From: Candidatus Staskawiczbacteria bacterium RIFOXYB1_FULL_38_37
GTDB lineage: Bacteria > Patescibacteriota > Minisyncoccia > Minisyncoccales > Staskawiczbacteraceae
Direction of reading: 5' to 3'
DNA length: 64,000 nucleotides
NCBI GenBank assembly: GCA_001822075.1
Contig: MHPK01000007.1
Span: forward strand, 5,975 to 69,974
Part shown: piece after piece, positions 1 through 64,000 of the stretch
Layout: each line of letters begins with the position of its first letter
Position numbering within the stretch: position 1 is the stretch's first letter
Program-made: the position numbers and the translations under genes
The notes under the pieces: model-generated
What the model was told of the DNA's origin: nothing
Database searches by the model: none
What the model saw: only the letters and a program-made list of their open reading frames with translations

Positions 1-51
1 CAGGACTTCGGCGAGGCAAAGGACGCCTGGAGAAATTTGGATAATGTATAA
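1..51 (+). CDS. 3' end of a CDS entering from upstream (...QDFGEAKDAWRNLDNV*)
   Basis: Frame 1 is open from the window edge to TAA 49-51. It carries a copy of the FGEAK-coding GC-rich repeat (nt 6-23). Confidence 0.4.
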   Translation, partial: QDFGEAKDAWRNLDNV

Positions 52-199
52 AGACGTAAAACGTAATGGCGCCCAAGAAAGAAAAATAATTTCGGCATGG
101 CGGTATCCTGGAGTTTCAAAGCATGGCGATGAAATTCCAATTCCAGAAGATATCCGCCAAGAATTATTATTAAACAACAATAATTATGATTTTAACTAA
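44..199 (+). CDS. small ORF, 51 aa (MYKDVKRNGAQERKIISAWRYPGVSKHGDEIPIPEDIRQELLLNNNNYDFN)
   Basis: ATG 44 overlaps the upstream stop (ATGTATAA), and its TAA 197-199 overlaps the ATG at 186. It is below the ORF-track length cutoff and I recognise no family. Confidence 0.25.
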   Translation: MYKDVKRNGAQERKIISAWRYPGVSKHGDEIPIPEDIRQELLLNNNNYDFN

Positions 200-515
200 A
201 ATATTAGGATACATTTTAATTGCAGCCGGCCTGGCAGCAATAATTATTACTTGTTTTTACTCTTATAATATTTATATGGGCAAGACGTCAGCGCCCATTA
301 TTTTTCAAATTCCAGTTTCTGTTGAAACATCTTCTTCTGACTCTCAAGGCTTGCAGGGCCAGATTGAGCAAACAGTGCAAAAGCAGCTGAGCCAGATTTT
401 GCCGCCTGCCGTTTTTTCTAAAATTTTGAATCTTGCCACATGGTCGCTTTTTGCGTTTATTCTTATATTTGCAGGTGGAACAATAACTAATATTGGTGTA
501 AAATTAGTTAAATGA
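186..515 (+). CDS. hypothetical small membrane protein
   Basis: 109 aa with hydrophobic N- and C-terminal segments. Its stop overlaps the next start (ATGA at 512-515). Confidence 0.5.
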   Translation: MILTKILGYILIAAGLAAIIITCFYSYNIYMGKTSAPIIFQIPVSVETSSSDSQGLQGQIEQTVQKQLSQILPPAVFSKILNLATWSLFAFILIFAGGTITNIGVKLVK

Positions 516-901
516 AATCGTTTGAAGAGAACAATATTTTTATAGAGTGGCTTATATGGCACTTTTACCAAATGCCCGCTTTTATTTGGCAGGTTTGGAA
601 TAACTATTTTTTCTTTGCATTAAATCTTTTTTCTTTGCCCCTTCTTTTAAAAACCTTTTTTGCGCCATGGAGAAAGTACAATTGGCAATACCCGAAAGCT
701 TTTGATATTGCAGAATTCTTTAATACTCTTGTTTCAAACGTGTTCTCGCGATTTTTGGGGGCTTTGGTAAGGTCTGTTTTGATTATAATTGGAATTATTT
801 TCCAAATTTTTGTTGTGATAGCCGGCTTTGCAGTTTTTGCCAGCTGGCTTTTGCTGCCGTTTTTAATTGCGAGCGCTTTTTTATTTGCGTTTCTTTTTTA
901 A
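512..901 (+). CDS. hypothetical integral membrane protein
   Basis: 129 aa with several hydrophobic helices, tightly packed between neighbouring ORFs. Confidence 0.55.
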   Translation: MKSFEENNIFIEWLIWHFYQMPAFIWQVWNNYFFFALNLFSLPLLLKTFFAPWRKYNWQYPKAFDIAEFFNTLVSNVFSRFLGALVRSVLIIIGIIFQIFVVIAGFAVFASWLLLPFLIASAFLFAFLF

Positions 902-904
902 TAT

Positions 905-3445
905 ATGGAGTTTAGCTTTAAAAAAACAAAAATATCCAGAGATGTGAAAAGGGCAGAGTTTTTTCTGTTTAAGGCATCAAGTTTTTTATACCAGCTTTTT
1001 TTGTTCTTGCTTATTTTGTCATTCGCGCTTTTTGCGGCTTCGCTAGCCGGATTTGTTTCTGTATTTTTTGCTATAAAAGCTATTTTGCTGTCTCTGGCAT
1101 TCTGCCTTTTGTTTTGGAACTTGTATTTATTTTTTATTTTGAAGATAAACAAGCCGGAAGATTTTTCAGACATTTTTGAAGCCGTTTCAAACCCCGAGAA
1201 ATATAATTTGGCTGAATTTTTGAGCTTAGATTCGGCCAGATTTTGCATGGAAGCTTTAAAATTTTGTAAAAAAAGAAAGATTAAAACAGACTCTACGGTT
1301 CTATTTTATTTTTCCGTAAAAGAGAGCAAGGAAATTGCAATTATTTCTTTCAGGCTTGGGTTAGACATAAATAAATTAAGGTCAGACCTTAAAAACTGCA
1401 TTGAGAAAAATGAAAACGGAACTGGTTTTACAGACGACTTTATAAACACAATAAAAGACGCTCTTTTGCTGGCTAACTTTAGGGGCCATCCAAGAATTGG
1501 AGAAAAGGAAATTTTAGTGGGGCTTGCCAAGAACAACAATTTTTTTAAAAAACTTTTGATGGATTTTGACTTGAAGCAAGCCGATATTGAAAATTTGACC
1601 TTGTGGCTGGATTCAGCTGAACAAGCAATAGCTAAAAGCAAGCAGTTTTGGAACAAAGAAAACCTTGCCAGAGCGGGTTCTTTTGGAAAAGACTGGACAT
1701 CGGGGTACGTTGTAACTTTAGACCAGTTTTCTATTGACTGGCGCAGGGTTGTTTCAAAGTGGGTGTTCAGAGAGATAATAGGCCATAAAAAAGAAATAGA
1801 GGACACAGAAATGATTTTGGCAAAATCTAATTTCAGTAATGCTTTAATAGTGGGCGAGCCCGGAACAGGAAGAAAAAGCATAGTTCAGGCTTTGGCCCAA
1901 AAATGCTATTTGGGGACTTCTTTGCCGGAATTAAACAACAAAAGAGTGGTGGAGCTTGATTTGGTTTCTTTAACTGCCAGGGCGCAGGATTTTGAGGCGC
2001 TTGAAGATGCATTAGACAGAATTTTTCAGGAGGCCGCAGCCGCAGGAAACATTATTTTAGTGATAGACAACCTTGAAAATTTTGTGGGCCAAAAAATGCA
2101 AAAAGTTGGAACCGTTGATATTTCGGGCATACTTTCAAAATACTTGGCTATTCCGAATTTCCAGTTTGTTGCAATTACAACTTATGCGGGCCTGCACGAT
2201 AACATACAAAAAAACCCTTCGTTCGCTGATTTTTTTAGAAAAGTGGAAGTTTTAGAAATCACAGAAGAAGAAACAATAAGAATTTTGCAAAACGCGGCTT
2301 TGGCTATAGAGCAGAAAAATAAAATTACGGTTTTGTACCCCAGTGTGCGTGAAATTGTGAATTTAACCTCGCGCTATATGCCAAGCCTTCCTTTTCCTAA
2401 AAAAGCTTTGGATATTTTAGACGAAACGGCAGTTTATGTTGAGACACTAAAGGAAAAAGCTGTTTTGCCCCATCATGTGGCAGAAATTATTTCAAAGAAA
2501 ACAGAGATTCCCGTTGGGAAAATGGACGTGAAAGAAAAAGAGACTTTGCTTAATCTTGAAAATTTAATCCACCAAAAAATTGTAAACCAGTCAGAGGCAG
2601 TAAAAGAGGTTTCAATTGCGATGCGAAGGGCGAGGGCTGGCATAGGCCCTAAAAAAAGGCCTATGGGCTCATTTTTGTTTTTAGGCCCTACGGGAGTTGG
2701 GAAAACGGAAACCTCAAAGGCGTTGGCAGAAATTTATTTTGGAAACGTAGAAAAAATGATAAGGCTTGATATGTCTGAGTTCCAGGCAATTTCAGACATC
2801 GCAAGGCTTATAGGCGCCACCTCGCCCGTTGAAATGCAGGGGCTTTTGACAACTCCAGTGAGAGAGTCGCCGTTCTCATTGGTTTTAATGGATGAAATTG
2901 AAAAAGCGCACCCTGATATTTTAAATTTATTTTTGCAGGTTTTAGACGAGGGGCATATTACCGACGGCCATGGCAGGAAAGTTGTTTTTACAAACACAAT
3001 AATTATTTGCACTTCAAATGCGGGAGCTGGAATGATTTTCAAACAGGTTGAAGCCGGCCAGAAGCTTGATAAAGATAAAATTTTTGATGCGCTTTTTGAA
3101 AAAAATATTTTTAAACCGGAATTTATAAACCGTTTTGACGCTACTGTGCTATTTTGGCCGCTTTCAAAAGAAAACCTTTTGCAGATTGCAGGCTTAATGC
3201 TTGGGTCATTGAAAAAGAACTTGAAAGAAAAAGAAATTGAATTTGAAATCACAGAACCCTTGAAAGCAAAAATTATGTCCTTATCGTATAAGCCCGAATT
3301 CGGGGCAAGAGAAATGAGAAGGGTAATTCAAGACAATGTGGAAAATGCCATTGCTCAGGCTCTGCTTTCTGAAAAAATAAAAAAAGGAGACAAAATAGAA
3401 ATTGCCCCGGAAACCTTTGAAGTATTGTTGTGCGACAGACCATAA
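905..3445 (+). CDS. ClpA/ClpB/ClpC-family double AAA+ ATPase with N-terminal transmembrane segment
   Basis: 846 aa. The second nucleotide-binding domain (NBD2) is canonical (GPTGVGKTE, LVLMDEIEKAH, C-terminal AREMRRVIQ). The first (NBD1) has aberrant GEPGTGRKS and ILVIDNLENF motifs. About 80 hydrophobic N-terminal residues precede a Clp_N-like region. Confidence 0.85.
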   Translation: MEFSFKKTKISRDVKRAEFFLFKASSFLYQLFLFLLILSFALFAASLAGFVSVFFAIKAILLSLAFCLLFWNLYLFFILKINKPEDFSDIFEAVSNPEKYNLAEFLSLDSARFCMEALKFCKKRKIKTDSTVLFYFSVKESKEIAIISFRLGLDINKLRSDLKNCIEKNENGTGFTDDFINTIKDALLLANFRGHPRIGEKEILVGLAKNNNFFKKLLMDFDLKQADIENLTLWLDSAEQAIAKSKQFWNKENLARAGSFGKDWTSGYVVTLDQFSIDWRRVVSKWVFREIIGHKKEIEDTEMILAKSNFSNALIVGEPGTGRKSIVQALAQKCYLGTSLPELNNKRVVELDLVSLTARAQDFEALEDALDRIFQEAAAAGNIILVIDNLENFVGQKMQKVGTVDISGILSKYLAIPNFQFVAITTYAGLHDNIQKNPSFADFFRKVEVLEITEEETIRILQNAALAIEQKNKITVLYPSVREIVNLTSRYMPSLPFPKKALDILDETAVYVETLKEKAVLPHHVAEIISKKTEIPVGKMDVKEKETLLNLENLIHQKIVNQSEAVKEVSIAMRRARAGIGPKKRPMGSFLFLGPTGVGKTETSKALAEIYFGNVEKMIRLDMSEFQAISDIARLIGATSPVEMQGLLTTPVRESPFSLVLMDEIEKAHPDILNLFLQVLDEGHITDGHGRKVVFTNTIIICTSNAGAGMIFKQVEAGQKLDKDKIFDALFEKNIFKPEFINRFDATVLFWPLSKENLLQIAGLMLGSLKKNLKEKEIEFEITEPLKAKIMSLSYKPEFGAREMRRVIQDNVENAIAQALLSEKIKKGDKIEIAPETFEVLLCDRP

Positions 3446-3451
3446 AAAAAT

Positions 3452-3479
3452 TTGACAAGGCCTTTTTAAGGAGTATTAT
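3452..3479 (+). promoter_or_regulatory. sigma70-like promoter (TTGACA-16-TATTAT)
   Basis: TTGACA at 3452-3457 and TATTAT at 3474-3479, just after the clp-like stop. No annotated gene follows it. Confidence 0.45.
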
Positions 3480-3485
3480 AAAATA

Positions 3486-3629
3486 ATGGAGTTATTAAAC
3501 GATAACAACCTAAACCTCGCTTTGTTGGACAAGAAGTCTGAGGGGTTTTCATATAAATTATAAATAAAATCAGAGTTTAAAAATCAAAATCAAAATGTGA
3601 AATCCTCTCGGCGAGGATTTTTTGTTTTT
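3486..3629 (+). ncRNA. orphan promoter-to-terminator unit of about 140 nt (sRNA, or mRNA for a 25-aa sORF at 3486-3563)
   Basis: It starts just downstream of the 3452 promoter and ends at hairpin aaatcctc-tcggc-gaggattt plus a T-run (3600-3629). The sORF reads MELLNDNNLNLALLDKKSEGFSYKL. Confidence 0.3.
3600..3629 (+). terminator. rho-independent terminator
   Basis: 8-bp stem aaatcctc/gaggattt with a 5-nt loop, followed by tttttgttttt. Confidence 0.7.
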
Positions 3630-3975
3630 AGTTCGTTGATAACAAAACGGAGGTGTATCGTGTGCGAGAATCGTGAGGAAAGATTTGTTGTTCCCGTAAA
3701 ACCCAGCGCCAGAATAGGGTGGTGGATAGGATGGGTTATTTCTTCCCAACGTAATTTTTTGCGAATAAACTTGCTATGGGTCGAGAAACCGGAAAATGTG
3801 TCTGAGGTCAATATATGCTCTACTCCTGATTATGTAGAAGAATTTAACGTCATACCCCAGGCAATGGAATTTTTAAGGTCAAAGGGCGTTAAGGATTTTA
3901 ACCTTACGCCCATGGAGATAGGTTATTGAAACCTGCTCTTGATAGCCTTGCTTTTAGCGGGGCTTTTTTGTTGCC
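3630..3975 (+). other. GC-elevated, hairpin-rich region of unknown nature (candidate structured RNA; alternatively the weak 110-aa ORF 3597-3929)
   Basis: 10-bp hairpin gggcgt(t)aagg/ccttacgccc at 3883-3911. The ends can pair (gttgataac 3634-3642 with gttattga near 3922). It ends in a weak hairpin plus T-run near 3945-3970. The ORF product is W/R-rich and atypical. Confidence 0.25.
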
Positions 3976-4013
3976 TGCCTGTCGGCAGGTAGGTGCGACA
4001 ATAGTTGTGATGT

Positions 4014-4036
4014 GTGGTGTGGATAAGCGGTGGAAA
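4014..4036 (+). promoter_or_regulatory. distal cluster of GTGG boxes (possible MraZ sites)
   Basis: GTGG at 4014, 4019 (GTGGATAAG) and 4030 (GTGGAAAAG). Confidence 0.35.
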
Positions 4037-4079
4037 AGTATCTTAATTTACGACTAAAATAGCCTTAAAAACAAAAGTG

Positions 4080-4109
4080 TTGACTTGGGCCCATAAAATG
4101 GGATATAAA
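4080..4109 (+). promoter_or_regulatory. mraZ operon promoter (TTGACT-18-TATAAA)
   Basis: TTGACT at 4080-4085 and TATAAA at 4104-4109, about 75 nt upstream of the mraZ ATG. Confidence 0.6.
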
Positions 4110-4118
4110 TAAGATGAA

Positions 4119-4145
4119 GTGGATAGATGTGGATAAATGTGGGAA
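4119..4145 (+). promoter_or_regulatory. putative MraZ operator: three direct GTGG(A/G) boxes at 10-bp spacing
   Basis: GTGGATAGAT GTGGATAAAT GTGGGAA, with GTGG at 4119, 4129 and 4139, immediately downstream of the -10. Confidence 0.6.
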
Positions 4146-4184
4146 AACCCCTGAAAATAGTGAATATCTTAATTAAACAAAAAT

Positions 4185-4616
4185 ATGCTCATAGGCCAAT
4201 ATGAACACACAATCGATAGCAAAAAACGTTTAGCTCTTCCAGCTAAATTTAGGGGAGAATTAGGCGATAAAGTAATAGTCACTCGCTGGATGGAGGGTTG
4301 TCTTGCCGTATTTACAGAGAAAGAATGGAAAATAGTGTCGGATAAGATAGTGAATTTAACAATGACTCAGGCGGAAGCAAGGTCTTTCACAAGAATGATG
4401 TTAGCAGGAGCTATGGAAATTTCTTTGGATAAATTAGGCAGAATACTTGTGCCGGACTATTTAAAAGAATATGCAGATTTAAAAAAGAATGTGGTAATTT
4501 GCGGCTTGTCAAACAGGTTAGAAATCTGGGATTCTGCAAAATGGGAAACTTACAAACAGAAAGCGGAGAAAGGAGTAGATGAAATTGTTTCAAAATTAGG
4601 AGGTTTAGGAATTTAA
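4185..4616 (+). CDS. mraZ: transcriptional regulator MraZ
   Basis: 143 aa with two SpoVT/AbrB-like halves (DSKKRLALPAKFR ... DKLGRILVPDYL), positioned first in the dcw cluster. Confidence 0.95.
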   Translation: MLIGQYEHTIDSKKRLALPAKFRGELGDKVIVTRWMEGCLAVFTEKEWKIVSDKIVNLTMTQAEARSFTRMMLAGAMEISLDKLGRILVPDYLKEYADLKKNVVICGLSNRLEIWDSAKWETYKQKAEKGVDEIVSKLGGLGI

Positions 4617-4617
4617 A

Positions 4618-5502
4618 ATGATTCACATAGCAGTTCTTACAAAAGAAGTTTTAGAATATCTTTCACCGCAGAAAAATGAAAATTTTATAGACTGCACAAT
4701 AGGGGAGGGGGGCCATTCAAAATTGATTTTAGAAAAAACAGGTCCCGAAGGAAAAATTTTGGGAATTGATGCTGACGAAAATCAGATAAAAAATTGCAGA
4801 GAAATTTTGGAAAATTATAAAGAGAGATTGGTTTTAGCCAACGATTCCTATGCCAACTTGCAAAAAATTGTTGAAAAAGAGAATTTTGAAAAAATAAGCG
4901 GAATTTTGTTAGACCTGGGCTGGTCTTCAAATCAGTTGAAAGAATCAAAAAGAGGGTTTTCTTTTTTGAAAGACGAGCCGCTGGACATGAGATACAGCTT
5001 AAACCAAGAATTGACAGCAGAAAAAATTATAAACGGATATCCGCAGAAAGAAATAGAAAAAATACTGCAAGAATACGGCGAGGAAAGATATGCAAAAAAA
5101 ATAGCTGAAAATATTGCAAAAGAGAGGCGGGCTCAAAATATAAAAAGCGCATTGCAATTGGTAAAAATTATAGAAAGGTCTGCGCCTAAAAATTATCAGT
5201 ATGCAAAAATCCATTGCGCGACAAGAACATTCCAGGCATTAAGGATTGCTGTAAACAAAGAGCTGGAAAATTTAGAAAAAGTTTTACCGCAGGCAGTTTC
5301 TGTTTTAAACGGAGGCGGAAGAATAGCTGTAATTTCCTTTCATTCTTTGGAAGACAGGATAGTTAAAAATTTTTTAAAAGAAAAAGAAAACCAGAAAATT
5401 TTAAAAATATTAACAAAAAAACCCGCAGTGGGCCAAAGCGCGGAAATAAAGCAAAATCCTCGCTCAAGGTCAGCAAAGCTCCGCGCGGCAATTAAACTAT
5501 AA
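4618..5502 (+). CDS. rsmH: 16S rRNA (cytosine1402-N4)-methyltransferase RsmH/MraW
   Basis: 294 aa with the TIGEGGHS motif, DLGWSSNQL and SFHSLEDRIVK; follows mraZ. Confidence 0.95.
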   Translation: MIHIAVLTKEVLEYLSPQKNENFIDCTIGEGGHSKLILEKTGPEGKILGIDADENQIKNCREILENYKERLVLANDSYANLQKIVEKENFEKISGILLDLGWSSNQLKESKRGFSFLKDEPLDMRYSLNQELTAEKIINGYPQKEIEKILQEYGEERYAKKIAENIAKERRAQNIKSALQLVKIIERSAPKNYQYAKIHCATRTFQALRIAVNKELENLEKVLPQAVSVLNGGGRIAVISFHSLEDRIVKNFLKEKENQKILKILTKKPAVGQSAEIKQNPRSRSAKLRAAIKL

Positions 5503-5504
5503 AC

Positions 5505-5867
5505 ATGACAACAGCAGTTTTAAAGCAATTAAGGGCATATAACAAGCTTCAAGCCAAGGCAGTATCTTTTGCTATGCCAAAAATAAATTGGAAAATTTTG
5601 TCTGTATCCTTATTTTTATTATGCTTTTTGCTGCTGGTTTTTTATATTTATCAGATTATTGATTTAACAAAGATATCTTATTCTCTTAATACTTATCAAA
5701 ACAGCATTGCTAAAATTTCCAGGGAAAATAAAAATTTAGAGGTGAGCTTTGCGGAAAATAATTTTTTGGCAGAAGTTTTGCAAAAGGCGCAGGAGATCGG
5801 CTTTCAAAGAACAGCTTCAATAACTTATGTGCAAATTTTGAACAATTCTGTGGCTAAAGCAAGGTAA
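5505..5867 (+). CDS. FtsL-like cell division protein (single TM plus coiled coil)
   Basis: 120 aa with one TM helix. Its position between rsmH and ftsI matches ftsL. Sequence similarity was not assessed. Confidence 0.55.
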   Translation: MTTAVLKQLRAYNKLQAKAVSFAMPKINWKILSVSLFLLCFLLLVFYIYQIIDLTKISYSLNTYQNSIAKISRENKNLEVSFAENNFLAEVLQKAQEIGFQRTASITYVQILNNSVAKAR

Positions 5868-5874
5868 AGGCGCT

Positions 5875-7596
5875 ATGAAAATTTTTTTTAAGCACTGGCG
5901 CGTAAATTTAATCTTATTTTTAATTGTTATTGCAGGGGCAGCTATTATTGGCCGCCTGTTTTTTCTGCAAGTTTTAAACCATAAGCTTTATCAGGCTCAA
6001 GCTTTAGGCCAGCAGGCGGGCTTTAACAAAGTTGTGGGCTCAAGGGGGCAGATATTGTGCCAGAACAGCCTGCAAAGCAAGGGAGAATATAATTTAGGAG
6101 AAGCAAAAAATTTAGCGACTAACAAAGAAACGTGGATAATTTTTGCAAATTCATATGATATTGAGGACAAAGAAACGTTTGTTAAAACTTTGTCTCCGGT
6201 TATTGGCCAGACAGAAGAAGAAATACTTGCAGAAATAACCAGCGATGATTATTATGCTGTGATAGAAAAAAACGTTTCTACAGACAAACTTGATAAAATA
6301 AAAGAGCTTAATTTAAAGGGGCTATACTGGCAGAACATTCCTGAAAGATTTTACCCTCAGGGCCAAATGGCTTCTCAAGTGCTCGGATTTTTGGGCGGAG
6401 AGGGGGAGGGGCAGTACGGGCTCGAGGGCTATTATGAGGATATTCTAAAAGGCAAGGAAGGCATAAAAGAGGAAAAAAGGGGATTGGATTCTATTTTTTC
6501 AAATTTTGATAATATAACCTTGGACGGCTCTGACTTATATTTGACAATAGACTGCAATATCCAGTTTCAGGCAGAAACTCTTTTGAAAGAAGAAAAGCAA
6601 AAAAACGATATAGAGTCGGGGCAGATAATTGTTATAAAACCGGATTCCGGCAGAGTTCTGGCTATGGCGAATTATCCTTCATTTAATCCCAATGAATATT
6701 ATAAAGAAGGCAATTTAGAAATTTTCCAAAATTCAGCCACTCAAAAACTTTTTGAGCCAGGTTCCATTTTAAAGCCGTTCACAATGGCAGTTGCAATAAA
6801 TGAGGGTAAAATAACCCCTGAAACCACTTATGTTGATACGGGTTCTGTAAGCTTTGGAATAAAAACAATTCATAATTTTGCAAACGAAGTTTATGGCGAA
6901 CAGACAATGGCCCAGGTTTTGGAAAAATCAATAAATACAGGAGCTGTGTTTGCCTCTCAGCAGATTTCGCACAAAACATATTTGGATTATACAGACAAAT
7001 TCGGGTTTACAAAAAAAACAGGCATTGATTTGCAGGGAGAAGTGGCTTCTCATAATGATATTTTAAGGAATGCCTCAGATATGAACTTTGCCACAGCTTC
7101 CTTTGGGCAAGGAATTGAAATGACCCCGATACAAATTACAGCCGGATTTTCAGCTATTGCTAACGGAGGCAATCTTGTGAAACCATATATTGTTGAAAAA
7201 ATAATAAACGGGAGAGACGAAGTTAGAACAGAGCCTAATCTTTCAAGCTCGATTATTTCGCAACAAACAGCTTCTTCTGTTACTTCAATGTTAATTAATG
7301 TGGTTGAGCAAGGGTTTGGCAGCGGGGCAAAGATTCCAGGATATTATATTGCCGGCAAAACCGGAACTGCCCAAGTGCCTTTAAAAAATGGAAAAGGATA
7401 TGAAGAAGATAAAACTATTCAAAGCTTTATAGGATACGCGCCGGCCTACAATCCTCAATTTTTAATTTTGATAAAATTAGACAACCCGAAAGTTCCAAAA
7501 TCCGCGCTTTCAGCGGTCCCTGTTTTTAAAAAGCTTGCCCAGTACATAATAAATTACTGGGAAATCCCGCCAGACTACGATGCTCAAGCTAAATAG
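5875..7596 (+). CDS. ftsI: class B penicillin-binding protein (FtsI/PBP3-like transpeptidase)
   Basis: 573 aa with an N-terminal TM and the motifs SILK (SxxK), SIN (SxN) and KTGT. Confidence 0.88.
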   Translation: MKIFFKHWRVNLILFLIVIAGAAIIGRLFFLQVLNHKLYQAQALGQQAGFNKVVGSRGQILCQNSLQSKGEYNLGEAKNLATNKETWIIFANSYDIEDKETFVKTLSPVIGQTEEEILAEITSDDYYAVIEKNVSTDKLDKIKELNLKGLYWQNIPERFYPQGQMASQVLGFLGGEGEGQYGLEGYYEDILKGKEGIKEEKRGLDSIFSNFDNITLDGSDLYLTIDCNIQFQAETLLKEEKQKNDIESGQIIVIKPDSGRVLAMANYPSFNPNEYYKEGNLEIFQNSATQKLFEPGSILKPFTMAVAINEGKITPETTYVDTGSVSFGIKTIHNFANEVYGEQTMAQVLEKSINTGAVFASQQISHKTYLDYTDKFGFTKKTGIDLQGEVASHNDILRNASDMNFATASFGQGIEMTPIQITAGFSAIANGGNLVKPYIVEKIINGRDEVRTEPNLSSSIISQQTASSVTSMLINVVEQGFGSGAKIPGYYIAGKTGTAQVPLKNGKGYEEDKTIQSFIGYAPAYNPQFLILIKLDNPKVPKSALSAVPVFKKLAQYIINYWEIPPDYDAQAK

Positions 7597-7631
7597 ACAT
7601 AATAAAAATTTTGTGTTAAATTATATGTAAA

Positions 7632-7704
7632 GCTCCTATCGTCTAGTGGCCCAGGACGCGTCCCTCTCACGGACGAAACACCGGTTCGACTCCGGTTAGG
7701 AGCA
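7632..7704 (+). tRNA. tRNA-Glu (anticodon CUC)
   Basis: Acceptor GCTCCTA/TAGGAGC, anticodon arm cgtcc-CTCTCAC-ggacg, T-arm accgg-TTCGACT-ccggt. CCA is not encoded. Confidence 0.9.
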
Positions 7705-7760
7705 CAACCAAACCAGTTATCCCCATAGATGTATTTTTGAATTCAAGGTAAAATATAATA

Positions 7761-8888
7761 ATGCTAATAAAAAATATATTTGAGAGATATATTTATCCTA
7801 CAGCAATTTTGTCAGGAAGCATTATTGGGGTGGGAATTTTTTCTTTGCCTTATATTGCCAGCCAGGCGGGAATTTGGCTGATGCTTTTTTATTTGGTTGT
7901 TTTATCGGCCATAGTTGCGGCTATAAATTCAATTGTTGGACAGATAGCGCTTAAAACCCCGGATTTTAAAAGATTGCCGGGGTTTGCAGGATTTCATTTG
8001 GGAAAATGGGCCGAAGCTCTTTCTTTGGCAACAGCTGCGCTGGGAGGATTTGGAATACTTTTAGTTTATTTAATTGTGGGAGGGGATTTTCTTTTAAACG
8101 CGCTTTCGCCGATTTTCGGCGGAAATTATTTGACATACGCGCTTATTTATTTTTTTGCGGCTCTTATATTTATTTATTTTGATATAAAAGCAATTGCCAA
8201 AGTTGAGCTTTTAGCTCTAATTTCATTAGTTTTTATTTTAATTCTAATTTTTATAAAAGGATTTTCAAACTGGAGCCTGGAAAATATTTTTGCCGGAAAC
8301 TCGGCATTGGATATTAAAAATATATTTTTGCCATACGGAGCCATAATGTTTTCTTTGTGGGGCATTGGAATGATTCCGGAAGCCGAAGAAATGGTGAGAG
8401 ATGATAAAAAAGATATTAAAAAAATAATTGTCATATCTGTTTTAATACCGGCCGTTATTTATTTTTTGTTTGTGCTTTTGGTTCTTGGCATTACAGGAAG
8501 CCAGACAACAGACTCTGCCTTAACCGGATTAAAGAATGTTTTAGGCGGGTGGATTTTTTCTTTCTGCCTTTTCGTGGGAGCTGTAATAACCTTCAACGGT
8601 TTTTTGTCATTAGCCATTATATTGAAAAAAGTTTTTATGTATGACATCGGCATTAAAAAAAGCCATTCTATTATTATAGTCTGCTGCCTGCCATTAATTC
8701 TTTTTTTGCTGGGATTGCGGTCTTTTGTGCCCATTATTTCTTTTATCGGAGGAGTTTTTATCGGCATTGAAGGAATTTTGATATTGCTTATGTATAAAAA
8801 AATCAAAGGCAAAAACATAATAATTTACCCCCTGTCATTGGTTTTTATTTTAGGAATTATATATCAGCTTATTTATTTTATCAGATAA
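7761..8888 (+). CDS. polytopic membrane transporter, amino-acid-permease-like (tentative)
   Basis: 375 aa with about 11 hydrophobic helices. The N-terminal SGSIIGVGIFSLPY motif resembles APC / Trp-Tyr permease families. Confidence 0.55.
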   Translation: MLIKNIFERYIYPTAILSGSIIGVGIFSLPYIASQAGIWLMLFYLVVLSAIVAAINSIVGQIALKTPDFKRLPGFAGFHLGKWAEALSLATAALGGFGILLVYLIVGGDFLLNALSPIFGGNYLTYALIYFFAALIFIYFDIKAIAKVELLALISLVFILILIFIKGFSNWSLENIFAGNSALDIKNIFLPYGAIMFSLWGIGMIPEAEEMVRDDKKDIKKIIVISVLIPAVIYFLFVLLVLGITGSQTTDSALTGLKNVLGGWIFSFCLFVGAVITFNGFLSLAIILKKVFMYDIGIKKSHSIIIVCCLPLILFLLGLRSFVPIISFIGGVFIGIEGILILLMYKKIKGKNIIIYPLSLVFILGIIYQLIYFIR

Positions 8889-8890
8889 AT

Positions 8891-9853
8891 ATGTTTTTTG
8901 AGATAATTATTTTTATAGGCGCCTGCGTAGTGCTTTCATGGCTTTCAAAAAGCTTAATCAAAACTTTGGTCCAAATAGCCAAGTATTTAAAATGGCGCGA
9001 ATTTATAATTGGGTTTTTTGTAATGGCTACAGCCACAACTTTGCCCAATATTTTTGTTGACGTTAACGCAGCCATAAGAGGCATGCCCCAGCTTGCCTTT
9101 GGCGATGTGCTTGGAGGCAACTTGATAGACCTTACATTGATTTTGGGTCTGGCCACGCTTTTTTCTAAAAAACCGCTGAAGGCTGAAAGCAAAATGGTGC
9201 AGGGCAGCGCTATTTTTACAGCTGTTATAGCTGTGCTGCCTTTGTTATTTATTTTAGACGGGAAGGTTTCAAGGTTAGACGGGGCAATACTGCTTTCGGC
9301 ATTTATTATTTACAGCTGGTGGATTTTTTCAAAACAAGAGAGGTTTCAAAAAGTTTATACAACGTCAAAAAAAACCAGAAGCAAGCCATTGGAGCTCACA
9401 ATCTTCTTAAAGAATGTTGTAAAGCTTATAATTTTGATTGCCTTGCTTTTGGCAGCTTCGCAAGTTGTAATAAACACCGCCAATTTTTTTTCAAACAGTT
9501 TTGGAGTATCATTGGCAATGATTGGAATTTTAATTGTAGGCATGGGAAACTGTTTTCCTGAAGCATATTTTTCAATAGTTTCAGCAAAAAGAGGCGAGGG
9601 CTGGATGGTTTTGGGAGACCTTATGGGCTCTGTAATTATGCCTGCCACTTTGGTTTTGGCAATCGTGGCCTTCATAAGCCCATTTGAGATTGTTGATTTT
9701 TCTCCTTTCTTCATTGTAAGAACTTTTACTGTTGCGGCGGCTGTTTTTTCAATTTTTATTATAAGAAGCGGCAAAGAAATTACAAAAAAAGAGGGACTGC
9801 TTTTAATAATCCTGTACATTATATTTCTGCTCGCAGAGATTTTTTTTCATTAA
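8891..9853 (+). CDS. Ca2+/cation antiporter (CaCA, YrbG-like) family protein
   Basis: 320 aa with two alpha-repeat motifs (GDVLGGNLIDLTLILG and GMGNCFPEAYFSIVSAKRG). Confidence 0.75.
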   Translation: MFFEIIIFIGACVVLSWLSKSLIKTLVQIAKYLKWREFIIGFFVMATATTLPNIFVDVNAAIRGMPQLAFGDVLGGNLIDLTLILGLATLFSKKPLKAESKMVQGSAIFTAVIAVLPLLFILDGKVSRLDGAILLSAFIIYSWWIFSKQERFQKVYTTSKKTRSKPLELTIFLKNVVKLIILIALLLAASQVVINTANFFSNSFGVSLAMIGILIVGMGNCFPEAYFSIVSAKRGEGWMVLGDLMGSVIMPATLVLAIVAFISPFEIVDFSPFFIVRTFTVAAAVFSIFIIRSGKEITKKEGLLLIILYIIFLLAEIFFH

Positions 9854-9905
9854 CCGGGGGAACGTTTTAAATGTATAAACTTTAGTGTAAAATAAGCTAA
9901 ATTAT

Positions 9906-10946
9906 ATGGACTTGGCAATAATACTTTTAATTTTAGTGATAGCTGTTTTGGCAGCAGTTGTCTTTTTGCTGTTGAGAAAAAAGCCCGAACTTGAAAAAAA
10001 GGACAGCAATTCTTTGCTGATGCTTCAGCAACAGATAAACCATATCTCGCAGGTTTTAGATTCAAAATTATCAGAGTCAAACAAAAGCTTGCAGCAGCAA
10101 TTTTCGCAATCTGCCGACATTATAAGAAATGTTACAGAAAGATTAACCAGGTTAGACGAAACAAACAGGCAGGTTGTGGGATTTGCAGACCAGTTAAAAA
10201 ATTTGCAAGATATTCTAAAAAATCCAAAGCAAAGAGGAGTGCTTGGTGAGTATTATTTGGAAACCGTGCTTAAAAACGTTTTGCCTCCTGGCTCCTACCA
10301 AATGCAATATGGGTTTTCAAACGGAGAAATTGTTGACGCGGTTGTTTTTATAGATAAGCGCATCATTCCCATTGATTCAAAATTTTCTTTGGAAAACTAC
10401 AATAGAATGATAGAAACAAGAGACCCTGCTGAGAAAAAAAGATTGGAGACATCATTTGTTAATGATTTGAAATTAAGGATTGATGAAACTTCAAAATATG
10501 TAAGGCCCGAAGAAAAAACAACTGATTTTGCCTTTATGTTTATTCCGTCAGAAGCTGTTTATTATGATTTATTGATAAATAAAGTTGGGGTTATTACAGA
10601 AGACACAAATAATCTTATTTATTACGCAGGAAAGAAAAAAGTTGTTGTTGTGTCTCCCACATCTTTTTTAGCATATTTACAAACGGTTCTGCAGGGCATG
10701 AGAAACCAAAAAATTTCAGAGCAGGCCCAGTCAATTATCAAAGAAGTTGAAAAGCTGGGCAAGCATTTGTTTGTCTATTCAGAATATATGAAACGTTTAG
10801 GCCAGCATTTAGACACAACTGTTTCAAGCTATAACAAAGCCGGAAAGGAATTGCAGAAAATTGACAAAGACGTGGTAAAACTTACAGCAGGAGAAGCAAA
10901 AATTGAAATAGACGAGGTGGAGCGTCCAATGCTTGACGGAGAATAA
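9906..10946 (+). CDS. rmuC: DNA recombination protein RmuC
   Basis: 346 aa with an N-terminal TM, a coiled coil and a C-terminal nuclease-like region (IPIDSKF..., FMFIPSEAVY). Confidence 0.8.
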   Translation: MDLAIILLILVIAVLAAVVFLLLRKKPELEKKDSNSLLMLQQQINHISQVLDSKLSESNKSLQQQFSQSADIIRNVTERLTRLDETNRQVVGFADQLKNLQDILKNPKQRGVLGEYYLETVLKNVLPPGSYQMQYGFSNGEIVDAVVFIDKRIIPIDSKFSLENYNRMIETRDPAEKKRLETSFVNDLKLRIDETSKYVRPEEKTTDFAFMFIPSEAVYYDLLINKVGVITEDTNNLIYYAGKKKVVVVSPTSFLAYLQTVLQGMRNQKISEQAQSIIKEVEKLGKHLFVYSEYMKRLGQHLDTTVSSYNKAGKELQKIDKDVVKLTAGEAKIEIDEVERPMLDGE

Positions 10947-11091
10947 TTTTTCTGCTAAACTATATTTATTATATCGCAATGCAAATTATGCGAATGACCT
11001 GCTAATCTACAAAAATGCGAATGCGTAAAAGGAAAATATATTCGCATTTTCGCATTCATTAGCATAAGATTTGTAGATTTGCATTATATTT

Positions 11092-11427
11092 ATGTTAGCT
11101 ATAATAAAAACCGGGGGAAAACAATATATTGTAAAACCCGGAGACAAATTAAAAGTTGAAAAATTGGACCCCATTGGAAAGACTTCGTCTTCCAACGGGG
11201 AAAATTCAGAAATTATTTTTGAAGATATTTTGCTATTGGAAAAAAATAATAAGTTAGAGATTGGCGCGCCCTTTGTGAAAGGAGCCAAAGTTGAGGCAAA
11301 GATTTTAAGACATGGAAAAGGGGACAAAATTATTGTTTTTAAATATAAGCCAAAAAAGAGATACAGCAGAAAAATAGGCCACAGACAGCCCTATACAGAA
11401 ATTGAAATTATGGGAATTAAAAATTAA
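11092..11427 (+). CDS. rplU: 50S ribosomal protein L21
   Basis: MLAIIKTGGKQYIVKPGDKLKVEKL ... KKRYSRKIGHRQPYTEIEI. Confidence 0.95.
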   Translation: MLAIIKTGGKQYIVKPGDKLKVEKLDPIGKTSSSNGENSEIIFEDILLLEKNNKLEIGAPFVKGAKVEAKILRHGKGDKIIVFKYKPKKRYSRKIGHRQPYTEIEIMGIKN

Positions 11428-11432
11428 GGATA

Positions 11433-11456
11433 AAACCCGCTTGTTGCGGGTTTTTT
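11433..11456 (+). terminator. rho-independent terminator after rplU
   Basis: aaacccgc-ttgtt-gcggg followed by tttttt. Confidence 0.8.
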
Positions 11457-11459
11457 AAT

Positions 11460-12197
11460 ATGCAAAAAGAAAATAAACGGCTCAACGGCGTTGGTCCGTT
11501 AGAATATGTGAGGGGGTTTACAGATTTTTTGGAATGCAAAATTGATTTGTCTAAAAGGCCGTTAATACCAAGGCCTGAAACAGAATTTTGGGTGGAAAAA
11601 GCAATTAAAGACATACTTACATACTCAAGTTTGATAGGATGTTGTTGCTGGCAGAAAAAGCATCAGATTAAAATTTTGGACATGTTTTCGGGGTCTGGGT
11701 GTATTGGGATTGCGGTTTTAAAGAACATTAAAAATTCAAGAGTTGATTTTTCAGACAGCGATAAAAATTGTTTAGAGCAGATAAAAATAAATTTAAAAAT
11801 AAATCGCATAAAATCAGGCAGATATAGGATAATAAAATCGGATATTTTAAAAGTGATAAATCCTTCGTCGCCACAATTCCTCAGGGCGAAGTACGACTTC
11901 GTTTTTGCTAATCCGCCGTATATTGCTTTAAAAAATAAAAATAAAGTCCAGAAATCGGTTTTAAAATACGAGCCGAGAAAAGCCTTATTTGGCGGCAATG
12001 ACGGGCTTTTTTATATTAAAAAGTTTTTGAAACAAGCTAAAAATTATTTAAACTCAGGCGGTATTATTTTTATGGAATTTAGTCCGGAACAGAAAAAAGA
12101 AATACAAAAACTAATTTTGAAATATAAATATAAAAATTATAAATTTTATAAAGACCAGTACAAAAAATGGAGGTGGGTATGGATTAGTAAAGAGTAA
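11460..12197 (+). CDS. prmC: release-factor glutamine N5-methyltransferase PrmC/HemK
   Basis: 245 aa with the SAM motif DMFSGSGCIG and the catalytic FANPPYI motif. Confidence 0.85.
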   Translation: MQKENKRLNGVGPLEYVRGFTDFLECKIDLSKRPLIPRPETEFWVEKAIKDILTYSSLIGCCCWQKKHQIKILDMFSGSGCIGIAVLKNIKNSRVDFSDSDKNCLEQIKINLKINRIKSGRYRIIKSDILKVINPSSPQFLRAKYDFVFANPPYIALKNKNKVQKSVLKYEPRKALFGGNDGLFYIKKFLKQAKNYLNSGGIIFMEFSPEQKKEIQKLILKYKYKNYKFYKDQYKKWRWVWISKE

Positions 12198-12275
12198 AGG
12201 ATAAAGAATAATGGGTAATGAAAAAATAGGATTTACTATTTTGTTTTTTGTGATAAGATAAGATAATTTAGAAAT

Positions 12276-12962
12276 ATGGGAAAATCAATACAATTGTCTC
12301 CTAATTCTTTGAATTTGTATTTAGAATGTCCGCACTGCTTTTGGTTAGATAAAAATATGGGAATTAAAAGGCCTCCTCCTTATCCTTATGCCTTAAATTC
12401 CGCTGTAGATGCCTTGCTGAAAGAGGAGTTTGATACGTACCGGTCAAAAAATTTACCGCATCCTATGCTGAAAGAAAATAATATAAATGCGCGATTATTC
12501 AACAATCAAAAATTGCTTAACCAGTGGCGGAATAATTTTGCAGGAATAAGATTTTTTGACCAGGATTTGCAAGCAACATTATTCGGGGCGGTGGACGATG
12601 TTTTGGAATTTGAAGGCGGAAAAATAGCTCCATTGGACTATAAGTCAACGGGAAGCACGGCAGCTAATGTTTATGACAGATTTCAGCTTCAATTGGATAC
12701 TTACACATTTTTAATGGAAAAAAACGGGTTTAAAACTACAAGAAAAGGATATTTGGCTTTTTATATTGTAGATAAAAGCAGGGGATTTATTGACCGTCTT
12801 CCTTTTCGAAAGGAAATGGTGCAGATAGAAACAAATCCCTCGGATATTTATGAAATTTTTAAAGACGCGGTAAATTACTTAAAACAATCATCGCCTCCGC
12901 CTCACAGCCCTGATTGCAAGTTCGGAACGTGGTTAAAGGGCGCAAGAAGTTTTACAAATTAA
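12276..12962 (+). CDS. PD-(D/E)XK (Cas4/RecB-like) nuclease family protein
   Basis: 228 aa with N-terminal ECPHCFW, GAVDDVLEF...PLDYK (D...D/ExK pattern) and a C-terminal Cys. Confidence 0.6.
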   Translation: MGKSIQLSPNSLNLYLECPHCFWLDKNMGIKRPPPYPYALNSAVDALLKEEFDTYRSKNLPHPMLKENNINARLFNNQKLLNQWRNNFAGIRFFDQDLQATLFGAVDDVLEFEGGKIAPLDYKSTGSTAANVYDRFQLQLDTYTFLMEKNGFKTTRKGYLAFYIVDKSRGFIDRLPFRKEMVQIETNPSDIYEIFKDAVNYLKQSSPPPHSPDCKFGTWLKGARSFTN

Positions 12963-12983
12963 ATTTTTTTAAAAATAAAATAT

Positions 12984-14528
12984 ATGAATATAGAAAATAT
13001 AATAAGAAAAATAGGCAGGATTAAAAAAATAAAAAAGAAATGGATAGTTATAATAATTATTGTCCTTGCGGCGCTGGGGTATTTTATAATGCCGCAATTT
13101 TTTAAAAGCCCAACCGAAGGATACGTCACAGAAAAAGTAAGCAGGGGAGAGGTTTCGCAGGAAGTTTCTGAAACTGGCAGTGTGGAGGCAACAAATAATA
13201 TAAGCTTGGGTTTTAAGTCCTTGGGTAAGATTTCAAAAATATATGTGGCAGCCGGGCAGGATGTAAAAGCAGGAGATGTTCTTGCAGAATTAGATTCTAA
13301 CCAGCTTTATTCGCAGTTGAGAAGCGCCCAAGCTGCTTTAGAAGAGGCTAAAATTAAATATGATAAATTATTGAACGGCTCCACAAAAGAGGATATTAAA
13401 ACTTACCAAAATCTTGTGGATTCGGCAAAAAATGACTTGCAAACAACTTATGACTCAGCCTTAAATACCCTTAAAGACGCAAATATAAAAATTTATAATG
13501 CATATACTGTTGCAACCTCTATACAAAGCAGCTATTTTAATTTAAGCGACCAGCCAGGCATTAAGGTGTTAGCCGCCAGAGGCAATATAGATAAGAACAT
13601 TCAGGATTTTAAAAGTTATTTAAAAACAGCCGAAGGAAATCCGTCACAAGGCAGCATTGACTCTACGTTGTCATATGCAGCCATTGCCCTTGATAATGTT
13701 TATAATGATTTAAAAATTATTAGGGAGCAATGCGACGAGGGGATTTATTATTTCAATGTTTCCTCTGCAGATAAAACATCATTAGACAATCAAAAATCTT
13801 ATGTAAATACAGCCCTGACAAACGTTATAAGCGCCAAAAACAGCATATCTTCTTATAAAATAGCTTTGCAAAAAGCAGAGGATAATTTGAATTTGGAAAC
13901 TGCTGCCCCGAGGCCGGAAGACATTGATATTTACCAGGCTCAGGTAGAACAAGCGCGGGCAAATGTGGATTTATACCAGACGCAGTTAAATGACAATCAT
14001 TTAAGGAGCCCGGTAAACGGAAAAATTACAAACGTTAATGTAAAAATTGGAGAGATAGTTTCTGCTAGCCAGTCTGTTGCTAATTTGCTTTCTTCAAATC
14101 CCTTTGAAATAAAGGCAAACATTTATGAAGAAGACATTGTAAAAATAAAAATAGAGGATACGGTAGAAATTAATTTGATTGCTTTTCCTTTCCAAACTTT
14201 TTCAGGAAAAGTTATTGCAATGAATCCCGGTGAAAAAATAATTGACAATGTGGTTTATTATGAGATTACAATTGATTTTCCCGGCCAGCCTGAAAATATT
14301 TTATCTGGCATGACAGCAGACATTGTTGTCGGAACAAATAAGAAAGAAGATGTTTTAAGGGCGCCCAAACCTGCTGTTGAAACAATAAACGGCGGGCAAA
14401 TGGTGCAGGTTGTTAAAAATGGAAAAATAGAAGACCAAATAATAACTACGGGCCTGGAAGGAAATGATTATTACGAAGTTTTATCAGGATTAAATGAGGG
14501 AGATGAAATTGTTACTGGAAAAAAATAA
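12984..14528 (+). CDS. HlyD/MacA-type periplasmic adaptor (membrane fusion protein)
   Basis: 514 aa with an N-terminal TM, lipoyl-like halves flanking a long coiled coil, and a beta-barrel C-terminus. It is first in the operon with the ABC ATPase and FtsX-type permease. Confidence 0.75.
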   Translation: MNIENIIRKIGRIKKIKKKWIVIIIIVLAALGYFIMPQFFKSPTEGYVTEKVSRGEVSQEVSETGSVEATNNISLGFKSLGKISKIYVAAGQDVKAGDVLAELDSNQLYSQLRSAQAALEEAKIKYDKLLNGSTKEDIKTYQNLVDSAKNDLQTTYDSALNTLKDANIKIYNAYTVATSIQSSYFNLSDQPGIKVLAARGNIDKNIQDFKSYLKTAEGNPSQGSIDSTLSYAAIALDNVYNDLKIIREQCDEGIYYFNVSSADKTSLDNQKSYVNTALTNVISAKNSISSYKIALQKAEDNLNLETAAPRPEDIDIYQAQVEQARANVDLYQTQLNDNHLRSPVNGKITNVNVKIGEIVSASQSVANLLSSNPFEIKANIYEEDIVKIKIEDTVEINLIAFPFQTFSGKVIAMNPGEKIIDNVVYYEITIDFPGQPENILSGMTADIVVGTNKKEDVLRAPKPAVETINGGQMVQVVKNGKIEDQIITTGLEGNDYYEVLSGLNEGDEIVTGKK

Positions 14529-14530
14529 CT

Positions 14531-15256
14531 ATGGAATCGTTAATTAAATTAGAAAATGTCTGGAAAAAATATAAGCTTGGGAAAACAGAAGTGCCTGTGT
14601 TAAGGGGAATCAGCCTGGATATAAAGCCAGGATCTTTTGCTACAATAATGGGGCCTTCGGGATCTGGCAAATCAACATTGATGTATCTTTTAGGGCTTTT
14701 AGACACTCCGTCTGAAGGAAAAATATATATGCAGGGTCAGGATGTGTCTGGATTTTCAGAAGACAAACTCGCCCAGCTCAGAGGAGAAAAAATAGGATTT
14801 ATTTTTCAGCAGTTTAATCTTTTACAAAATCTTACAGCTTTAGAAAATGTAATACTCCCCATGATTTTTCAAGGCGTGCCAGAGGCTGAAAGGAGAGAAA
14901 AGGCCGCAAAACTGCTGGAATCTGTGGGTTTGGCAAAGAGAATAAATCACAAGCCAACAGAAATGTCCGGAGGGGAGCAGCAAAGAATTGCTATTGCCAG
15001 GTCCTTGGTGAACAATCCCGAAATTTTGATTGCTGACGAACCGACCGGAAACCTTGATTCAACAACAGGGAAAATGGTTATGGGAATTTTAACAAAACTG
15101 CACAAAGAGGATAAAAAAACTATTGTTGTTGTAACCCACGACCCGAACATCGCTCATTACACCCAAAATATAATACACATACAAGACGGCCAGATTGTCG
15201 CCAACCATTTTAAAAACGAAGAAGTTTTGTGGGCAGAAAACGGAAAAACAAATTAA
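14531..15256 (+). CDS. ABC transporter ATP-binding protein (MacB/LolD-like)
   Basis: Walker A GPSGSGKST, signature MSGGEQQR, Walker B ILIADEPT. Confidence 0.92.
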   Translation: MESLIKLENVWKKYKLGKTEVPVLRGISLDIKPGSFATIMGPSGSGKSTLMYLLGLLDTPSEGKIYMQGQDVSGFSEDKLAQLRGEKIGFIFQQFNLLQNLTALENVILPMIFQGVPEAERREKAAKLLESVGLAKRINHKPTEMSGGEQQRIAIARSLVNNPEILIADEPTGNLDSTTGKMVMGILTKLHKEDKKTIVVVTHDPNIAHYTQNIIHIQDGQIVANHFKNEEVLWAENGKTN

Positions 15257-15299
15257 ACCCCGTTAGAAATTAAAAGCGGGGGATAAAAAATCAGTATTT

Positions 15300-16547
15300 A
15301 TGGCATTATTCAAGTTAGGCGGAATTTCTAACGGGGTAAAGGAATATTTTAAGATAGCCTTTAAAAGCATTGCTACAAGAAAGGTGAGGTCTTGGCTTAC
15401 AACAATAGGAATTGTAATCGGAGTATTTTTAATTGTTTCGCTTTTATCTTTGTCGCAAGGATTGAAAAACGCTGTTTTAAACCAGCTGAGCATGATTGGC
15501 AAAGACCTGATTATGATAATGCCGGGAGACATAAGCAATATAACTTCTTTGGTAACAGGAGACGAGCTTTCTGAAGAAGATTTAAAAATCATTAAACAAA
15601 CAGAAGGGGTGGCAAAAGTTGTGTCTATTGATTATACGTCTATTGTAATGCGCTATAACAATCAAAAAAAGACAGTTTTGCTGTATAGCGCGGATTGGAA
15701 AAACGCGCTTGATGTTTTTGAAAATGATGTGGGCTGGAGTTTGGCAGAAGGCAGGTGGCCTATAGCCAGAAAAAATGAAATTATTGTGGGAAGCATTGTG
15801 GCTTCTGAACTTTTTCCTTCAATAAGAATTGGAACAGAAGCTGTTATAAAGGGCAGAAAATTTACTATTGTGGGTATTTTAAACTCTGTGGGGTCTAAGC
15901 AGGATGATTCTATGGCTGGCATAGACGACACCATCTTTTCTTCTGTTACAGGAGAACGTACAGGAGCCAAGCAGGCTATGGCAAAATTAAAAGCCGGTTA
16001 TTCGCCGGATGTTGTGGCTGAAAAAATAAAAAGCAACCTTAATGAAAATAGAAAAAGGCAGATAGGCCAAAAAGAAAGCGATTCTTCTTATACGGTTTTG
16101 ACTTCAGAAAAAGTGATGAGCATTGTAAGCAATATACTGGGCGTAATACAGGCTGTAATTATTGGATTTGCATCAATTGCAATTATTGTGGGAGGAATTG
16201 GAATTATGAACACAATGTACACGTCTGTTACAGAAAGAATTAAAGAAATAGGAATTATGAAAGCGATAGGAGCTAAAAATAGAACGATAACCGCTATATT
16301 TTTGATTGAATCTGGAATTTTCGGCATGCTAGGGGGCTTGGGCGGAACGTTTTTGGGAATTATATTAGCAAAAGGCATTGAAATATATTTTCAGGTGCAT
16401 CCGCTTTTTTATCTTGAGGCTGACGTTAGCCCTCAATTGATATTATTCAGCTTGAGTTTTTCTTTTTTAGTGGGATGCGTTTCTGGTTATTTCCCGGCAA
16501 AGTCAGCTTCTAAGTTAAAGCCAGTTGACGCTTTAAGATATGAATAG
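15300..16547 (+). CDS. ABC transporter permease, MacB/FtsX family
   Basis: 415 aa with an N-terminal TM, a large periplasmic domain and a C-terminal FtsX-like 3-TM bundle. Confidence 0.85.
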   Translation: MALFKLGGISNGVKEYFKIAFKSIATRKVRSWLTTIGIVIGVFLIVSLLSLSQGLKNAVLNQLSMIGKDLIMIMPGDISNITSLVTGDELSEEDLKIIKQTEGVAKVVSIDYTSIVMRYNNQKKTVLLYSADWKNALDVFENDVGWSLAEGRWPIARKNEIIVGSIVASELFPSIRIGTEAVIKGRKFTIVGILNSVGSKQDDSMAGIDDTIFSSVTGERTGAKQAMAKLKAGYSPDVVAEKIKSNLNENRKRQIGQKESDSSYTVLTSEKVMSIVSNILGVIQAVIIGFASIAIIVGGIGIMNTMYTSVTERIKEIGIMKAIGAKNRTITAIFLIESGIFGMLGGLGGTFLGIILAKGIEIYFQVHPLFYLEADVSPQLILFSLSFSFLVGCVSGYFPAKSASKLKPVDALRYE

Positions 16548-16587
16548 GCTGTGGTAAAATAAAATAATAGAATTAAGAATTAAATTT

Positions 16588-17265
16588 ATGAAATTTAAAT
16601 TTAAAAAATCTTCGGGCTTGCCCGCCGACTCGCCTCGCTTCGCGATCGAAGCGGGAGCCCGAAGGGCGGAGGCGGGGCAGGTTTCAAAACTGCTTTTAGT
16701 TTTAGCTATCATAGTTTTGGTTGCTGTTGTTATTACTTATTTGGTTATGAGAATGGCAACGCCGCCCCCAAAGCCGAATCCCAATCCAGAGCCAACAGAA
16801 TTACAGCCAGTTTACAGCCAAACATTAGGAAACATTGGGTTTACTTTTAGAAGCACTATTGATATGGGAAATGTTTTAAGGGCGCAGGATTCTTTAAGCA
16901 GCACAGGCTGGCAGAAAGACTTGGCCACAACAGAAAGGTTTATAAAAGTGACAATAGGCGCCCAGAATCAAGGCAAAGAAAATATTCAGGAAAGGTCATG
17001 GGATATAGGCAATATTGTTGATTCTGAAGGAAGGATTTATGAGCCGCTGGAAGGGTATACTATTTCTCCGTGGCTGCCAGAAAACAATGGGTGCCAAGCC
17101 TTGTTAAAACCTGCCTTTGAGCCGGTTTTATGCACAAAAATATACGAAGTATCAAAAAAATCTACAGGCTTAAAGGTAAATGTTATAGCAGGCAAAGACA
17201 ATCTTGCTAACAATTTTTCTTCTGACAAAGTTGACACAGCCTTAATTGATTTAATATTAAAATAG
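16588..17265 (+). CDS. membrane-anchored hypothetical protein (DUF4352-like C-terminal domain, tentative)
   Basis: 225 aa. MKFKFKK is followed by the GC-rich repeat-encoded stretch SSGLPADSPRFAIEAGARRAEAGQVS, then a TM helix and a beta-rich domain. Confidence 0.5.
   Translation: MKFKFKKSSGLPADSPRFAIEAGARRAEAGQVSKLLLVLAIIVLVAVVITYLVMRMATPPPKPNPNPEPTELQPVYSQTLGNIGFTFRSTIDMGNVLRAQDSLSSTGWQKDLATTERFIKVTIGAQNQGKENIQERSWDIGNIVDSEGRIYEPLEGYTISPWLPENNGCQALLKPAFEPVLCTKIYEVSKKSTGLKVNVIAGKDNLANNFSSDKVDTALIDLILK
16610..16682. repeat. 73-nt GC-rich nested palindromic element inside the ORF 16588 N-terminus
   Basis: Outer inverted repeat cttcgggct/agcccgaag and inner inverted repeat cgcttcg/cgaagcg. The tail ggcggaggcggg (16665-16676) is identical to a 12-mer in the grpE/hrcA repeat. 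Confidence 0.8.
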
Positions 17266-17277
17266 TTTGCTAAAATC

Positions 17278-17673
17278 ATGTCAGACGTAGACAAAATTAC
17301 AAGTCCCGAAAAAGAAAACGTTCCGGTTCCAGAGCATATTCCGCCGCAGAAAAGCGAGCAAGAGCCTGTTTTAAAAACTGAAGAAATAGCGCCCGAAGAA
17401 AGAATGTTGGCAAAGCAAATGAGAAAAGAAATAGAAGCAATGGAAGTTGACCCAGAATTAAAAGAATTGGCAGAGAAAAAGGCAGAAGAGATTAAATTTT
17501 TAGACGAGCGGACAAAAATTGAATCTATTTTAGAAATTGCCCGCAGGGACACAACAGAAAGAGGGCTTGTTTTAGCAATAAGCACCGCAAAAAAGACTAA
17601 CGAGCCGTATATTTTAGATATGGTCCACGATGCTTTAGTGCAGGAAGGGCGCTATAAAAATCGTGTAAAATAG
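17278..17673 (+). CDS. hypothetical acidic protein
   Basis: 131 aa, E/K-rich, no motif recognised. Confidence 0.5.
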   Translation: MSDVDKITSPEKENVPVPEHIPPQKSEQEPVLKTEEIAPEERMLAKQMRKEIEAMEVDPELKELAEKKAEEIKFLDERTKIESILEIARRDTTERGLVLAISTAKKTNEPYILDMVHDALVQEGRYKNRVK

Positions 17674-17690
17674 ATATTAAATTTTATCAG

Positions 17691-20174
17691 ATGTCTTTAA
17701 TCATTTTTGGTTTTATATTAGTTTTTTTGCTTTTGATACTTGCTTTTGCGATTGTCTTGAGCGCGGAAACAAATGAAAAAAACTCTATTTTCGGCGGTTT
17801 AGAGCAGACTTTGTTTTTGGTTACGATGCCCAAAAACCCGACTAAAAAGGAGGGAGACCAGCAAAAGGAAGAAAAAATGATAATATCTCAAATGGAGCAA
17901 GTTTTGGCTAATTTTTTATATTTAAAAAAGCGCCGGCTTTTCCAACCCCCCCCATCTGTTGCTCTTGAAATAGCTTCTCAAATAGGCGGGTCTGATATTT
18001 CCTTTTACGTGGCGCTCCCAAGATATTTGGAATCTGTTTTTGAAAAATATGTGCAAGGCGTTTACCCTTCGGCCATAGTAGACAAAGTTCCAGAAGATTA
18101 TACTATTTTTGAACCGCAGGGAGCCACAGCTGCAGCCTATATGCGGCTTGCGGAAAACTCTTTGTTTCCCATAAGCACATATCAGGTTTTAGAAAAAGAC
18201 CCGTTGGCTTCACTCAGCAATAATTTAAGCAAAATAAAACCCAATGAAGGCGGAGCTGTGCAAATAATAATAAGGCCCGTTCCGCGCTTAAATCTTAGGA
18301 AAAAAGGGGAAAAGGCGTTAAAAAAAATAAGGCAGGGAAAGCCCGTAAGAACAGCGGCTGACCAGGCATTCCACGGAATTTTTTTGGAGGTTCTTGATGA
18401 AATTTTAAATCCTCCAAAGCCCAAAGAAAAACAGCAGACAAACCCTAATTTAGACCAGCAAGGCAGGCCAAAAGAGCAAGGATACGACCAAAAAGGATAC
18501 GAAGAAATACAAAAGAAAATCCAAAAACAGCCCTTTGAAACAAACATAAGAGTAATAGCCTCGGCAAAATCTCGGGAAAGGGCAGAGGAGATATTAGAAC
18601 ATTTAACGTCTTCTTTCAGCCAGTTTTCAATGTCAGCTATAAACAGCTTAGAGCCTAAAAAATTAAGCAAAAGAGGGCTAAAGAAGCTTATTTTTGATTT
18701 TAGCTTCCGCAATTTTAACGAAAAGCAGACTTGTATTTTAAATTTAGAAGAACTGGCTTCAATTTATCATTTTCCGAGCCATTTTATTGAAACTCCTTAT
18801 ATTAAGGCTTCAAGGTCCGGGGTTGCAGCGCCCCCTTCAGACTTGCCGGATGCGGGAGTAAATTTAATCGGCCAAGTTTTATTTCGCGGAGAAAACAAAA
18901 AAGTCTATTTTGCCACGGCAGAAGACAGGAGAAGGCATTTTTATATAATAGGGCAGACCGGCGTTGGAAAATCAACTTTTATCGAGGGCATGATTGCGCA
19001 GGATATTAAAAACGGACACGGAGTGGCTGTGGTTGATCCGCACGGAGAACTGGTTGAGCATGTTTTAGCCAACATTCCAAAAGAAAGGGCAGAAGATGTT
19101 GTTTTGTTTGAGCCTTTTGACATGGAACGTCCATGCGGGCTGAATATGTTAGAATATGACACCCCAGAGCAAAAAGATTTTGCAGTTCAGGAAATGATTG
19201 CAATTTTTTACAAATTGTTTCCGCCGGAAATTATAGGCCCTATGTTTGAACATTATATGAGAAACGCAATGCTGGCTTTAATGGCAGACAAGGATAACCC
19301 CGGAACTTTGGTTGAAATTCCAAAAATGTTCACAGACCCCACTTTTTTGCAAAAAAGAATGGCAAAGGTTTCAGACCCTGTGGTAAGAAATTTTTGGCTT
19401 AAAGAATGGACAGCCACAACAGGGTCAACAAGGTCTGATATGTTGGGATACGTTGTTTCAAAAGTGGGCAGATTTATTGAAAACGAAATGATGCGGAACA
19501 TAATAGGCCAGTCAAAGTCGGGTTTTGATTTGTCAAAAATAATGGACGAGAAAAAAATATTTTTAGCCAATTTATCAAAAGGCCTGACAGGCGAAGTAAA
19601 CAGCTCATTGCTGGGGTTAATTTTAGTTTCAAAAATACAAATGGCTGCAATGCGCAGAGCGCGCGTGCCGGAAGAACAAAGAACAGACTTTTATTTATAT
19701 ATTGACGAATTCCAAAATTTTACAACAGACTCCATTGCCACAATTTTGTCTGAAGCAAGAAAATATAAATTAAATTTAATAATGGCACACCAATATATGC
19801 CCCAGCTAAAGCAGGAGATAAGAGACGCTGTTTTAGGAAACGTTGGCACAATAGGAACATTCCGCATTGGAGCCGAAGACGCAGAAAATTTAGAAAAGCA
19901 GTTTGAGCCAGGATTTTCAAGATTTGATTTAGTGAATTTAGACAACTTCACAATGATAATAAAAATGATGATTAGCAACAAAATTTCAACTCCGTTTAAA
20001 ATGCAGACTCTGCCAAGCCCCAAAGGCAGGCCCGAGATAATTGAACCGATTAAAAAAATAGCAAAAATAAAATATGGAAAGCCAAAGCAAATTGTGGAGC
20101 AGGAAATAATGCAGAGATCATTTGTTGAAATTCCGCCTTCGGTTTCTCCGCCACCTCCGCCAGCCCTAAATTAA
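17691..20174 (+). CDS. VirD4/TraD/TrwB-like (FtsK-HerA superfamily) P-loop ATPase with N-terminal TM
   Basis: 827 aa with Walker A IIGQTGVGKST and Walker B LYIDEFQNF, an N-terminal hydrophobic helix and a Pro-rich tail. Confidence 0.7.
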   Translation: MSLIIFGFILVFLLLILAFAIVLSAETNEKNSIFGGLEQTLFLVTMPKNPTKKEGDQQKEEKMIISQMEQVLANFLYLKKRRLFQPPPSVALEIASQIGGSDISFYVALPRYLESVFEKYVQGVYPSAIVDKVPEDYTIFEPQGATAAAYMRLAENSLFPISTYQVLEKDPLASLSNNLSKIKPNEGGAVQIIIRPVPRLNLRKKGEKALKKIRQGKPVRTAADQAFHGIFLEVLDEILNPPKPKEKQQTNPNLDQQGRPKEQGYDQKGYEEIQKKIQKQPFETNIRVIASAKSRERAEEILEHLTSSFSQFSMSAINSLEPKKLSKRGLKKLIFDFSFRNFNEKQTCILNLEELASIYHFPSHFIETPYIKASRSGVAAPPSDLPDAGVNLIGQVLFRGENKKVYFATAEDRRRHFYIIGQTGVGKSTFIEGMIAQDIKNGHGVAVVDPHGELVEHVLANIPKERAEDVVLFEPFDMERPCGLNMLEYDTPEQKDFAVQEMIAIFYKLFPPEIIGPMFEHYMRNAMLALMADKDNPGTLVEIPKMFTDPTFLQKRMAKVSDPVVRNFWLKEWTATTGSTRSDMLGYVVSKVGRFIENEMMRNIIGQSKSGFDLSKIMDEKKIFLANLSKGLTGEVNSSLLGLILVSKIQMAAMRRARVPEEQRTDFYLYIDEFQNFTTDSIATILSEARKYKLNLIMAHQYMPQLKQEIRDAVLGNVGTIGTFRIGAEDAENLEKQFEPGFSRFDLVNLDNFTMIIKMMISNKISTPFKMQTLPSPKGRPEIIEPIKKIAKIKYGKPKQIVEQEIMQRSFVEIPPSVSPPPPPALN

Positions 20175-20731
20175 ACTCGTTTTACGTATTGGCCGGTTTC
20201 GGTGTTAACTTCAATTATGTCGCCCTGTTCAATAAACAGAGGAACTTGAATTATGGCTCCAGATTCTAAAACAGCTTCTTTTGTTCCGCCCTGCGCCCTG
20301 TCGCCTTTAACTCCGGGAGCTGATTCTTTAACTTTTAGTTGCACTTTAATAGGCAAAACAAAATTGATAATTTTTTCTTCAAAAACAATGCCTGTTACAA
20401 TTTCATTTGGCTTTAAATACTTTGCCTGTATTCCGATTTGAGCTTCTGTAAATGAAAATCTTTTTGACGGATTGTTCGGTTCTGAAAAAAAATATTCTCC
20501 GCGGTTTTGGTAAATAAATTTAATTTCTCTTTTTTCTAAATCAGCTTCCTGGAAAACATCTCCCTGCTGGAAGTTTCTTTCCAGCACTCTGCCGTCAAGC
20601 AAATTTTTAATTTTGCTTTGTATAACAGGCCTTCTTTGGGCCATTTTTGAAAGCTGGGCTTCCAGCACTTCCCATGGCTGTCCGTCTAAAATAAATTGTA
20701 CGCCCTTTTTTAAATCTGTATGTGTAAGCAT
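20171..20731 (-). CDS. efp: elongation factor P
   Basis: 186 aa with a three-domain EF-P pattern (DLKKGVQFILDGQPWEV ..., C-terminal OB domains). Confidence 0.9.
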   Translation of the reverse strand: MLTHTDLKKGVQFILDGQPWEVLEAQLSKMAQRRPVIQSKIKNLLDGRVLERNFQQGDVFQEADLEKREIKFIYQNRGEYFFSEPNNPSKRFSFTEAQIGIQAKYLKPNEIVTGIVFEEKIINFVLPIKVQLKVKESAPGVKGDRAQGGTKEAVLESGAIIQVPLFIEQGDIIEVNTETGQYVKRV

Positions 20732-20789
20732 GCGTCGAAATTTTTAAATATCTAAATTAAGATTTTTAAACATTTTATCATTTAAGATT

Positions 20790-20826
20790 GATTTAAAATT
20801 TATAATTTAAAATTAAAAATTAATTG
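20790..20826. repeat. 7-bp-periodic A/T-rich array upstream of efp
   Basis: gatttaa aatttat aatttaa aattaaa aattaat. Confidence 0.6.
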
Positions 20827-20828
20827 TA

Positions 20829-21500
20829 TCATTCTATTGTTCTCCACTCTATTGTGTTTTCTTTGTCTGCAAACTCCAGCCACTCGCCAAATTTTGAAAT
20901 AACGAACCATTTTTTCTTTGTTTCAGACCAAATCATTGGGTCTCCTTTATAAAATGGTTTTTTAACTATTTCTTTTGGTTTTAACCTGTCTAATTCCAGC
21001 CATTTTTTAAAAACAGTTTCAATGGCATAATCCAATTTTCTTGAGTTTGCCCAGCTGGCAACCTTGTCAATTGCTTGTTTTGCTTTTTCAACAGAACCCG
21101 CCAAATCCAGCAATTGTTTTGCCGGCTTTGTAAATCGAGAATATACTATATTCCTCTTTTTAGCATTTTCTTTTAATTCTTGCAAGGATAAGCCCTTAGA
21201 CTGGAAAAAGTGGGTGATTACCTGCCTTATTGCAGTTTCCTCTTCTAATTCATCAAATTCTTTTACTTTTTTATGTTTTATATACTCCTCAATTTTTTTC
21301 GTATTTTTCTCGCCAATGCCAAGTTCTCTTATTCCTTTAGCCCCTTTTTCTTTGTAAATTTCGCTTACATCAATTTTTAAATTATCTAAAATATTTATGG
21401 CGATTTTGTATGCTTTTAATTTATAGCCCAAAGCTTTATCGCCCTTTATTTCTAAAAGCTGTATTATCTCCTTAAAAATTTTAGATATTTCTTTATTCAT
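20829..21500 (-). CDS. hypothetical protein with N-terminal helix-hairpin-helix (Pol X N-terminal-like) region
   Basis: 223 aa. The N-terminus IFKEIIQLLEIKGDKALGYKLKAYKIAINIL ... GIGEKNTKKIEEYI resembles Pol-beta-type HhH modules. The C-terminal half is unassigned. Confidence 0.5.
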   Translation of the reverse strand: MNKEISKIFKEIIQLLEIKGDKALGYKLKAYKIAINILDNLKIDVSEIYKEKGAKGIRELGIGEKNTKKIEEYIKHKKVKEFDELEEETAIRQVITHFFQSKGLSLQELKENAKKRNIVYSRFTKPAKQLLDLAGSVEKAKQAIDKVASWANSRKLDYAIETVFKKWLELDRLKPKEIVKKPFYKGDPMIWSETKKKWFVISKFGEWLEFADKENTIEWRTIE

Positions 21501-21523
21501 ATCTTTAGTTTATCTTACCATTT

Positions 21524-21544
21524 TTTTTACAACAAAAAAGCCCG
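21524..21544. repeat. 21-nt direct repeat copy A (tttttacaacaaaaaagcccg)
   Basis: Identical to 22381-22401. On the minus strand it forms the T-run and 3' stem of a terminator-like hairpin. Confidence 0.85.
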
Positions 21545-21573
21545 TCTCCTAATCGCCTCAACGCGTCGAGACG
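21534..21573 (-). terminator. orphan terminator-like hairpin (cgtctc...gagacg plus T-run) directly upstream of gene 20829-21500
   Basis: Minus strand reads cgtctcgacgcgttgaggcgattaggagacgggctttttt. No minus-strand CDS lies upstream of it. Confidence 0.45.
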
Positions 21574-21640
21574 TTTGTTAAAATCCACTTAATAAGTTAT
21601 TTTGAAGCAAAATTTTTAGGGCATCGGGACATCGGCATTA

Positions 21641-21678
21641 TACGACGGCTTTTTGCCGAACGGCAAAAAGCCGTCGTA
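21641..21678. repeat. 38-nt perfect palindrome (copy A)
   Basis: tacgacggctttttgccg aa cggcaaaaagccgtcgta. Its 34-nt core is identical to 22286-22319. Confidence 0.9.
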
Positions 21679-21732
21679 ATCGATTCATTTTTATGTTATA
21701 ATCAGTTTAGGGGAATAAAAATAATAAAACTT

Positions 21733-22257
21733 ATGAGTGCAGTTACCGCAAAAATAATGATGGAATTGTGGTTTGGGAAGGGCTATGATAATCCTAAATT
21801 TACCATTGAGGATGTTTTCGATTTATTTAAAAAAGAGGAGCAGGGAAGTGTCAAAAGAGCAATAAGAGATTTAACCAATAATCAATTTATAAAACAAAAA
21901 GAAGATTATAACGGATCGGTTTTGGTCTCTTTATCTGAAAAAGGAAAATTAAGGGCGCTGAATTTTGTTTTTAGAAAATTTGGGGAAAGACGGGAAAAGT
22001 GGGATGAAAAATGGCGGATGATATCGTTTGATATCCCGGATTATTGCACAAAAGGCAGAAAGGCACTGGTGTATCGCCTAAAATCAGGAGGATTTTATGA
22101 GCTGCAAAAAAGTTTATTTTTATATCCGTATGATTGTAAGAAAGAAGTAAAAACGCTTATCGCTTTGTTTAAAATCGAAAAGTATGTTAGGTTTGGTCTG
22201 CTGGAATTTATAGATAATCAAGATATTTTGATTAGGCATTTTAAACTCGCTAAATAA
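21733..22257 (+). CDS. PaaX-like transcriptional regulator family protein (tentative)
   Basis: 174 aa with an N-terminal wHTH-like part and a C-terminal W-R-M-I-S-F-D-I-P ... RKALVYRLKSGGFYELQKSLFLYP pattern typical of PaaX-type proteins. Confidence 0.55.
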   Translation: MSAVTAKIMMELWFGKGYDNPKFTIEDVFDLFKKEEQGSVKRAIRDLTNNQFIKQKEDYNGSVLVSLSEKGKLRALNFVFRKFGERREKWDEKWRMISFDIPDYCTKGRKALVYRLKSGGFYELQKSLFLYPYDCKKEVKTLIALFKIEKYVRFGLLEFIDNQDILIRHFKLAK

Positions 22258-22285
22258 GATAAAAAAGAAGGATAAAAAAAGAAAA

Positions 22286-22319
22286 ACGGCTTTTTGCCGA
22301 ACGGCAAAAAGCCGTCGTA
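22286..22319. repeat. 34-nt palindrome (copy B)
   Basis: acggctttttgccgaacggcaaaaagccgtcgta, identical to 21645-21678. Confidence 0.9.
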
Positions 22320-22380
22320 TCAATACAAGTTATCTAAATAAGTTATCTAAATAAGCCGCAGATTTTTTGTATCTAATTCT

Positions 22381-22401
22381 TTTTTACAACAAAAAAGCCC
22401 G
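22381..22401. repeat. 21-nt direct repeat copy B
   Basis: tttttacaacaaaaaagcccg, identical to 21524-21544. Confidence 0.85.
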
Positions 22402-22429
22402 AAACGTGCACTATGTGCGACGCTCGGGC
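22386..22429 (-). terminator. terminator of gene 22476-22811
   Basis: Minus strand has gcccga...tcgggc followed by ttttttgttg. Confidence 0.65.
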
Positions 22430-22475
22430 ATCTTGAATGTGAAGCGCGACTTGTTAGCCGTAGGCTTGCTGGCTT

Positions 22476-22811
22476 TCAATAAGCCGCCGCAATAAGCCGC
22501 CGTTCCAATCTTGTGATTCGGTCTGTGAGCCCGAGGATAATCTCTGGCAGGCAGTCTGTGATTTCTGTGGAAACCGGCTGGCGAGCGTCAAGCTGGGCGA
22601 TAGGAACTAAGTCCTTTGCCAAAACGCCAACTGTCTCGTATTGGAGGCTGTGAGGATAGATCAGCTTCACCTTGAAGCTTCGTTCCTCGGGATTGAACGG
22701 CGGACCGAACGATTTTTCATCGTCGATTTTTTGCTCTAAAAGCACCTTGCCCAGGGCGCTAATCATCCCTTGGATTTTCAGCGCGACAAGCGCTCCCTGT
22801 TTAATCTCCAT
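22476..22811 (-). CDS. hypothetical protein, 111 aa, GC-rich compositional outlier
   Basis: I moved the start to the ATG at 22811, which is preceded by aaaggagg. The product begins MEIKQGALVALKIQ.... About half G+C in an AT-rich background, and I recognise no family. Confidence 0.45.
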   Translation of the reverse strand: MEIKQGALVALKIQGMISALGKVLLEQKIDDEKSFGPPFNPEERSFKVKLIYPHSLQYETVGVLAKDLVPIAQLDARQPVSTEITDCLPEIILGLTDRITRLERRLIAAAY

Positions 22812-22863
22812 GGCAATCCTCCTTTTGATAGGGACTGGAGATTTGATTTGGGTACAATATTTA

Positions 22864-22892
22864 AGTATATCATATTTGAACCTGTATGTCAA
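22864..22892 (-). promoter_or_regulatory. promoter TTGACA-17-TATACT for gene 22476-22811
   Basis: On the plus strand, tgtcaa at 22887-22892 and agtata at 22864-22869. Confidence 0.55.
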
Positions 22893-22937
22893 TAGTGAAA
22901 ATAATGGAAAAATCAGGTATAGTATAATTGAATTATT

Positions 22938-23504
22938 ATGCAAAAAAGACATAGAATTTTTATAGCAATAAACCTGCCCGAGGATATAAAAAGGGGATTG
23001 TCAGAATACCAGGAAAAATGGCCTGAGCTACCGGCAAAATGGACTGCAAAGGATAATTTACACATTACCCTGGAGTTTTTGGGTGATTTAACCGATGAAG
23101 AGCTGGGAAATGTGTGCAAGGCGGTAGGCAAGGTGACTTTAAGACATAAAATTTTTTCTGTAAATTTAAATAAAATTTTATACGGGCCTCCCAAAAAAAT
23201 GCCTCCTTGCATGGTTTGGGCAGAAGGCGAGAAATCAGACGACTTAACTGACTTGCGAGAAGATATTCAGGAATGCTTGTTACAGGAAATAAGGTATAGG
23301 CCAGAAGGGAGAGGTTTTACGCCCCACATTACTTTAGCCCGCATCAGAGAATGGGAATTTAGAAAAATTGAACCGGAAGAAAGGCCGGAAATTGAAGAAA
23401 ATATTGATTTAACTTTTACAGTAGAATCAATTGATGTTATGGAGTCAGAATTAAAACGCGGAGGTCCTGTTTATTCAATAATTGAATCACATAATTTAGC
23501 ATAA
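22938..23504 (+). CDS. thpR: RNA 2',3'-cyclic phosphodiesterase (ThpR/LigT, 2H family)
   Basis: 188 aa with two HxTx motifs (HITLEF and HITLAR). Confidence 0.85.
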   Translation: MQKRHRIFIAINLPEDIKRGLSEYQEKWPELPAKWTAKDNLHITLEFLGDLTDEELGNVCKAVGKVTLRHKIFSVNLNKILYGPPKKMPPCMVWAEGEKSDDLTDLREDIQECLLQEIRYRPEGRGFTPHITLARIREWEFRKIEPEERPEIEENIDLTFTVESIDVMESELKRGGPVYSIIESHNLA

Positions 23505-23506
23505 TC

Positions 23507-24850
23507 ATGAAAATACATTTTATAGGAATAGGCGGAATAGGGGTATCGGCTTTAGCTCAGTATTATTTATCAAAAGGCAGCGAAGTTTCGGGGTCTGATT
23601 TGACGCGCTCGGAAATCACAGATTTTTTAAAAAAAATGGGCGCTAAAATTTATATTGGAAACTTTGCAAAAAACATACAAAAAGATTTTGATTTGGTTAT
23701 TTACACCCCGGCTGCCAAAAAAAATAACCCAGAGCTGAAAAAAGCAAAAAGTTATAAAATAAAAACTTTAAGCTATCCCGAAGCTTTGGGCGAGCTAACA
23801 AAAAAATATTTTACAATAGCTGTTTCAGGCACCCATGGAAAAAGCACAACTGCTTCAATGATAGGTTTGGCTCTTGAAAAAGCAGGCCTTGACCCCACAA
23901 TTATTGTGGGGTCAAGGCTAAAAGAATTTGGCAATAGCAATTTTAGGGCAGGTAAGTCAAAAACTTTAGTAATAGAAGCTGACGAGCATTTTGCGTCATT
24001 TTTGAATTATTGGCCAAAAATTATTGTTCTCACAAATATTGAAAGAGACCACCTTGATTATTATAAAAATTTAAAAAATATCTTGTCAGCTTTTAAAAAA
24101 TATATAAAACATTTAGAAAAAGACGGGTTTTTGGTTGCAAACAAAGACGACAAAAATATAACAAAAATAATTTATGAATTTGAAAATTTAGGCCGAGAAA
24201 TTACAAAAGACGAATTTGCCTCAGCTGGCCATCCTGCAGTAAATAAGTTTTCTGTAAACGGATCTGAAGCTAAAAAAATCAAAAAATTGCTCAAAGTGCC
24301 GGGTCAGCACAATGTTTATAACGCGCTGGCAGTTTTGGCTGTTGCTAGAATTTTACGGATACCAGATGATATTACTTTTAAATCTTTGTCTGAATTTAAA
24401 GGCACATGGCGCAGATTTGAAATTAAAAAAGCAAAGGCTTATGGAAAGCAAATAACAATTATTTCTGATTACGGACACCATCCCACAGAAGTGCTGGCAA
24501 CTTTAAAAGCTGTGAGGGAAAAATATGCTAAAAAAAATATCTGGTGTATTTTTCAGCCGCATCAGCGCCAAAGAACATATTATTTGTTTGATGAGTTTGT
24601 AAGAGCTTTTAAAGAAGCTCCAACTAATAAGATTATAATAACTGATATTTATGATGTAGCTGGCAGAGAAACAAAAAAGATTAAGGCTGGGGTAAGTTCA
24701 AAAAAACTTGTCAAAAAAATTGAAAAAGACAATGTGCAGTATTTCGCGTTAGATAAGGCAGAAAAATATATAAAAGAAAACATAAAAGCAGGCGACATAT
24801 TAGTTATAATGGGAGCAGGAGACATTTATAAACTCGCAGATAAGTTTTAA
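23507..24850 (+). CDS. murC: UDP-N-acetylmuramate--L-alanine ligase
   Basis: 447 aa with GIGGIGVSALA and GTHGKSTT; Mur ligase architecture. Confidence 0.9.
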   Translation: MKIHFIGIGGIGVSALAQYYLSKGSEVSGSDLTRSEITDFLKKMGAKIYIGNFAKNIQKDFDLVIYTPAAKKNNPELKKAKSYKIKTLSYPEALGELTKKYFTIAVSGTHGKSTTASMIGLALEKAGLDPTIIVGSRLKEFGNSNFRAGKSKTLVIEADEHFASFLNYWPKIIVLTNIERDHLDYYKNLKNILSAFKKYIKHLEKDGFLVANKDDKNITKIIYEFENLGREITKDEFASAGHPAVNKFSVNGSEAKKIKKLLKVPGQHNVYNALAVLAVARILRIPDDITFKSLSEFKGTWRRFEIKKAKAYGKQITIISDYGHHPTEVLATLKAVREKYAKKNIWCIFQPHQRQRTYYLFDEFVRAFKEAPTNKIIITDIYDVAGRETKKIKAGVSSKKLVKKIEKDNVQYFALDKAEKYIKENIKAGDILVIMGAGDIYKLADKF

Positions 24851-24863
24851 ATAAAAAAAATAG

Positions 24864-24893
24864 CCCCGCGTTGCACTTGCAACGCGGGGTTTT
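24864..24893. terminator. bidirectional terminator (ccccgcgttgca/tgcaacgcgggg)
   Basis: Perfect 12-bp arms flanked by an A-run and a T-run, between the convergent murC and ORF 24917. Confidence 0.8.
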
Positions 24894-24916
24894 GGTTTGC
24901 GGAGGTCAGATAAATA

Positions 24917-25225
24917 TCAAAGGGTGGCGGGTGTTGTGTTGCGCGGTTTTCTCATGGCTGCCATGCGCCTTCTTCTGTCCCTGACAGCAAACAACATGAG
25001 CCTTCTCATGATTTTTGTGTCAGTCACCGATTCCTCGAGCAGCGGGTATTGATAAAGGAACATCTGTCTGAAATCCTCAACATCGTCATTGTCGAGGAAC
25101 TGCGGATCGGGGCTTCTGTTCCTCAAAAAAGACTGAGGACACGCTTCCAGCTCGCTAAAGCTGACTGCATTGGGTTTGCCATCGCCATTCCGCCCTCTTT
25201 TGTTTTTGCTGTTAGAATGTCTCAT
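24917..25225 (-). CDS. hypothetical basic protein, 102 aa, GC-rich outlier (coding status uncertain)
   Basis: ORF with a weak aaagga RBS and an Arg-rich tail RDRRRRMAAMRKPR. It has a strong promoter and a structured leader of about 130 nt. Confidence 0.35.
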   Translation of the reverse strand: MRHSNSKNKRGRNGDGKPNAVSFSELEACPQSFLRNRSPDPQFLDNDDVEDFRQMFLYQYPLLEESVTDTKIMRRLMLFAVRDRRRRMAAMRKPRNTTPATL

Positions 25226-25369
25226 TGGACATATCCTTTCCGTGTCCGTGTACCGTTTCAGGGAAACTACAACGAATGCCTCCTCTATTCGGTTCTGCTT
25301 TTAACCTCCCTCCGTAAGCAGATTGTAAAAGGTCAATTGTTTTTCTGCGCATCGCAGAAGAATATAATT

Positions 25370-25397
25370 ATTATACCACCTCAAGAAATAAGGTCAA
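25370..25397 (-). promoter_or_regulatory. promoter TTGACC-16-TGgTATAAT (extended -10)
   Basis: Minus strand reads agttgaccttatttcttgaggtggtataataatt. Confidence 0.6.
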
Positions 25398-25478
25398 CTC
25401 CCTGAGACAAAATTTCTACACTTTTCTTTATTTTAATAATTTGATATAGTTAAACAATAATTTAACTAATAAAAAACT

Positions 25479-26681
25479 ATGGTTGACACAAACCCGCAAA
25501 GAATAGAAGAAATTTTGACCAGGGGGATAGAAAATGTATATCCAAGCCGCGAGGAACTGGAAAAAGTTTTGTTGTCTGGAAAAAAACTAAAAATTTATAA
25601 CGGCATTGACCCGACCGGAAAACTTCACATTGGCCATGCGGCAGTTTTGTTAAAATTGCGCCAGCTTCAGGATTTGGGCCACGAAATAATTATTTTAATA
25701 GGCGATTTTACTGCAACAATTGGCGACCCGACAGGAAAGTCTGAAACAAGAAAAGTGTTGACTAAAAAACAGGTGCTTGCCAATGCTAAAAATTACAAAA
25801 AACAAATAGGAAAAATTTTGGATTTTAAAAAATCAAACGTAAAGTTTTTTTACAACGGCAAATGGACCAATAAGCTAAAGATGGCTGATTTATTTGCAAT
25901 TGCTTCGCACTTTACAGTTGCCAGGCTGCTTGAAAGGGATATGTTCCAAAAAAGAATTAAGAAGGGGGGCGATATTCATGTGCCAGAATTTTTGTACCCA
26001 ATTTTTCAGGCTTACGATTCTGTGGCAATGGATGTTGACATGGAAGTTGGCGGAAACGACCAGACTTTTAATATGCTAGCAGGAAGAACCTTGATGAAAA
26101 AAATGAAAAATAAGGAAAAATTTGTTTTAACAACTAAGCTTTTGGTTGATTCTGTTGGAAAAAAAATGGGGAAAACAGAAGGAAATATGGTGAATTTAGA
26201 TGAAAGCCCTGCAGAAATGTTTGGCAAAATTATGAGCTGGCCAGATGAATTGATTCATTTAACATTTGAGATTTGCACTCGCGTAGCGCCAGATGAGATT
26301 GATGAAATTATAAAAATACCGAATCCGCGCAACCAAAAAGCTATATTGGCAAAAGAAATTGTAAAAATGTATCACGGCGAGAAAGAGGCGAAAAAAGCCG
26401 AAGAAGAATTTGATAAAGTTTTTCGCAATAAGGAATTGCCAACAGACATTCCGGTTTTTCAAACTGATAAAAATAATTATTTTGTTTTGGATTTATTGTT
26501 TGACGCAAAATTATCTTTTTCTAAAAACGAAGCAAAGAGATTGGTTGAGGGTGGGGGAGTGGAAATACAAATCGGAGAGAAAAAAGAAAAAGTTGCTGAT
26601 TGGGAAAAAGAAATTATTATAGAAGACGGCATGATAATTAAAGTCGGCAGAAAATTTGTAAAAATTAAGCTTAAAACATAA
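25479..26681 (+). CDS. tyrS: tyrosine--tRNA ligase
   Basis: 400 aa with HIGH (KLHIGHAAV), KMSKS (KMGKT) and a C-terminal S4-like domain. Confidence 0.95.
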   Translation: MVDTNPQRIEEILTRGIENVYPSREELEKVLLSGKKLKIYNGIDPTGKLHIGHAAVLLKLRQLQDLGHEIIILIGDFTATIGDPTGKSETRKVLTKKQVLANAKNYKKQIGKILDFKKSNVKFFYNGKWTNKLKMADLFAIASHFTVARLLERDMFQKRIKKGGDIHVPEFLYPIFQAYDSVAMDVDMEVGGNDQTFNMLAGRTLMKKMKNKEKFVLTTKLLVDSVGKKMGKTEGNMVNLDESPAEMFGKIMSWPDELIHLTFEICTRVAPDEIDEIIKIPNPRNQKAILAKEIVKMYHGEKEAKKAEEEFDKVFRNKELPTDIPVFQTDKNNYFVLDLLFDAKLSFSKNEAKRLVEGGGVEIQIGEKKEKVADWEKEIIIEDGMIIKVGRKFVKIKLKT

Positions 26682-26682
26682 A

Positions 26683-28116
26683 ATGCATCACAGATTCACA
26701 ATAGTTGAGGCCTCAAAACATATAGGAGAAAAAGTAAAAGTTTCAGGCTGGGTAAATACAAGAAGGGCCCACGGAAAAATTTTATTTATTGACCTGCGGG
26801 ACAGAAGCGGGATTTTGCAGGTTGTTTTTGTGCCTTCAAACAAAGAAGTTTATGATACAGCTCAAACCATAAGACCGGAGTGGGTTGTTGAAATTGAAGG
26901 CCAGATTGTAAAAAGGCCAGACAGCATGGTAAATGACAAAATTGCAACAGGCCAAGTTGAAATGTCAGCTGAAAGTTTAAAAGTTTTATCAGAATCTGAA
27001 ACTCCGCCTTTTGAAATAGAGGGCGACGGATATGATATAAACGAGGAGATAAGAATGAAATACAGGTATCTGGATTTAAGGCGCGAGAGGCTTAAAAACA
27101 ATCTTATTATGCGGCATAAGGTCATAAAATTCATGCGTGATTTTCTTGATAAAGAAGGATTTGTTGAAATTGAAACTCCTGTTTTGACAAAATCAACTCC
27201 TGAGGGAGCGCGAGATTACATTGTGCCTTCAAGATTAAACTCAGGGAAATTTTATGCGCTTCCGCAGTCGCCCCAGCAATATAAACAGCTTTTAATGGCC
27301 TCTGGGGTTGAAAAGTACTACCAAATACCAAAATGTTTTAGGGATGAAGACCCAAGAGGGGACAGACAGCCTGAATTTACTCAGCTTGACCTTGAAGTAA
27401 GTTTTGCAAAAATGGAAGATGTGATGGATTTAATCGAGCGCCTTTTAGTTTCGCTTGTTAAAACCCTCTATCCTAAAAAGAAAATACAAGAAATTCCGTT
27501 TCCCAAAATAACTTATAAAGAGGCCATGGCAAAATATAAAACAGACAGGCCAGATTTGAGAAAAGACAAATCCGACAAAAGCTTGCTGGCTTTCTGCTGG
27601 GTTGTTGATTTCCCGTTTTTTAAGGCGGGGTCTGATGATGGGTATCCAACGGGCAAGTGGAAGCCAACGCATAATCCATTTTCAAAACCGCAGGACGATT
27701 TTATGGACGACCTTATGCAAAAGAAAAACATAGAAAACATTTTGACTACGCAGTATGATATTGTGTTAAATGGATTTGAAATTGGCGGAGGTTCTATAAG
27801 AAATCACAGGCCAGAGGCCCTTGAAAAAGTTTTTGAGATAATTGGCTACAAGGCAGACGAGATAAAAGAAAAATTCGGGCACATGCTGGAAGCCTTCAGG
27901 TATGGAGCTCCTCCGCATGGAGGCATAGCCCCCGGCATAGACAGAATTGTTTCTATTTTACAGAACGAACCAAACATTAGAGAGGTTATTGCTTTTCCGA
28001 AGACTGGCGACGGAAGAGATTTTATGATGTCTGCTCCCTCTGAAATAGATGAAAAACAGCTAAATGAGCTCCACATAAAAGTAAGCTTGCCAAAACAAAA
28101 AAAGAAAAAGCAATGA
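26683..28116 (+). CDS. aspS: aspartate--tRNA ligase, bacterial-type core lacking the GAD insertion domain
   Basis: 477 aa with an OB fold, motif 2 FRDEDPRGDRQPEFTQLDLE and motif 3 GIAPGIDR. DRPDLR is followed almost directly by FCWVVDFPFF. Confidence 0.9.
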   Translation: MHHRFTIVEASKHIGEKVKVSGWVNTRRAHGKILFIDLRDRSGILQVVFVPSNKEVYDTAQTIRPEWVVEIEGQIVKRPDSMVNDKIATGQVEMSAESLKVLSESETPPFEIEGDGYDINEEIRMKYRYLDLRRERLKNNLIMRHKVIKFMRDFLDKEGFVEIETPVLTKSTPEGARDYIVPSRLNSGKFYALPQSPQQYKQLLMASGVEKYYQIPKCFRDEDPRGDRQPEFTQLDLEVSFAKMEDVMDLIERLLVSLVKTLYPKKKIQEIPFPKITYKEAMAKYKTDRPDLRKDKSDKSLLAFCWVVDFPFFKAGSDDGYPTGKWKPTHNPFSKPQDDFMDDLMQKKNIENILTTQYDIVLNGFEIGGGSIRNHRPEALEKVFEIIGYKADEIKEKFGHMLEAFRYGAPPHGGIAPGIDRIVSILQNEPNIREVIAFPKTGDGRDFMMSAPSEIDEKQLNELHIKVSLPKQKKKKQ

Positions 28117-29057
28117 AATTAGATTTAGAGCGCATATTTAAAGGGGTGGTTCTGTCTTTGGTTTTTCTTGGCCTTTCAGGGGGCGCGATTTTTGCTGTAA
28201 ACCAATTCATTTCTTCAAATTTTCTAACAGCAGGCATTTTAGCTGTTCCAGCAAGTTTAAACGAAGAGGGCGAGAATTTGAATCAGCAGCCTGCAGAGCC
28301 GCCGGCGCAAGATTTTATAGAGCCCGCAGAACCAGAAGACAATTTGACAATTTATGCAAAATCAGCTGTTGCTGTTGAAACAGATTTGGCAGGCAAAGAT
28401 AAAATTTTGTTTGAAAAAAATGCAGATAAAAAACTTCCTATAGCAAGCTTAACAAAATTGATGACAGCTGTTGTTGTTTTGGAAAATTATGATTTGATTC
28501 AAAATGTGATTGTCAGTGAAAAAGCCGACTCGCAAGATGCGATGCAGCCCGACTTAAAAACAGGGGACATCTTTTCTGTGACAGAGCTTTTGTATTTTTC
28601 GCTTATACGTTCAAGCAACAAAGCAGCTTACGCGCTATCTGAACAAATCGGCCAGGAAGTGTTTGTTGATTTAATGAATAAAAAAGCAGCCGAAGCGGGG
28701 TTGCAAAATACTTTTTTTAAAGACCCTACTGGCTTGTCGCCGGAGAATGTTTCAACGGCAAAAGACCTGCAAAAATTTGCAGAATATATAATCAAACATT
28801 ATCCGGAAGTCATAAATATTACAAGAACAAAAAAACTTAATCTGCCCAATTTAGGAGAAATAGAAAATACGAACGAGATTTTAGGGGAAATTCCAGATAT
28901 AATGGGGGGAAAAACAGGCTTTACAAAGGAGGCAGGGGGATGTATGCTTTTAATCAGAAAAAACCTTTCAACCGGCGGATTTTTTATTTATGTTATTTTG
29001 GGGTCAGATGACAGGTTTGCAGAAATGAGAAAATTAATTATGTTATCAAATTTATGA
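28113..29057 (+). CDS. D-alanyl-D-alanine carboxypeptidase (S11, PBP5/DacB-like)
   Basis: 314 aa with an N-terminal TM and the motifs SLTK (SxxK), SSN (SxN) and KTGFT (KTG). Confidence 0.82.
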   Translation: MKLDLERIFKGVVLSLVFLGLSGGAIFAVNQFISSNFLTAGILAVPASLNEEGENLNQQPAEPPAQDFIEPAEPEDNLTIYAKSAVAVETDLAGKDKILFEKNADKKLPIASLTKLMTAVVVLENYDLIQNVIVSEKADSQDAMQPDLKTGDIFSVTELLYFSLIRSSNKAAYALSEQIGQEVFVDLMNKKAAEAGLQNTFFKDPTGLSPENVSTAKDLQKFAEYIIKHYPEVINITRTKKLNLPNLGEIENTNEILGEIPDIMGGKTGFTKEAGGCMLLIRKNLSTGGFFIYVILGSDDRFAEMRKLIMLSNL

Positions 29058-30115
29058 CAGACATAGAGCTAAACGTAATAAAAATCTTTACTATTTTTAC
29101 ATTGGCTTGCGGATTTGCTATTTTGTGGACTCCTCTGCTTACAAATTTTTTGTATAAACGGAAGCTTTGGAAGAAATCTGCGCGCCAGAAAGCAATAACA
29201 GGCGAGGATGCTGTTGTGTTCAGCTCTCTGCATAAGGAAAAAGAGGTCGGTACGCCCAGGCTTGGAGGATTGCTGATATGGGTTACAATTTTAATCATAA
29301 TTTTTTTGCTTTTTTTGCTTTCTTTGATTTTTCCAGAAACTGTTTTTGCCCAGTTCAACTTTTTATCAAGAAGCCAGACATGGCTGCCATTATTTACTTT
29401 GGCGGCAGCTTCAATTTTAGGTTTGGTTGATGACCTTTTACAAATATATGGAAGGGGCAAATATGTTGGCGGGGGGTTGTCATTAAAAAAACGGATTTTC
29501 GTGGTGGTTTTAATCGGCTTTATTGCCAGCATTTGGTTTTATCAAAAATTAGGTTGGGATGTTGTTTATATTCCTTTTTTAGGAGACGTTTCAATAAGGC
29601 TTTGGTACATACCTTTGTTTGTAATAGTAACATTAGCTTGCTGGGCGGGGGGAGTGATAGATGGATTAGACGGGCTGGCAGGCGGAACTTTCGCCTCAAT
29701 TTTTGGAGCTTTTACAGTAATTGCTTTTTCTCAAGGAAAAATTGATCTGGCGGCTTTTTGCGCTGCCATTTGCGGAACACTTTTTGCATTTTTATGGTTT
29801 AATATTCCGCCAGCCAGATTTTACATGGGAGAAACGGGCATGCTGGGACTTACAACAGTTTTAGCTGTGGTTTCTTTTTTAACAAATTCTGTTTATGTTC
29901 TGCCAATAATAGCCGGGCTTTTGGTTGTTGAGGTGGCTTCTGCGCTTTTACAGATTTTTTCAAAAAAATTAAGAAAAAAGAAAATTTTTTTATCAACGCC
30001 AATACATCATCATTTTGAGGCCATAGGCTGGCCAGCATGCAAAGTTACAATGCGTTTTTGGATTGTGGGAGTTGTGTTGGCCATCGTCGGAGTATCTATA
30101 AAACTGTTAGGGTAA
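29054..30115 (+). CDS. mraY: phospho-N-acetylmuramoyl-pentapeptide transferase
   Basis: 353 aa, polytopic, with GLVDDLL, VIDGLDGLAGG and PIHHHFE. Confidence 0.9.
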   Translation: MTDIELNVIKIFTIFTLACGFAILWTPLLTNFLYKRKLWKKSARQKAITGEDAVVFSSLHKEKEVGTPRLGGLLIWVTILIIIFLLFLLSLIFPETVFAQFNFLSRSQTWLPLFTLAAASILGLVDDLLQIYGRGKYVGGGLSLKKRIFVVVLIGFIASIWFYQKLGWDVVYIPFLGDVSIRLWYIPLFVIVTLACWAGGVIDGLDGLAGGTFASIFGAFTVIAFSQGKIDLAAFCAAICGTLFAFLWFNIPPARFYMGETGMLGLTTVLAVVSFLTNSVYVLPIIAGLLVVEVASALLQIFSKKLRKKKIFLSTPIHHHFEAIGWPACKVTMRFWIVGVVLAIVGVSIKLLG

Positions 30116-30154
30116 TTGACATAACAGCAAATTTGGGTAGTATAGACATATATT

Positions 30155-31183
30155 ATGACTTTTCAAATAAACAAAAAATTCGGGATATTAATGTTTATTT
30201 TAGTTGTTTCGGCAGGCATTTTTGCAGGTGGGGGAATTTTGCATGCCCAATATAATGTATGTAATTATCACGCATACAAGGACTGCGTAGGCAGTTCTAT
30301 TTATTGGTTTGACTCGTGCTCAAACAGGCAGGACCTTTACCAAGACTGCTCATCTTTTGGCCAGACATGCCAATACGGCCAATGCGTTGCAAGCATACAG
30401 CCTGTTTACACGGCCCACCAAAAAATTAGCTGTTCTGGAAATAATTTATACTGGTATGATTCGTTGGGAGCTGTTAATTCTTTATATAAAAATTGCCAAG
30501 ACGCAAATAGCTGTACCCAGGACAGCTGTTCTGGAGCTAAATGCTCTAATGTTTTAAAGTGCGATGGCTCAACTTGCGCTGCGGGTTTAGCTGATTACAA
30601 TACTTATTGCCAGCAGGCGCAGCCAAATCCGCCGCCAAATGATGTTAATAATTTAATGGTTTCTTTTGTCGCCAAAACAGACGAAGCATCTCAGCAATGG
30701 AATAAAAACGCGCAAGTTTCACCAGATTCCACTGTATATTTTATGATAGCTTTAAACAACAATTCAGATACAGCCTATAGCAATGTAAACATATCAGCTA
30801 ATATTCCCGGAGAAATTTCTCTTTTAGGAAACTTAAAAGTCAACGATGCTGCTTTTTCAGGCGATATAGTTTCTGGCATTAGCATCGGCTCTCTTGAGCC
30901 TAAAAGCGCAAAATCTATAACATTTGAAGGCAAAACACAATCTTTTTCAGAGCAATCTCAAAAACAGGCAACTATAACTGTAAATTCGTCTGGGGCCGTG
31001 CGGTCAGACTTTGTAAACCTTGATTTTGTTCCTGGGCAGTCAACAGTTGCTGCTGTTTCACAGCCGGCTGAAGACACTGGAATTACAACGTTTTTAAAAC
31101 GTTGGTATTTATGGATTTTATCCGGCATAGTGCTGATATTCTTGTTTATAATTGTTTTTAGGAGAGTGTCTTCTAACGTATAA
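30155..31183 (+). CDS. secreted/surface protein: Cys-rich repeats, beta-sandwich domain and C-terminal TM anchor
   Basis: 342 aa with a signal/TM, two Cys-rich modules (IYWFDSC...LYQDC, LYWYDSL...LYKNC), a CARDB/DUF11-like segment and a C-terminal hydrophobic helix. Confidence 0.6.
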   Translation: MTFQINKKFGILMFILVVSAGIFAGGGILHAQYNVCNYHAYKDCVGSSIYWFDSCSNRQDLYQDCSSFGQTCQYGQCVASIQPVYTAHQKISCSGNNLYWYDSLGAVNSLYKNCQDANSCTQDSCSGAKCSNVLKCDGSTCAAGLADYNTYCQQAQPNPPPNDVNNLMVSFVAKTDEASQQWNKNAQVSPDSTVYFMIALNNNSDTAYSNVNISANIPGEISLLGNLKVNDAAFSGDIVSGISIGSLEPKSAKSITFEGKTQSFSEQSQKQATITVNSSGAVRSDFVNLDFVPGQSTVAAVSQPAEDTGITTFLKRWYLWILSGIVLIFLFIIVFRRVSSNV

Positions 31184-31196
31184 ACACGTATTTTAC

Positions 31197-31227
31197 AGCT
31201 GCCCCTTAACAAACTGGGCAGCTTTTA
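31197..31227 (+). terminator. rho-independent terminator
   Basis: agctgccc/gggcagct stem followed by tttt. Confidence 0.7.
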
Positions 31228-31262
31228 ATTCGCCTTATTTTCTGCTATAATCAAATATAATT

Positions 31263-33767
31263 ATGGACAAAAAGCCGACCATTTTTGAATTTACCTCGTA
31301 TAAATTTGAGCCCGCGCAAAAAAGGGTTTTATTCAGTTACAAACAAGAATTTGTAGATAGCGAGCCTTTGAATTTCACTGAAACTCTGCTTCTGCCAGAG
31401 CTGCCGAATTTAGAAGGCCTACCCGAAGGATTAGTAGATAAAATTTTACAAGGGGTCCATTTAATTTTAGGCGTCAGCTATTATAAATCTTATTGTGCGA
31501 CAAAGTTAAAATTTCCTTATGCTTTGTCCCAAAAAGAAGCAAATTTTTGGAATATTGTTTATAGAAAAGGATTAGGAGAATTTTATTATAGAAATAATTT
31601 AGACCCAAAAATATCACCTAAATTTTCTTATAATAAAAACGCAAGAACTAAAAATTATTTTTTAGATAAAAATGAAAAATGTCTTGTTGGCGTGTCGGGA
31701 GGCAAAGATTCAATTGTGGCAGCAGAACTTTTAAAAGAACAGGGGATTGATATAACTGCTGTTTTTACTGAAACGCAAAAAGAATCGCTAATTGTAAATA
31801 AAGTAATTGAAACATTAGAAATTAAATCATTAAAATTTAGGCGAGTTTTAGATGAGAAAGTATTTCAAAATTATAAATATAACGGTCATGTGCCAGTTTC
31901 TGCAATGTTTGCTTTTTTAGGAATTTTATATGCAGTTTTGTATAGATGTTCTTACTGTATAATGGCAAACGAGCATAGCAGTAATTTTGGAAATATTAAA
32001 TATAAAGGAGAGATGATTAACCACCAATGGTCAAAATCGTCAGAATTTGAAGATATGTTTTGTGATTATGTGAAAAGTTTTATAACCCCCGATGTTCGTT
32101 ATTTCTCTTTGTTAAGGCCCTTTTATGAAATAAGAATCGCGGAATTATTTTCAAAATATAAACAATATTTCCCTTATTTTTCCAGCTGTAATAAAAATTT
32201 TAGAATAGCCGCAGACAAAAAATCGGGGCTTTGGTGCGGACAATGTCCTAAATGTGTTTTCGTATTTACTTTACTTTCAGCTTTTTTATCAAAAGATGAG
32301 TTATTAGGCATTTTTAAAAAAAATCTTTATCAAGACGCGAGCCTTTTGCCTCTGTTTAAAGATATTTTTGGGTTGGGAAAGTTAAAACCATTTGATTGCG
32401 TCGGGACATTTGAGGAATCAAGGGCAGCTTTTACTCTTGGTGCTAAAAAATTTAAAAATGATTTTATAACAAAAACGTTTTTATCAAAAGTAAAAATTAA
32501 AAAAGACATTATCAACAGATTATTCAAAACTCATCAGGCGAATAACATTCCAAGCCAATTTAGATTTTTAGGAATGAAAAATATTCTAATTTTAGGTTAT
32601 GGTGAGGAAGGAGAAGTAACAAAAAAATACATTAAAAAAAATTATTCTAATTTTAAAATTGGCACAGCAGACCTTAAATTAGGAAAAAATTATTTGGAAA
32701 AGCAGAAAGATTATGATATGGCGGTAAAAACCCCCGGCATTGCTAAAAGCTTTGTTAAAGTTCCCTATACAACGGCAACAAATATATTTTTTTCAAAAAA
32801 TAAGAATACTACAGTTGGTATTACCGGAAGCAAAGGAAAAAGCACAACCGCCTCGCTTATTTATTCAATATTAAAAGAAGCTGGTAAAAACGTACGAATT
32901 TTAGGAAATATCGGAAATCCGATGCTTTCGGCATTATCAGAGCCCATTAGAGAAAATGAGATTTTTGTTTTAGAGCTTTCAAGCTACCAACTAGACGACA
33001 TTGATTTTTCTCCCAATATAGCCGTGGTAACAAATTTGTTTCCAGAACACATGGATTATCACATCGGTTTAGATAATTACTATAATGCGAAAAAAAATAT
33101 AATCAGATTCCAAAATAAAACGGACACATTTATTTATAATCAAAAAAATGCAAAATTACGGAAGTGGGTAAGCGACGCAAAAGGCAAAACAGTTTCATTC
33201 AGTGACAAAATTGATATTGATAATTTGAAGATTCCATTACTTGGCCAGCATAATAGAGAAAATATCGGGGCGGCAATTGCTGTCGCAAGAATATTTAATA
33301 TTTCCGATAAAATAATAAAAAAGGCCATTGAAAAATTCAAACCGCTGCCACATAGGCTGGAATTTGTTGACGAGTTTAAAAATATAAAATTTTATGATGA
33401 TGCCATTTCTACCACCCCCGAATCAACAATTGAAGCGATTAAATCGTTAAAAAATATCGGCACAATTTTTCTTGGCGGAGAAGACAGGGGATATAATTTT
33501 TTACAATTAGAAAAAACCATCAAAAAATATAGAATAAAGAATATCGTTCTTTTTCCAAATTCCGGAAAGAGAATCTTTAAATCACAAAAGGGATTAAATA
33601 TTTTAAAAACTTCCAGCATGGAGAAAGCTGTAAGTTTTGCATATAGACATACAGAAAAGGGAAAAATTTGTCTGCTTTCCTGTGCTTCTCCCAGCTATTC
33701 TTTATGGAAAAATTTTGAAGAAAAAGGAGATTTATTTAAAGAATTTGTTAAAAAATATTCAAAGTAA
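31263..33767 (+). CDS. murD: fusion protein: N-terminal PP-loop ATPase-like domain (candidate MurL-type epimerase) plus C-terminal MurD-type ligase
   Basis: 834 aa. Residues 1 to about 440 carry LVGVSGGKDS (PP-loop) and WCGQCPKCVF. Residues from about 445 on carry NILILGYGEEG and GITGSKGKSTT with Mur ligase middle and C-terminal domains. Confidence 0.7.
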   Translation: MDKKPTIFEFTSYKFEPAQKRVLFSYKQEFVDSEPLNFTETLLLPELPNLEGLPEGLVDKILQGVHLILGVSYYKSYCATKLKFPYALSQKEANFWNIVYRKGLGEFYYRNNLDPKISPKFSYNKNARTKNYFLDKNEKCLVGVSGGKDSIVAAELLKEQGIDITAVFTETQKESLIVNKVIETLEIKSLKFRRVLDEKVFQNYKYNGHVPVSAMFAFLGILYAVLYRCSYCIMANEHSSNFGNIKYKGEMINHQWSKSSEFEDMFCDYVKSFITPDVRYFSLLRPFYEIRIAELFSKYKQYFPYFSSCNKNFRIAADKKSGLWCGQCPKCVFVFTLLSAFLSKDELLGIFKKNLYQDASLLPLFKDIFGLGKLKPFDCVGTFEESRAAFTLGAKKFKNDFITKTFLSKVKIKKDIINRLFKTHQANNIPSQFRFLGMKNILILGYGEEGEVTKKYIKKNYSNFKIGTADLKLGKNYLEKQKDYDMAVKTPGIAKSFVKVPYTTATNIFFSKNKNTTVGITGSKGKSTTASLIYSILKEAGKNVRILGNIGNPMLSALSEPIRENEIFVLELSSYQLDDIDFSPNIAVVTNLFPEHMDYHIGLDNYYNAKKNIIRFQNKTDTFIYNQKNAKLRKWVSDAKGKTVSFSDKIDIDNLKIPLLGQHNRENIGAAIAVARIFNISDKIIKKAIEKFKPLPHRLEFVDEFKNIKFYDDAISTTPESTIEAIKSLKNIGTIFLGGEDRGYNFLQLEKTIKKYRIKNIVLFPNSGKRIFKSQKGLNILKTSSMEKAVSFAYRHTEKGKICLLSCASPSYSLWKNFEEKGDLFKEFVKKYSK

Positions 33768-33771
33768 AGTA

Positions 33772-34896
33772 ATGAAAAAACATTTTAATTATTATCTTTT
33801 TTTTCTGGTTGTTTTTTTGGCCGGTTTTGGATTTTTATTTTTAGCCTGCCTTTCGGTTCCAGCTTCCTTGCAGAGGTTTAATACAGCAAATTATTATTTG
33901 CTGCACCAGCTTATTTTACTGATAGCCGGTGTAATTTTGGGATTTGTTTTTTATAGGATTCCGCTAAAATTTTTAAAAAAATGGGCGCCTTATATTTTTT
34001 TGGCAAACTTTTTCTGCCTTTTTTTAGTTTTTCTGCCTGTTATAGGATTAAAGCTTGGGGGAGCCAGCAGGTGGCTCAACTTTGGCAAATTTGCAGTTCA
34101 GCCCTCAGAATTTTTAAAAATTACAGCCATTTTATATTTGTCTGCATGGATTGCCTCAAAATTGTCTGATGCTCCTGCTTCGGGGTGGAAATCTACAGCA
34201 AAAAGGGGATACCATAATGCAGTATATATATTTGTTCCGTTTTTAATGCTTTTGGCAATAATTTCTATAGCTCTTGTTTTGCAGAGCGATGCCAGCACAT
34301 TAGGCGTTATTTCGCTTACCTTGCTGGCTGTTTATTTTTCTGCCAGAACTCCCATTTGGCATACTTTTTTGGTTATACTGGCGGGAGCCGGCAGTTTGCT
34401 GTTTTTAATAAGATTTGAACCATACAGACTGGACCGCTGGCTTATTTTTTTGCACCCGGAATCAGACCCATTAGGCAAGGGTTTTCAATTAAGGCAATCA
34501 TTGCTTTCTTTAGGGTCCGGAGGAATTTTTGGCAAAGGGCTTGGAATGTCAACTCAAAAATTCGGTTTTTTGCCCCAAGCCATATCCGATTCCATATTTG
34601 CAATAGTGGGAGAGGAGCTGGGGATTGCGGGGGCTGTAATTTTAATTGCGATGTTTGTGTTTTTCTTTTATTTGGGAGTTAAAATTGCAAAAAATTCTAA
34701 CGATAAATTTTATAAGATGACAGCAATTGGAATTACTTTTTGGATAACATTGCAGGCTTTTATAAATATTGCCTCAACAATAGGAATTTTTCCAATGACA
34801 GGCATTCCTTTGCCATTTTTTTCATACGGAGGATCGCATTTAGTAGCTGAAATGATAGGCGTGGGCTTGCTACTCAACATTTCCAAAAACGGATAA
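33772..34896 (+). CDS. ftsW: peptidoglycan glycosyltransferase FtsW (SEDS family)
   Basis: I moved the start to ATG 33772 (MKKHFNYY...), just after the murD stop. Motifs SDSIFAIVGEELG and PFFSYGGS. Confidence 0.9.
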   Translation: MKKHFNYYLFFLVVFLAGFGFLFLACLSVPASLQRFNTANYYLLHQLILLIAGVILGFVFYRIPLKFLKKWAPYIFLANFFCLFLVFLPVIGLKLGGASRWLNFGKFAVQPSEFLKITAILYLSAWIASKLSDAPASGWKSTAKRGYHNAVYIFVPFLMLLAIISIALVLQSDASTLGVISLTLLAVYFSARTPIWHTFLVILAGAGSLLFLIRFEPYRLDRWLIFLHPESDPLGKGFQLRQSLLSLGSGGIFGKGLGMSTQKFGFLPQAISDSIFAIVGEELGIAGAVILIAMFVFFFYLGVKIAKNSNDKFYKMTAIGITFWITLQAFINIASTIGIFPMTGIPLPFFSYGGSHLVAEMIGVGLLLNISKNG

Positions 34897-34919
34897 CTTT
34901 GTTATGATTAGATAATATT

Positions 34920-36035
34920 ATGAAAATTTTGTTTACGGGGGGCGGTACAGGCGGGCATGTGTATCCTTTGGTGGCCATAATCAGAGAGATAAGGCGCATT
35001 TACCCTAAAAATAATTTAGAATTTTATTATTTGGGACCTAAAGATGACTTTGGGCTGATTTTATTGTCACAGGAGGACGTTGTAATAAAGAAAATAATTT
35101 CAGGCAAAATAAGGAGATATTTTTCGTTTCAAAATTTTATAGATATTTTATTTAAAATTCCTTTTGGGTTTTTTCAGAGTATTTTTTTGCTTATTTCAAT
35201 AAGGCCTGATTTGGTTTTTAGCAAAGGCGGGTCGGGGTCTATTGGGGTGGCATGGGCGGCAAGAATTTTAAGAATTCCTGTTTTTCTGCACGAGTCAGAT
35301 ATTGTGCCCGGGCTTTCCAATCAAAAAACTTCAAAATGGGCAAAGAAAATTTTTATTTCGTTCCCTAAAACAGAATATTTTGACAGCAAAAAAACAATTT
35401 TGACAGGAAACCCCATAAGAAGCGAAATTTTAGACGGAGACGCGAAAGTTGCAGGAGAAATTTTTAATTTAACTTTTGAAAAGCCTGTTTTTTTGATAAC
35501 CGGAGGCTCGCAGGGAGCCGAAGCCATAAATGATTTTGTTTTGAGGGTTTTAAACGATTTTTTGAAAGATTTTGAACTTATCCATGTTACGGGGCCCGCG
35601 AACATAAAAGAAACAGAAGCTGAAGCAGAAGTTATTATAGATAAAAATTTAGAAAAATATTACCATCCTATAGGGTTTTTAGATGAAGAAAAAATAAAAC
35701 ACGTTTACAAGGCAGCAGATATTGCGCTTTCAAGAGCAGGGTCGGGCTCCATCTTTGAGATTGCGGCTTGCGGCAAGCCCAGCATATTAATACCCCTGCC
35801 CACAGCCGCCGCAAACCATCAAGCAAAAAATGCTTATGTTTATGCGGAAACAGGAGCTGCCTTGGTAATTGAGCAAGAAAATTTAACCCCCAACTTTTTT
35901 ATGCACGAACTCCGATTGATATTTTTGCGGCCTGAAAAATTAGAGCAAATGCAGAAAGCGGCGCTGTCTTTTGCAAAACCTGTGGCAGCAAGGTCGATTG
36001 CAAGAGAAATTTTGGAATTTTTAATGTTAGATTAA
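34920..36035 (+). CDS. murG: UDP-GlcNAc--lipid I N-acetylglucosamine transferase MurG
   Basis: 371 aa with GGTGGHVYP and a GT28 fold pattern. Confidence 0.9.
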   Translation: MKILFTGGGTGGHVYPLVAIIREIRRIYPKNNLEFYYLGPKDDFGLILLSQEDVVIKKIISGKIRRYFSFQNFIDILFKIPFGFFQSIFLLISIRPDLVFSKGGSGSIGVAWAARILRIPVFLHESDIVPGLSNQKTSKWAKKIFISFPKTEYFDSKKTILTGNPIRSEILDGDAKVAGEIFNLTFEKPVFLITGGSQGAEAINDFVLRVLNDFLKDFELIHVTGPANIKETEAEAEVIIDKNLEKYYHPIGFLDEEKIKHVYKAADIALSRAGSGSIFEIAACGKPSILIPLPTAAANHQAKNAYVYAETGAALVIEQENLTPNFFMHELRLIFLRPEKLEQMQKAALSFAKPVAARSIAREILEFLMLD

Positions 36036-36042
36036 TAAAAAA

Positions 36043-37533
36043 ATGGCAACGAAAAATATACGAGTGCGTTTTGCGCCATCTCCCACGGGGCCCTTGCATG
36101 TAGGCGGAGCAAGAACGGCCTTATTTAACTATCTTTTCGCAAAAAATCCTCATGGAGCAGGGAAGGGTAAATTTATTTTGCGGATTGAAGACACCGATAA
36201 AGAAAGATCTGAATTAAAATGGGTGCAAGAAATTATAAATGAATTGAAATGGCTGGGAATTGAATGGGACGAAGGCCCAGACATTGACGGGGCATCGGGG
36301 CCTTATAAGCAGTCTCAGCGCATGGAAATTTACGAAAAATATTTAAAACAGCTTTTACAGGAAGACAAAGCTTATTATTGCTTTTGCGCCCAAGAAGAAT
36401 TAGAAGACAAGCGCCAGGAACAGATGGCTAGGGGAGTGGCCCCGAAATATGATGGAAAATGCTCGCATCTTTCTTCTGAATTAGTCAAAAAAAATTTAGC
36501 AGAAGGCAAGCCGGCTGTAATAAGATTTAGAATTGCAAATAAAAAAGTTAAGTTTAAAGACCTTGTCAGAGGGGAAATAGAGTTTGATGCAGGGCTTTTA
36601 GGGGATGTGGTAATAGCAAAAGATTTAAATGCTCCTTTGTACCATTTTACAGTTGTTGTAGATGATTATTTAATGCAGATTTCACACGTTATAAGGGGAG
36701 AAGAGCATTTATCAAATACTCCAAGGCAAATTTTGATTTACAGGGCCCTTGGATTTGAGCATCCTGAATATGCGCATTTGCCTTTGTTGTTAAACCCTGA
36801 CAGGAGTAAGCTTTCAAAACGTCATGGAGATGTTGCTTTGGCTGATTACCATAAGCAGGGTTATCTGCCGGAAGCAATTATTAACTTTATGGCGCTTTTG
36901 GGGTGGAATCCGGGCACTGAAAGGGAAGTTTTTACGTTATCTCAGCTTGTGAAGGAATTTTCTATTGAAAAGGCGCAAAAAGGCGGAGCTGTATTTAATA
37001 TAAAAAGGCTGGATTTTTTAAACAGCTTATATATTCGTGAAAAAGCGCCAGAAAAGCTTGTTTTGCTTTGCGCGCCGTATCTTAAAGCAGCCGGGCTTTT
37101 GGTAAAAGGCCAGATATCTGATGACAAACTCCAAAAAATTGTAGAGGTATCAAAACAAAGAATGAAAAAACTTTCAGAAATAGTTGAGTTAACTGATTTC
37201 TTTTTTAAAGATAAGTTGAATTATGAAAAAAATTTATTGAAATGGGATAAAATGAAAGACGAGGATATAAAGGGCGCTCTTTTATTGTGCGACAAGATTT
37301 TATCTAATATCAAAATTTGGGATGCTAAAAAGGTTGAAGAGGTTTTGTTTGAAGGAGCAGCAGAGTTTAATAAGCAAAAAGGCTTTCCTGAAAAAAACAG
37401 AGGATTTTTATTGTGGCCGTTAAGGGTGGCTTTATCTGGAAAAGAATTTTCTCCAAGCCCTTTTGAAATAGCAGACATTTTGGGAAAAGAGAATACATTG
37501 GCAAGAATAGCCGAAGCCATAAAAAAACTATAG
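36043..37533 (+). CDS. gltX: glutamate--tRNA ligase
   Basis: 496 aa with PTGPLHVGGART (HIGH) and KLSKRHG (KMSKS). Confidence 0.95.
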   Translation: MATKNIRVRFAPSPTGPLHVGGARTALFNYLFAKNPHGAGKGKFILRIEDTDKERSELKWVQEIINELKWLGIEWDEGPDIDGASGPYKQSQRMEIYEKYLKQLLQEDKAYYCFCAQEELEDKRQEQMARGVAPKYDGKCSHLSSELVKKNLAEGKPAVIRFRIANKKVKFKDLVRGEIEFDAGLLGDVVIAKDLNAPLYHFTVVVDDYLMQISHVIRGEEHLSNTPRQILIYRALGFEHPEYAHLPLLLNPDRSKLSKRHGDVALADYHKQGYLPEAIINFMALLGWNPGTEREVFTLSQLVKEFSIEKAQKGGAVFNIKRLDFLNSLYIREKAPEKLVLLCAPYLKAAGLLVKGQISDDKLQKIVEVSKQRMKKLSEIVELTDFFFKDKLNYEKNLLKWDKMKDEDIKGALLLCDKILSNIKIWDAKKVEEVLFEGAAEFNKQKGFPEKNRGFLLWPLRVALSGKEFSPSPFEIADILGKENTLARIAEAIKKL

Positions 37534-37560
37534 CCGTAATCTATTGTGCGATAAATTACT

Positions 37561-37977
37561 ATGAAAAGGGGAATCATAATAAAAAACATGACAATTATAG
37601 CCATTATTCTGGCAATTGTTTATTTTAGCCAAAACCCCAGTTTTTCTAAATTGGGGGAAAATGTATTTTCAGGGTCCTTGCGGGCTGTCGGAGGCGATTA
37701 TTGGGCCAAAGGTTCTAATTGGGTAAAAGACGACCTCTTCTCTAAAATTGGCGGGGAAGCGCAGAAGAGAGGGGATATGGCAAAGGAAGGTATAACTGAA
37801 CAAAAAGAAAAAGTTTCAGAAAGCATTGGAGAAAATATTAAAAATTATTTTTCTGGAATAGTGGCTGGAATAGTGGATAGTGTTTTAAATATAAAAAAAG
37901 AGGATTCTGGTCCAAGTCGAACTGAAACCTGTCTGCCTTGCCAGTCGTCTCAAAGCCCGTATCAAGTTAGCCCTTGA
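37561..37977 (+). CDS. hypothetical membrane-anchored protein
   Basis: 138 aa with one N-terminal TM; no motif recognised. Confidence 0.5.
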   Translation: MKRGIIIKNMTIIAIILAIVYFSQNPSFSKLGENVFSGSLRAVGGDYWAKGSNWVKDDLFSKIGGEAQKRGDMAKEGITEQKEKVSESIGENIKNYFSGIVAGIVDSVLNIKKEDSGPSRTETCLPCQSSQSPYQVSP

Positions 37978-38106
37978 TGTTAATTTAGGGGTTGACATGG
38001 CATTAGGGAAGAGCTTATTATTAAATATAGGAGATGTCGTAAAATGTTGGTAAAGCGAAGTCTGGCTACAAATAATCCAAATAATCCAAACAGATAATAT
38101 TTTTTT

Positions 38107-39066
38107 ATGGAAAAATCAAAGACGTCTTTAGCAAAACATATAAATGACTTTTTGGATTATTGCGACGTGGAAAAAGGATTAAAGAATAATACTCAGAAAA
38201 ATTACAAAGAATATCTGAATAAATTTTTTGGCTGGTTAAAATATAAGAATTTAAGCCATATACTCCCCCATCAGCTGACCCCAGAGCATATATGGGAGTA
38301 CCGTTTATACCTTTCGAGGTATGCAAACCCTAAATCAGGCAAATCCCTTAGAAAGACTACTCAGAACTACTATTTAATCGCTTTAAGGGCCTTTTTAGGC
38401 TATTTTGTGGCAAAAGACATAGTTTCACTACCCCCAGGCAAAGTGACCCTTCCTAAGCCCGATAAAAGCGTAAAAACCATAAAATTTCTTACTTTAGAGC
38501 AAATTGAACGCCTTTTAACAGCCGTTGAGCCAAAAGACGAGGTTGGGCTTAGGGATAGGGCTATTTTAGAGGCCTTTTTCTCAACCGGGCTTAGAATAGC
38601 TGAATTAGTGGCCCTTAACAAAGAGCAGTTTGCTAACATTAAAAATAAGAAAGACTTTGAACTGGGCATTATTGGCAAGGGCGGGAACCCTAGGACTGTT
38701 TATTTCTCAGAAAGGGCTTTAGGGTGGATAAAGAGGTATCTGGAGGCGCGCAAAGATATGGAAAAGCCTTTATTTGTAAGCACTAGCGGAAAGAAGGGCT
38801 CTGATTGCCGATTAACCCCCAGGTCCATTGAAAGGATCGTCAAAAAATATGCGATACTGGCTGGAGTACCCATATTCACTACCCCTCACACTCTCCGCCA
38901 CTCTTATGCAACAGACCTTTTAAACCAAGGAGTTGATTTAAGGTCAATTCAAGAATTTTTGGGCCACCGCAGCATAATGACAACCCAGATATATACCCAT
39001 GTAACAAATAAGCGCCTCCGCGATATACACCGCAAATTCCATGGCGGAAAAGACCTCAAAGAATAG
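38107..39066 (+). CDS. tyrosine site-specific recombinase, XerC/XerD-like
   Basis: 319 aa with an N-terminal SAM-like domain and the catalytic pattern R...HTLRHSYAT...GHRSIMTTQIYTHV. Confidence 0.85.
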   Translation: MEKSKTSLAKHINDFLDYCDVEKGLKNNTQKNYKEYLNKFFGWLKYKNLSHILPHQLTPEHIWEYRLYLSRYANPKSGKSLRKTTQNYYLIALRAFLGYFVAKDIVSLPPGKVTLPKPDKSVKTIKFLTLEQIERLLTAVEPKDEVGLRDRAILEAFFSTGLRIAELVALNKEQFANIKNKKDFELGIIGKGGNPRTVYFSERALGWIKRYLEARKDMEKPLFVSTSGKKGSDCRLTPRSIERIVKKYAILAGVPIFTTPHTLRHSYATDLLNQGVDLRSIQEFLGHRSIMTTQIYTHVTNKRLRDIHRKFHGGKDLKE

Positions 39067-39155
39067 TTTAATTTTGTCGCATAATAAAATAGGGGCATTG
39101 TCGCACAATTATTTATTTGGTATGATAAATTATATAAATTAAAAAAGGAAAAGTT

Positions 39156-39650
39156 ATGGCAAAACAAAACTTTGACATTGCATTATTGGTAAATAAGGAC
39201 GGATGTTTTGATTTGCAGTTTCGCAAAGACACCAGGCACGAAAGAACCAACTCCCCCACTTATTACAGATGGAAGGCGCAGTTTATTGTGACAATGCCAA
39301 AAGAAAATATTAAAATTTTAGATAAAATTAAAAAGGAAATCGGGTGCGGACAAATAACTTTATCAAACGGCCAAGCAAGATTTTCTGTGCAAAAAATTGG
39401 AGACATAACTGGAATTGTCGTGCCGTTTTTTAGAAAAAACTGCCTGGCGGAAAAAAAGAAAAAAGATTTTGAGCTTTGGGCAAAAAGCGTTGAAATAATC
39501 CAAAGAAATAAAGGAAAATATATAGCAAGCTGGAAAAAAAATGAATTAATTTCTTTAATAGAAATCCAAAAAGCTTCTGTAAAATATAAAAACAGGCCGA
39601 GAGCGCCAAAATGGCTAGAAATAGCGCAAAGATTGGCAAAAACAATTTAA
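39156..39650 (+). CDS. free-standing LAGLIDADG-family homing endonuclease-like protein
   Basis: 164 aa with a degenerate LAGLIDADG helix (IALLVNKDGCFDL) and the pattern ILDKIKKEIGCGQI...VVPFFRKNCL..KKKKDFELW typical of LAGLIDADG_3 proteins. Confidence 0.7.
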   Translation: MAKQNFDIALLVNKDGCFDLQFRKDTRHERTNSPTYYRWKAQFIVTMPKENIKILDKIKKEIGCGQITLSNGQARFSVQKIGDITGIVVPFFRKNCLAEKKKKDFELWAKSVEIIQRNKGKYIASWKKNELISLIEIQKASVKYKNRPRAPKWLEIAQRLAKTI

Positions 39651-39665
39651 AAGAAAAAAATAAAT

Positions 39666-40349
39666 CTATTTCCCGAAACGGCGGCTTCGGCGGTCAAACT
39701 CTTCCAAAGCTAAATCTAAATCCTGTTCTGTAAAATCAGGCCAGAGTTTTGGCGAAAAATATAACTCTGAGTAAGCTGTCTGCCATATTACGAAATTTGA
39801 CATTCTTTTTTCTCCGCCAGCCCTTATCACTAAATCTGGGGTCGGAAGCCCGGCAGTAGACAAATAACTTTCAAATAGTTTTTCATCAACCTTGTCTGCT
39901 GGTACTTTGTTTTTTATAATTTTTTTGACAGCCTGTAAAATATCCCACTTTCCGCCATAGCTTATTGCTAAATTTAAAAAAAGCTTAGAGTTGTTTTTTG
40001 TTTCATTCTCAACTGTGTTTATTGCGTTTTGCAAAGGTTCTGGAAGCCTGTCTTTCTGCCCTATTACTCTTACGCGGACTTGGTCTTTTTTATATTTTTC
40101 TAAATTATCCGCCAGGCAGCTTTCTAATAATTTCATTAAATAGCTGACCTCTTCTTTGCTTCTATTCCAATTTTCTGTTGAAAATCCAAAAGCCGTGAGC
40201 ACTTTCACTCCCCTATTTTTGCACCATTCTGAAAAATCTAAAAGATTATTATAGCCTTGTTTATGGCCGTCAAGACTGGCGATTCCTTTTTGTTTTGCCC
40301 AGCGGCGATTGCCATCTGGGAATAAAACTATATGTTGCGGCGAGTTCAT
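39666..40349 (-). CDS. uppS: undecaprenyl-diphosphate synthase (isoprenyl transferase)
   Basis: 227 aa with HIVLFPDGNRRWA and a cis-prenyltransferase pattern. Confidence 0.95.
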   Translation of the reverse strand: MNSPQHIVLFPDGNRRWAKQKGIASLDGHKQGYNNLLDFSEWCKNRGVKVLTAFGFSTENWNRSKEEVSYLMKLLESCLADNLEKYKKDQVRVRVIGQKDRLPEPLQNAINTVENETKNNSKLFLNLAISYGGKWDILQAVKKIIKNKVPADKVDEKLFESYLSTAGLPTPDLVIRAGGEKRMSNFVIWQTAYSELYFSPKLWPDFTEQDLDLALEEFDRRSRRFGK

Positions 40350-40513
40350 TGATTTTGAGTTTTTTGTATTATTATAGATTCTTTTGACTGGTATTTTGCT
40401 GTGATATATCCTGCGGCAAAAGAAAGCAATACTAAAAGCGCGACTATTATAACTAACATTATATCATAAAAATGGCTTTTGACAAAGTCAGATATTTTTG
40501 CTATCATACATTA

Positions 40514-40547
40514 TAATTTAAAATTTAAAATTTTTAATTTAAAATTA
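40514..40547. repeat. 7-bp-periodic A/T-rich array upstream of rpmA
   Basis: aatttaa aatttaa aattttt aatttaa aattaca, ending 7 nt before the ATG. Confidence 0.6.
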
Positions 40548-40554
40548 CAAGATT

Positions 40555-40842
40555 ATGTCTAAGACAAAACAAGGAGGATCATCCAGGCTTGGCAGAGATT
40601 CCATGTCGCAAAGGCTCGGAATAAAGGCGTGCGCGGGCCAGGAGGTCAAGACTGGCATGATAATCGTCAGGCAAAGGGGCACAAAATATATTCCTGGCAA
40701 AAATGTAAAATTAGGTTCTGATGATACTATTTATGCTATGAAGGGCGGAGTTGTCAGATTTGATGCAAAAAGAAAAAAACTTTTTGACGGCTCTCAACGT
40801 TTAGTAAGAATTGTTTCAGTGCAGCCTGGCAAAGCCAAATAA
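40555..40842 (+). CDS. rpmA: 50S ribosomal protein L27
   Basis: MSKTKQGGSSRLGRDSMSQRLGIK...IIVRQRGTKYIPGKNV. Confidence 0.95.
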   Translation: MSKTKQGGSSRLGRDSMSQRLGIKACAGQEVKTGMIIVRQRGTKYIPGKNVKLGSDDTIYAMKGGVVRFDAKRKKLFDGSQRLVRIVSVQPGKAK

Positions 40843-40851
40843 CTCCTATTA

Positions 40852-40885
40852 AAAAATCCGTCCGTCTTTTTTAGGGCGGATTTTT
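40852..40885. terminator. bidirectional terminator between rpmA and pyrG
   Basis: aaaaatccg...cggattttt arms. Confidence 0.65.
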
Positions 40886-42539
40886 AGTGCTTTTTTTGAC
40901 AATTAATGGCTGTTTTAATAAATTCTTTGAAAAGCGGATGCGGTTTTAACGGCCTTGATTTGAACTCTGGATGAAACTGGGTGGCCACAAAAAACGGATG
41001 GTTTTTTACTTCAATTATTTCTACTAAATTTTTTTTCGGGTTTGTCCCGGCGATTACCAATCCTTTTTCTTCAAGAAGTTTGCGGTAGTCATTGTTTACT
41101 TCATACCTATGCCTGTGCCTTTCTGAAATAATATAAGGCCCTGTTTCGTTTGGAACCCATGCTTTGTAGGCCTTCCAGCTTATGGTGCCTGGCTGAACTT
41201 GGCAGTCGTACGCTCCCAGCCGCATTGTCCCCCCGTAGTGTTTGTCTTCTAAAAGTTTTTTTTGGTCTTGCATTACATCTATTACAAGATTTTTAGAATG
41301 GCTGTTGAATTCTCTTGAAGTGGCGTCTTTGATGCCAGCTTTATTTCTTGCAAATTCTATTACAGAAAGCTGGAGCCCCAAGCACAATCCTAAAAACGGA
41401 ATTTTGTTTTCCCTGCAATATTGTATAGCTTTTATTTTTCCTTCTATTCCGCGATTGCCAAACCCCCCGGGCACAATAATGCCGTCGTATTTTTTTAATT
41501 CTTTCAACGATGCGGGATTTTTTTCGAATTCTCCAGATGAAATCCATGATATTTTTGCTTTTTTGTTCTCAGAAAAAGCTGCATGTTTTATGGCCTCGAT
41601 AACAGATATATATGAATCCATTAAAGTAAAGCTGCCTGTTTCAAAATATTTTCCCACAACGCCGATATTTACGATTTTCGGGGAATTTTTTATAAGTTTG
41701 ACCAATTTGCGCCATTCTTTTAAGTCGCTTTCTCGGGGTTTGATGCCGAACTTTTTTAAAATTCTGTTGCCCATGTTTTCATTTTCAAAATTTATAGGAA
41801 CCTCATAAACAGACTTTACGTCTGGAGCCGAAATAATGTCTTCTTTGGCGATATTGCAAAACATTGAAATTTTTCTTTTTCTCGGCTCGTCTAGCGGCAA
41901 AACAGATCTGGCTAAAATTATTTCTGGCTGTATTCCTGCAGAATTCAATGTTCTTACAGCATACTGGGTGGGTTTTGTTTTCATTTCTCCTATCATTTTT
42001 GGCACAGGAAAATAGCTTACTAAAATAAAAAGCACATCTTTTGGATGTGAAAGCTTCATCATTCTGGCGGCTTCCAAAAAAAGCATGTTCTGGTATTCGC
42101 CTACGGTCCCTCCGATCTCAATCAAAACAAAATCTGCTTCTACTTTTTTGCCAGCTGCCTTTATTCTTGTTATGACTTCATTTGGTATGTCGGGCACCAC
42201 TTCAACGCACCTGCCGTTGTACTCTAAATTTCTTTCGCGGTTTATCACGTTTTGATAAACCCGGCCAGTGGTCATATAATTTTTATCGTAAATATTTTCG
42301 TCTAAAAATCTTTCATAGTTGCCTACGTCCTGATCGCACTCAGTTCCATCGTCGGTTACAAAAACCTCGCCGTGCTCTACAGGGTTCATTGTTCCTGCGT
42401 CAACGTTTATGTACGGGTCAATCTTTATGGCAGTAACTTTATATCCTTTGCTTTTTAAAATTCTGCCTATTGATGCTGTGGCAATCCCTTTGCCTATTCC
42501 AGACATCACGCCTCCCGATACGAAAATATAGCGCGCCAT
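40884..42539 (-). CDS. pyrG: CTP synthase
   Basis: 551 aa with MARYIFVSGGVMSGIGKG and the GATase LGLCLGLQ motif. Confidence 0.96.
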   Translation of the reverse strand: MARYIFVSGGVMSGIGKGIATASIGRILKSKGYKVTAIKIDPYINVDAGTMNPVEHGEVFVTDDGTECDQDVGNYERFLDENIYDKNYMTTGRVYQNVINRERNLEYNGRCVEVVPDIPNEVITRIKAAGKKVEADFVLIEIGGTVGEYQNMLFLEAARMMKLSHPKDVLFILVSYFPVPKMIGEMKTKPTQYAVRTLNSAGIQPEIILARSVLPLDEPRKRKISMFCNIAKEDIISAPDVKSVYEVPINFENENMGNRILKKFGIKPRESDLKEWRKLVKLIKNSPKIVNIGVVGKYFETGSFTLMDSYISVIEAIKHAAFSENKKAKISWISSGEFEKNPASLKELKKYDGIIVPGGFGNRGIEGKIKAIQYCRENKIPFLGLCLGLQLSVIEFARNKAGIKDATSREFNSHSKNLVIDVMQDQKKLLEDKHYGGTMRLGAYDCQVQPGTISWKAYKAWVPNETGPYIISERHRHRYEVNNDYRKLLEEKGLVIAGTNPKKNLVEIIEVKNHPFFVATQFHPEFKSRPLKPHPLFKEFIKTAINCQKKH

Positions 42540-42546
42540 TCTACTT

Positions 42547-42993
42547 TTATTTTTCCTCTGTTACTATTAATTTTATTTCAATTTCTAAGTTGTGGTCTAA
42601 ATTAATTTTTACCGGAAATTCACCAAGTTCCTTTATTGGTTTTTCTAAACTAATTTGGGATTTTTTAACTTCAAATCCCATTTCTTTTAATTTCTCTAAT
42701 ATTTTTTGGCTGGTTATAGATTCAAAAAGCTGGCCCTCTTCTCCAATTTTAATTGCTATGCTTAACTCTAATCCATCGAGTTTTGAAGCCAATTCCTGTG
42801 ATTTTTTTAAATCTTCTTCGGCTTCTTTTTCTATAAGTTCTTTTTGGTTTTCAAGCCATTTTAAGGCTTCTTTGGTAGCTGGCCTGGCTAATTTTCCAGG
42901 CAATAAAAAATTTCTGGCATAGCCGTCTTTTACCTCTTTCAGGTCGTATTTTTTGCCTAATTTCTCAACGTCTTGTAGAAGAATTACCTTCAT
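42547..42993 (-). CDS. rplI: 50S ribosomal protein L9
   Basis: MKVILLQDVEKLGKKYDLKEVKDGYARNFLLP. Confidence 0.92.
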   Translation of the reverse strand: MKVILLQDVEKLGKKYDLKEVKDGYARNFLLPGKLARPATKEALKWLENQKELIEKEAEEDLKKSQELASKLDGLELSIAIKIGEEGQLFESITSQKILEKLKEMGFEVKKSQISLEKPIKELGEFPVKINLDHNLEIEIKLIVTEEK

Positions 42994-43021
42994 GGTTTTT
43001 TATTATTTTACAATTACTATT

Positions 43022-44221
43022 CTACTTTAAATCTTTAATAATTTCAAGGGCTTTTTCAAGCTGAGGGTCTTTATTTGATTCTGTGTCATGGTCCGATAGC
43101 TCAACCTTAATGTCTGGCTCCAATCCCACCTCAGAAATCGAATCTCCATTCGGGGTAAGCCACTTAGATATGGTTATTTTAAGAAACGACCCTCCGCGCA
43201 AATTAACAACTTCCTGGACCGATCCTTTTCCAAATGATTTTTCTCCTACAAGCATTACGTCCCTGTTATCTCTTAGGGCTCCTGCTAAAATTTCAGAGGC
43301 CGAAGCAGAGCCCTGGTTTATCAAAACAACCACAGGATAATTTGCGAATTCTCCGTTTCCCTCGCTTTTATAAATTTGCTGCTGCTCGCTGCCGCCAAAA
43401 CTTTCTATTGTGACAACTTGCCCATTTTTTAAAAAGTATCCTGCAATTTCTTGCGAAACCTCAAGGTATCCTCCGGGGTTATTTCTCAAGTCTAATATAA
43501 TTTTTTTAGCTGGGCTTTGCAATATCTCATAAGCCTCTCTTTTGAAATCTCCAGAAAGCGCTTCGTCAAACTGGAAAATTTGCACATAGGCTATGTCGTT
43601 ATCTTTCAAAGACCATTTTGTTGGCGTAATTTTTATCGTGCCTCTGGTTATTCTTATATCTTTTGAGCTAGTCCAGCCATCTCTGTAAATTGTTAAAACA
43701 ACATCTGTGCCCTCGGGGCCTCTTATTAAATTAACTGCTTCTTCAATTGTAATATTTGATGCGTCCTGGCCGTTTATTTCTAAAATAATGTCGCCGGCTT
43801 TTAACCCGGCTGACTGGGCGGGAGTGCCCTCTAATGGAGCTATTATTGTAAGCTGGTCTTTTCTAATGCCTAATTCAGCTCCGATTCCCTCAAAAGACCC
43901 TGAAAGGCTTTGCATAAAAGTTTCTGCCTCTTCGGGAGTAAAGAATGAAGTATACGGGTCTCCCAGCGACTCTGCCATTCCTTTTATGGCCCCGTAAATT
44001 ATTTTTTGGTCATCTATTTTTGACGGGTCTATAAAATTTTCACGGAGCTTATTATAAGCATCCCAAAAAAGGGAAAAATTTATGTTTTCCGGCTGGGGCA
44101 CGCAGTAAGCCACTTTTTCAACGCCGACCCAAATGCCCAAATAAAAAACAGCGATAAAACATGCCACCAGAACAACGACATAAATTATTTTTTTATCAAA
44201 ATTAAAATTAAAATCGAACAT
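43022..44221 (-). CDS. carboxyl-terminal processing protease (S41, CtpA-like)
   Basis: 399 aa with an N-terminal TM, a PDZ domain (GLKAGDIILEINGQ) and GSASASEILAGAL. Confidence 0.9.
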   Translation of the reverse strand: MFDFNFNFDKKIIYVVVLVACFIAVFYLGIWVGVEKVAYCVPQPENINFSLFWDAYNKLRENFIDPSKIDDQKIIYGAIKGMAESLGDPYTSFFTPEEAETFMQSLSGSFEGIGAELGIRKDQLTIIAPLEGTPAQSAGLKAGDIILEINGQDASNITIEEAVNLIRGPEGTDVVLTIYRDGWTSSKDIRITRGTIKITPTKWSLKDNDIAYVQIFQFDEALSGDFKREAYEILQSPAKKIILDLRNNPGGYLEVSQEIAGYFLKNGQVVTIESFGGSEQQQIYKSEGNGEFANYPVVVLINQGSASASEILAGALRDNRDVMLVGEKSFGKGSVQEVVNLRGGSFLKITISKWLTPNGDSISEVGLEPDIKVELSDHDTESNKDPQLEKALEIIKDLK

Positions 44222-44297
44222 GAGATTATTTATTGTATTTAGTCTTTATACCAAAAAACAATTTACAAAGCAACATTACGCTCAAGGCAATGAAACA

Positions 44298-44323
44298 GGG
44301 CGACTAAACAGAGTTAGTCGCCC
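44298..44323. terminator. 10-bp perfect hairpin gggcgactaa/ttagtcgccc closing the GC-rich island
   Basis: Perfect arms with a 6-nt loop; only a weak T-run on either strand. Confidence 0.45.
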
Positions 44324-44617
44324 TTCTTTATGCTTGCCCTAACAAGGTTGTACCTTGAGGCCATGCCCGTAAAAGGGCATACAGAGGAGAAAAGAGAACG
44401 AGCATGTAGCTCTCAGATGCTGGCAGGGTTCTCAAGTCTGCTAGCAGAAACGAAGACTCACGGTCAAGAAGATAGGGCCTCCTTTCAGCAAGAACAGAGA
44501 AGATGAGAAGTAGGCTGAAAAAGGGCCGAGCTATTTTATGCGCAGCTTTTTTAAAGCAACACATTCCATGCTGCGCATACTCTCCGTAGAGAGTTTTTTT
44601 GGCGCTGCCATAGCGCC
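44324..44617 (-). other. GC-rich, hairpin-dense, apparently noncoding segment of about 300 nt
   Basis: Stems: tatgcgcagc/gctgcgcata (10 bp), gctggcag/ctgctagc, atgccc/gggcat, ggcgct/agcgcc, caaggt/accttg. The only ORF here (102 aa) has no RBS and an implausible sequence. Confidence 0.35.
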
Positions 44618-44803
44618 CTAGCCAACAGCTTGGCAAAACCTCCCGGAGGTAAATTCCCAGCTCGTAAGCTGGGGCTTATCCAGATTGACGGCAGCATCCC
44701 CATGTGTCTGAAACGTTTTTTTGCCAGCAAAATGTTTTGCTGGTTTAATCGCCATGATAAGAGCTGCAGCCAAAGCTACGATGAATCCGATCGCATATAA
44801 CAT
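44618..44803 (-). CDS. small ORF, 61 aa, N-terminal hydrophobic helix (MLYAIGFIVALAAALIMAI...)
   Basis: ggggagaaaccaaaATG RBS-like context and a near-consensus promoter upstream. No family recognised. Confidence 0.3.
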   Translation of the reverse strand: MLYAIGFIVALAAALIMAIKPAKHFAGKKTFQTHGDAAVNLDKPQLTSWEFTSGRFCQAVG

Positions 44804-44847
44804 TTTGGTTTCTCCCCAAATTGTGATAGTAAGAGCAGATTTATATA

Positions 44848-44875
44848 ATTATAGTCAAACAAAAAGGCTTGTCAA
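44848..44875 (-). promoter_or_regulatory. promoter TTGACA-16-TATAAT
   Basis: Minus strand reads tttgacaagcctttttgtttgactataatt. Confidence 0.6.
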
Positions 44876-44910
44876 ACAAAACCCTGTGGAAAACAAAGTG
44901 TTGCGAAATG

Positions 44911-44981
44911 TGGACCCACCGGGAATTGAACCCGGCCCTCTTCCATGCCATGGAAGCGTAATGCCAATTTACTATGGGCCC
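44911..44981 (-). tRNA. tRNA-Ala (anticodon GGC)
   Basis: GGGCCCAUAGUAAAUUGGCAUUACGCUUCCAUGGCAUGGAAGAGGGCCGGGUUCAAUUCCCGGUGGGUCCA, with G3:U70, A73 and loop AUGGCAU. Confidence 0.88.
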
Positions 44982-45283
44982 CTCACCTAGAAACTTATTT
45001 TAGGCTGTTTTTGATTCTTCTTTTTAGTTGCGAATATGCTTGGGCAAATCTTTTTAGATTATTCTCTCTGAATTTTGCATCTGCTATGCTTTTGTATGAT
45101 TCATAATATACTAATTCATATGGATATTTATTTTTTGTGTACTTACTCTTGCCAGTATTGTGTTCTTTCATTCTTCTGATTAAATTATCTGTATACCCAA
45201 TATATACGCTATTATCTTTTTTACTTTTTATTACATAAACATAGAACATAATATAAATTTATAGGTGAGGGGCTATGGGCCCC
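44972..45283 (-). mobile_element. GIY-YIG cassette bounded by 12-bp inverted repeats and an 11-bp direct repeat of the tRNA-Ala 5' end
   Basis: Inverted repeat gcccctcaccta (44978-44989) / taggtgaggggc (45262-45273). Direct repeat ctatgggcccc at 44972-44982 and 45273-45283. Confidence 0.55.
44995..45249 (-). CDS. GIY-YIG nuclease domain protein (stand-alone URI-type)
   Basis: 84 aa: MFYVYVIKSKKDNSVYIGYTDNLIRRMKEHNTGK...YYESY...A..RE..LK. Confidence 0.8.
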   Translation of the reverse strand: MFYVYVIKSKKDNSVYIGYTDNLIRRMKEHNTGKSKYTKNKYPYELVYYESYKSIADAKFRENNLKRFAQAYSQLKRRIKNSLK

Positions 45284-45339
45284 AATATATTTATAATACT
45301 TGTTTTTTGAAAAATTTCAATGAAATTGAAAAAATATTA

Positions 45340-45455
45340 AACCCCGTCACCAATTTCGGCGATGTTTGCTAAAACTTATAGAGAGTTTGTCGGGCGAAGC
45401 GCCTTCGGCTGTCTTTATGCCAAATACTTTATTGTGGTCAAATTGGTGAGGGGTT
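45340..45455. mobile_element. 116-nt miniature element / long hairpin with the same termini as the GIY-YIG cassette
   Basis: aaccccgtcaccaattt (45340-45356) pairs with aaattggtgaggggtt (45440-45455). The interior carries a gcgaag-cgc-cttcgg GC hairpin. Confidence 0.5.
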
Positions 45456-45552
45456 ATTTTGGCTTTTATTTATTTGGAAATGTAGCCAAAATAAAAAGCC
45501 AGAGTGGGGTCAGCACAATGGCTCATCGGCGAAAAGTTATTCTTTCTCTTCC

Positions 45553-45660
45553 TCAGTTTGGGAAAAGAAATGTGAGGATGGCCATCAGGCCGCAGTAAAT
45601 GGCAAAAAGCCATCCTGCAGTCATGAGAAAACCCTTCACCGCTGTTTTGATGCTTTTCAT
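45553..45660 (-). CDS. 35-aa hydrophobic peptide (MKSIKTAVKGFLMTAGWLFAIYCGLMAILTFLFPN)
   Basis: GGAG lies 7 nt upstream of the ATG at 45660 and a consensus promoter lies upstream. The ORF is below the track cutoff. Confidence 0.35.
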   Translation of the reverse strand: MKSIKTAVKGFLMTAGWLFAIYCGLMAILTFLFPN

Positions 45661-45734
45661 CTTGCATCTCCAATCCTAAAAAAGAGCTCCGCAAATCCTG
45701 CGGCAGGAACTAAGGCAAAATGCCCTAATATTTT

Positions 45735-45763
45735 ATTATAGCATACCCAAACCCATAAGTCAA
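45735..45763 (-). promoter_or_regulatory. consensus promoter TTGACT-17-TATAAT
   Basis: Minus strand reads atttgacttatgggtttgggtatgctataataaa. Confidence 0.65.
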
Positions 45764-45768
45764 ATATT

Positions 45769-46869
45769 TTAGCGCTTAATAAAACTCTTCAGTTTTTCTA
45801 TGGTTTGGTCGTAGGTTGGGCGGTCAACAGGGTATGGCGTTGCGTCTTTTCCTCCGTGGGCAAAAGAATATCTTGCCGGGTCTTCATATGAGGGCTTGGC
45901 TCCGTAAATAACTTCTGCCACCAATGCCAAAGCCCTAATTGTTTTCGGTCCCACTCCTTGTGTTGCCAGAAGCTTTTCATAGTTTTCTGGCTTTTGGTCG
46001 CACAATCGCCATAAAATTTTTTCTAAGTATTTGCTTTTACTAAAATCTTCTGTCACGACAGGGTGCCATTTAAATTCTTTAGTTTCTAAATTTAATAAAG
46101 TTAATTGTTCTTTTCCTTTTTGCAGCTTTATAGTTTGCGATAACGGCGTGCAGTATTTTCTCAAAAACGTAATATCTTTCATTAAAGTATTAAAGCTTTG
46201 CGAAACCAATCCTGTGCTCAATCCCCTGTTTTGTTTGCTTTTATCTGCTGTCATATTCAAAACACTTTTTATTTTAACGGCGCTTTCAATACCGGAATGC
46301 GGTTCTTCAATTAAATCTTTTATATTTTCCGAAAACCAATGGTAGCGCCTGGCGCTTTGCGCGCTTACATTCATCCCTTGTTGCACAACTGTCCATGCGC
46401 CGTTTTTCGTAAAGAAAAAACTGTGGTGGTAAATTTGAAATCCATCTTGCACTAATGAGCTGTCTACTTTGGTAGCCATTTTTGAGTTATATACTAAAGC
46501 ATTGGCGCTTTTTTCCGCCAAGTTTATTTTTTCAGACCAGTTTAAAATTTCGTCCGGAGTTTTGCGCGAAGTTTTTCCTTTACCTCCGCAAATAAAAATT
46601 CCTAAATCTTTTTCAGACCCGCGTATCGCTTCTTTTAAAGCCGCTGTTAAAATTGTTGTTAAGCCGGAAGCATTCCAATCAAAAGCCAAAACAGTTCCCA
46701 GCGACTGAAACCACACAGGGTCTGAAATTCTTTTTACAAATTCGTCCGGGCCTTCTTCTGCCACAATGGCGTAAATCATTCTTTTAGACAACAAAACCAT
46801 TCTGTCAAAAAGCCACTTCGGGCACTTTCCATAATCTAAACCAAAAGTTGCAATACCCTTTGATATCAT
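45769..46869 (-). CDS. DUF763-family protein
   Basis: 366 aa. The N-terminus GLDYGKCPKWLFDRMVLLSKRMIYAIV matches my recollection of the DUF763 signature. Function unknown. Confidence 0.65.
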   Translation of the reverse strand: MISKGIATFGLDYGKCPKWLFDRMVLLSKRMIYAIVAEEGPDEFVKRISDPVWFQSLGTVLAFDWNASGLTTILTAALKEAIRGSEKDLGIFICGGKGKTSRKTPDEILNWSEKINLAEKSANALVYNSKMATKVDSSLVQDGFQIYHHSFFFTKNGAWTVVQQGMNVSAQSARRYHWFSENIKDLIEEPHSGIESAVKIKSVLNMTADKSKQNRGLSTGLVSQSFNTLMKDITFLRKYCTPLSQTIKLQKGKEQLTLLNLETKEFKWHPVVTEDFSKSKYLEKILWRLCDQKPENYEKLLATQGVGPKTIRALALVAEVIYGAKPSYEDPARYSFAHGGKDATPYPVDRPTYDQTIEKLKSFIKR

Positions 46870-46894
46870 ATATTAATTCTACCAGTTATTGCAA

Positions 46895-46931
46895 TTATTT
46901 TAAAATTTTAAATTTAGAATTTAGAATTTAC
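46895..46931. repeat. 7-bp-periodic A/T-rich array upstream of the DUF763 gene
   Basis: attttaa atttaga atttaga atttact and neighbouring units. Confidence 0.6.
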
Positions 46932-46932
46932 T

Positions 46933-46958
46933 AAAAAACAGCCTTTCAGCTGTTTTTT
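46933..46958. terminator. bidirectional terminator aaaaaacagc-ctttca-gctgtttttt
   Basis: Perfect arms with A and T runs, downstream of tRNA-Lys. Confidence 0.75.
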
Positions 46959-46967
46959 AGTTTGTTG

Positions 46968-47040
46968 TGCCCTCACCGCGACTCGAACGCGGAACCAATT
47001 CCTTAAAAGGGAATTGCTCTACCAATTGAGCTATGAGGGC
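46968..47040 (-). tRNA. tRNA-Lys (anticodon UUU)
   Basis: GCCCUCAUAGCUCAAUUGGUAGAGCAAUUCCCUUUUAAGGAAUUGGUUCCGCGUUCGAGUCGCGGUGAGGGCA, with loop CUUUUAA. Confidence 0.9.
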
Positions 47041-47068
47041 ATGCCACATTTTATTTTATAAAATGTGG

Positions 47069-47103
47069 AATTTTTAATTTTTAATTTTTAATTTTAAATT
47101 AAT
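47069..47103. repeat. 7-bp-periodic array (AATTTTT x3 and variants) upstream of tRNA-Lys
   Basis: aattttt aattttt aattttt aatttta aattaat. Confidence 0.6.
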
Positions 47104-47124
47104 CAGTGTCGCTTCGCGACATTA

Positions 47125-48216
47125 TTATAATCCTTCCTTTTTTAGTTGTTCTAATATTTTTTTCTGCTCCTTTGTCAGTTTTTTCGGGGTTTTGATTTTT
47201 AGTATAACATATAGGTTTCCTTTTCCATATCCTGAAAAATGAGGAATGCCCTTTCCTGAAATTCTTAAAATTTTTCCAGATTCTGTTCCTGCCGGCGCTT
47301 CTAATAAAATATTTGTCCCTTCAAGGGTCTTCATTTCAATTTTATCTCCTAATGCTGACTGAGAAAAATTTATCTGGACTTCTGTGAATAAATCATCTCC
47401 CCTTCTTTCAAAATTAGTATTGTTTTTTACAAGTATTCTTGCAAAAAGGTTTCCTGGCTTTCCGCCTTTTTTGCCAGCATCGCCCTTTCCCTCAATTTTA
47501 ATGACTTGGTTTGTGTCAACGCCAGCTGGTATGTGTATTTCTATTTTATCTTCAGCTTTTATTCTGCCTTCGCCCCTGCAAACATTGCACGGCTTTTCGG
47601 GAATGTTTCCTTCGCCTTTGCACTCAGGGCATGTGGTGATTGTTGTATAAGACCCTAAAAAGGTTTTTTTAACCTGCTGGACCTGTCCTGCGCCCCTGCA
47701 TGAAAAACATTCTTTTGTTTTGGTTCCAGGTTCAGCCCCGCTTCCTTCGCATCTCCTGCAAACAGCATACTTTAATATGTTTATTTTTTCAACACTTGAT
47801 TTTAAAACCTTTTCCAATGGTATTTCTATATCAACCTGTATGTCTCTTCCTTTTTTATGGTCTTTTTTTGCAGTTTTTCTTGCGCCGCCTCCAAAAAAGC
47901 TTTCAAAAATATCTCCAACTTCTTCAAAATCAAATTCCACTTCCTGCTGGGGCCTATTGCCCCACATCCAGCTAAAATCGAAGCCCTGTCCGCCTGGGCC
48001 TGTTGGGCCTTGCTGGTCAAAAACTCTGCCAAACTGGTCATACTGCTCGCGTTTTTTGCTATCTGAAAGCACCTGGTACGCCTCATTTATTTCTTTAAAT
48101 TTCTTTTCATCTCCGCCTTTGTCAGGATGATATTTATGCGCCAGTTTATGAAAGGCTTTTTTAATATCCTCTTGCGACGCGCTTCGCGTCACTCCAAGGA
48201 TTTCATAGTAATCCAT
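47125..48216 (-). CDS. dnaJ: molecular chaperone DnaJ
   Basis: 363 aa with a J domain (HPD), a G-rich linker and four CxxCxGxG repeats. Confidence 0.96.
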
Positions 48217-48234
48217 ATCTTTTGCTTTGCAAAA

Positions 48235-48331
48235 GAAATTCGAAATTCGAATATCGAAATTCGAAACGTTTTTATGATTTCGAATTTAGAATTTTAAATT
48301 TGTTTCGGATTTCGGATTTCGTGCTTCGAAT
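48235..48331. repeat. 7-bp-periodic TTCGAA-rich array filling the dnaK-dnaJ spacer
   Basis: gaaattc gaaattc gaatatc gaaattc ... atttcga atttaga attttaa atttgtt tcggatt tcggatt tcgtgct tcgaatt. Confidence 0.75.
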
Positions 48332-50245
48332 TTACTTCTCGGTGTATTTTCCTTCTTCTGCGTTATCGTTGTTTTCTTTTGGCTCTTCTGGTTTTGGTTC
48401 GCCAGCTGGCGGACTGTTTTTATAAAGTTCTGTTCCGATTTTCTGCATTATTTGCGACAGTTCCTGGGTTTTTGATTTAACATCTTCTATATTACCACTT
48501 TTTTGGGCTGTTTTCAATGCTTCTATTTTTTCTTCGGCTTCTTTTTTCTCTTCTGCTTTTATTTTATCGCCGGCTTCTTTAATTGTTTTTTCAGAATCAT
48601 AAACCAAGCTGTCTGCCATATTTTTGGCTTCAATTTCCGCCTGCTTCTTTTTATCTTCTTCTGCGTGCAATTCGGCCTCTTTTTTCATTCTTTCAACTTC
48701 TTCTTTTGAAATTCCGGCAGAGCTTTCAATCCTTATTGACTGGGATTTTCCCGTTGCCTTGTCTTTTGCCGACACATTTAAAATTCCATTGGCGTCAATG
48801 TCAAAGCTAACTTCAATTTGCGGAATGCCTCTTGGCGAGGGCGGTATGCCGTCTAAAATAAACCTGCCCAAAGTTTTATTATCTTGAGCCATCGGCCTTT
48901 CGCCCTGCAAAACATGCACTTCAACTGATGTCTGGCTGTCAGTAGCTGTTGAAAAGACCTGATTTTTAGCTGTTGGAATTGTTGTGTTTTTAGCGATTAA
49001 AATCGTATTTACAGAACCGTAAGTTTCAATGCCCAAAGATAAAGGAGTGACATCCAGCAATAACACATCTTTGCCGGCCGTTCCAGACATAATTCCGCCC
49101 TGAACCGCAGCTCCAATAGCAACAACTTCGTCTGGGTTTACTTCTTTGTTTGGCTCTTTGCCAAAGAATTTTTTAACTTCTTCTATTATTTTTGGCATTC
49201 TTGTCTGTCCTCCAACTAAAACAATTTCGTTAATGTCTTTTGCATCAAGACCGGCGTCCTTCATTGTTTGTTTTACCAAGCTTATGGATTTATCAATGTA
49301 TTCTTGCGCCAATGACTCAAACTTAGACCTGCTCAATTTATAAAGCAAGTGCTTTGGCCCCGAGGAATCAGAAGTAATAAACGGCAAATTAATTTCTGTT
49401 TCCAAACTTGAAGATAATTCTATTTTTGCTTTTTCAGCAGCTTCTTTTATCCTTTGCAAAGCCAAGTTGTCTTTTGCCAAATCAACTCCGTTTTCTTTTT
49501 TAAATTCTGCAACTATCCAGTCCATAATTTTTTGGTCAAAGTCGTCTCCCCCAAGGTGCGTGTCGCCGCCTGTTGCTTTTACCTCAATGCTTCCCTGCGA
49601 CTCTTTGTCGTCGCCCTCAGACATTACAATTTCCATAACAGTAACGTCAAAGGTTCCGCCGCCAAAATCATAAACTACAATTTTTTCATCTTTCTTTTTG
49701 TTTAAACCGTATGCCAACGCCGCGGCAGTCGGCTCATTGATAACTCTTCTCACATTAAACCCAGCAATCTCTCCTGCGACTTTTGTTGCTTTTCTCTGGG
49801 CGTCGTCAAAATACGCAGGGCAGGTAATAATTGCGTCAGTAATGGTTTCGCCCAACTTGGCTTCTGCATCTGCTTTCAATTTTTGCAAAATCATAGCTGA
49901 AATTTCAGCTGGCTTTAACCATTTATCGCCCATTTTAACTTCCACTCCGCCATCTGAAGCCTCTTTTATTTCGTAGGGCATTAATTTTTTGTCTTTTTGG
50001 ACTTCGGGGTCAGAAAATTTTCTGCCGATTAATCTTTTAACAGAAAAAATGGTGTTATGGGGATTTGTTACTGCCTGTCTTTTAGCTAAAACTCCGACAA
50101 CCCTTTCGCTGTTTTTTGTAACAGCAACAATAGACGGGGTTGTCCTTGCCCCTTCTTTGTTTTCAATAATTTTTGCCTCCCCACCCTCAACCACAGCCAT
50201 GGCTGAAAAAGTTGTTCCTAAATCTATACCTAATATTTTTGACAT
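48332..50245 (-). CDS. dnaK: molecular chaperone DnaK (Hsp70)
   Basis: 637 aa with [18 protein letters not shown] and [10 protein letters not shown]. Confidence 0.97.
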
Positions 50246-50262
50246 ATGTTTATTTGAATAAT

Positions 50263-50574
50263 TTAATTATATTTTATTTCTATATTTAATTTTTTGGCAA
50301 ATTGAATTTCTTTTTTCATTCCTTCAGAAATTTTATCTCCAAAAACCCAAACTTCATCGCATAATTTAAGCAATTCTAATCCCATTTCCATTCCTATATC
50401 TCTTTCTTCTGAATTATTATCATCTAAAAATTGGGTAAAATAAATGTGAGAAGCAATGGGCAAAAATCCTTTTAAAGAAACATCTCGGCAATGTTCTTTG
50501 GCTTTCTCAATATTTTCCTCTATGTTCCCAGACAAAGGACTGCAGATATAAATTTTTTTTCTATCTCCCGTCAT
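50263..50574 (-). CDS. small protein, nucleoside 2-deoxyribosyltransferase-like / DUF4406-like (tentative)
   Basis: 103 aa with [11 protein letters not shown]...[22 protein letters not shown], a pattern reminiscent of DUF4406 proteins. Confidence 0.45.
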
Positions 50575-50617
50575 ATTTCTTATTTAATAATTTTATTTTT
50601 TAATTATTTTTCTGACT

Positions 50618-50672
50618 CCCGCGTTGGTTGTCATATGACAACCTGAAAATTTTAATTTCGTTATTCCGCGGG
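50618..50672. repeat. nested palindrome in the intergenic spacer (cccgcg ... ggttgtcatatgacaacc ... cgcggg)
   Basis: 18-nt perfect palindrome at 50626-50643 inside 6-bp outer arms. Confidence 0.7.
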
Positions 50673-50685
50673 TGGTTTTATCGCC

Positions 50686-50985
50686 TTAGAATCCGACTTT
50701 GTTTTCTTCCTGGGTGGTTTTCGGTCTTTCGGGCAATTGGGTTTTTATTTCGCCGAATTGTTTTTCGTAGTTTTCAATCTGCTGTTTTAGAAGAAGATAA
50801 ATTCTTTTCGCGTGCTTTGGGGTTGCTGTAAACTGCCTGCCCTGATTTCCTGATGTTAACAAAAAGTGAAAGCTCTCTTCGTTAAAAACCATATTGACCA
50901 TGGTTATCATATAAGAATTTGGGTCTAAATTTACTTGAATTTGCTGCGGCCCGTCATGAGCCGCGCCGAATGATTCTTTTTCCAT
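50686..50985 (-). CDS. DUF3467-family protein
   Basis: 99 aa. The pattern NMVFNEESFHFLL ... ATPKHAKRIYLLLKQQIENYEKQFGEI matches my recollection of the DUF3467 pattern. Confidence 0.6.
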   Translation of the reverse strand: MEKESFGAAHDGPQQIQVNLDPNSYMITMVNMVFNEESFHFLLTSGNQGRQFTATPKHAKRIYLLLKQQIENYEKQFGEIKTQLPERPKTTQEENKVGF

Positions 50986-51016
50986 AATCTTTGTAATTAA
51001 TTATTTTTTTCTGTAT

Positions 51017-51038
51017 CAGGTTGTCCTACAACAACCTG
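51017..51038. repeat. hairpin caggttgt-cctaca-acaacctg
   Basis: 8-bp arms. It shares the ggttgt/acaacc core with 50626-50643 and 52289-52296. Confidence 0.6.
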
Positions 51039-51116
51039 CGCTTTTCTTCTTTTAGGTTAATGCTTATTAGCTTGACCTGTTGCTACTTTCATTGCTAATG
51101 TCATGTCTCATGTCAC

Positions 51117-51140
51117 ATCTACTGTCAAATGACAGTAGAT
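51117..51140. repeat. 24-nt perfect palindrome atctactgtca-aa-tgacagtagat
   Basis: Lies just downstream of the grpE stop. Confidence 0.7.
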
Positions 51141-51159
51141 AATTACGTAACAGATAATG

Positions 51160-51669
51160 TTACTGGCAATGTTGCTCTGTGACTTTTACTTTAGCAGGGG
51201 TAATAACCTTGCCATGCATTGTGTACCCGCGCTGGGTTTCCTCTGCAACAATGCCGTCTTCACCCTCATTTGAGGCAGGAACCCTGCCTACAGCTTCCAT
51301 TGTGTTTGGGTCAAACTGTTTTCCTAAAACCTCAATATGCTCAACTCCTTCCTTTTTTAATAAATCTTCCATTTGCTTTTTAATTTGCAAAAGCCCCTCG
51401 TCTTCAATATGCTTTTCTGCCAAACAAAAATTATCCAAAATCGGCAAAATTTTTAAAATTAATTCTTCGTTTGCATATTTTATAATTATTCCAATTCTTT
51501 CCATTTCTTCTTTTTTGTGGTTTAAAAAATCAGCCCGCTCCCTTTTCCAGCCATTCAAATACTCCTCGCACTTTGTTTTGCACTCTTCCAGTTTATCTAT
51601 ATTCTCGTCCTTTGCCTCGCCGAAGCCTTCGGCGGAGGCGGGTTTTTTTATATTTTTTTCTTCTGCCAT
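51160..51669 (-). CDS. grpE: nucleotide exchange factor GrpE
   Basis: 169 aa with a coiled coil plus beta domain (LRERADFLNHKKE..., VLGKQFDPNTMEAV). The N-terminus contains the repeat-encoded PASAEGFGEAK. Confidence 0.9.
   Translation of the reverse strand: MAEEKNIKKPASAEGFGEAKDENIDKLEECKTKCEEYLNGWKRERADFLNHKKEEMERIGIIIKYANEELILKILPILDNFCLAEKHIEDEGLLQIKKQMEDLLKKEGVEHIEVLGKQFDPNTMEAVGRVPASNEGEDGIVAEETQRGYTMHGKVITPAKVKVTEQHCQ
51608..51643. repeat. 36-nt GC-rich palindromic repeat, copy in grpE
   Basis: tcctttgcctcgccgaagccttcggcggaggcgggt, identical to 51918-51953. Confidence 0.95.
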
Positions 51670-51670
51670 G

Positions 51671-52198
51671 TTAAAAATTTTCCAATTCTTTAATTATTTT
51701 ATTTATAATATCTATGTTTTTATTGTGAGCTGTTTTTGACGGGCCCAATATCTCCAAAATTTCAAATAAATTATCATTGTTTTGTATTCTTGTATAATTT
51801 AACGTTGTTGAGACCTCTGACAATGACTTCATTAACTCCTCTGCCAGTTTCATTTCCTCTTCTATCTGCTGGTGGGCTGTTTTGATTTGTCGGGCGATAA
51901 AATCTGAGAAAGCATCTTCCTTTGCCTCGCCGAAGCCTTCGGCGGAGGCGGGTCGTTCTGCAGAAATTTTTTCTGCAAAATATCTGTATGCTTTTTGTGT
52001 TGGCACTCTACCTGCCGATGTGTGGGGTTGTGTAATATATCCTGCTTCTGTTAATTCTTGCAAATCATTTCTTATTGTCGCTCCGCAAACATCCAAATCT
52101 GTAATTTTTTTTAATGCTAAAGAACTAACAGGTTCGGCTGTGCTTATATATTCTCTAACCAGAAAATTTAATAATTTTTCCTGCCTTTTTGTTATCAT
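51671..52198 (-). CDS. hrcA: heat-inducible repressor HrcA, short form (175 aa)
   Basis: The N-terminal wHTH (RQEKLLNFLVREYISTAEPVSSLAL...GATIRNDLQELTEAGYITQPHTSAGRVPT) matches HrcA. It is roughly half the usual length and contains the repeat-encoded PASAEGFGEAK. Confidence 0.8.
   Translation of the reverse strand: MITKRQEKLLNFLVREYISTAEPVSSLALKKITDLDVCGATIRNDLQELTEAGYITQPHTSAGRVPTQKAYRYFAEKISAERPASAEGFGEAKEDAFSDFIARQIKTAHQQIEEEMKLAEELMKSLSEVSTTLNYTRIQNNDNLFEILEILGPSKTAHNKNIDIINKIIKELENF
51918..51953. repeat. 36-nt GC-rich palindromic repeat, copy in hrcA
   Basis: Identical to 51608-51643 and read in the same frame. Confidence 0.95.
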
Positions 52199-52227
52199 TA
52201 TCAGTTGATAATTATGAGTGATAATCT

Positions 52228-52256
52228 ATCTTATTAAATTAGCAATCACTTGTCAA
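52228..52256 (-). promoter_or_regulatory. hrcA operon promoter (TTGACA-17-TAAGAT)
   Basis: Minus strand reads cttgacaagtgattgctaatttaataagat. It overlaps the CIRCE-like element. Confidence 0.5.
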
Positions 52257-52265
52257 GAGTGATAA
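52239..52265. promoter_or_regulatory. CIRCE-like operator TTAGCAATC-N9-GAGTGATAA
   Basis: Compare the consensus TTAGCACTC-N9-GAGTGCTAA: one mismatch in each 9-nt half, with the N9 spacing kept. Lies directly upstream of hrcA. Confidence 0.7.
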
Positions 52266-52274
52266 GTGATAAAT

Positions 52275-52303
52275 AAAAAAAGCCGCAAGGTTGTCCTTGG
52301 GCT
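52275..52303 (-). terminator. rho-independent terminator of ORF 52302-52583
   Basis: Minus strand reads agcccaaggacaaccttgcggct followed by ttttttt. Confidence 0.7.
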
Positions 52304-52583
52304 ATGGTTCGCCGTTCATTCTTTGCAGCAACTGACGTTGCAAATTAAGGCATTCTCTGGATAATCTTTTATATGTTTCTGTCTCTTCTATCAAGTCAAA
52401 ATCGGCATCTTCCATTGCGTCTAACTTTTCCGTAATGCCTCGAATCAGCAGAAAATCTGATTCAAAAATTTTGCCGCGCTCAGCTATTTTTTGAAGAATT
52501 TTCACCCTTGTGGATTTATTTCTCCTATTTAATACAAAATCAGACAATAGTTTTTCTTCAGTTGATACAGCGCACTCTGTCAT
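52302..52583 (-). CDS. hypothetical protein, 93 aa
   Basis: An aggagg RBS lies 6 nt upstream of the ATG. The product is helical and acidic/basic. No family recognised. Confidence 0.5.
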   Translation of the reverse strand: MTECAVSTEEKLLSDFVLNRRNKSTRVKILQKIAERGKIFESDFLLIRGITEKLDAMEDADFDLIEETETYKRLSRECLNLQRQLLQRMNGEP

Positions 52584-52653
52584 ATTACGCCTCCTATTTA
52601 TTTTCTTTCCTTTTGTGTTTTCAACGAGCGAATCGGATTACAAATCCGATAAA

Positions 52654-52725
52654 TGGAGCCAGAGGGATTTGAACCCACAACCTCCCCGCTTAGCGGGGCG
52701 CTCTCCCAGTGTGAGCTATGGCCCC
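52654..52725 (-). tRNA. tRNA-Ala-like gene with aberrant anticodon arm (5-bp stem plus 5-nt loop CUAAG)
   Basis: GGGGCCAUAGCUCACACUGGGAGAGCGCCCCGCUAAGCGGGGAGGUUGUGGGUUCAAAUCCCUCUGGCUCCA. It has G3:U70, A73 and an Ala-type D arm, but the anticodon arm is 15 nt instead of 17 and there is one U-U mismatch in the T stem. Confidence 0.6.
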
Positions 52726-52799
52726 AGTTATTAGCTTATAATATTTTTTTTGTTTTTTCAAGTATAAAAACATATGGGGTGTATTGTTAATGTGCAAAT

Positions 52800-52897
52800 G
52801 GTGTGAGAGGGGCTCCGCCAGAAAGAAGGAGTTTGTAAGCACGGGCGGGATTGGCCCAAACTCCATTTGCTCTCTTTTGAGAGCCCCTCTGCACACC
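52800..52897. other. 98-nt near-perfect long hairpin (candidate ncRNA or miniature element)
   Basis: ggtgtgagaggggctc (52800-52815) pairs with gagcccctctgcacacc (52881-52897) over 16 bp with one bulge. The inner stem is ggagtttg/caaactcc. Confidence 0.5.
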
Positions 52898-52927
52898 GCG
52901 ACGTGGATTATAGTGTAAGTGGATAAT

Positions 52928-53407
52928 TTAATTGATACTTATCATATCAACTTCAAAAATTAAAGTGGCATTTGGAGGAATAACTCCGCCCGCGCCCTGT
53001 TCTCCGTAAGCTAATTCTGGAGGTATTGTAAGCTTTCTTTTTTCACCAGGCTTCATGCCCAAAAGACCCTGTTCCCAACCCTGTATTACGCTGTTTTGGC
53101 CCAATGTAAAAGTAAACGGCTGGCCCCTGCCAATTGAGGAATCAAATTTTGTGCCGTCTTCTAATGTGCCCACATAATTTACAGTAAGCTTATCTCCTGC
53201 TTTTGCTCCTTCGCCTTCGCCCTCTTGCAAGGTTTCTATTTTCATTTCTTTAGTTTTATAATTATTGTCAGAAACTTGTTGGCTTTGGTCTATGCTTTGC
53301 GATAAAGATGACCCCGATGATCTGTAATTGCCTTGCCACAAGAACAATCCTGATACAATTATTACAGCTATTGTTAATATAAAAATTACTATAGAATTTT
53401 TATCCAT
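52928..53407 (-). CDS. FKBP-type peptidyl-prolyl cis-trans isomerase, membrane-anchored
   Basis: 159 aa with an N-terminal TM and the FKBP core VNYVGTLEDGTKFDSS...GQVIQGW...PPNATLIFEV. Confidence 0.92.
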   Translation of the reverse strand: MDKNSIVIFILTIAVIIVSGLFLWQGNYRSSGSSLSQSIDQSQQVSDNNYKTKEMKIETLQEGEGEGAKAGDKLTVNYVGTLEDGTKFDSSIGRGQPFTFTLGQNSVIQGWEQGLLGMKPGEKRKLTIPPELAYGEQGAGGVIPPNATLIFEVDMISIN

Positions 53408-53487
53408 TTAATCTTCTAAAATAAATATTAATAGATGTATTATACAACGTCTGTAAAAATATTGCAAAATTTTATTTATTTTGTTGT

Positions 53488-54060
53488 CTATTTTTCAAAC
53501 AGATTTTTATAGATAAATTTTTTAGTGGCGGGCCAGAAAAATGCAACAGGATGCGCGGGGGCAAGAATTATTTTCTTTTTTCCGTATTTTGGCCTTCCGT
53601 TCCAGCCCGGAAAAATCATCAAATCAAACGGAGTATAAACAGAATACATATCTATTTTTTCGCTTTGCGCAAATGTTTCCAATTCTTTTAATAATTGGCT
53701 GTTTGGCCGCAAATCAATTACGCCAGGCAGATTAAGCAGTTTAGCCAAACGGCTTCCCTTGTGCGGACTGCATAAAGTAAATAATTTTTTTATATTTTTG
53801 TTTTTATAAAATTTTAAATACGTCAGCGCAATAATTCCTCCCTGGCTGATTCCAATAATATTTATATTTTCTTCTTTTACATTTTCACTTATATATTCTG
53901 ACAGTTCTTTCGCTATTGTTTTAATCGGATGCAGCCCAACACTGCTGTCATAAATAAACTCATAGAAATTTTCAATTCCTTTTTGTTCTAAATATCTGAT
54001 TATCGGCTGATATTGTTTGTCGTTAGAGCCAAAGCCGTGAATAAATAAAATTGGGTCCAT
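53488..54060 (-). CDS. alpha/beta hydrolase (lipase/esterase-like)
   Basis: I moved the start to ATG 54060 (MDPILFIHGFGSN), just after the rlmN stop. Nucleophile elbow GISQGG. Confidence 0.7.
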   Translation of the reverse strand: MDPILFIHGFGSNDKQYQPIIRYLEQKGIENFYEFIYDSSVGLHPIKTIAKELSEYISENVKEENINIIGISQGGIIALTYLKFYKNKNIKKLFTLCSPHKGSRLAKLLNLPGVIDLRPNSQLLKELETFAQSEKIDMYSVYTPFDLMIFPGWNGRPKYGKKKIILAPAHPVAFFWPATKKFIYKNLFEK

Positions 54061-54067
54061 TGTGTTA

Positions 54068-55069
54068 TTATTTTTTACCTGCAAACTGCCCGCAGGCGGC
54101 TTTAATATCTTCGCCAAATCTAAATCTTTGTGAAAATATTATTTTTTTCTTGCTTAATATGTCTTTAAATTTTTTAACCCTGTCTGTTGTTGACGGCTGA
54201 AAATTATTATGGCCGGTTGGATTATATAATATAAGATTAACATAATATAACGGGTTTTTCATAATTTTGGCCAATTCTGTCGCATAGTAAATTGTATCAT
54301 TTATATCTTTTGTCAAAAGATATTCAAACATCACCTGCCTGTTTGTTTTTTTAATATAATTATTAACAGCTTCCATAACTTTTCCCAAAGGATATTTTTT
54401 ATTTATAGGCATTAATTCTGACCTTAACTCATTATTTGGAGCGTGTAAAGAAATTGCCAGATTAACCTGCAACCCTTCATTTGAAAATTTTTCAATCCCC
54501 TCTATAATGCCTGCTGTTGAAATTGAGATATTCCTCGCTCCTATATTAAATAATTCTTTATCGTTTAACATTCGCACGGTCTTCATAACATTATCATAAT
54601 TTAAAAACGGCTCGCCCATTCCCATAAATGTTACATTGGTAACTTTTTTTCCGCTTTTCTTTAAATAACGGCTGAAAAACAAAACTTGCTCTATAATTTC
54701 TGACGGCTCTAAATTTCTTTTAAAACCCATTTGACCGGTGGCGCAAAATGTACATTCTAAAGGACACCCAACCTGCGAAGATACGCACACAGTATTTCTA
54801 CCGTCTTTATGGCGCATTAAAACCGACTCAATTAAAAACCCGTCTTTTAAAGTAATTCTGGTCTTTATAGAATCTTTGCTTTTTGAAACAAGCGACTCTG
54901 CCTTAATTTCCAACGGGCATTCTTTGTTTAATTTTTCACGCAAGCTGACAGAAAAAAAAGTCGCCTTATCCCAATCAGAAATAAAGTTTTTGAATATTGC
55001 CTCTTTCGCCTGCTTTATCCTATATTTTGGCTCATTTTCCAGAGCTATTTTTAAATTATCTAAATCCAT
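54068..55069 (-). CDS. rlmN: 23S rRNA/tRNA (adenine-C2)-methyltransferase RlmN (radical SAM)
   Basis: 333 aa with CPLECTFCATG and GMGEPFLN. Confidence 0.92.
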   Translation of the reverse strand: MDLDNLKIALENEPKYRIKQAKEAIFKNFISDWDKATFFSVSLREKLNKECPLEIKAESLVSKSKDSIKTRITLKDGFLIESVLMRHKDGRNTVCVSSQVGCPLECTFCATGQMGFKRNLEPSEIIEQVLFFSRYLKKSGKKVTNVTFMGMGEPFLNYDNVMKTVRMLNDKELFNIGARNISISTAGIIEGIEKFSNEGLQVNLAISLHAPNNELRSELMPINKKYPLGKVMEAVNNYIKKTNRQVMFEYLLTKDINDTIYYATELAKIMKNPLYYVNLILYNPTGHNNFQPSTTDRVKKFKDILSKKKIIFSQRFRFGEDIKAACGQFAGKK

Positions 55070-55074
55070 AATTT

Positions 55075-58053
55075 TTATCTCTGAGCGTAATCGCAGATGT
55101 CTTTAAAGTCGCAGTACTGGCATTGCCAGCCCGGAGTTGCTTCAAACTCTGAATTTTTAATTTTTTCTGCTTCTTCAATTATTTTTTCTTTTTGTTTTTG
55201 CAAATCGCTTTCAGACCCCAAAAATGAAGCAAATTTCCCATCATCTAAATAATAGTAAGCAAGCTGTTTTGGTTTTAAATGCAAAACTTCCTGGGCGGCA
55301 ATCTGGTAAATTAAAAGCTGTTCTTTGGCTTCAAAATCCAGCTTGTCTTTTGACTGGCCTGTTTTGTAGTCAATAATAACCACTCCCCCGTTTTCTTCGT
55401 CAATTCTGTCTATTACGCCATACAAAGTATAGCCCCCGATCTTCAAGTTAAATGGCGTCTCCAAAGCCAGATTAGCTTGCCCTGAGCCTGTCGAAGGGTT
55501 AATTTTTAAAATTTTCGGCGGATTCTTTTCAAAATTTTTGTAAAAATCTTTTAATATATCTTTGCCTTTTTTAAAATAATCATCTTTTTGTTTTTGATTT
55601 TCATACCATTCATCAATCCAATTTTTTTCGTACAATTTTACCAACTCGTCAAAATCTTTATTTTTTTTAGCAGGTTTCTTTTTTGACTTCCCGCTGAACA
55701 AATCTGTTTGTCCTGCTTTTTTCTCTTCATTCATTAATTTCAAAAAATCATGCAAGGTATTATGCATTGTTTTTCCAAAAGAAAAAACTGCTTTGCCTCT
55801 TGTGGGTACTTTTAAAATAAAAGCAAATTTATATTGCAAGGGGCATTTTTCAAAAGCAGCTAATTGGGAATAAGAAAAGTGCTCTGGCAGATATTGCGCT
55901 TCAATTCTGGCTTTTAATCTATCTATCGGTTTTGGCTTTTCCGCCATTAATTCGTTTTGAAATTTGAAATTTGAAATTTGAGCTTCGTCTTTGTATCCCA
56001 TTTCAGATAAAAATCTAGATAATTTTTTCCTTCTTTGTCCTCCGTAATCTTCGGCTGATGTAAAATAAAGCTCTTTTTTGGCTCTTGTCATCGCCACATA
56101 ACAAAGGCGCCTTTCTTCTTGTAAATGCACATCTCCTTTTGGTTTTATATCTTTTATTAAAACGTCCGGTAATTCAATGGGGTCTTTTCTTTGGTCTGTT
56201 GGAAATCTGCGGTCAACCATATTTACCAAAAATACATATTTAAATTCCAAACCCTTAGCTCCATGGATTGTCATAACCTTTATCATATCAGGGCCTTTTT
56301 CAGGATCAAATTCCAGCTTTCCATCCTCTCCTGATTCTAGTTCCAGATTTAACTCTTGCATAAAATTTTTTAAAGAAGGTTCAATGGCAGATTCCTCAAA
56401 AGTTTTTACTTTTTTGTAAAACTGGTTCAATAAATCTATTTTTTCAATTTCATTGTTGTGTATCAAATGTTTTAAATATCCTGAATCTTCTAAAAAAGCT
56501 ACCAAAAGTTCAGAAACTCCTTTTTCTCTTGCCATCTGGCCATGTTTTTTAATTAAACTTAAAATAAATGCCACTTTTTCCTGCGTTTTAGCCGAAATTC
56601 CGGGAATTATTGCCAGTTCCTGCAGGGAATCAAAAAGCGATTTTGTTTTTTTATGGCTGAATTGCGTTATGTTGGCAATATCTGTATCTGAAATTTCCAA
56701 AACAGGCAAATTTAAAATTCTGTAAACTGCCGAGCCCTCGTGATAATTATCTAAAAGCTTGAAATAAGAAATTATGTCTAAAATTATTGGTTTTGAATAA
56801 AGCCCGCGGGAAGCTAAAAATTGATAAGGCAAATTTGCCCTTTCTAAAGCTTTAACAAACGGAATTGCCGAATCATTTGCCCTTACTAAAAGCGCAAAAT
56901 CATTGTAAGTTGCATCTTGGTCGCGCTTTAAAATTTCTAGAATCTTTTTTAAGGTCTGGCCAACTTCCCCATCTAAGTTTTTAGTATGAATATGTTCTAT
57001 AATCCCCTCTCCTGCTTTTGCATCAGCAATTAATTTTTTATCTATTTTATTTCTAAATTCCAGCCTGTCCGGGTCATTTTGTTTTATAAAATTGTATGAC
57101 TTATCTAAGATATTCTGGCTTGACCTGTAATTTTTAATTAAAGAAACCTGTTTTGTCCCGCCTTGCGGGATCCCGCTGTGGCGGGAGAAATCCTCCTGAA
57201 ATTTTACAATGTTTGAAAAAGAAGCTCCCCGCCATCTGTAAATTGCCTGGTCGTCGTCGGCGCAAACGCACAAATTATTATTTGGCTCTGCCAATAATTT
57301 TATCAACTCGTATTGCGACCAGTTTGTGTCTTGGAATTCGTCAACTAAAATATATTTAAACCTTTCTTGGTATTTTTTTAAAATTAACGGCCTTTTTTTA
57401 AAAAGTTTCAAACAATAATTTATCAGGTCGCCAAAATCTAAACAGCTGTTTTCAAGTAAAATTTGCTGATAAACATGATAAGTATTTGCGACCTCCATAA
57501 TTCTTTCTGTTTCTTGGTCTTCTGGGCCGTCATCTCTTGTTTTCAGGCTGTCTGCGTATTCTAAATAATTTTCCGGATAAACTTCTTGGTCTTTGCAATG
57601 TGAAAAATGAGAAATTAATGCCTGTATAAATTTTGTGGGATTTCCCAGAGCTTTATAATATTTTAAATCAAACCTATCTAAATTTTGCCTGGCCAAAAGC
57701 CAGCCTGCAGTTTGGTCTAAAATTTTAAAATCTGTGGGCAAACCAATGTCTAAAGCGTTTTCCCGTAAAACTCTTTCGCAAAAAGAATGAAAAGTTGAAA
57801 TCCACAAATCCACATATCCAAATTCCAAAAGCTTATCAACCCTTTCTTCCATTTCAAAAGCTGCTTTTTCAGTAAAAGTTACTGCCAAAATTTCTTCGGG
57901 CTTTGCCAGCTCTTTTTCAATTAAATTAACAATTCTTTGGGTAATTACGGTTGTTTTGCCTGTTCCGGCTCCCGCCACAATTAAAAGCGGTCCTTTTTCG
58001 TGCAAAACTGCCTCTTTTTGCTCTTTATTAAGTTTTTCCAAATCTATTGGCAT
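55075..58053 (-). CDS. UvrD/PcrA-type superfamily 1 helicase fused to a C-terminal PD-(D/E)XK (AddB/Cas4-like) nuclease
   Basis: 992 aa with AGAGTGKT, VDEFQDTN and NYRS. The C-terminus has GVIDRIDE...IDYKTG and the Cys cluster CQYCDFKDIC. Confidence 0.85.
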   Translation of the reverse strand: MPIDLEKLNKEQKEAVLHEKGPLLIVAGAGTGKTTVITQRIVNLIEKELAKPEEILAVTFTEKAAFEMEERVDKLLEFGYVDLWISTFHSFCERVLRENALDIGLPTDFKILDQTAGWLLARQNLDRFDLKYYKALGNPTKFIQALISHFSHCKDQEVYPENYLEYADSLKTRDDGPEDQETERIMEVANTYHVYQQILLENSCLDFGDLINYCLKLFKKRPLILKKYQERFKYILVDEFQDTNWSQYELIKLLAEPNNNLCVCADDDQAIYRWRGASFSNIVKFQEDFSRHSGIPQGGTKQVSLIKNYRSSQNILDKSYNFIKQNDPDRLEFRNKIDKKLIADAKAGEGIIEHIHTKNLDGEVGQTLKKILEILKRDQDATYNDFALLVRANDSAIPFVKALERANLPYQFLASRGLYSKPIILDIISYFKLLDNYHEGSAVYRILNLPVLEISDTDIANITQFSHKKTKSLFDSLQELAIIPGISAKTQEKVAFILSLIKKHGQMAREKGVSELLVAFLEDSGYLKHLIHNNEIEKIDLLNQFYKKVKTFEESAIEPSLKNFMQELNLELESGEDGKLEFDPEKGPDMIKVMTIHGAKGLEFKYVFLVNMVDRRFPTDQRKDPIELPDVLIKDIKPKGDVHLQEERRLCYVAMTRAKKELYFTSAEDYGGQRRKKLSRFLSEMGYKDEAQISNFKFQNELMAEKPKPIDRLKARIEAQYLPEHFSYSQLAAFEKCPLQYKFAFILKVPTRGKAVFSFGKTMHNTLHDFLKLMNEEKKAGQTDLFSGKSKKKPAKKNKDFDELVKLYEKNWIDEWYENQKQKDDYFKKGKDILKDFYKNFEKNPPKILKINPSTGSGQANLALETPFNLKIGGYTLYGVIDRIDEENGGVVIIDYKTGQSKDKLDFEAKEQLLIYQIAAQEVLHLKPKQLAYYYLDDGKFASFLGSESDLQKQKEKIIEEAEKIKNSEFEATPGWQCQYCDFKDICDYAQR
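55957..55982. repeat. in-frame heptamer array TTGAAAT x3 inside the helicase gene
   Basis: ttgaaat ttgaaat ttgaaat ttgag, encoding ISNFKFQN on the minus strand. Confidence 0.7.
57156..57186. repeat. 31-nt GC-rich nested palindrome inside the helicase gene
   Basis: tcccgcc ttgcggga tcccgctgt ggcggga, encoding SRHSGIPQGGT. Confidence 0.75.
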
Positions 58054-58134
58054 ATTGTATATTTTACGCTTTTATTACCTTTTTTTCAACACAAAAAACC
58101 GCCCGAAAAAGCGGCTTTGCCTTTGTTATATGTT

Positions 58135-59385
58135 TTATGCTCTTTGTTTTATGCGTTTTAACCAGTCGGCAAGTTTGTAAGCTGAACCTGAAAAATACAG
58201 CCAAATGCTGATTAAAATAATCAAAAGCGGAAGAAAAGCTGAATCTTCTAATAAATTATTCGTTAATCCTGTTGGTATGTTTGTAGCTCCCTGCACCTCT
58301 GTATTATTTACCACAATTATATTTGTTGCTGTTTGAGTTCCTCCTTCTTGGCTAGTTATATTGACTGTACTGGTTAAACTGCTCAGGCCATAAGCAAAAT
58401 TTGGGCTTGGAGCCACTTGCGCCTGATATGAAATTACCATTACCTGGCCCGCAGACAATGTTCCTACATTAATTCCAGAAGTAGGATTTCCGGCATAATT
58501 AAGGCTGGCATTTATTGTAAGATTATCTTTGTATAAAAGATTTGCGGGCAATGTATCCTGAACAAAAATATTATGAACGTCTTGGCTTGGAGCCTGCAAA
58601 GTTATAGCAAAACTTAGTACATCGCCGGGTTTTGCATTAACAGATGTCTGCCAGTTCAAGTTTCCCGTTGTTAAATTTATAGCTTTTTTACCTACAATTA
58701 AATATCCTGCCCCCGAACCAGACCCGGTGTAAAAAGTCATATCAGAGCCGTAAACAGTTGTATTATTGCTTTGAGCTGCTGCTCTAAAATGATACGTTGT
58801 GTTTGAAGAAAGCCCTGTAATATTTTGGCTAAATGAGCCCGAATTATACAATGATTGCTGATTTGTATTATTTCCATAGCTGGTGGTATTTCCCCACTGA
58901 AACCAAACATTTGCCGAAGCATTAAGATATGGAGCGCCAAAATATCCGTTTAAAGTTGCCGAATAATTTAAAACATTTGTTGCAGAATTTGTCTGCGCGT
59001 TTATGCCTCCAACTTGCTGATTATTATAATTTACATAAATTGTAACGCTGTCGGAATTTGAATTTCCGTAATTATTTGTGACAGTAAACGTGCAAGTATA
59101 AGTTCCCTGCCCCGAAACATAGGGGGGAGTATATGTTGGCTGGCTAATGCTTGAGTTTGAAAGTGTGCCTCCTACACAGCTCCAATTATAATTTATTGGA
59201 TTTCCCGAACTATCAGAGCCCGAACCCTGCAAAGTTACAGATTGCCCGGAATTAACATATTGATCAGCCCCGGCATTTGCCGTTATTTGGGAATTTATTA
59301 CAGCCAAAACTACTTGCCCAGGGACAAGAAAAATTATAGCGGTAAACAAAACTAGAAAACTTGTTTTTAAAATTGTGTTTTTCAT
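58135..59385 (-). CDS. surface protein: signal peptide, PKD-like, Fn3-like and DUF11-like domains, C-terminal TM
   Basis: 416 aa with ANAGADQYVNSGQSVTLQGSGS..YNW (PKD pattern), ATLNG...WFQWGNTTSYG...TTYHFRA and a terminal hydrophobic helix. Confidence 0.6.
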   Translation of the reverse strand: MKNTILKTSFLVLFTAIIFLVPGQVVLAVINSQITANAGADQYVNSGQSVTLQGSGSDSSGNPINYNWSCVGGTLSNSSISQPTYTPPYVSGQGTYTCTFTVTNNYGNSNSDSVTIYVNYNNQQVGGINAQTNSATNVLNYSATLNGYFGAPYLNASANVWFQWGNTTSYGNNTNQQSLYNSGSFSQNITGLSSNTTYHFRAAAQSNNTTVYGSDMTFYTGSGSGAGYLIVGKKAINLTTGNLNWQTSVNAKPGDVLSFAITLQAPSQDVHNIFVQDTLPANLLYKDNLTINASLNYAGNPTSGINVGTLSAGQVMVISYQAQVAPSPNFAYGLSSLTSTVNITSQEGGTQTATNIIVVNNTEVQGATNIPTGLTNNLLEDSAFLPLLIILISIWLYFSGSAYKLADWLKRIKQRA

Positions 59386-59469
59386 ATTTTTGGGCCGGCC
59401 TGGTTAAATGTGGCCCCGCTTTTAGCTTATTACTTTTGCTTCCTGTTTGTCAACTTATTTTTAACCAGA

Positions 59470-59502
59470 AAGCCGCCCCGACGTTTAACGTCGGGGCGGC
59501 TT
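59470..59502. terminator. 14-bp perfect hairpin aagccgccccgacg/cgtcggggcggctt
   Basis: Lies downstream of the EamA gene on the minus strand. No strong T-run. Confidence 0.5.
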
Positions 59503-59516
59503 TAAACTGCTGATAA

Positions 59517-60419
59517 TTATAGAATAAGTATCGCAAGCCCGCCAGATATTAAAATTATGGAAATTATTTTTTGGGTAATTGCTGTTTTTGATATTTTTTC
59601 TTTTAAAATTTTAGGCAAGAATACAGACAAAAACAAAGTCATCAAAAAAAGAAAAACATACTGTATTCCTCTTAACGAATTTATAATCGGCAGAAAAGCC
59701 ACGGGAGCTAAAAATATGGCAAAACTTTGAAGCATGTTGGCGCCTCCACCCGACATTTGAGTAAGGGCGAACAACAAGCCGGTTTTTTTGTCTGTAATTG
59801 TTTGTTTTGTAAAAATTGCTTTTCGGTTTTTGGCAGTTATTAAAAACAGAAGCGAAAACAAAAATATAAACATCCTCATCCAAATGAATCCCTGCCAGAA
59901 AGTCATGCTTGAAAATACAAATTTAGAAAAGACATAATCTAATGAAAACATCAAAGACGCCAGAATTGTTATTTTTAAATAATCTGCGGTTAGATTTATA
60001 TTTCTTTCAACAGAAATAATAATGCTTCCTAAAAGCAAAACAATAAAAGCTAAAATAATTTTCGTGGCCATTGTTTGAGGCCCCCAAAAAATCCATGTTA
60101 AAGCAAAAATAAATACAGGCTGAGTGGCGCCTATGGTTGTAATTACTTTTGAAACCTCAAATTTATTCACAGCCCGATACATTAAATAAAGGCCCAATAT
60201 ATTAACTGCAGCCTCTAAAATAATCCAGATAACAGCCTCCCTTGCAGGCCAGCCAAAATTTATAAAAGGTATTATTAAAGCCAGCAAAATACTGAAAAAT
60301 CCCACATAAAAAGTATAAACTACAGGGTCTGCCCTTCTATTCAAAACCAGCTTGTCGCCCAAAGAAGCCAAGCTAAAGAAAAAATACGCTAAAATTATTA
60401 CAAATAACCAGGCTATCAT
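59517..60419 (-). CDS. EamA/DMT-family transporter
   Basis: 300 aa with 10 predicted TM helices in two EamA-like halves. Confidence 0.75.
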   Translation of the reverse strand: MIAWLFVIILAYFFFSLASLGDKLVLNRRADPVVYTFYVGFFSILLALIIPFINFGWPAREAVIWIILEAAVNILGLYLMYRAVNKFEVSKVITTIGATQPVFIFALTWIFWGPQTMATKIILAFIVLLLGSIIISVERNINLTADYLKITILASLMFSLDYVFSKFVFSSMTFWQGFIWMRMFIFLFSLLFLITAKNRKAIFTKQTITDKKTGLLFALTQMSGGGANMLQSFAIFLAPVAFLPIINSLRGIQYVFLFLMTLFLSVFLPKILKEKISKTAITQKIISIILISGGLAILIL

Positions 60420-60450
60420 GTTTTGATTATATCAAAAAGCTGAATTTCTG

Positions 60451-61062
60451 CTATTTTACGAATAAATTACAGAAGCAATGGCCGTCTTTTTCAATTTCTT
60501 CTTTGTGAAATGCGCAGGGGCATATTTTTTTTGCATCTTCTTCCTCGTTCCCCGAAACCCTTCTGCACGGGCAATACTTTTTGCCATATTTTTTTTGGTT
60601 TTCAAAAAGTCCTCTCACAACTCTTTCAACTGTTTTTTCATCTGGGTTTAAGCGAAATCCGTTTGATTTTGCATAGTTATCATATCTTTCTATGGTGTCT
60701 TTAATATCTTGCTCTGATATTTCCTTTTTATCTTCACCTTTGTCTTTTGTTGAATTTGCTATCCAGTCCTTTATTGCGCTTTCAGAAGCCAGCCCCACAA
60801 ATCCCGAAATTGGCTTTCCTGATTTAAATAATATCACTGTCGGAATTTTTTCAACGCCATACTTGCCCGCTGTTTTTGGAATGTCATCAAGATTGGCTTT
60901 TAACAAAATAATTTTATCTTTTAAATCTTCTGCAACTTTTTCTAAAATTGGAGCCAGCATTGTACAGGGCTCGCACCATGTTGTAAAAAAATCAACAAGC
61001 GCCAGCTTGTCTGACTTCGAAATTTCCCTTTCAAAATTTTCATCTGTTATAAACGTGTTCAT
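60451..61062 (-). CDS. fusion protein: thioredoxin domain plus ferredoxin:thioredoxin-reductase catalytic-subunit-like domain
   Basis: 203 aa. The N-terminus has the Trx fold with WCEPC. The C-terminus has CPCR...CPC...HCFCNLF, spaced as in the FTR catalytic chain. Confidence 0.72.
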   Translation of the reverse strand: MNTFITDENFEREISKSDKLALVDFFTTWCEPCTMLAPILEKVAEDLKDKIILLKANLDDIPKTAGKYGVEKIPTVILFKSGKPISGFVGLASESAIKDWIANSTKDKGEDKKEISEQDIKDTIERYDNYAKSNGFRLNPDEKTVERVVRGLFENQKKYGKKYCPCRRVSGNEEEDAKKICPCAFHKEEIEKDGHCFCNLFVK

Positions 61063-61158
61063 ACATTTAATATAACAAAAAAATTGTTTTTTGCCAATAT
61101 GTGCGCAGTGTATTGAAAAAAACTAAAAAAAGTGGTAATATTTAAAAAGTAGAAACAA

Positions 61159-61232
61159 TGCGGGGTCGTCTAATGGTAGGACTAGAGATTTTGGATCTCT
61201 GTATCTAGGTTCGAATCCTAGCCCCGCAGCCA
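61159..61232 (+). tRNA. tRNA-Gln (anticodon UUG), CCA encoded
   Basis: UGCGGGGUCGUCUAAUGGUAGGACUAGAGAUUUUGGAUCUCUGUAUCUAGGUUCGAAUCCUAGCCCCGCAGCCA, with U1:A72, G73 and loop UUUUGGA. Confidence 0.9.
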
Positions 61233-61358
61233 ATTTGTAAAATAAAATTAAACAATTTTTAAAAATATGACATGGGCAAATAGAAAAAGACAATTAAGAA
61301 AGATTAACAAAAAAGCAAAAGTAAGATGTACTCATAGGTGCAAAAGATAAGTGTACAC

Positions 61359-61384
61359 AAAAACCCCGCGCTACGCGGGGTTTT
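61359..61384. terminator. bidirectional terminator aaaaaccccgcg-cta-cgcggggtttt
   Basis: 7-bp GC stem flanked by A and T runs. Confidence 0.8.
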
Positions 61385-61404
61385 AAAATACTTAAAATTA
61401 CCGG

Positions 61405-63162
61405 CTATTTTTCTATTGTCTGCCCGCCGGACTGCAAATAAAACTTAATTTCCTCAAAATTAAGCTGTTTTGTTTCTAAGTTTACTTTTACAACAATCCC
61501 CATGCCATTGCGCACATTTTCGTCAAAATATTGGTCAAAAACAAAATTTCCCAAAGAATAATAAATTCTTTTGCCCTTATATTCTTCCATGGGCACAATT
61601 ACATGGGGGTGAGAACCAATAATTAAATCAGCTCCCCCATCAATAAATTTATGCGCTAAATCTTTGATGGTGTCAGTTGAAGTTAATCTATATTCCGGAC
61701 CCCAGTGGCTAAAAACAATCACTAAATCAGATTTTTGCTTTATATCTTTAATTTCTTCTAAAACTGCATTTTGTTCTTCTTCGTTGTCGCCATAAAATTC
61801 GTTATAACTTATAAAGCCAATTCTCACTCCTCCCATTTCTTTAATAACGTTCCTTTGTTCTTCGGGGGCGCCAAAATAACCAACTCCAGCGCCATCTAAA
61901 TATTCTTTGGTGGATTCCAGCCCCTGCCAAGCAAAATTTAAAATGTGGTTATTTCCCAAACTAACTATCTTTATGTTTTCTCTATATAGGGTTTTAGCTA
62001 GGCTTGAGTCAAAGGTAAAAAAATAATTATTGGCAGAACCCGGCGCAGTTCCTGAACTTATTGATTTTTCATTTGTAATTGGGCCTTCAAGATTAGAAAC
62101 AACCAAATCATTGTTTATAAGCAAAGGATATATTTTTTCGAAAATAAATTCATTACTCTCGTTTTTTTGAGCATAATATCTTATTCCCCTGTCAAACATT
62201 AAGTCGCCCGTAAATAAAATTTGAACATATTTTCTTTCTTCAAAAAAGCCCGACACATAACTGGTGACAGAATCTTCTGAATCTCCTTCATAATCAAAAG
62301 AATTTTTATTATTTATTAAATTAAAGTTATAATTATTGGCGTTTTGTAAAAATCCATATAACACAGCAAAACATTTCGGGCAATCGCTGTTTATATTTTT
62401 TGCATTATCGAGTGTCAAATTTTTTAATATTTGAATGCTGTCTTTATCTTTTATGCCAGCCTCTTTTGCTGGAATATCATGAGAAAAATCACTGCTCACT
62501 ATTAAAATTGATTTTTTGCCGGCTAAATTTTTAAGTTTTGCGCCCAAATCTGAAAAATTATTAAAATTTGCCGATGTGTTTAAAACCAAGGGAACAATTT
62601 TTGCATTTGGAAAAAACTTCTTTATAAAAGGAACTTCAACATAAATTCCGTGTTCTAACCCCATTAAAGAATTATTTTTTTCAACAGTACCCTGCCCCGC
62701 CAACGAATTTACAATTTTTTCATCAGATTCTAAAACCCCAAAAGGCGTATCCCAATATAAGTCGCTTGTATAAGCAGTAACTCCTGAAGCAAAAAAATTA
62801 TTATAGTGGTCGGGAGAAATTAAAAATATTGTATCAATATTTTTGTTGCTTATTTTGTTGTAAAAATTTGCAATTAATTCTTTGGCTAAAAAATGATGTG
62901 AAATTACTCCTGCCTTAATGTTTGGGTTTTCTATAATTTTGGGCAATTTTAAAAAAACATCTTGGTAATTTTCTATGTTGTTATACGGGCTGGCTAAAAA
63001 AGTTTTTTGCCGCAAGTTTTCGCCTGCTATTTGTTGTAAAAATATTTCAACGGGATTTGAAAAATACAAAAAACAAATAGCCGCTGTTATAACAGCGGCT
63101 ATTGACCCTATTATTAAAAACTTTTTTATTTGCATTATTTTGCTTGCCAATCTTATCTGCAA
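61405..63162 (-). CDS. fusion protein: Memo/AmmeMemoRadiSam-B-like N-domain plus CapA-type metallophosphoesterase C-domain
   Basis: 585 aa with an N-terminal TM. GVISHHFLA...LISPDHYN is Memo-like. ILFTGDLMFDRG...GNHILNF...VFSHWGPEY...GSHPHV is CapA/PGA-like. Confidence 0.65.
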   Translation of the reverse strand: MQIRLASKIMQIKKFLIIGSIAAVITAAICFLYFSNPVEIFLQQIAGENLRQKTFLASPYNNIENYQDVFLKLPKIIENPNIKAGVISHHFLAKELIANFYNKISNKNIDTIFLISPDHYNNFFASGVTAYTSDLYWDTPFGVLESDEKIVNSLAGQGTVEKNNSLMGLEHGIYVEVPFIKKFFPNAKIVPLVLNTSANFNNFSDLGAKLKNLAGKKSILIVSSDFSHDIPAKEAGIKDKDSIQILKNLTLDNAKNINSDCPKCFAVLYGFLQNANNYNFNLINNKNSFDYEGDSEDSVTSYVSGFFEERKYVQILFTGDLMFDRGIRYYAQKNESNEFIFEKIYPLLINNDLVVSNLEGPITNEKSISSGTAPGSANNYFFTFDSSLAKTLYRENIKIVSLGNNHILNFAWQGLESTKEYLDGAGVGYFGAPEEQRNVIKEMGGVRIGFISYNEFYGDNEEEQNAVLEEIKDIKQKSDLVIVFSHWGPEYRLTSTDTIKDLAHKFIDGGADLIIGSHPHVIVPMEEYKGKRIYYSLGNFVFDQYFDENVRNGMGIVVKVNLETKQLNFEEIKFYLQSGGQTIEK

Positions 63163-63998
63163 ATTGTGTCAGCTGACAAGCATTTCATTGTTCCAAAAGT
63201 ATTGTCCTTGCCCACGCAATACCATGTGCCATCGCTTAACTGGCTTGAAACGCAAAAACTGCTTGCGTTTGCAAAACAATTTGGTTTTGACCCGCCTATA
63301 GCTATAATGTCATTGTTAAAATTAATCAAAGACTTGCCATATTCTTTCTGATAGCCGTTAAGCAGCCCCTTATAGCAAAGCGAAGCATAGCTTTGCTCAG
63401 AAGATTTAATCATTTTTGCGCTAAATAAAATTCCATTCATACCCGATTTTATGGCAGCTGTCTTTGCATATGCTGTGTCCCTATACGGCAAAAGGAAATC
63501 TTCGAGGCTAACGTAGTTTTCAGGAGCTGAGACTTGCAAAGGCTTATTTATATTTGAATGTTCCATATTTACCTTTACACTTACCGTCCCGCTCGCAACA
63601 TCATTGAATTTGCTAATTTCAAAATCTTTATCTGCTGTAACCCTGCGCAATAAATTATCAGTTTTTCCAATAAACAAATCAATTGAAACGGCTCCTAATT
63701 TATTTAAAAAATTACTCATTTCTGTCCTTGCCTTTTCCATATCGCCTGCTTCGGGCGCAAGCGCGCCATTTTCCTGGGCATATTCAGACAACATGTCAAA
63801 TAAATCAGGGAAGACTGCTATAAACCTATCTTTATTTAAAGAAACTGAATAATGATATTGAGGGCCTTCGCTTGTTTTTTTATCGGTAAGCTCTTTTATG
63901 TCGTAAACTTTTTTCTCTATTAATGTTTTTGTAATTTTATCTGCAAGCTCCTGCAGATTTTTTTCTTGATCTGCCCCGATATTTTCTTGCGCGCCAGA
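63153..63998 (-). CDS. hypothetical protein, 5'-truncated by the window edge; Cys-rich C-terminus
   Basis: The frame stays open from 63998 (…SGAQENIGADQEKNLQELADKI…) through the track ORF 63153-63794. The C-terminus has 6 Cys. Confidence 0.5.
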   Translation of the reverse strand, partial: SGAQENIGADQEKNLQELADKITKTLIEKKVYDIKELTDKKTSEGPQYHYSVSLNKDRFIAVFPDLFDMLSEYAQENGALAPEAGDMEKARTEMSNFLNKLGAVSIDLFIGKTDNLLRRVTADKDFEISKFNDVASGTVSVKVNMEHSNINKPLQVSAPENYVSLEDFLLPYRDTAYAKTAAIKSGMNGILFSAKMIKSSEQSYASLCYKGLLNGYQKEYGKSLINFNNDIIAIGGSKPNCFANASSFCVSSQLSDGTWYCVGKDNTFGTMKCLSADTICR

Positions 63999-64000
63999 AT

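Follow-up and report, generated by a model that had tools for sequence, protein, structure and literature searches.

An inverted-repeat-bounded GIY-YIG gene inserted at a tRNA-Ala gene with duplication of the tRNA 5' end: a probable small mobile element

Introduction

Minimal GIY-YIG proteins encoded between hairpins are known from the Ssn family (CDD cd10448). Its member SsnA (NMV_0044) of Neisseria meningitidis, a single-domain GIY-YIG protein of 94 amino acids, is a site-specific nuclease for single-stranded DNA (ssDNA) that binds the hairpin repeats flanking its own gene and has been proposed to restrict incoming ssDNA in Neisseria (Chenal et al., Nat Commun 2025, PMC11893778). The IS-like architecture of Ssn loci was remarked upon by the authors themselves; their paper does not mention tRNA and shows no mobility (PMC11893778). 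A second set of related observations concerns the rRNA genes of CPR bacteria, in which GIY-YIG-encoding insertions that are not introns have been described (Tsurumaki et al., J Bacteriol 2024, PMC11270868). PMC11270868 credits the first observation of them to Brown et al. 2015. The insertions come from the same phylum as the DNA analysed here, carry small GIY-YIG ORFs, belong to neither group I nor group II introns, and are located at the top or the base of a stem-loop of the rRNA (PMC11270868). That study covers rRNA genes only and describes no inverted repeats, no tRNA or RNase P RNA targets and no duplication.

Here we analyse a cassette with resemblances to both systems. It is located in a 64-kb stretch of DNA, hereafter the window, and consists of a small GIY-YIG gene between inverted repeats, directly in front of a tRNA-Ala gene whose 5' end is present twice.

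Results

The tRNA, the ORF and the inverted and direct repeats that a preliminary description had listed for this locus were all confirmed at the same coordinates (Table 1). In the orientation of the tRNA the order is stub, inverted repeat, ORF, inverted repeat, tRNA, with the ORF pointing in the same direction, and the element is placed between the promoter region and the body of the tRNA-Ala gene. The direct repeat CTATGGGCCCC occurs in two exact copies at a spacing of 301 (repeat search). It is the complement of G plus GGGCCCAUAG, i.e. of tRNA nucleotides -1 to 10, and in gene orientation reads GGGGCCCATAG. Since nucleotides 1-10 of the tRNA are present twice, a 10-nt stub stands in front of the element and the tRNA behind it is complete. 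The inverted repeat (GCCCCTCACCTA / TAGGTGAGGGGC) is perfect over 12 bp and 88% identical over 25 nt. Its distal arm, the 5' arm in gene orientation (GCCCCTCACCTA...), reaches up to the ATG, and the arm on the tRNA side, the 3' arm (...TAGGTGAGGGGC), overlaps the stop codon of the ORF as well as tRNA nucleotides -1 to 4. Because the inverted repeat borrows its outer 3-4 bp from the tRNA's own G-1 to C4, the ends of the element are ambiguous by a few bases. The cassette is AT-rich (25-29% G+C, compared with 36.6% for the window), and the tRNA has a G3:U70 pair.

Table 1. Features of the cassette and its surroundings (window coordinates).
Feature	Position	Strand	Basis or remark
tRNA-Ala(GGC), intact	44910-44981	minus	ARAGORN; Rfam RF00005, 56.3 bits
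Direct repeat, proximal copy (tRNA nt -1 to 10)	44972-44982	minus	repeat search, 100% identity
Inverted-repeat arm adjoining the tRNA	44978-45002	.	repeat search; perfect core 44978-44989
DNA extra to the empty site (element plus one repeat copy), 301 bp	44982-45282	minus	alignment
GIY-YIG ORF, 84 aa	44995-45249	minus	sole ORF of the element
Inverted-repeat arm far from the tRNA	45249-45273	.	repeat search; perfect core 45262-45273
Stub (direct repeat, distal copy; no tRNA body behind it)	45273-45283	minus	repeat search
Promoter-like site, TTGAAA, 16-nt spacer, TATTAT	45293-45320	minus	consensus scan, 10/12 matches (prediction only)
ORF-less unit with the same end motif, 111 bp	45343-45453	minus	repeat search and motif scan

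The pair of 11-mers is by itself only mildly unlikely, as at least two matches with at most one mismatch were obtained in 14 of 100 shuffles. Words resembling CCCCTCACC are enriched, with 12 found and 4.2 expected, a number that none of 100 shuffles reached. We judge the arrangement not to be due to chance because the layout recurs at dozens of independent loci with different tRNAs (see below). The other tRNAs of the window (Glu, Lys, Leu, Gln) have no duplicated 5' ends upstream, and no second GIY-YIG copy was found in the 64 kb. A weak tblastn match at 63639-63677 falls in an unrelated 213-aa ORF and was discarded. Apart from the tRNA, Rfam revealed no intron, riboswitch or known sRNA in the region 44150-45800. 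The promoter-like site, which lies a short distance before the stub, presumably belongs to the tRNA and would now drive the nuclease gene as well. The same consensus scan found no promoter at threshold in the empty site of the relative L075, so the proposal that the tRNA promoter drives the ORF rests on the prediction for the window alone.

The 84-aa protein matches PF01541 (GIY-YIG) over residues 1-67 with 55.1 bits (cut-off 22.6; E 9.4e-15), and Y5, Y16, G18, R26, H30, N31 and E50 are invariant or near-invariant in 40 homologues, among them the tyrosines of GIY and YIG, the arginine and the metal-binding glutamate. Its AlphaFold2 model (pLDDT 95.2) has the order strand-strand-helix-strand-helix (E2-9, E15-20, H23-32, E44-52, H55-83). 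Foldseek matched the model with UPF0213 BH0048, Slx1, I-TevI and the UvrC N-terminal domain; the closest solved folds are BH0048 and the nuclease domain of Slx1, and the closest solved relatives found by search are the UPF0213 proteins 1zg2 and 1ywl. The protein comprises the catalytic core and one C-terminal helix, without a DNA-binding or any other domain, and therefore meets the size criterion of the Ssn family (single-domain GIY-YIG below 150 aa). Only weak partial matches were obtained with NCBIfam, PADLOC and PHROGs, and no named equivalog, defence or phage family. Judging from a dN/dS of 0.03-0.07, the gene is under strong purifying selection. The best reading is a minimal Slx1/UPF0213/Ssn-like GIY-YIG protein reduced to the catalytic core; its nuclease activity and its target are inferred.

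To place the cassette in context, we compared orthologous loci, metagenome assemblies being the source of all data in this study. The preliminary description had suggested looking for an empty site, and such a site exists. The locus DUF763 - tRNA-Ala(GGC) - S41 protease is unoccupied in L075/L076 and in L072, and the same site is filled in the window, in L077 and in L079. L075/L076 share the gene order GrpE-DnaK-DnaJ-tRNA-Lys-DUF763-...-S41-L9-CTP synthase-L27 with the window, and their tRNA-Ala(GGC), near-identical to that of the window (L075 6505-6576), has neither cassette nor stub nor repeat. The native flank upstream of the stub is common to the window, the empty site and L077. When the window is aligned with two empty sites (L075, L072) and two filled ones (L077, L079), the extra DNA amounts to 301 bp, the register of this interval being arbitrary within the direct repeat. 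Presence and absence at orthologous sites vary among equally distant relatives. The cassette is an insertion, as orthologous loci occur with and without it. This agrees with the earlier proposal that an element had entered the tRNA gene at nucleotide 10/11 and had duplicated, or carried with it, the displaced 5' segment, which turned out to be largely right. The scenario that would have refuted it, i.e. that all relatives carry the arrangement with decayed repeats, was not seen. Two further comparisons were not usable: L004 encodes an 85% identical protein at the same tRNA but is not syntenic, and L073/L074 have DUF763 but a tRNA-Val(CAC) replaces the tRNA-Ala there.

Two filled sites were compared with regard to movement. 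The elements of the window and L077 share 96.5% nucleotide identity with a dS of 0.175, whereas DUF763, only 500 bp away, shows 79.6% identity and a dS of 1.36. Synonymous divergence of the element is thus 8-fold below that of the neighbouring gene. Elsewhere the two loci are 72% identical between genes, 91.7% in the tRNA and 67-70% downstream. Near-identity extends to about 40 nt in front of the stub and to tRNA nucleotides 1-25, which looks like a co-conversion tract. Based on these divergence values, the element moved laterally into the same site of a diverged genome, as demonstrated for this one pair. L020 and L133 represent the converse case, with flanks that are about 100% identical and elements of 95% identity. 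A search among viral contigs found no relatives of the element, and a phage vector is thus without evidence.

Copies of the GIY-YIG gene next to tRNAs, which the preliminary description had also proposed to search for, proved to be the rule in the closest clade, and each time the 5' end of the particular tRNA is duplicated. The data set comprised 139 non-redundant copies from 68 genome loci and 80 metagenome loci, of which 37 with at least 60% identity were taken as the closest class. In 25 of these 37 a same-strand tRNA starts between -30 and +60 nt from the stop codon. In 22 of the 25 tRNA-adjoining copies a direct repeat begins at tRNA nucleotides -3 to +1 and is 7 nt or longer; in 19 it is 10 nt or longer. 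The targets in this class are Ala(GGC/TGC/CGC), Val(GAC/CAC), Met, Ile(TAT) and Tyr, and every stub matches its own tRNA, e.g. GGGCGGCTAGC for Val and GGGTCCGTAGC for Met. Repeat length depends on the clade, with 7-8, 8-9, 10-11 (closest clade) and 14-44 nt (distant clades). The median outer-to-outer length of the inverted repeat in relatives is 297 bp.

The assignment to tRNA genes was correct, yet too narrow. According to Rfam, copies of sister clades also lie inside RNase P RNA (L016, L030, L130) and 16S rRNA (L029, L111, L121), and the family targets promoter-proximal sites, too. Within RNA genes the copies occupy helix tips (P3 and P12 of RNase P RNA, V2 of 16S rRNA) or the tRNA leader, and every copy is co-oriented with its host RNA gene. 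The RNase P RNA and 16S rRNA copies show no evident direct repeat, so one insertion chemistry that always duplicates a target of fixed length cannot be taken as established. Switches of the tRNA target occur within shallow clades of the protein tree, and single MAGs may contain two diverged copies at unrelated loci (L035/L036, 83%; L015/L018, 88%). Copy number per genome looks low, with one ORF-bearing copy in the 64-kb window and at most two seen per MAG. The window's arrangement is stable across at least 24 contigs and is listed in 111 index blocks, from independent samples; the metagenomes that contain its contig derive from groundwater. Between copies of 82-86% identity dS is saturated, and most copies are thus old. 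Taken together with the low copy number, this means that current activity may be low or that the gene may be partly domesticated.

In relatives the inverted-repeat arms are about 19-20 bp long and mostly perfect, and 90 distinct stems of about 19 bp contain only 26 mismatches. The end motif (A/G)CCCC(T/G)CAC recurs in these 90 stems. The inner halves of the arms vary between copies and stay complementary, with almost perfect Watson-Crick pairing. Among the mismatches 5 are G.T and 13 A.C in about 1,700 pairs, without sense-strand bias. Selection on the inverted repeat at the RNA level was considered, but the wobble-pair bias gave no support for it. Conservation of the end sequence beyond mere complementarity suggests recognition by a protein.

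Further units bounded by the same motif had likewise been sought, and they exist both inside the window and beyond it. The 64 kb contain one additional unit without an ORF, whose ends are CCCCTCACCAATTT ... AAATTGGTGACGGGG (gene orientation); it shares the orientation of the element and is situated upstream of the stub, at a distance of 60 bp. Its DNA fold has z-scores of -3.3 and -4.6. It is kept in L077 and missing from L075, and no flanking repeat was found around it. In its architecture the unit resembles a MITE, a miniature transposon that lost its gene. About 20 further ORF-less units occur in related loci, including L014, L084 and L086; that of L086 consists of a 28-nt hairpin preceding a tRNA-Tyr and has a GGCGTG repeat of its own.

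Discussion

We interpret the cassette as a mobile element of about 300 bp, bounded by inverted repeats, that encodes a minimal GIY-YIG nuclease and spreads by homing or transposition; we assign this reading a probability of roughly 0.8. How the DNA is cut and copied has been inferred rather than demonstrated. By analogy to the characterised Ssn enzymes, the nuclease would recognise a hairpin or fold-back formed by the element ends, probably in ssDNA. Through the resulting break, host repair or recombination could then place a copy in an RNA gene that does not yet carry the element (homing). The tRNA 5' duplication might arise either from a staggered cut with target duplication or from repair primed by the broken tRNA end. 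It would keep the essential tRNA intact and could also act as a short portable homology arm. The gene would be transcribed from the tRNA promoter, and the RNase P cut at the tRNA 5' end would free the mRNA. Since an intact tRNA 5' end, the presumed target, persists beside the element, the usual homing logic, in which the site is destroyed by insertion, is not obviously applicable.

Like the window element, Ssn loci encode a protein of less than 100 aa that consists of the GIY-YIG core only, the gene is bracketed by hairpin-forming inverted-repeat DNA of conserved and oriented sequence, and ORF-less hairpin copies are found nearby. The exact hairpin-gene-hairpin layout occurs in the relatives L013, L022 and L136. 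In the window, on the other hand, the arms enclose the ORF as one large fold-back instead of forming two complete hairpins. The SRM motif of Ssn loci (HGTCWY N0-2 YYVSBRH N0-5 WNVSBRG N0-2 RNCYNB) has no match on either strand of the 64-kb window, where the gene is bracketed instead by an inverted repeat with the end motif CCCC[T/G]CAC. The window element also differs in its residence in RNA genes, in the duplicated tRNA 5' end and in its documented mobility (empty site, lateral transfer). As to the CPR rRNA insertions, members of the window protein's family were found here in 16S rRNA genes.

With I-TevI and the Seg enzymes of T4 the window protein shares the GIY-YIG catalytic core, and homing genes likewise have occupied and unoccupied alleles, an element that is more similar than its flanks, and short co-converted flanks. 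Those enzymes, however, are larger (about 220-250 aa compared with 84 aa), have a DNA-binding domain attached through a linker and act on duplex DNA, whereas the window element has no intron, is bounded by inverted repeats and leaves the target sequence intact. A group I or II intron in the tRNA gene can be dismissed, as no intron family matched in 44150-45800 even at E up to 5 and the downstream tRNA is uninterrupted. IS200/IS605 and REP/RAYT elements are similarly very small, with hairpin-forming ends and hairpin-only derivatives nearby; a common specificity for ssDNA hairpins is inferred merely by analogy to Ssn. Their enzyme is an HUH tyrosine transposase with covalent intermediates, and they lack both the target duplication and the RNA-gene preference of the window element. 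Islands and prophages that integrate into tRNA genes also duplicate the displaced tRNA segment, which leaves the tRNA functional and flanks the element with direct repeats of tRNA sequence. In these, a tyrosine integrase duplicates the 3' part by site-specific recombination, and the islands are kilobases long. As the window element encodes no recombinase, duplicates the 5' end (nucleotides 1-10) and measures 0.3 kb, it is not an integrase-type element. The preliminary description had called the arrangement unusual. This applies to the duplication, since our full-text literature search found no account of a tRNA 5' end duplicated beside a GIY-YIG gene, but not to hairpin-flanked small GIY-YIG genes, which are known from the Ssn family. 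As far as searched, the tRNA 5'-end duplication is unpublished, while the CPR rRNA insertions and the hairpin-flanked Ssn genes are published. The related copies, placed likewise before many tRNAs and within RNase P and ribosomal RNA genes, indicate a type of mobile element that has hardly been described.

The GIY-YIG protein could be a transposase-like nuclease acting on terminal inverted repeats of a true cut- or copy-and-paste transposon, an explanation that overlaps with the preferred one except for the mode of movement. The 10-11-bp repeat would then be a target-site duplication caused by a staggered cut at tRNA nucleotides 0/1 and 10/11, and the ORF-less units would be MITEs mobilised in trans. 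In agreement with this, the terminal inverted repeats have a conserved end motif and near-perfect arms without an RNA-type wobble excess, the repeat is constantly 10-11 nt in the closest clade whatever the tRNA, the ORF-less units share the element ends (with a repeat of its own for the 28-nt hairpin of L086), copies reside at unrelated loci of one genome, and tRNA targets switch in shallow clades of the protein tree. Yet the intragenomic copies are 12-17% diverged and not near-identical, the repeat varies in length by clade and is lacking in rRNA and RNase P RNA, and the ORF-less unit of the window has no flanking repeat. None of the known transposase classes (DDE, HUH, serine, tyrosine, Cas1) is represented, the GIY-YIG nuclease being the only ORF. 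We know of no GIY-YIG enzyme that performs strand transfer, all being hydrolytic nucleases, so that host repair would still be needed. We therefore regard genuine transposition as possible but doubtful.

The alternatives that dispense with mobility, or with its importance, fare worse. The inverted repeat could function mainly as RNA, comparable to the intervening sequences of rRNA: its stem would insulate the ORF from the fold of the host RNA and be cut by RNase III or stabilise the mRNA, with the stub as an alternative acceptor strand. The co-orientation of the copies with their host RNA genes and their position at helix tips or in the tRNA leader fit this idea, as does the predicted RNA fold from stub to tRNA (-91.6 kcal/mol, z-score -4.7), which contains the inverted-repeat stem and pairs the stub with the 3' acceptor strand of the tRNA. 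The near absence of G.U pairs without sense-strand bias is difficult to explain in this way, and so is the conservation of the end sequence in addition to complementarity. Moreover, such a function accounts for a tolerated insertion but not for its spread, and we consider it unlikely. Somewhat less likely still is a domesticated gene that benefits the host, e.g. by restricting incoming ssDNA or in tRNA-linked nucleic-acid metabolism, with mobility a thing of the past and the repeats as relics or regulatory RNA structures. Very strong purifying selection with saturated dS, low copy number and the stability across at least 24 contigs from independent samples would suit a host gene. There are also precedents in SsnA, which modulates natural transformation (PMC11893778), and in a prokaryotic Slx1-like domain fused to a TrmH tRNA methyltransferase, noted in a 2006 survey (PMC1564403). 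Nevertheless, presence and absence at orthologous sites among equally distant relatives, the 8-fold lower synonymous divergence relative to the adjoining gene, and the maintenance of end motif and perfect arms speak against it, and insertions within RNase P RNA and 16S rRNA are hard to reconcile with it. The idea that a housekeeping gene merely lies within an old, fixed hairpin or terminator, or within a repeat that arose by chance, could be invoked only on the grounds that the 11-mer pair alone is not very improbable and that a stub hairpin appears terminator-like on the opposite strand. Empty sites, recurrence at other tRNAs with a matching stub each, covariation of the arms between copies and the evidence for lateral transfer leave practically no room for this explanation.

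If the cassette is indeed a mobile element, minimal GIY-YIG/Ssn-like nucleases with cognate hairpins, which were characterised only recently and have been biologically puzzling, are now tied to demonstrable mobile DNA. Through the 5'-end duplication an essential tRNA gene would be able to serve as a target and survive, which mirrors the 3'-end duplication of integrase islands in an element one-hundredth their size. The finding would also provide a common explanation for insertions other than introns in the rRNA and RNase P RNA genes of CPR/Patescibacteria, for pseudo-tRNA fragments stacked before tRNAs, and for tRNAs missed by annotation in these organisms. As each element pairs a tiny nuclease with a matching DNA hairpin, such systems may be of interest for ssDNA tools. 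More tentatively, and with considerable doubt on our side, the units could be autonomous mobile elements of an unrecognised class. Their nuclease would read the fold-back of its own ends, partly completed by the leading GGG of the target, in ssDNA, and the elements would insert specifically into structured-RNA genes and regenerate the 5' end. In that case they would rank among the smallest protein-coding mobile elements known, and the 'natural' biology of the Ssn nucleases would become visible. The stub might, furthermore, serve as an alternative acceptor strand, RNase P processing then choosing between mature tRNA and release of the nuclease mRNA.

As a minor observation, the stub and the following CCCC could form a 5-bp hairpin (GGGGC-CCATA-GCCCC). 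As DNA it has -5.8 kcal/mol and a z-score of -1.2, which is not significant alone against shuffles; on the opposite strand the hairpin scores as terminator-like.

Organization of the GIY-YIG locus

The window contig belongs to the Patescibacteria (CPR), is identical in ENA assemblies and nearly identical in GCA_001820445.1. On this contig an 84-aa GIY-YIG ORF lies 13 bases upstream of tRNA-Ala(GGC) on the same strand. Every sequence statement of the preliminary description (ORF, inverted repeat, direct repeat, tRNA) proved correct. In gene orientation, a promoter-like site is followed by a stub, GGGGCCCATAG, that corresponds to tRNA nt -1..10 without the tRNA body; then come CCCCTCACCTA..., ATG...TAA, ...TAGGTGAG, and finally GGGGCCCATAG... 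as the start of the complete tRNA. The 25-nt arms of the inverted repeat extend as far as the stop codon and the ATG, respectively, and the outer G-1..C4 of the real tRNA double as the last bases of the inverted repeat. The cassette has a G+C content of 25-29%, compared with 36.6% for the window. In G/C runs the repeats can be delimited only to within 1-4 bases, the tRNA calls rest on ARAGORN, and all sequences compared are metagenome assemblies.

Features of the GIY-YIG locus and other features noted in the window
Feature	Position	Strand	Basis or remark
tRNA-Ala(GGC)	44910-44981	-	ARAGORN + Rfam
84-aa GIY-YIG ORF	44995-45249	-	Pfam GIY-YIG E 9.4e-15
Exact 11-nt direct repeat CTATGGGCCCC	44972-44982 / 45273-45283		Repeat search; spacing 301
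Inverted repeat GCCCCTCACCTA / TAGGTGAGGGGC			Repeat search; outer 12 bases perfect, 25 nt at 88% in full
ORF-less unit, 111 bp	45343-45453		Same ends as the cassette
Region between tRNA-Ala and S41 protease gene	44222-44909
61-aa ORF	44618-44803	-	Within the preceding region
Stretch of ~50% G+C	~44300-44620		Adjoins the 61-aa ORF
tRNA-Leu(TAA)	52653-52726	-	ARAGORN; 74 nt
XerC/D-like tyrosine recombinase gene	38107-39066	+
LAGLIDADG_1 ORF, 164 aa	39156-39650	+	Free-standing

Empty and filled sites

The cassette is an insertion that targets tRNA genes specifically at their 5' end. Relatives of the neighbouring DUF763 protein at 80-90% identity are numerous, and the contigs of three of them were retrieved. 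Two related contigs (L075 and L076) share the gene order of the window (GrpE, DnaK, DnaJ, tRNA-Lys, DUF763, gap, S41 protease, L9, CTP synthase, L27) and have plain AT-rich DNA ahead of a near-identical tRNA-Ala(GGC); at this site neither the ORF, the stub nor CCCCTCACC is present. A second empty site was found in L072, whose downstream flank is homologous to that of the filled locus L079. At the orthologous site the cassette is thus present in the window, L077 and L079 and missing from L075/L076 and L072; DUF763 identity amounts to 80-87% among all of these lineages. A tRNA-Ala without the cassette, the empty site that the preliminary description proposed looking for, exists both in a syntenic setting and in a further lineage.

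Lateral spread of the element could also be demonstrated, although this rests mainly on one pair, the window and L077. Their elements share 96.5% DNA identity (protein 98%, dS 0.175), whereas DUF763, only 500 bp away, shows 79.6% identity and a dS of 1.36; intergenic DNA is at 72%, the tRNA at 91.7% and downstream DNA at 67-70%. The ~40 nt upstream of the stub and tRNA nt 1-25 are also near-completely identical, as would be expected of a short co-conversion tract. Compared with L079, the window shows equal divergence in element and flank (dS 2.0 and 1.7); therefore, the synonymous sites of the ORF are free to change. The converse case is provided by L020 and L133, with essentially identical flanks and elements that differ by 5%. 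Two copies at unrelated loci within single MAGs are 12-17% apart, and most copies look old.

Recurrence at tRNA genes

A one-genome-per-species scan (68 loci) and a JGI metagenome scan (80 loci) yielded 139 non-redundant copies with both flanks. Further copies beside tRNAs and further units with the same ends, two points on which the preliminary description could be checked, were both found. Of the 37 copies whose protein is at least 60% identical to that of the window, 25 are accompanied on the same strand by a tRNA whose start lies -30..+60 nt from the stop codon; for scale, the window contains 5 tRNAs in 64 kb. In 22 of these 25, the first bases of the copy's own tRNA, beginning at nt -3..+1, are repeated just upstream of the left arm, with a direct repeat of at least 10 nt in 19 of the 22. 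This duplication of the 5' end preserves the tRNA. The targets comprise Ala(GGC), Ala(TGC), Ala(CGC), Val(GAC), Val(CAC), Met(CAT), Ile(TAT) and Tyr(GTA), and the stub matches its tRNA (GGGCGGCTAGC for Val, GGGTCCGTAGC for Met, GGGCCAGTAGC for Ala(TGC)); a few copies (L078, L085, L088) have decayed stubs. In a rough neighbour-joining protein tree the targets cluster yet are mixed at shallow depth, e.g. an Ala(TGC) copy falls within the Ala(GGC) group and a Val(CAC) copy beside Ala(CGC), which indicates occasional target switching between tRNAs.

About 20 places, including the window, hold ORF-less units (26-137 bp) that share the element's ends. Upstream of a tRNA-Tyr (L086) there is a 28-nt ORF-less hairpin with its own short repeat.

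In L009 (3250-3440; also L100, L101), a tRNA-Ala(TGC) behind a 70% identical element has its anticodon region interrupted by ~60 nt, flanked by the palindrome ATCGAGGATCCTCGAT, which also occurs upstream of the element. In L012 (2680-3600) and L032 (3250-3560), partial tRNA copies are stacked before intact tRNAs, pseudo-tRNAs have ORF-less inverted-repeat hairpins as insertions in their D-loop or anticodon stem, and whole tRNA genes (Val, Glu, Ile) lie within long inverted repeats, as if a tRNA were cargo of such an element.

Other targets and related modules

The inverted-repeat/ORF/inverted-repeat build also occurs in more distant Patescibacteria clades, with a median of 297 bp between the outer ends. 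Copies reside inside RNase P RNA genes (L016, L130, L030) and 16S rRNA genes (L029, L111, L121); no direct repeat was seen at these copies. One RNase P RNA gene (L030, 3001-3600) harbours two GIY-YIG elements and has their inverted-repeat stems in place of the helix tips of P3 and P12; it still scores as RNase P class A in Rfam. Every copy inside or directly upstream of an RNA gene has the orientation of that gene. In a promoter-proximal clade (L017, L020, L025, L026, L027; ~2960-3300) the repeat is GGGGTTGAC. A TATAAT-like hexamer follows its right-hand copy after 16-18 nt, and so the repeated segment also supplies the -35 box for the gene downstream; on the left, the copy together with the element's CC reads TTGACC before the nuclease gene.

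Related small GIY-YIG genes also lie 5' of tRNAs outside Patescibacteria, in Fulvivirga, Ferruginibacter and Planctomycetales, and in the CPR lineages Daviesbacteria and Microgenomates (L048, L051, L052, L056, L061, L065, L067; ~2900-3330 each), where the long inverted repeat is absent. In these loci the upstream copy consists of a pseudo 5' half (nt 1-22, G+C hairpin, nt 31-43) derived from the tRNA that follows the gene, interrupted by the hairpin at nt 22/23. The hairpin CCTGCCTGCCGGCAGGCAGG is common to L048, L051, L052 and L056, and in L051, L061, L065 and L067 the last ORF codons overlap the intact tRNA.

Non-intron insertions with GIY-YIG ORFs have already been reported from CPR rRNA genes, without mention of inverted repeats or tRNA and with homing considered unlikely (PMC11270868). 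Hairpin-flanked minimal GIY-YIG genes, the Ssn family, have been remarked on for their IS-like look, with tRNA unmentioned and no evidence of mobility (PMC11893778); their layout, a gene between two complete hairpins, occurs in a few relatives (L013, L022, L136). A 2026 survey of Patescibacteria tRNA introns does not mention GIY-YIG, and a 2006 superfamily survey regarded stand-alone prokaryotic Slx1-like domains as the minimal, ancestral form (PMC1564403). Duplicated tRNA 5' ends beside GIY-YIG genes were not found in a full-text literature search that leaves out most subscription journals. We therefore regard the element as a variant of both the nuclease-hairpin modules of the Ssn type and the GIY-YIG insertions known from RNA genes of CPR bacteria; new are the duplicated tRNA 5' end, RNase P RNA as a target, a documented empty site and lateral transfer.

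Protein and element ends

Selection acts on both the ends of the element and the protein. Residues Y16, G18, R26, H30, N31 and E50 are invariant, and judging from a dN/dS of 0.03-0.07 the protein is functional, in the absence of enzymatic data. In the confident structure model (pLDDT 95.2) the protein consists of no more than a GIY-YIG core with a long basic helix behind it. UPF0213 proteins and the nuclease domain of Slx1, a structure-selective nuclease, are the nearest solved relatives, with I-TevI and UvrC further off. In profile searches no NCBIfam equivalog, defence family or phage family claimed the protein.

Across 90 distinct stems of ~19 bp there are only 26 mismatches in total. The outer motif (A/G)CCCC(T/G)CAC is conserved, and the inner halves vary from copy to copy with complementarity kept. 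G.T mismatches (5) do not outnumber A.C mismatches (13), and G.U-type pairs hardly occur. This pattern speaks against a stem that works at the RNA level alone and for a constraint at the DNA level, in the form of end recognition by a protein, folding back of single-stranded DNA, or both. The predicted RNA fold nevertheless forms the inverted-repeat stem (-91.6 kcal/mol, z-score -4.7). Because this stem sequesters G-1..C4 of the real tRNA, the stub serves as acceptor 5' strand in the minimum-energy fold, a mere prediction of unknown relevance in vivo. The promoter-like site, TTGAAA and TATTAT with a 16-nt spacer, ends 10 nt upstream of the stub, and thus the ORF is probably co-transcribed with the tRNA. 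RNase P would then set the 3' end of the ORF mRNA; transcript data are lacking for both inferences.

Model for insertion

We infer that the 84-aa nuclease would start the insertion event. The best precedent is SsnA of Neisseria meningitidis, a 94-aa single-domain GIY-YIG enzyme whose own gene is flanked by the oriented hairpin repeat that it binds; it cleaves single-stranded DNA a few bases upstream, but does not act on duplex DNA or RNA (PMC11893778). A break at tRNA nt 10/11, repaired with a filled donor as template, would give the exact stub/element/full-tRNA layout. Where the target is a new tRNA, microhomology could come from the conserved TAGC (nt 8-11) and from the leading GGG, the latter also completing the inverted repeat; this would explain why the repeat spans nt 1 to nt 10-11. 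As GIY-YIG enzymes are hydrolytic, such homing, with break-induced copying by host repair, is favoured over autonomous strand transfer. Target duplication by a staggered cut remains the main alternative. An intact tRNA copy persists after insertion, and how it would be protected from re-cutting is unexplained.

Additional observations

The 61-aa ORF downstream of tRNA-Ala is kept in L077. The adjoining G+C-rich stretch contains no ORF and has no Rfam match, and the equivalent place in L075 holds a ~550-nt G+C-rich gene-less stretch with a terminator at its end; such a stretch may represent an undescribed non-coding RNA. The tRNA called as Leu(TAA) lacks a long variable arm, carries a C at position 33 and, at 49.7 bits, scores lowest with Rfam among the tRNAs of the window. 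It contains a G3:U70 pair, an alanine identity element, and its 5' end (GGGGCCATAG) is similar to that of tRNA-Ala. Finally, the LAGLIDADG_1 ORF directly follows the recombinase gene and is not located within an rRNA gene.

Follow-up and report, generated by a model that had tools for sequence, protein, structure and literature searches.

The locus and its features

The window, i.e., the whole 64-kb stretch of DNA analysed, contains an inverted repeat located between an upstream 35-aa ORF and a tRNA-Ala gene targeted by a GIY-YIG cassette. The features of this region, given in minus-strand order, are:

45495..45530, minus strand: U-tract plus a hairpin resembling an intrinsic terminator, belonging to the upstream 35-aa ORF (sequence, family comparison)
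45339..45497, minus strand: whole type A palindromic element, comprising the P1 hairpin, the long-range stem P2 and the core (covariance model and 172-nt fold)
45454..45494, minus strand: P1 hairpin, arms 45484-45494 and 45454-45464 (TTATTTTGGCT / AGCCAAAATAA), adjoining the CCCC foot of P2 (sequence)
45440..45455, minus strand: 5′ arm of P2, AACCCCTCACCAATTT, pairing with 45340-45356; in plus-strand letters aaattggtgaggggtt, the right arm of the sequence-only reading
45393..45413, minus strand: GC-rich core GACAGCCGAAGGCGCTTCGCC, forming a small hairpin for which other pairings exist, identical in locus L011
45340..45356, minus strand: 3′ arm of P2, AAATTGGTGACGGGGTT, with a bulged C (sequence, fold); in plus-strand letters aaccccgtcaccaattt, the left arm of the sequence-only reading
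45293..45320, minus strand: predicted tRNA-Ala promoter TTGAAA-16-TATTAT, directly following the element
44979..45272, minus strand: GIY-YIG cassette (Pfam GIY-YIG), arms 44979-44997 and 45254-45272
44910..44981, minus strand: tRNA-Ala(GGC), target of the cassette (ARAGORN; Rfam tRNA, 56.3 bits)

The 16-bp stem with a single bulge described by the sequence-only reading is indeed present at 45340-45356 / 45440-45455, where it encloses 83 nt and has as extra-helical base a G on the plus strand and a C on the minus strand; the interior gcgaag-cgc-cttcgg is likewise confirmed at 45395-45409. Folding of a 126-nt stretch yields −42.6 kcal/mol (z = −4.0) for the plus and −33.8 kcal/mol (z = −3.6) for the minus strand, while a 172-nt stretch that includes an extra 5′ hairpin reaches −46.4 kcal/mol (z = −5.1), a value equalled by none of 200 shuffles. 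On the other hand, the size of 116 nt originally attributed to the unit did not stand, the conserved unit being longer. The minus-strand match to a covariance model built from 26 homologues extends over 45339-45497 (71.6 bits, E = 1.3e-14, compared with 45.7 bits for the plus strand), and the second hairpin, P1, belongs to it. The 116-base inverted repeat is the main stem of a structured palindromic element of ~160 bases which is probably functional on the minus strand. The P1 of the window copy is the AU-rich counterpart of the GC-rich P1 (GAGCGGCGG...CCGCCGCGA) of the main type, and the minimum-free-energy fold of the 172-nt stretch offers for this copy a shifted alternative to P1. With its terminal inverted repeats (arms of 16–17 nt) around 83 nt of short non-coding DNA the element has the layout of a MITE; no ORF is conserved in it, orf74 and orf78 being absent from relatives.

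The U-tract at 45495..45530 is common to the upstream terminator and to the 5′ side of P1; by reading of the flanks, approximately two-thirds of the family members lie directly after a terminator-like hairpin followed by a T-run, and a homologous terminator is found in L008, where the element is absent. On the downstream side, TTGAAA-16-TATTAT aligns with the TTGAAA...TATAAT promoters ahead of tRNA-Ala in L008 and L009 and would, on the strength of this alignment, function as the promoter of the tRNA-Ala gene. A GC-rich stretch at 44300-44640 was considered as a conserved RNA and rejected, the Ctp leader alone being conserved with relatives.

A family conserved in structure

Copies outside the two loci of the window, anticipated by the sequence-only reading, do exist on other Patescibacteria contigs: a metagenome scan returned 39 loci which, together with the window copy and with that of L011, a second copy in a context different from that of the window, make up 35 distinct full-length sequences. 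A search with the core only (17 nt) gave matches in unrelated high-GC coding DNA and a pattern of arm plus core was used instead; since this pattern forced ACCAATTT and CCGAAGGCGCTTCG, the invariance of both, as well as part of the P2 conservation, is a matter of ascertainment. The GC-rich core is found in all 39 metagenome loci, with 14 of its bases dictated by the search pattern. Pairwise identity over the P2-to-P2 region has a median of 76%, and no near-identical copies in differing contexts occur among the family sequences.

The pairing scheme is kept in 97% of the cells, compared with 38.5–52.5% when the partners are slid, and the observed covariation was reached in none of 500 shuffles. 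Six of the seven pairs of P1 display compensatory changes (main type), whereas P2, paired to 97.6% over the 26 homologues, has a single pair with a compensatory change (CG to UA) as well as a U·G pair retained in 25 of the 26 sequences. The irregularity located right after the CCCC/GGGG foot keeps its position across the family, being UU/U in the main type and U/AC in the window copy, and a tandem G·A can be read beside P1 in the family sequences. In the second copy of L103 the core is kept, as a variant with a one-base insertion, and the entire P2 helix is exchanged for CCCCGTTAGAAGTT/AACTTCTAACGGGG, so that compensatory, stem-maintaining substitutions of the kind typical of ERIC- and RPE-like elements are seen in P1, in P2 and in this helix swap, a sign of constraint at the RNA level. 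Sequences outside the training set of the model score 69–118 bits in the forward and 30–53 bits in the reverse direction. The covariation of a hairpin is, at any rate, equally well accounted for by a trans-acting RNA gene.

A covariation scan for further helices within P2 found none beyond P1, a result attributable to the poor alignment of the variable regions; a possible CAGCCGA/UCGGCUG pairing concerns part of the family only. On neither strand does the family have a conserved promoter at a constant distance; an internal TTCACC-N18-TATATT candidate passes in five members only. Adjacency to a tRNA is limited to 3–4 of 37 members, and in L126 a tRNA 3′ end stands directly in the place of P1.

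Dispersal and empty sites

Type A members occupy ~25 gene contexts in either orientation, among them the spacers atpG/atpA, dnaB/cysS and miaA/miaB (gene names read from the N-terminal sequences) and the neighbourhood of the gene for ribosomal protein L3. ERIC sequences are conserved across species while their location differs between species; in type A, too, a conserved sequence is found at differing intergenic or intra-operon locations and in either orientation. L103 has two copies in 2.6 kb; the whole 64-kb window has a single one, as have the related Staskawiczbacteria loci over ~250 kb, and the number of copies per genome could be as low as one. Orthologous positions persist between related species, as in L119/L129/L096, L114/L125 and L011/L118.

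The site occupied in the window is empty in six syntenic relatives (L007-L010, L013 and L017), which have the order DUF763...tRNA-Ala...Ctp without the element between DUF763 and tRNA-Ala; L008 and L009 retain the terminator with its small ORF as well as the tRNA promoter, with nothing in between. The presence/absence polymorphism invoked as a sign of mobility is thus observed, and the proposed membership in a dispersed family is borne out by this empty orthologous site in close relatives and by the 4-bp duplications of sister elements. Type A itself has no enrichment of target-site duplications (mean longest match 5.7, control 5.2), no DDE or Y1 transposase gene bounded by these ends turned up in the DNA examined, and IMG/VR contains neither type A nor the GIY-YIG cassette.

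Sister elements with the same foot

Type A belongs, as one branch, to a larger group of hairpin elements with a CCCC...GGGG foot and MITE/RPE-like behaviour. A member of another branch lies elsewhere in the window:

15258..15336, no strand assigned: type B sister element (CCCCGTTAGAAATT...AATTTCTAACGGGG), with the direct repeat TAAA at both flanks

It is placed between the stop codon of an ABC ATPase and a permease gene, the permease ORF, as listed, starting inside it. Type B arms are also present in L029, L052, L067, L103, L116, L125 and L136 and, in a search of IMG/VR for phage carriage, in three contigs having a GC content of ~0.5. In L029 the element lies in frame within a Dus-like ORF, in L136 element arms enclose an entire tRNA-Ala gene, and the 11.8 kb of L116 contain five CCCC-footed elements. 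Direct repeats of 4 nt flank 7 of the 17 sister elements, compared with a control rate of 1.4% (p = 1.7e-9). In the low-GC loci the CCCC-N-CACC foot ranks first among GC-rich split 8-mer inverted pairs (7, against at most 4 for the others), an over-representation that is suggestive only; when all loci are taken, high-GC genomes dominate the counts.

The neighbouring GIY-YIG cassette

At its ends the cassette has a 19-bp inverted repeat with two mismatches (CCCCTCACCTA.AAA.TTA), and it is flanked by the 7-bp direct repeat CCCATAG (plus-strand ctatggg, 44972-44978 and 45273-45279); its ORF (44995-45249) encodes an 84-aa GIY-YIG protein consisting of the bare catalytic domain, and the first bases of the tRNA-Ala, GGG, are the end of its right arm. 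The cassette arm ends (45272) at a distance of 67 nt from the start of the element, and the duplicated tRNA fragment (end at 45283) at a distance of 56 nt. The 64-kb window contains three exact copies of GGTGAGGGG, at 44979-44987 (minus), 45264-45272 (plus) and 45445-45453 (plus); together with a one-mismatch copy at 45343-45351 (minus) they all fall inside 475 nt. If up to one mismatch is allowed, the window has 12 matches, compared with 4.6 expected and a shuffle maximum of 11. The termini common to element and cassette are not due to chance: five independent loci have conserved cassette arms (CCCCTCACCYAGAAA / TTTCTRGGTGAGGGG). The arms and junctions of the window's cassette recur in L131, L133, L136 and L146, the insertion point always following G10 of a tRNA and being accompanied by a 7-bp repeat, and the GIY-YIG proteins of the five loci being 72–100% identical.

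Compared with the cassette arms, the element arms (CCCCTCACCAATTT) have in common the 9-nt foot and, after a 4-nt indel, AATTT, and the cassette arms resemble a mosaic of two arm types. In GIY-YIG/tRNA cassettes with ~40% identity, 18–25 nt of the tRNA are duplicated and CCCC arms are missing; for this reason it looks, from these comparisons, as if the cassette had taken up its arms and had not been their source. The cassette is the only ORF-bearing element found with ends similar to those of type A. The link suggested with the “ORF-invading” GCCGAAGCCTTCGGC palindrome of the same window is weak, a shared GCCGAAG/CTTCG motif being all that speaks for it.

Known classes and closest systems

With Rfam 15 there was no match on the element at the gathering score, nor any at E ≤ 10 in the segment 44200-45800 of the window or in L107 5860-6140. 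Comparison by eye with SRP RNA domain IV, 6S RNA, 5S rRNA, T-box, glycine riboswitch, hammerhead core and group II domain V brought out short coincidences only, the topology being at variance with these families, since the 5′ end is not paired with the 3′ end. An integron attC was rejected as well: the flanks ...ATAACCCC and GGGGTTTAAT do not conform to the R″ (RYYYAAC) and R′ (GTTRRRY) boxes, the 3′ triplet varies within type A (GTT, GTA, GCT, GTC, GTG), and no integrase is found among the genes neighbouring the window element. As to REP/REPIN-RAYT, tblastn with the L136 Y1 protein identified Y1 homologues in L053, L059, L069 and L085 and none in the window or in the family loci. The literature searched contains no paper describing miniature palindromic elements in Patescibacteria, and type A is a family of small insertion elements, found in ultra-small groundwater bacteria, that had not been catalogued before.

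The known analogues are stem-loop elements of ~100–200 bp, some giving in-frame ORF fusions and some having orientation-dependent effects on mRNA (PMC2229807). ERIC/IRU of enterobacteria are imperfect palindromes of ~127 bp which form a long stem-loop, reside in intergenic or intra-operon positions in either orientation and affect mRNA in an orientation-dependent manner (PMC2229807). Type A shares the palindromic stem-loop, the intergenic and intra-operon spacers and the occurrence in both orientations; unlike ERIC, to which it is unrelated in sequence and host phylum, it has an external 5′ hairpin and a GC-rich core, lacks the TA duplication and appears to be of low copy number. RPE are palindromes of 105–146 bp of small, reduced genomes, located between genes, in frame in genes for conserved proteins and in RNA genes (PMC2229807); the type B sisters in the Dus-like ORF (L029) and around the tRNA (L136) recall them, whereas the focal type A copy is intergenic, has stop codons and bears no sequence similarity to RPE, and the 4-bp duplications of the sister types are uncertain for RPE. 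The Correia/NEMIS elements of Neisseria are MITEs of 100–155 bp with terminal inverted repeats, co-transcribed and forming hairpins that are RNase III substrates (PMC2229807). The stems of 16–19 bp found here might be suitable for the same enzyme; on the other hand, the 24-bp terminal inverted repeats, TA duplication, IHF site and hundreds of near-identical copies of Correia are not seen for type A. A likeness to REP/REPIN, i.e., short GC-rich palindromes and hairpin doublets with vertical persistence, exists insofar as RAYT-like genes with CGAAGG-type palindromes are present in related Patescibacteria loci, but the window has no RAYT gene, the P2 arms lie 83 nt apart with an AT-rich interior, and no GTAG- or CGTC-type tag is recognised in type A. 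Finally, free-standing GIY-YIG homing endonucleases such as T4 SegB, encoded in a tRNA gene cluster (PMC2330249), are the closest analogue of the neighbouring cassette and not of the element; they share with the cassette the small tRNA-associated GIY-YIG gene and the spread as a cassette. They differ from it in that the window cassette is inside the tRNA gene after G10 and duplicates the tRNA 5′ bases, that in its subfamily the cassette ends are formed by a 19-bp inverted repeat of palindromic-element type, and that its protein has no recognisable DNA-binding domain.

Interpretation and alternatives

On balance, and by no wide measure, we judge it probable that the whole is explained by a ~160-nt non-coding palindromic element dispersed in trans, kept for its RNA fold and acting in cis. 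Such an element would have entered the lineage of the window between the terminator of the 35-aa ORF and the tRNA-Ala promoter, its architecture comprising the U-tract, the structure-conserved P1, the 16–17-bp P2 with the irregularity after the foot and the GC-rich core. Its copies would be dispersed by a trans-supplied enzyme other than the 84-aa GIY-YIG protein, while the type A lineage would since have been under selection for the fold of a minus-strand transcript. By analogy with ERIC and Correia, this fold may act in cis on neighbouring transcripts through insulation, processing or stability. The cassette would share the foot because its ORF sits in arms of the same element group, and not by derivation. 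Of this explanation, the membership in a family, the constraint on structure, the empty orthologous sites and the duplications of the sister types are shown by the data, and the mobilising enzyme, the transcription and the cis role at the RNA level are inferred.

A different reading, which we hold to be unlikely, is that of an independent trans-acting small RNA gene whose P1, P2 and core are a protein-binding scaffold and whose shifts in location reflect genome rearrangement instead of mobility. The strong covariation of P1 and the whole-helix swap of P2, the conserved core, the strand asymmetry, the low copy density, the lack of target duplication, the orthologous positions kept between related species and the case of L126, comparable to tRNA-linked processed RNAs, would all suit such a gene. 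However, it would be expected neither to dispense with a conserved fixed-distance promoter on both strands nor to use the U-tract of an upstream terminator as part of P1 in most members, and it fits poorly with copies lying antisense between the members of conserved gene pairs (atpG/atpA, dnaB/cysS, miaA/miaB) and next to the gene for ribosomal protein L3, with two divergent copies 1.2 kb apart in L103 and with arms of the same style bounding unrelated cargo elsewhere. Improbable to a greater degree is a DNA-level site, i.e., a recombination or protein-binding site or single-stranded hairpins for a Y1 (RAYT/IS200-like) transposase, acting through DNA instead of RNA structure. IS200/IS605-type elements typically generate no target duplication, and type A has none; the arm sequence and the position of the stem irregularity are conserved, related genomes contain RAYT-like Y1 genes, and the Y1 gene of L085 is flanked by small GACGAAGGTT/AACCTTCGTC palindromes resembling the CGAAGG core. 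Yet neither the window nor the surroundings of any family member contain a Y1 gene, two similar subterminal hairpins are missing from the family, the attC R-box consensus and dif-like spacing are not found on inspection, and the conserved U·G pair and tandem G·A are more typical of RNA.

The proposal of the sequence-only reading, namely a non-autonomous miniature derivative of the cassette moved by the GIY-YIG nuclease, fares no better, and we give it little credence. It draws on the common foot (CCCCTCACC/GGTGAGGGG) with the AATTT after the indel, on the distance of 67 nt, on the conservation of the cassette arms among the five loci and on a CCCC-footed element ~40 nt from the cassette in L136, so that, with the window, two of the five cassette loci have such a neighbour. 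Nevertheless, beyond the arms there is no common sequence, the element having its own covarying 5′ hairpin and GC-rich core, both missing from the cassette. No GIY-YIG gene lies nearby in any other family-member locus within the sequence examined (35 distinct element contigs), and none of the cassette loci L131-L147 contains a type A element. The cassette, moreover, sits at tRNA position 10 with a 7-bp repeat, compared with 4 bp for the sisters and none for type A, its ~40%-identity relatives lack CCCC arms, and its protein is a bare catalytic domain. Similarly doubtful is the thought of one mobile system in which the 84-aa protein, as a structure-specific nuclease, would cut hairpin or cruciform ends and move hairpin-bounded cassettes of varied cargo; if true, this cargo would range from nothing (type B) through an RNA core (type A) and a tRNA gene (L136) to the nuclease gene, amounting to DNA transposition or homing without DDE, HUH or serine/tyrosine enzymes. 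Least probable, and already largely refuted, is an ordinary, possibly bidirectional intrinsic (Rho-independent) terminator or a chance hairpin. The position between two transcription units, the UUUAAUAUUUUUU following the minus-strand stem in the window and the UUAUUUUGGCUUUU following the plus-strand stem speak for it, whereas the 83-nt loop is atypical, a separate canonical terminator already precedes the element, most homologues have no U-run after the stem, syntenic relatives do without the element, and conservation of core and second hairpin in 35 contigs is unexpected for terminators.

Significance

The genomes of Patescibacteria (CPR) are very small and, according to the usual description, contain few repeats. 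A covariation-supported structured motif of ~150 nt, candidate for addition to the catalogues of RNAs and repeats, the family favoured here would help to explain, in Patescibacteria metagenome-assembled genomes, unannotated intergenic DNA, odd N-terminal ORF extensions and disrupted or missed tRNA calls. Furthermore, the foot held in common with a tRNA-targeting GIY-YIG cassette makes testable the question of which enzyme moves hairpin elements, the same question that is posed by RPE and ERIC (PMC2229807).

The type A element and its surroundings

Two complementary arms, aaccccgtcaccaattt (45340-45356) and aaattggtgaggggtt (45440-45455), lie where a previous sequence-only reading had placed them and form the predicted stem, with 16 pairs, one extra-helical base and a loop of 83 nt; the interior gcgaag-cgc-cttcgg hairpin is likewise present, and the proposed match of the element's ends to those of the nearby GIY-YIG cassette is confirmed, GGTGAGGGG constituting both cassette ends and the right arm of the element. 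This sequence occurs three times in the 64 kb and only at these places, the left arm being a one-mismatch copy and all of them falling within 475 nt. A 126-nt segment folds with −42.6 kcal/mol on the plus strand (z = −4.0) and −33.8 kcal/mol on the minus strand (z = −3.6). The names of close homologues and relatives assign the window to a Candidatus Staskawiczbacteria genome (Patescibacteria/CPR). On the minus strand grpE, dnaK, dnaJ and tRNA-Lys precede the following features:

46869..45769, minus strand, DUF763 gene
45660..45553, minus strand, 35-aa membrane-like ORF with its own terminator, 3′ of DUF763
45339-45497, minus strand, palindromic element (with its homologues, "type A")
44979-45272, minus strand, GIY-YIG cassette
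45249..44995, minus strand, GIY-YIG ORF
44981..44910, minus strand, complete tRNA-Ala(GGC), 3′ of the cassette

Between element and cassette lie a TTGAAA/TATTAT promoter and the initial tRNA-Ala bases; downstream of the tRNA, a non-coding stretch of ~650 nt with many GC hairpins precedes ctpA, rplI and pyrG.

Two neighbouring segments deserve mention. Upstream of the 35-aa hydrophobic ORF (MKSIKTAVKGFLMTAGWLFAIYCGLMAILTFLFPN; region 45553-45760) are a TTGAC.../TATAAT-type promoter and a structured leader of ~90 nt, and two relatives have kept this arrangement in their DUF763-to-tRNA-Ala interval (L008, ~11940-12160; L009, ~11100-11330); the region has no Rfam match and may represent a small-protein gene whose leader is regulatory. 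The GC-rich non-coding stretch at 44230-44900 is dense in short perfect hairpins (e.g., GGCGCTATGGCAGCGCC and GGGCGACTAACTCTGTTTAGTCGCCC); in relatives only the Ctp leader is conserved, and Rfam gave no match here either. The surroundings of tRNA-Ala have the look of a hot spot for insertions.

A structurally constrained family

BLAST of related loci revealed a second copy in another species and elsewhere in the genome, upstream of hrcA (L011), which has both arms and the 21-nt core in common with the window copy, the remainder having diverged. A single metagenome scan with the pattern ACCAATTT-N15-45-CCGAAGGCGCTTCG yielded 39 loci; together with the window and L011 these provide 35 full-length distinct sequences. 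In the 5′ arm 8 bases, and in the core 14, were fixed by the pattern and so could not vary among the hits, whereas the 5′ hairpin (P1), the CCCC/GGGG foot and the ability of the 3′ arm to pair are independent of it.

The conserved unit consists, in order, of a T-run, P1 and, immediately next to it, the long-range stem P2, followed by the core and the 3′ arm. The inverted repeat originally described as a 116-nt element is genuine, but the unit is longer than 116 nt. P1 is GAGCGGCGG-(15-nt loop AATATAATTTCCTTG)-CCGCCGCGA in most members, and the window copy belongs to a minority subtype with an AU-rich P1, TTATTTTGGCT/AGCCAAAATAA, found also in L099, L102, L105 and L116. Among 26 main-type sequences both sides have changed in six of the seven P1 pairs (GC to AU, CG, UA), and 97.6% of P2 is paired, one of its pairs being compensatory; over all cells 97.0% pair, compared to 38.5-52.5% with slid partners, and none of 500 shuffles matched the observed covariation. 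A covariance model trained on this set scores window 45339-45497 with 71.6 bits on the minus strand and 45.7 on the plus strand. This asymmetry, together with a U.G pair kept in 25 of the 26 sequences and a tandem G.A adjoining P1 (noted upon reading the sequences), points to the window's minus strand as the one presumably under constraint. Rfam 15 gave no match for the element at the gathering score, in the window at E≤10, or for a main-type member. Type A is shown to belong to a conserved palindromic family whose structure is under constraint.

Its copies are dispersed and their density is low: the window contains a single one, as do ~250 kb of related loci. The flanking genes, whose names were read from translations of neighbouring ORFs, differ at nearly every locus (hrcA, mreB, mnmA, dnaK, rluA, L31, metK and PBP genes), and copies also occupy the atpG/atpA, dnaB/cysS and miaA/miaB spacers. 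By our own count, the neighbours are co-directional with the element at ~12 loci, both antisense at ~8 and convergent at ~6, and these mixed orientations exclude a leader or riboswitch role. Some positions are common to two or three related species, as in the atpG/atpA spacer of L096, L119 and L129, where the elements are 84-89% identical, so that copies persist through speciation; neither near-identical copies in differing contexts nor target duplications were seen.

Insertion at the tRNA-Ala site

The order DUF763...tRNA-Ala...Ctp...L9 is kept in six other Staskawiczbacteria species (DUF763 83-88% identical), and their DUF763-to-tRNA-Ala spacers measure 65 to 1167 nt compared to 787 nt in the window, none containing the type A element or a GIY-YIG gene. 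The presence/absence polymorphism expected of a mobile element is thus borne out, the site being empty in six syntenic relatives and filled in the window. In L008 and L009 the small ORF, the terminator and the tRNA promoter are kept and immediately adjoin one another, whereas the window has ~190 additional bases between the T-run of the terminator and the −35 box; therefore, either the element was inserted in the window lineage or it was lost in all others, the latter being less parsimonious. These data demonstrate insertion of the type A element at this site in the window lineage.

Sister elements with the same foot

In L103, a 2.6-kb contig, two type A copies are separated by 1.2 kb and lie next to genes for ribosomal proteins. 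The second keeps the core with a one-base insertion within wholly different but perfectly complementary arms, CCCCGTTAGAAGTT/AACTTCTAACGGGG; this swap proves that P2 is a helix and links type A to the "type B" elements, which have another arm sequence and the same CCCC...GGGG foot:

Type B elements in the window and comparison loci
Window 15258-15336: 79 nt, CCCCGTTAGAAATT...AATTTCTAACGGGG, TAAA direct repeats, between an ABC-transporter ATPase stop and the permease gene
L029 6485-6531: in frame in the N-terminus of a Dus-like (tRNA-dihydrouridine-synthase-like) ORF, ...WKKLR-PVRNNLYGDKKISNGV-KKPFFAIAPMADVTD...
L116: three copies within 11.8 kb, where one type A copy and another CCCC-footed element bring the total to five
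L125, L067, L052: additional copies
L136 2309-2322 and 2408-2421: arms around a complete tRNA-Ala(TGC) gene, CAA repeats outside
L148 2297-2354, L149 4876-4943, L150 555-610: three IMG/VR contigs, GC ~0.5

The listed start of the permease ORF is an ATG within the window element, from which the reading frame crosses the 3′ arm (..GGISNGVKEY..); the L029 insertion, translated as PVRNNLYGDKKISNGV, resembles an intragenic RPE. An exact 4-nt flanking direct repeat (TAAA, TTGA, TGAA) accompanies seven of 17 independent CCCC...GGGG-footed elements other than type A, against a control rate of 1.4% (p = 1.7e-9), and in low-GC loci CCCC-N-CACC is the commonest GC-rich split 8-mer inverted pair (7, compared to ≤4 for any other). 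Bacterial MITE/RPE-type elements have the properties seen in this group (PMC2229807), and the sisters of type A thus carry MITE hallmarks.

A CCCCGTTAGA...TCTAACGGGG hairpin occurs in L148, L149 and L150 and also at L052 1792-1852, in one case with a TCTG flanking repeat; the contigs are not Patescibacteria-like, and this arm type has therefore spread well outside the phylum. At L136 2260-2470 the type B/tRNA-Ala(TGC) unit sits in the apparent anticodon region of a degenerate tRNA-like sequence, itself 3′ of a GIY-YIG cassette; these insertions form a nest, and the tRNA gene is possibly mobile.

The suggestion that the interior hairpin is related to an ORF-invading repeat has fared less well. 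The latter has the palindrome GCCTCGCCGAAGCCTTCGGCGGAGGC at its centre, and its two copies (51605-51666 and 51915-51976, 82% identity) fall within the grpE and hrcA-like ORFs or at their start. There are two occurrences of the palindrome in the window and one of its 13-nt centre, CCGAAGCCTTCGG, in L122; only GCCGAAG/CTTCG is common to the palindrome and the type A core, a lead rather than evidence. Small CGAAGG-type palindromes also lie on either side of a RAYT-like gene in L085. In other Patescibacteria loci, genes for RAYT/IS200-like Y1 transposases (L136 1099-1837; L085 8340-9070) are set between short perfect palindromes (ATAGGAGGGTC/GACCCTCCTAT and TTTGACGAAGGTT/AACCTTCGTCAAA), which is the classical REP-RAYT arrangement.

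Relation to the GIY-YIG cassette

Four further loci with homologues (72-100% identity) of the cassette's 84-aa protein were examined:

Cassette targets and flanking direct repeats
Window, L131, L133: tRNA-Ala(GGC), 7-bp CCCATAG
L146: tRNA-Val(CAC), 7-bp TGATTAG
L136: tRNA-like sequence, CCGTAG / CCCGTAG (6-7 bp)

All five have the same arms, CCCCTCACC(Y)AGAAA... / ...TTTCT(R)GGTGAGGGG, and are inserted directly after tRNA G10, the terminal GGG of the right arm supplying the first tRNA bases. In the window (44910-45283) the GIY-YIG gene is preceded by the original promoter with tRNA bases 1-10 and followed by a complete tRNA, the 19-bp inverted repeat being enclosed by the direct repeat; identical junctions recur at tRNA-Ala elsewhere and at tRNA-Val, and the tRNA promoter would also serve the nuclease gene. 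The cassette arm can be read as CCCC, then TCACC as in the window type A arm, then TAGAAATT as in type B, so that the common terminus is real and not due to chance.

Distant GIY-YIG ORFs (~40% identity) are found at L029 4379-4715 and 18212-18539 and L051 6425-6756 and 20282-20596, directly upstream of Gly, Gln, Ser and Gln tRNAs. They lie in the 5′ part of tRNA genes, and at several of these sites (L029 18212, L051 6425 and 20282) 18-25 nt of the tRNA 5′ part are duplicated upstream, the duplicate being sometimes split by a GC-rich hairpin; small GIY-YIG genes in tRNA 5′ halves seem to be general in Patescibacteria. Since CCCC arms are absent from these sites, tRNA targeting is independent of the arms, which look acquired.

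These findings bear on the proposal that the type A element is a miniature derivative of the cassette. Another CCCC-footed element does lie within 70 nt in two of the five cassette loci (window and L136), a proximity that speaks for the proposal and that may stem either from a hot spot of insertion near tRNA genes or from some functional connection. However, in the contigs examined a GIY-YIG protein is encoded at no other type A locus, no other cassette locus contains a type A element, and the duplications are unequal, with 7 bp at the cassette, 4 bp at the sister elements and none at type A. Given that, in addition, the arms are not needed for targeting, such derivation has a low probability, and the cassette is read as an ORF enclosed by arms that belong to the palindromic group rather than as the source of the 116-nt element; the original observation stands, its interpretation only in part.

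Possible function of the element

Type A would be dispersed by an enzyme supplied in trans and retained because its minus-strand transcript may fold into P1 stacked on P2, acting in cis on neighbouring transcripts. The window copy would separate the small-ORF unit from the tRNA-Ala/GIY-YIG unit, P1 borrowing the U-tract of the upstream terminator. Cis-action has precedents in ERIC elements, through RNase E exposure that depends on orientation, and in Correia elements, through RNase III (PMC2229807). The main rival, a gene for a trans-acting RNA, is at odds with the lack of a conserved promoter, with the antisense copies within spacers of conserved gene pairs and with the paralogous copies having swapped arms. 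Type A belongs to a known class, the conserved miniature palindromic elements, none of which we found described for Patescibacteria in the literature searched, and its ends are common to a tRNA-targeting GIY-YIG cassette.
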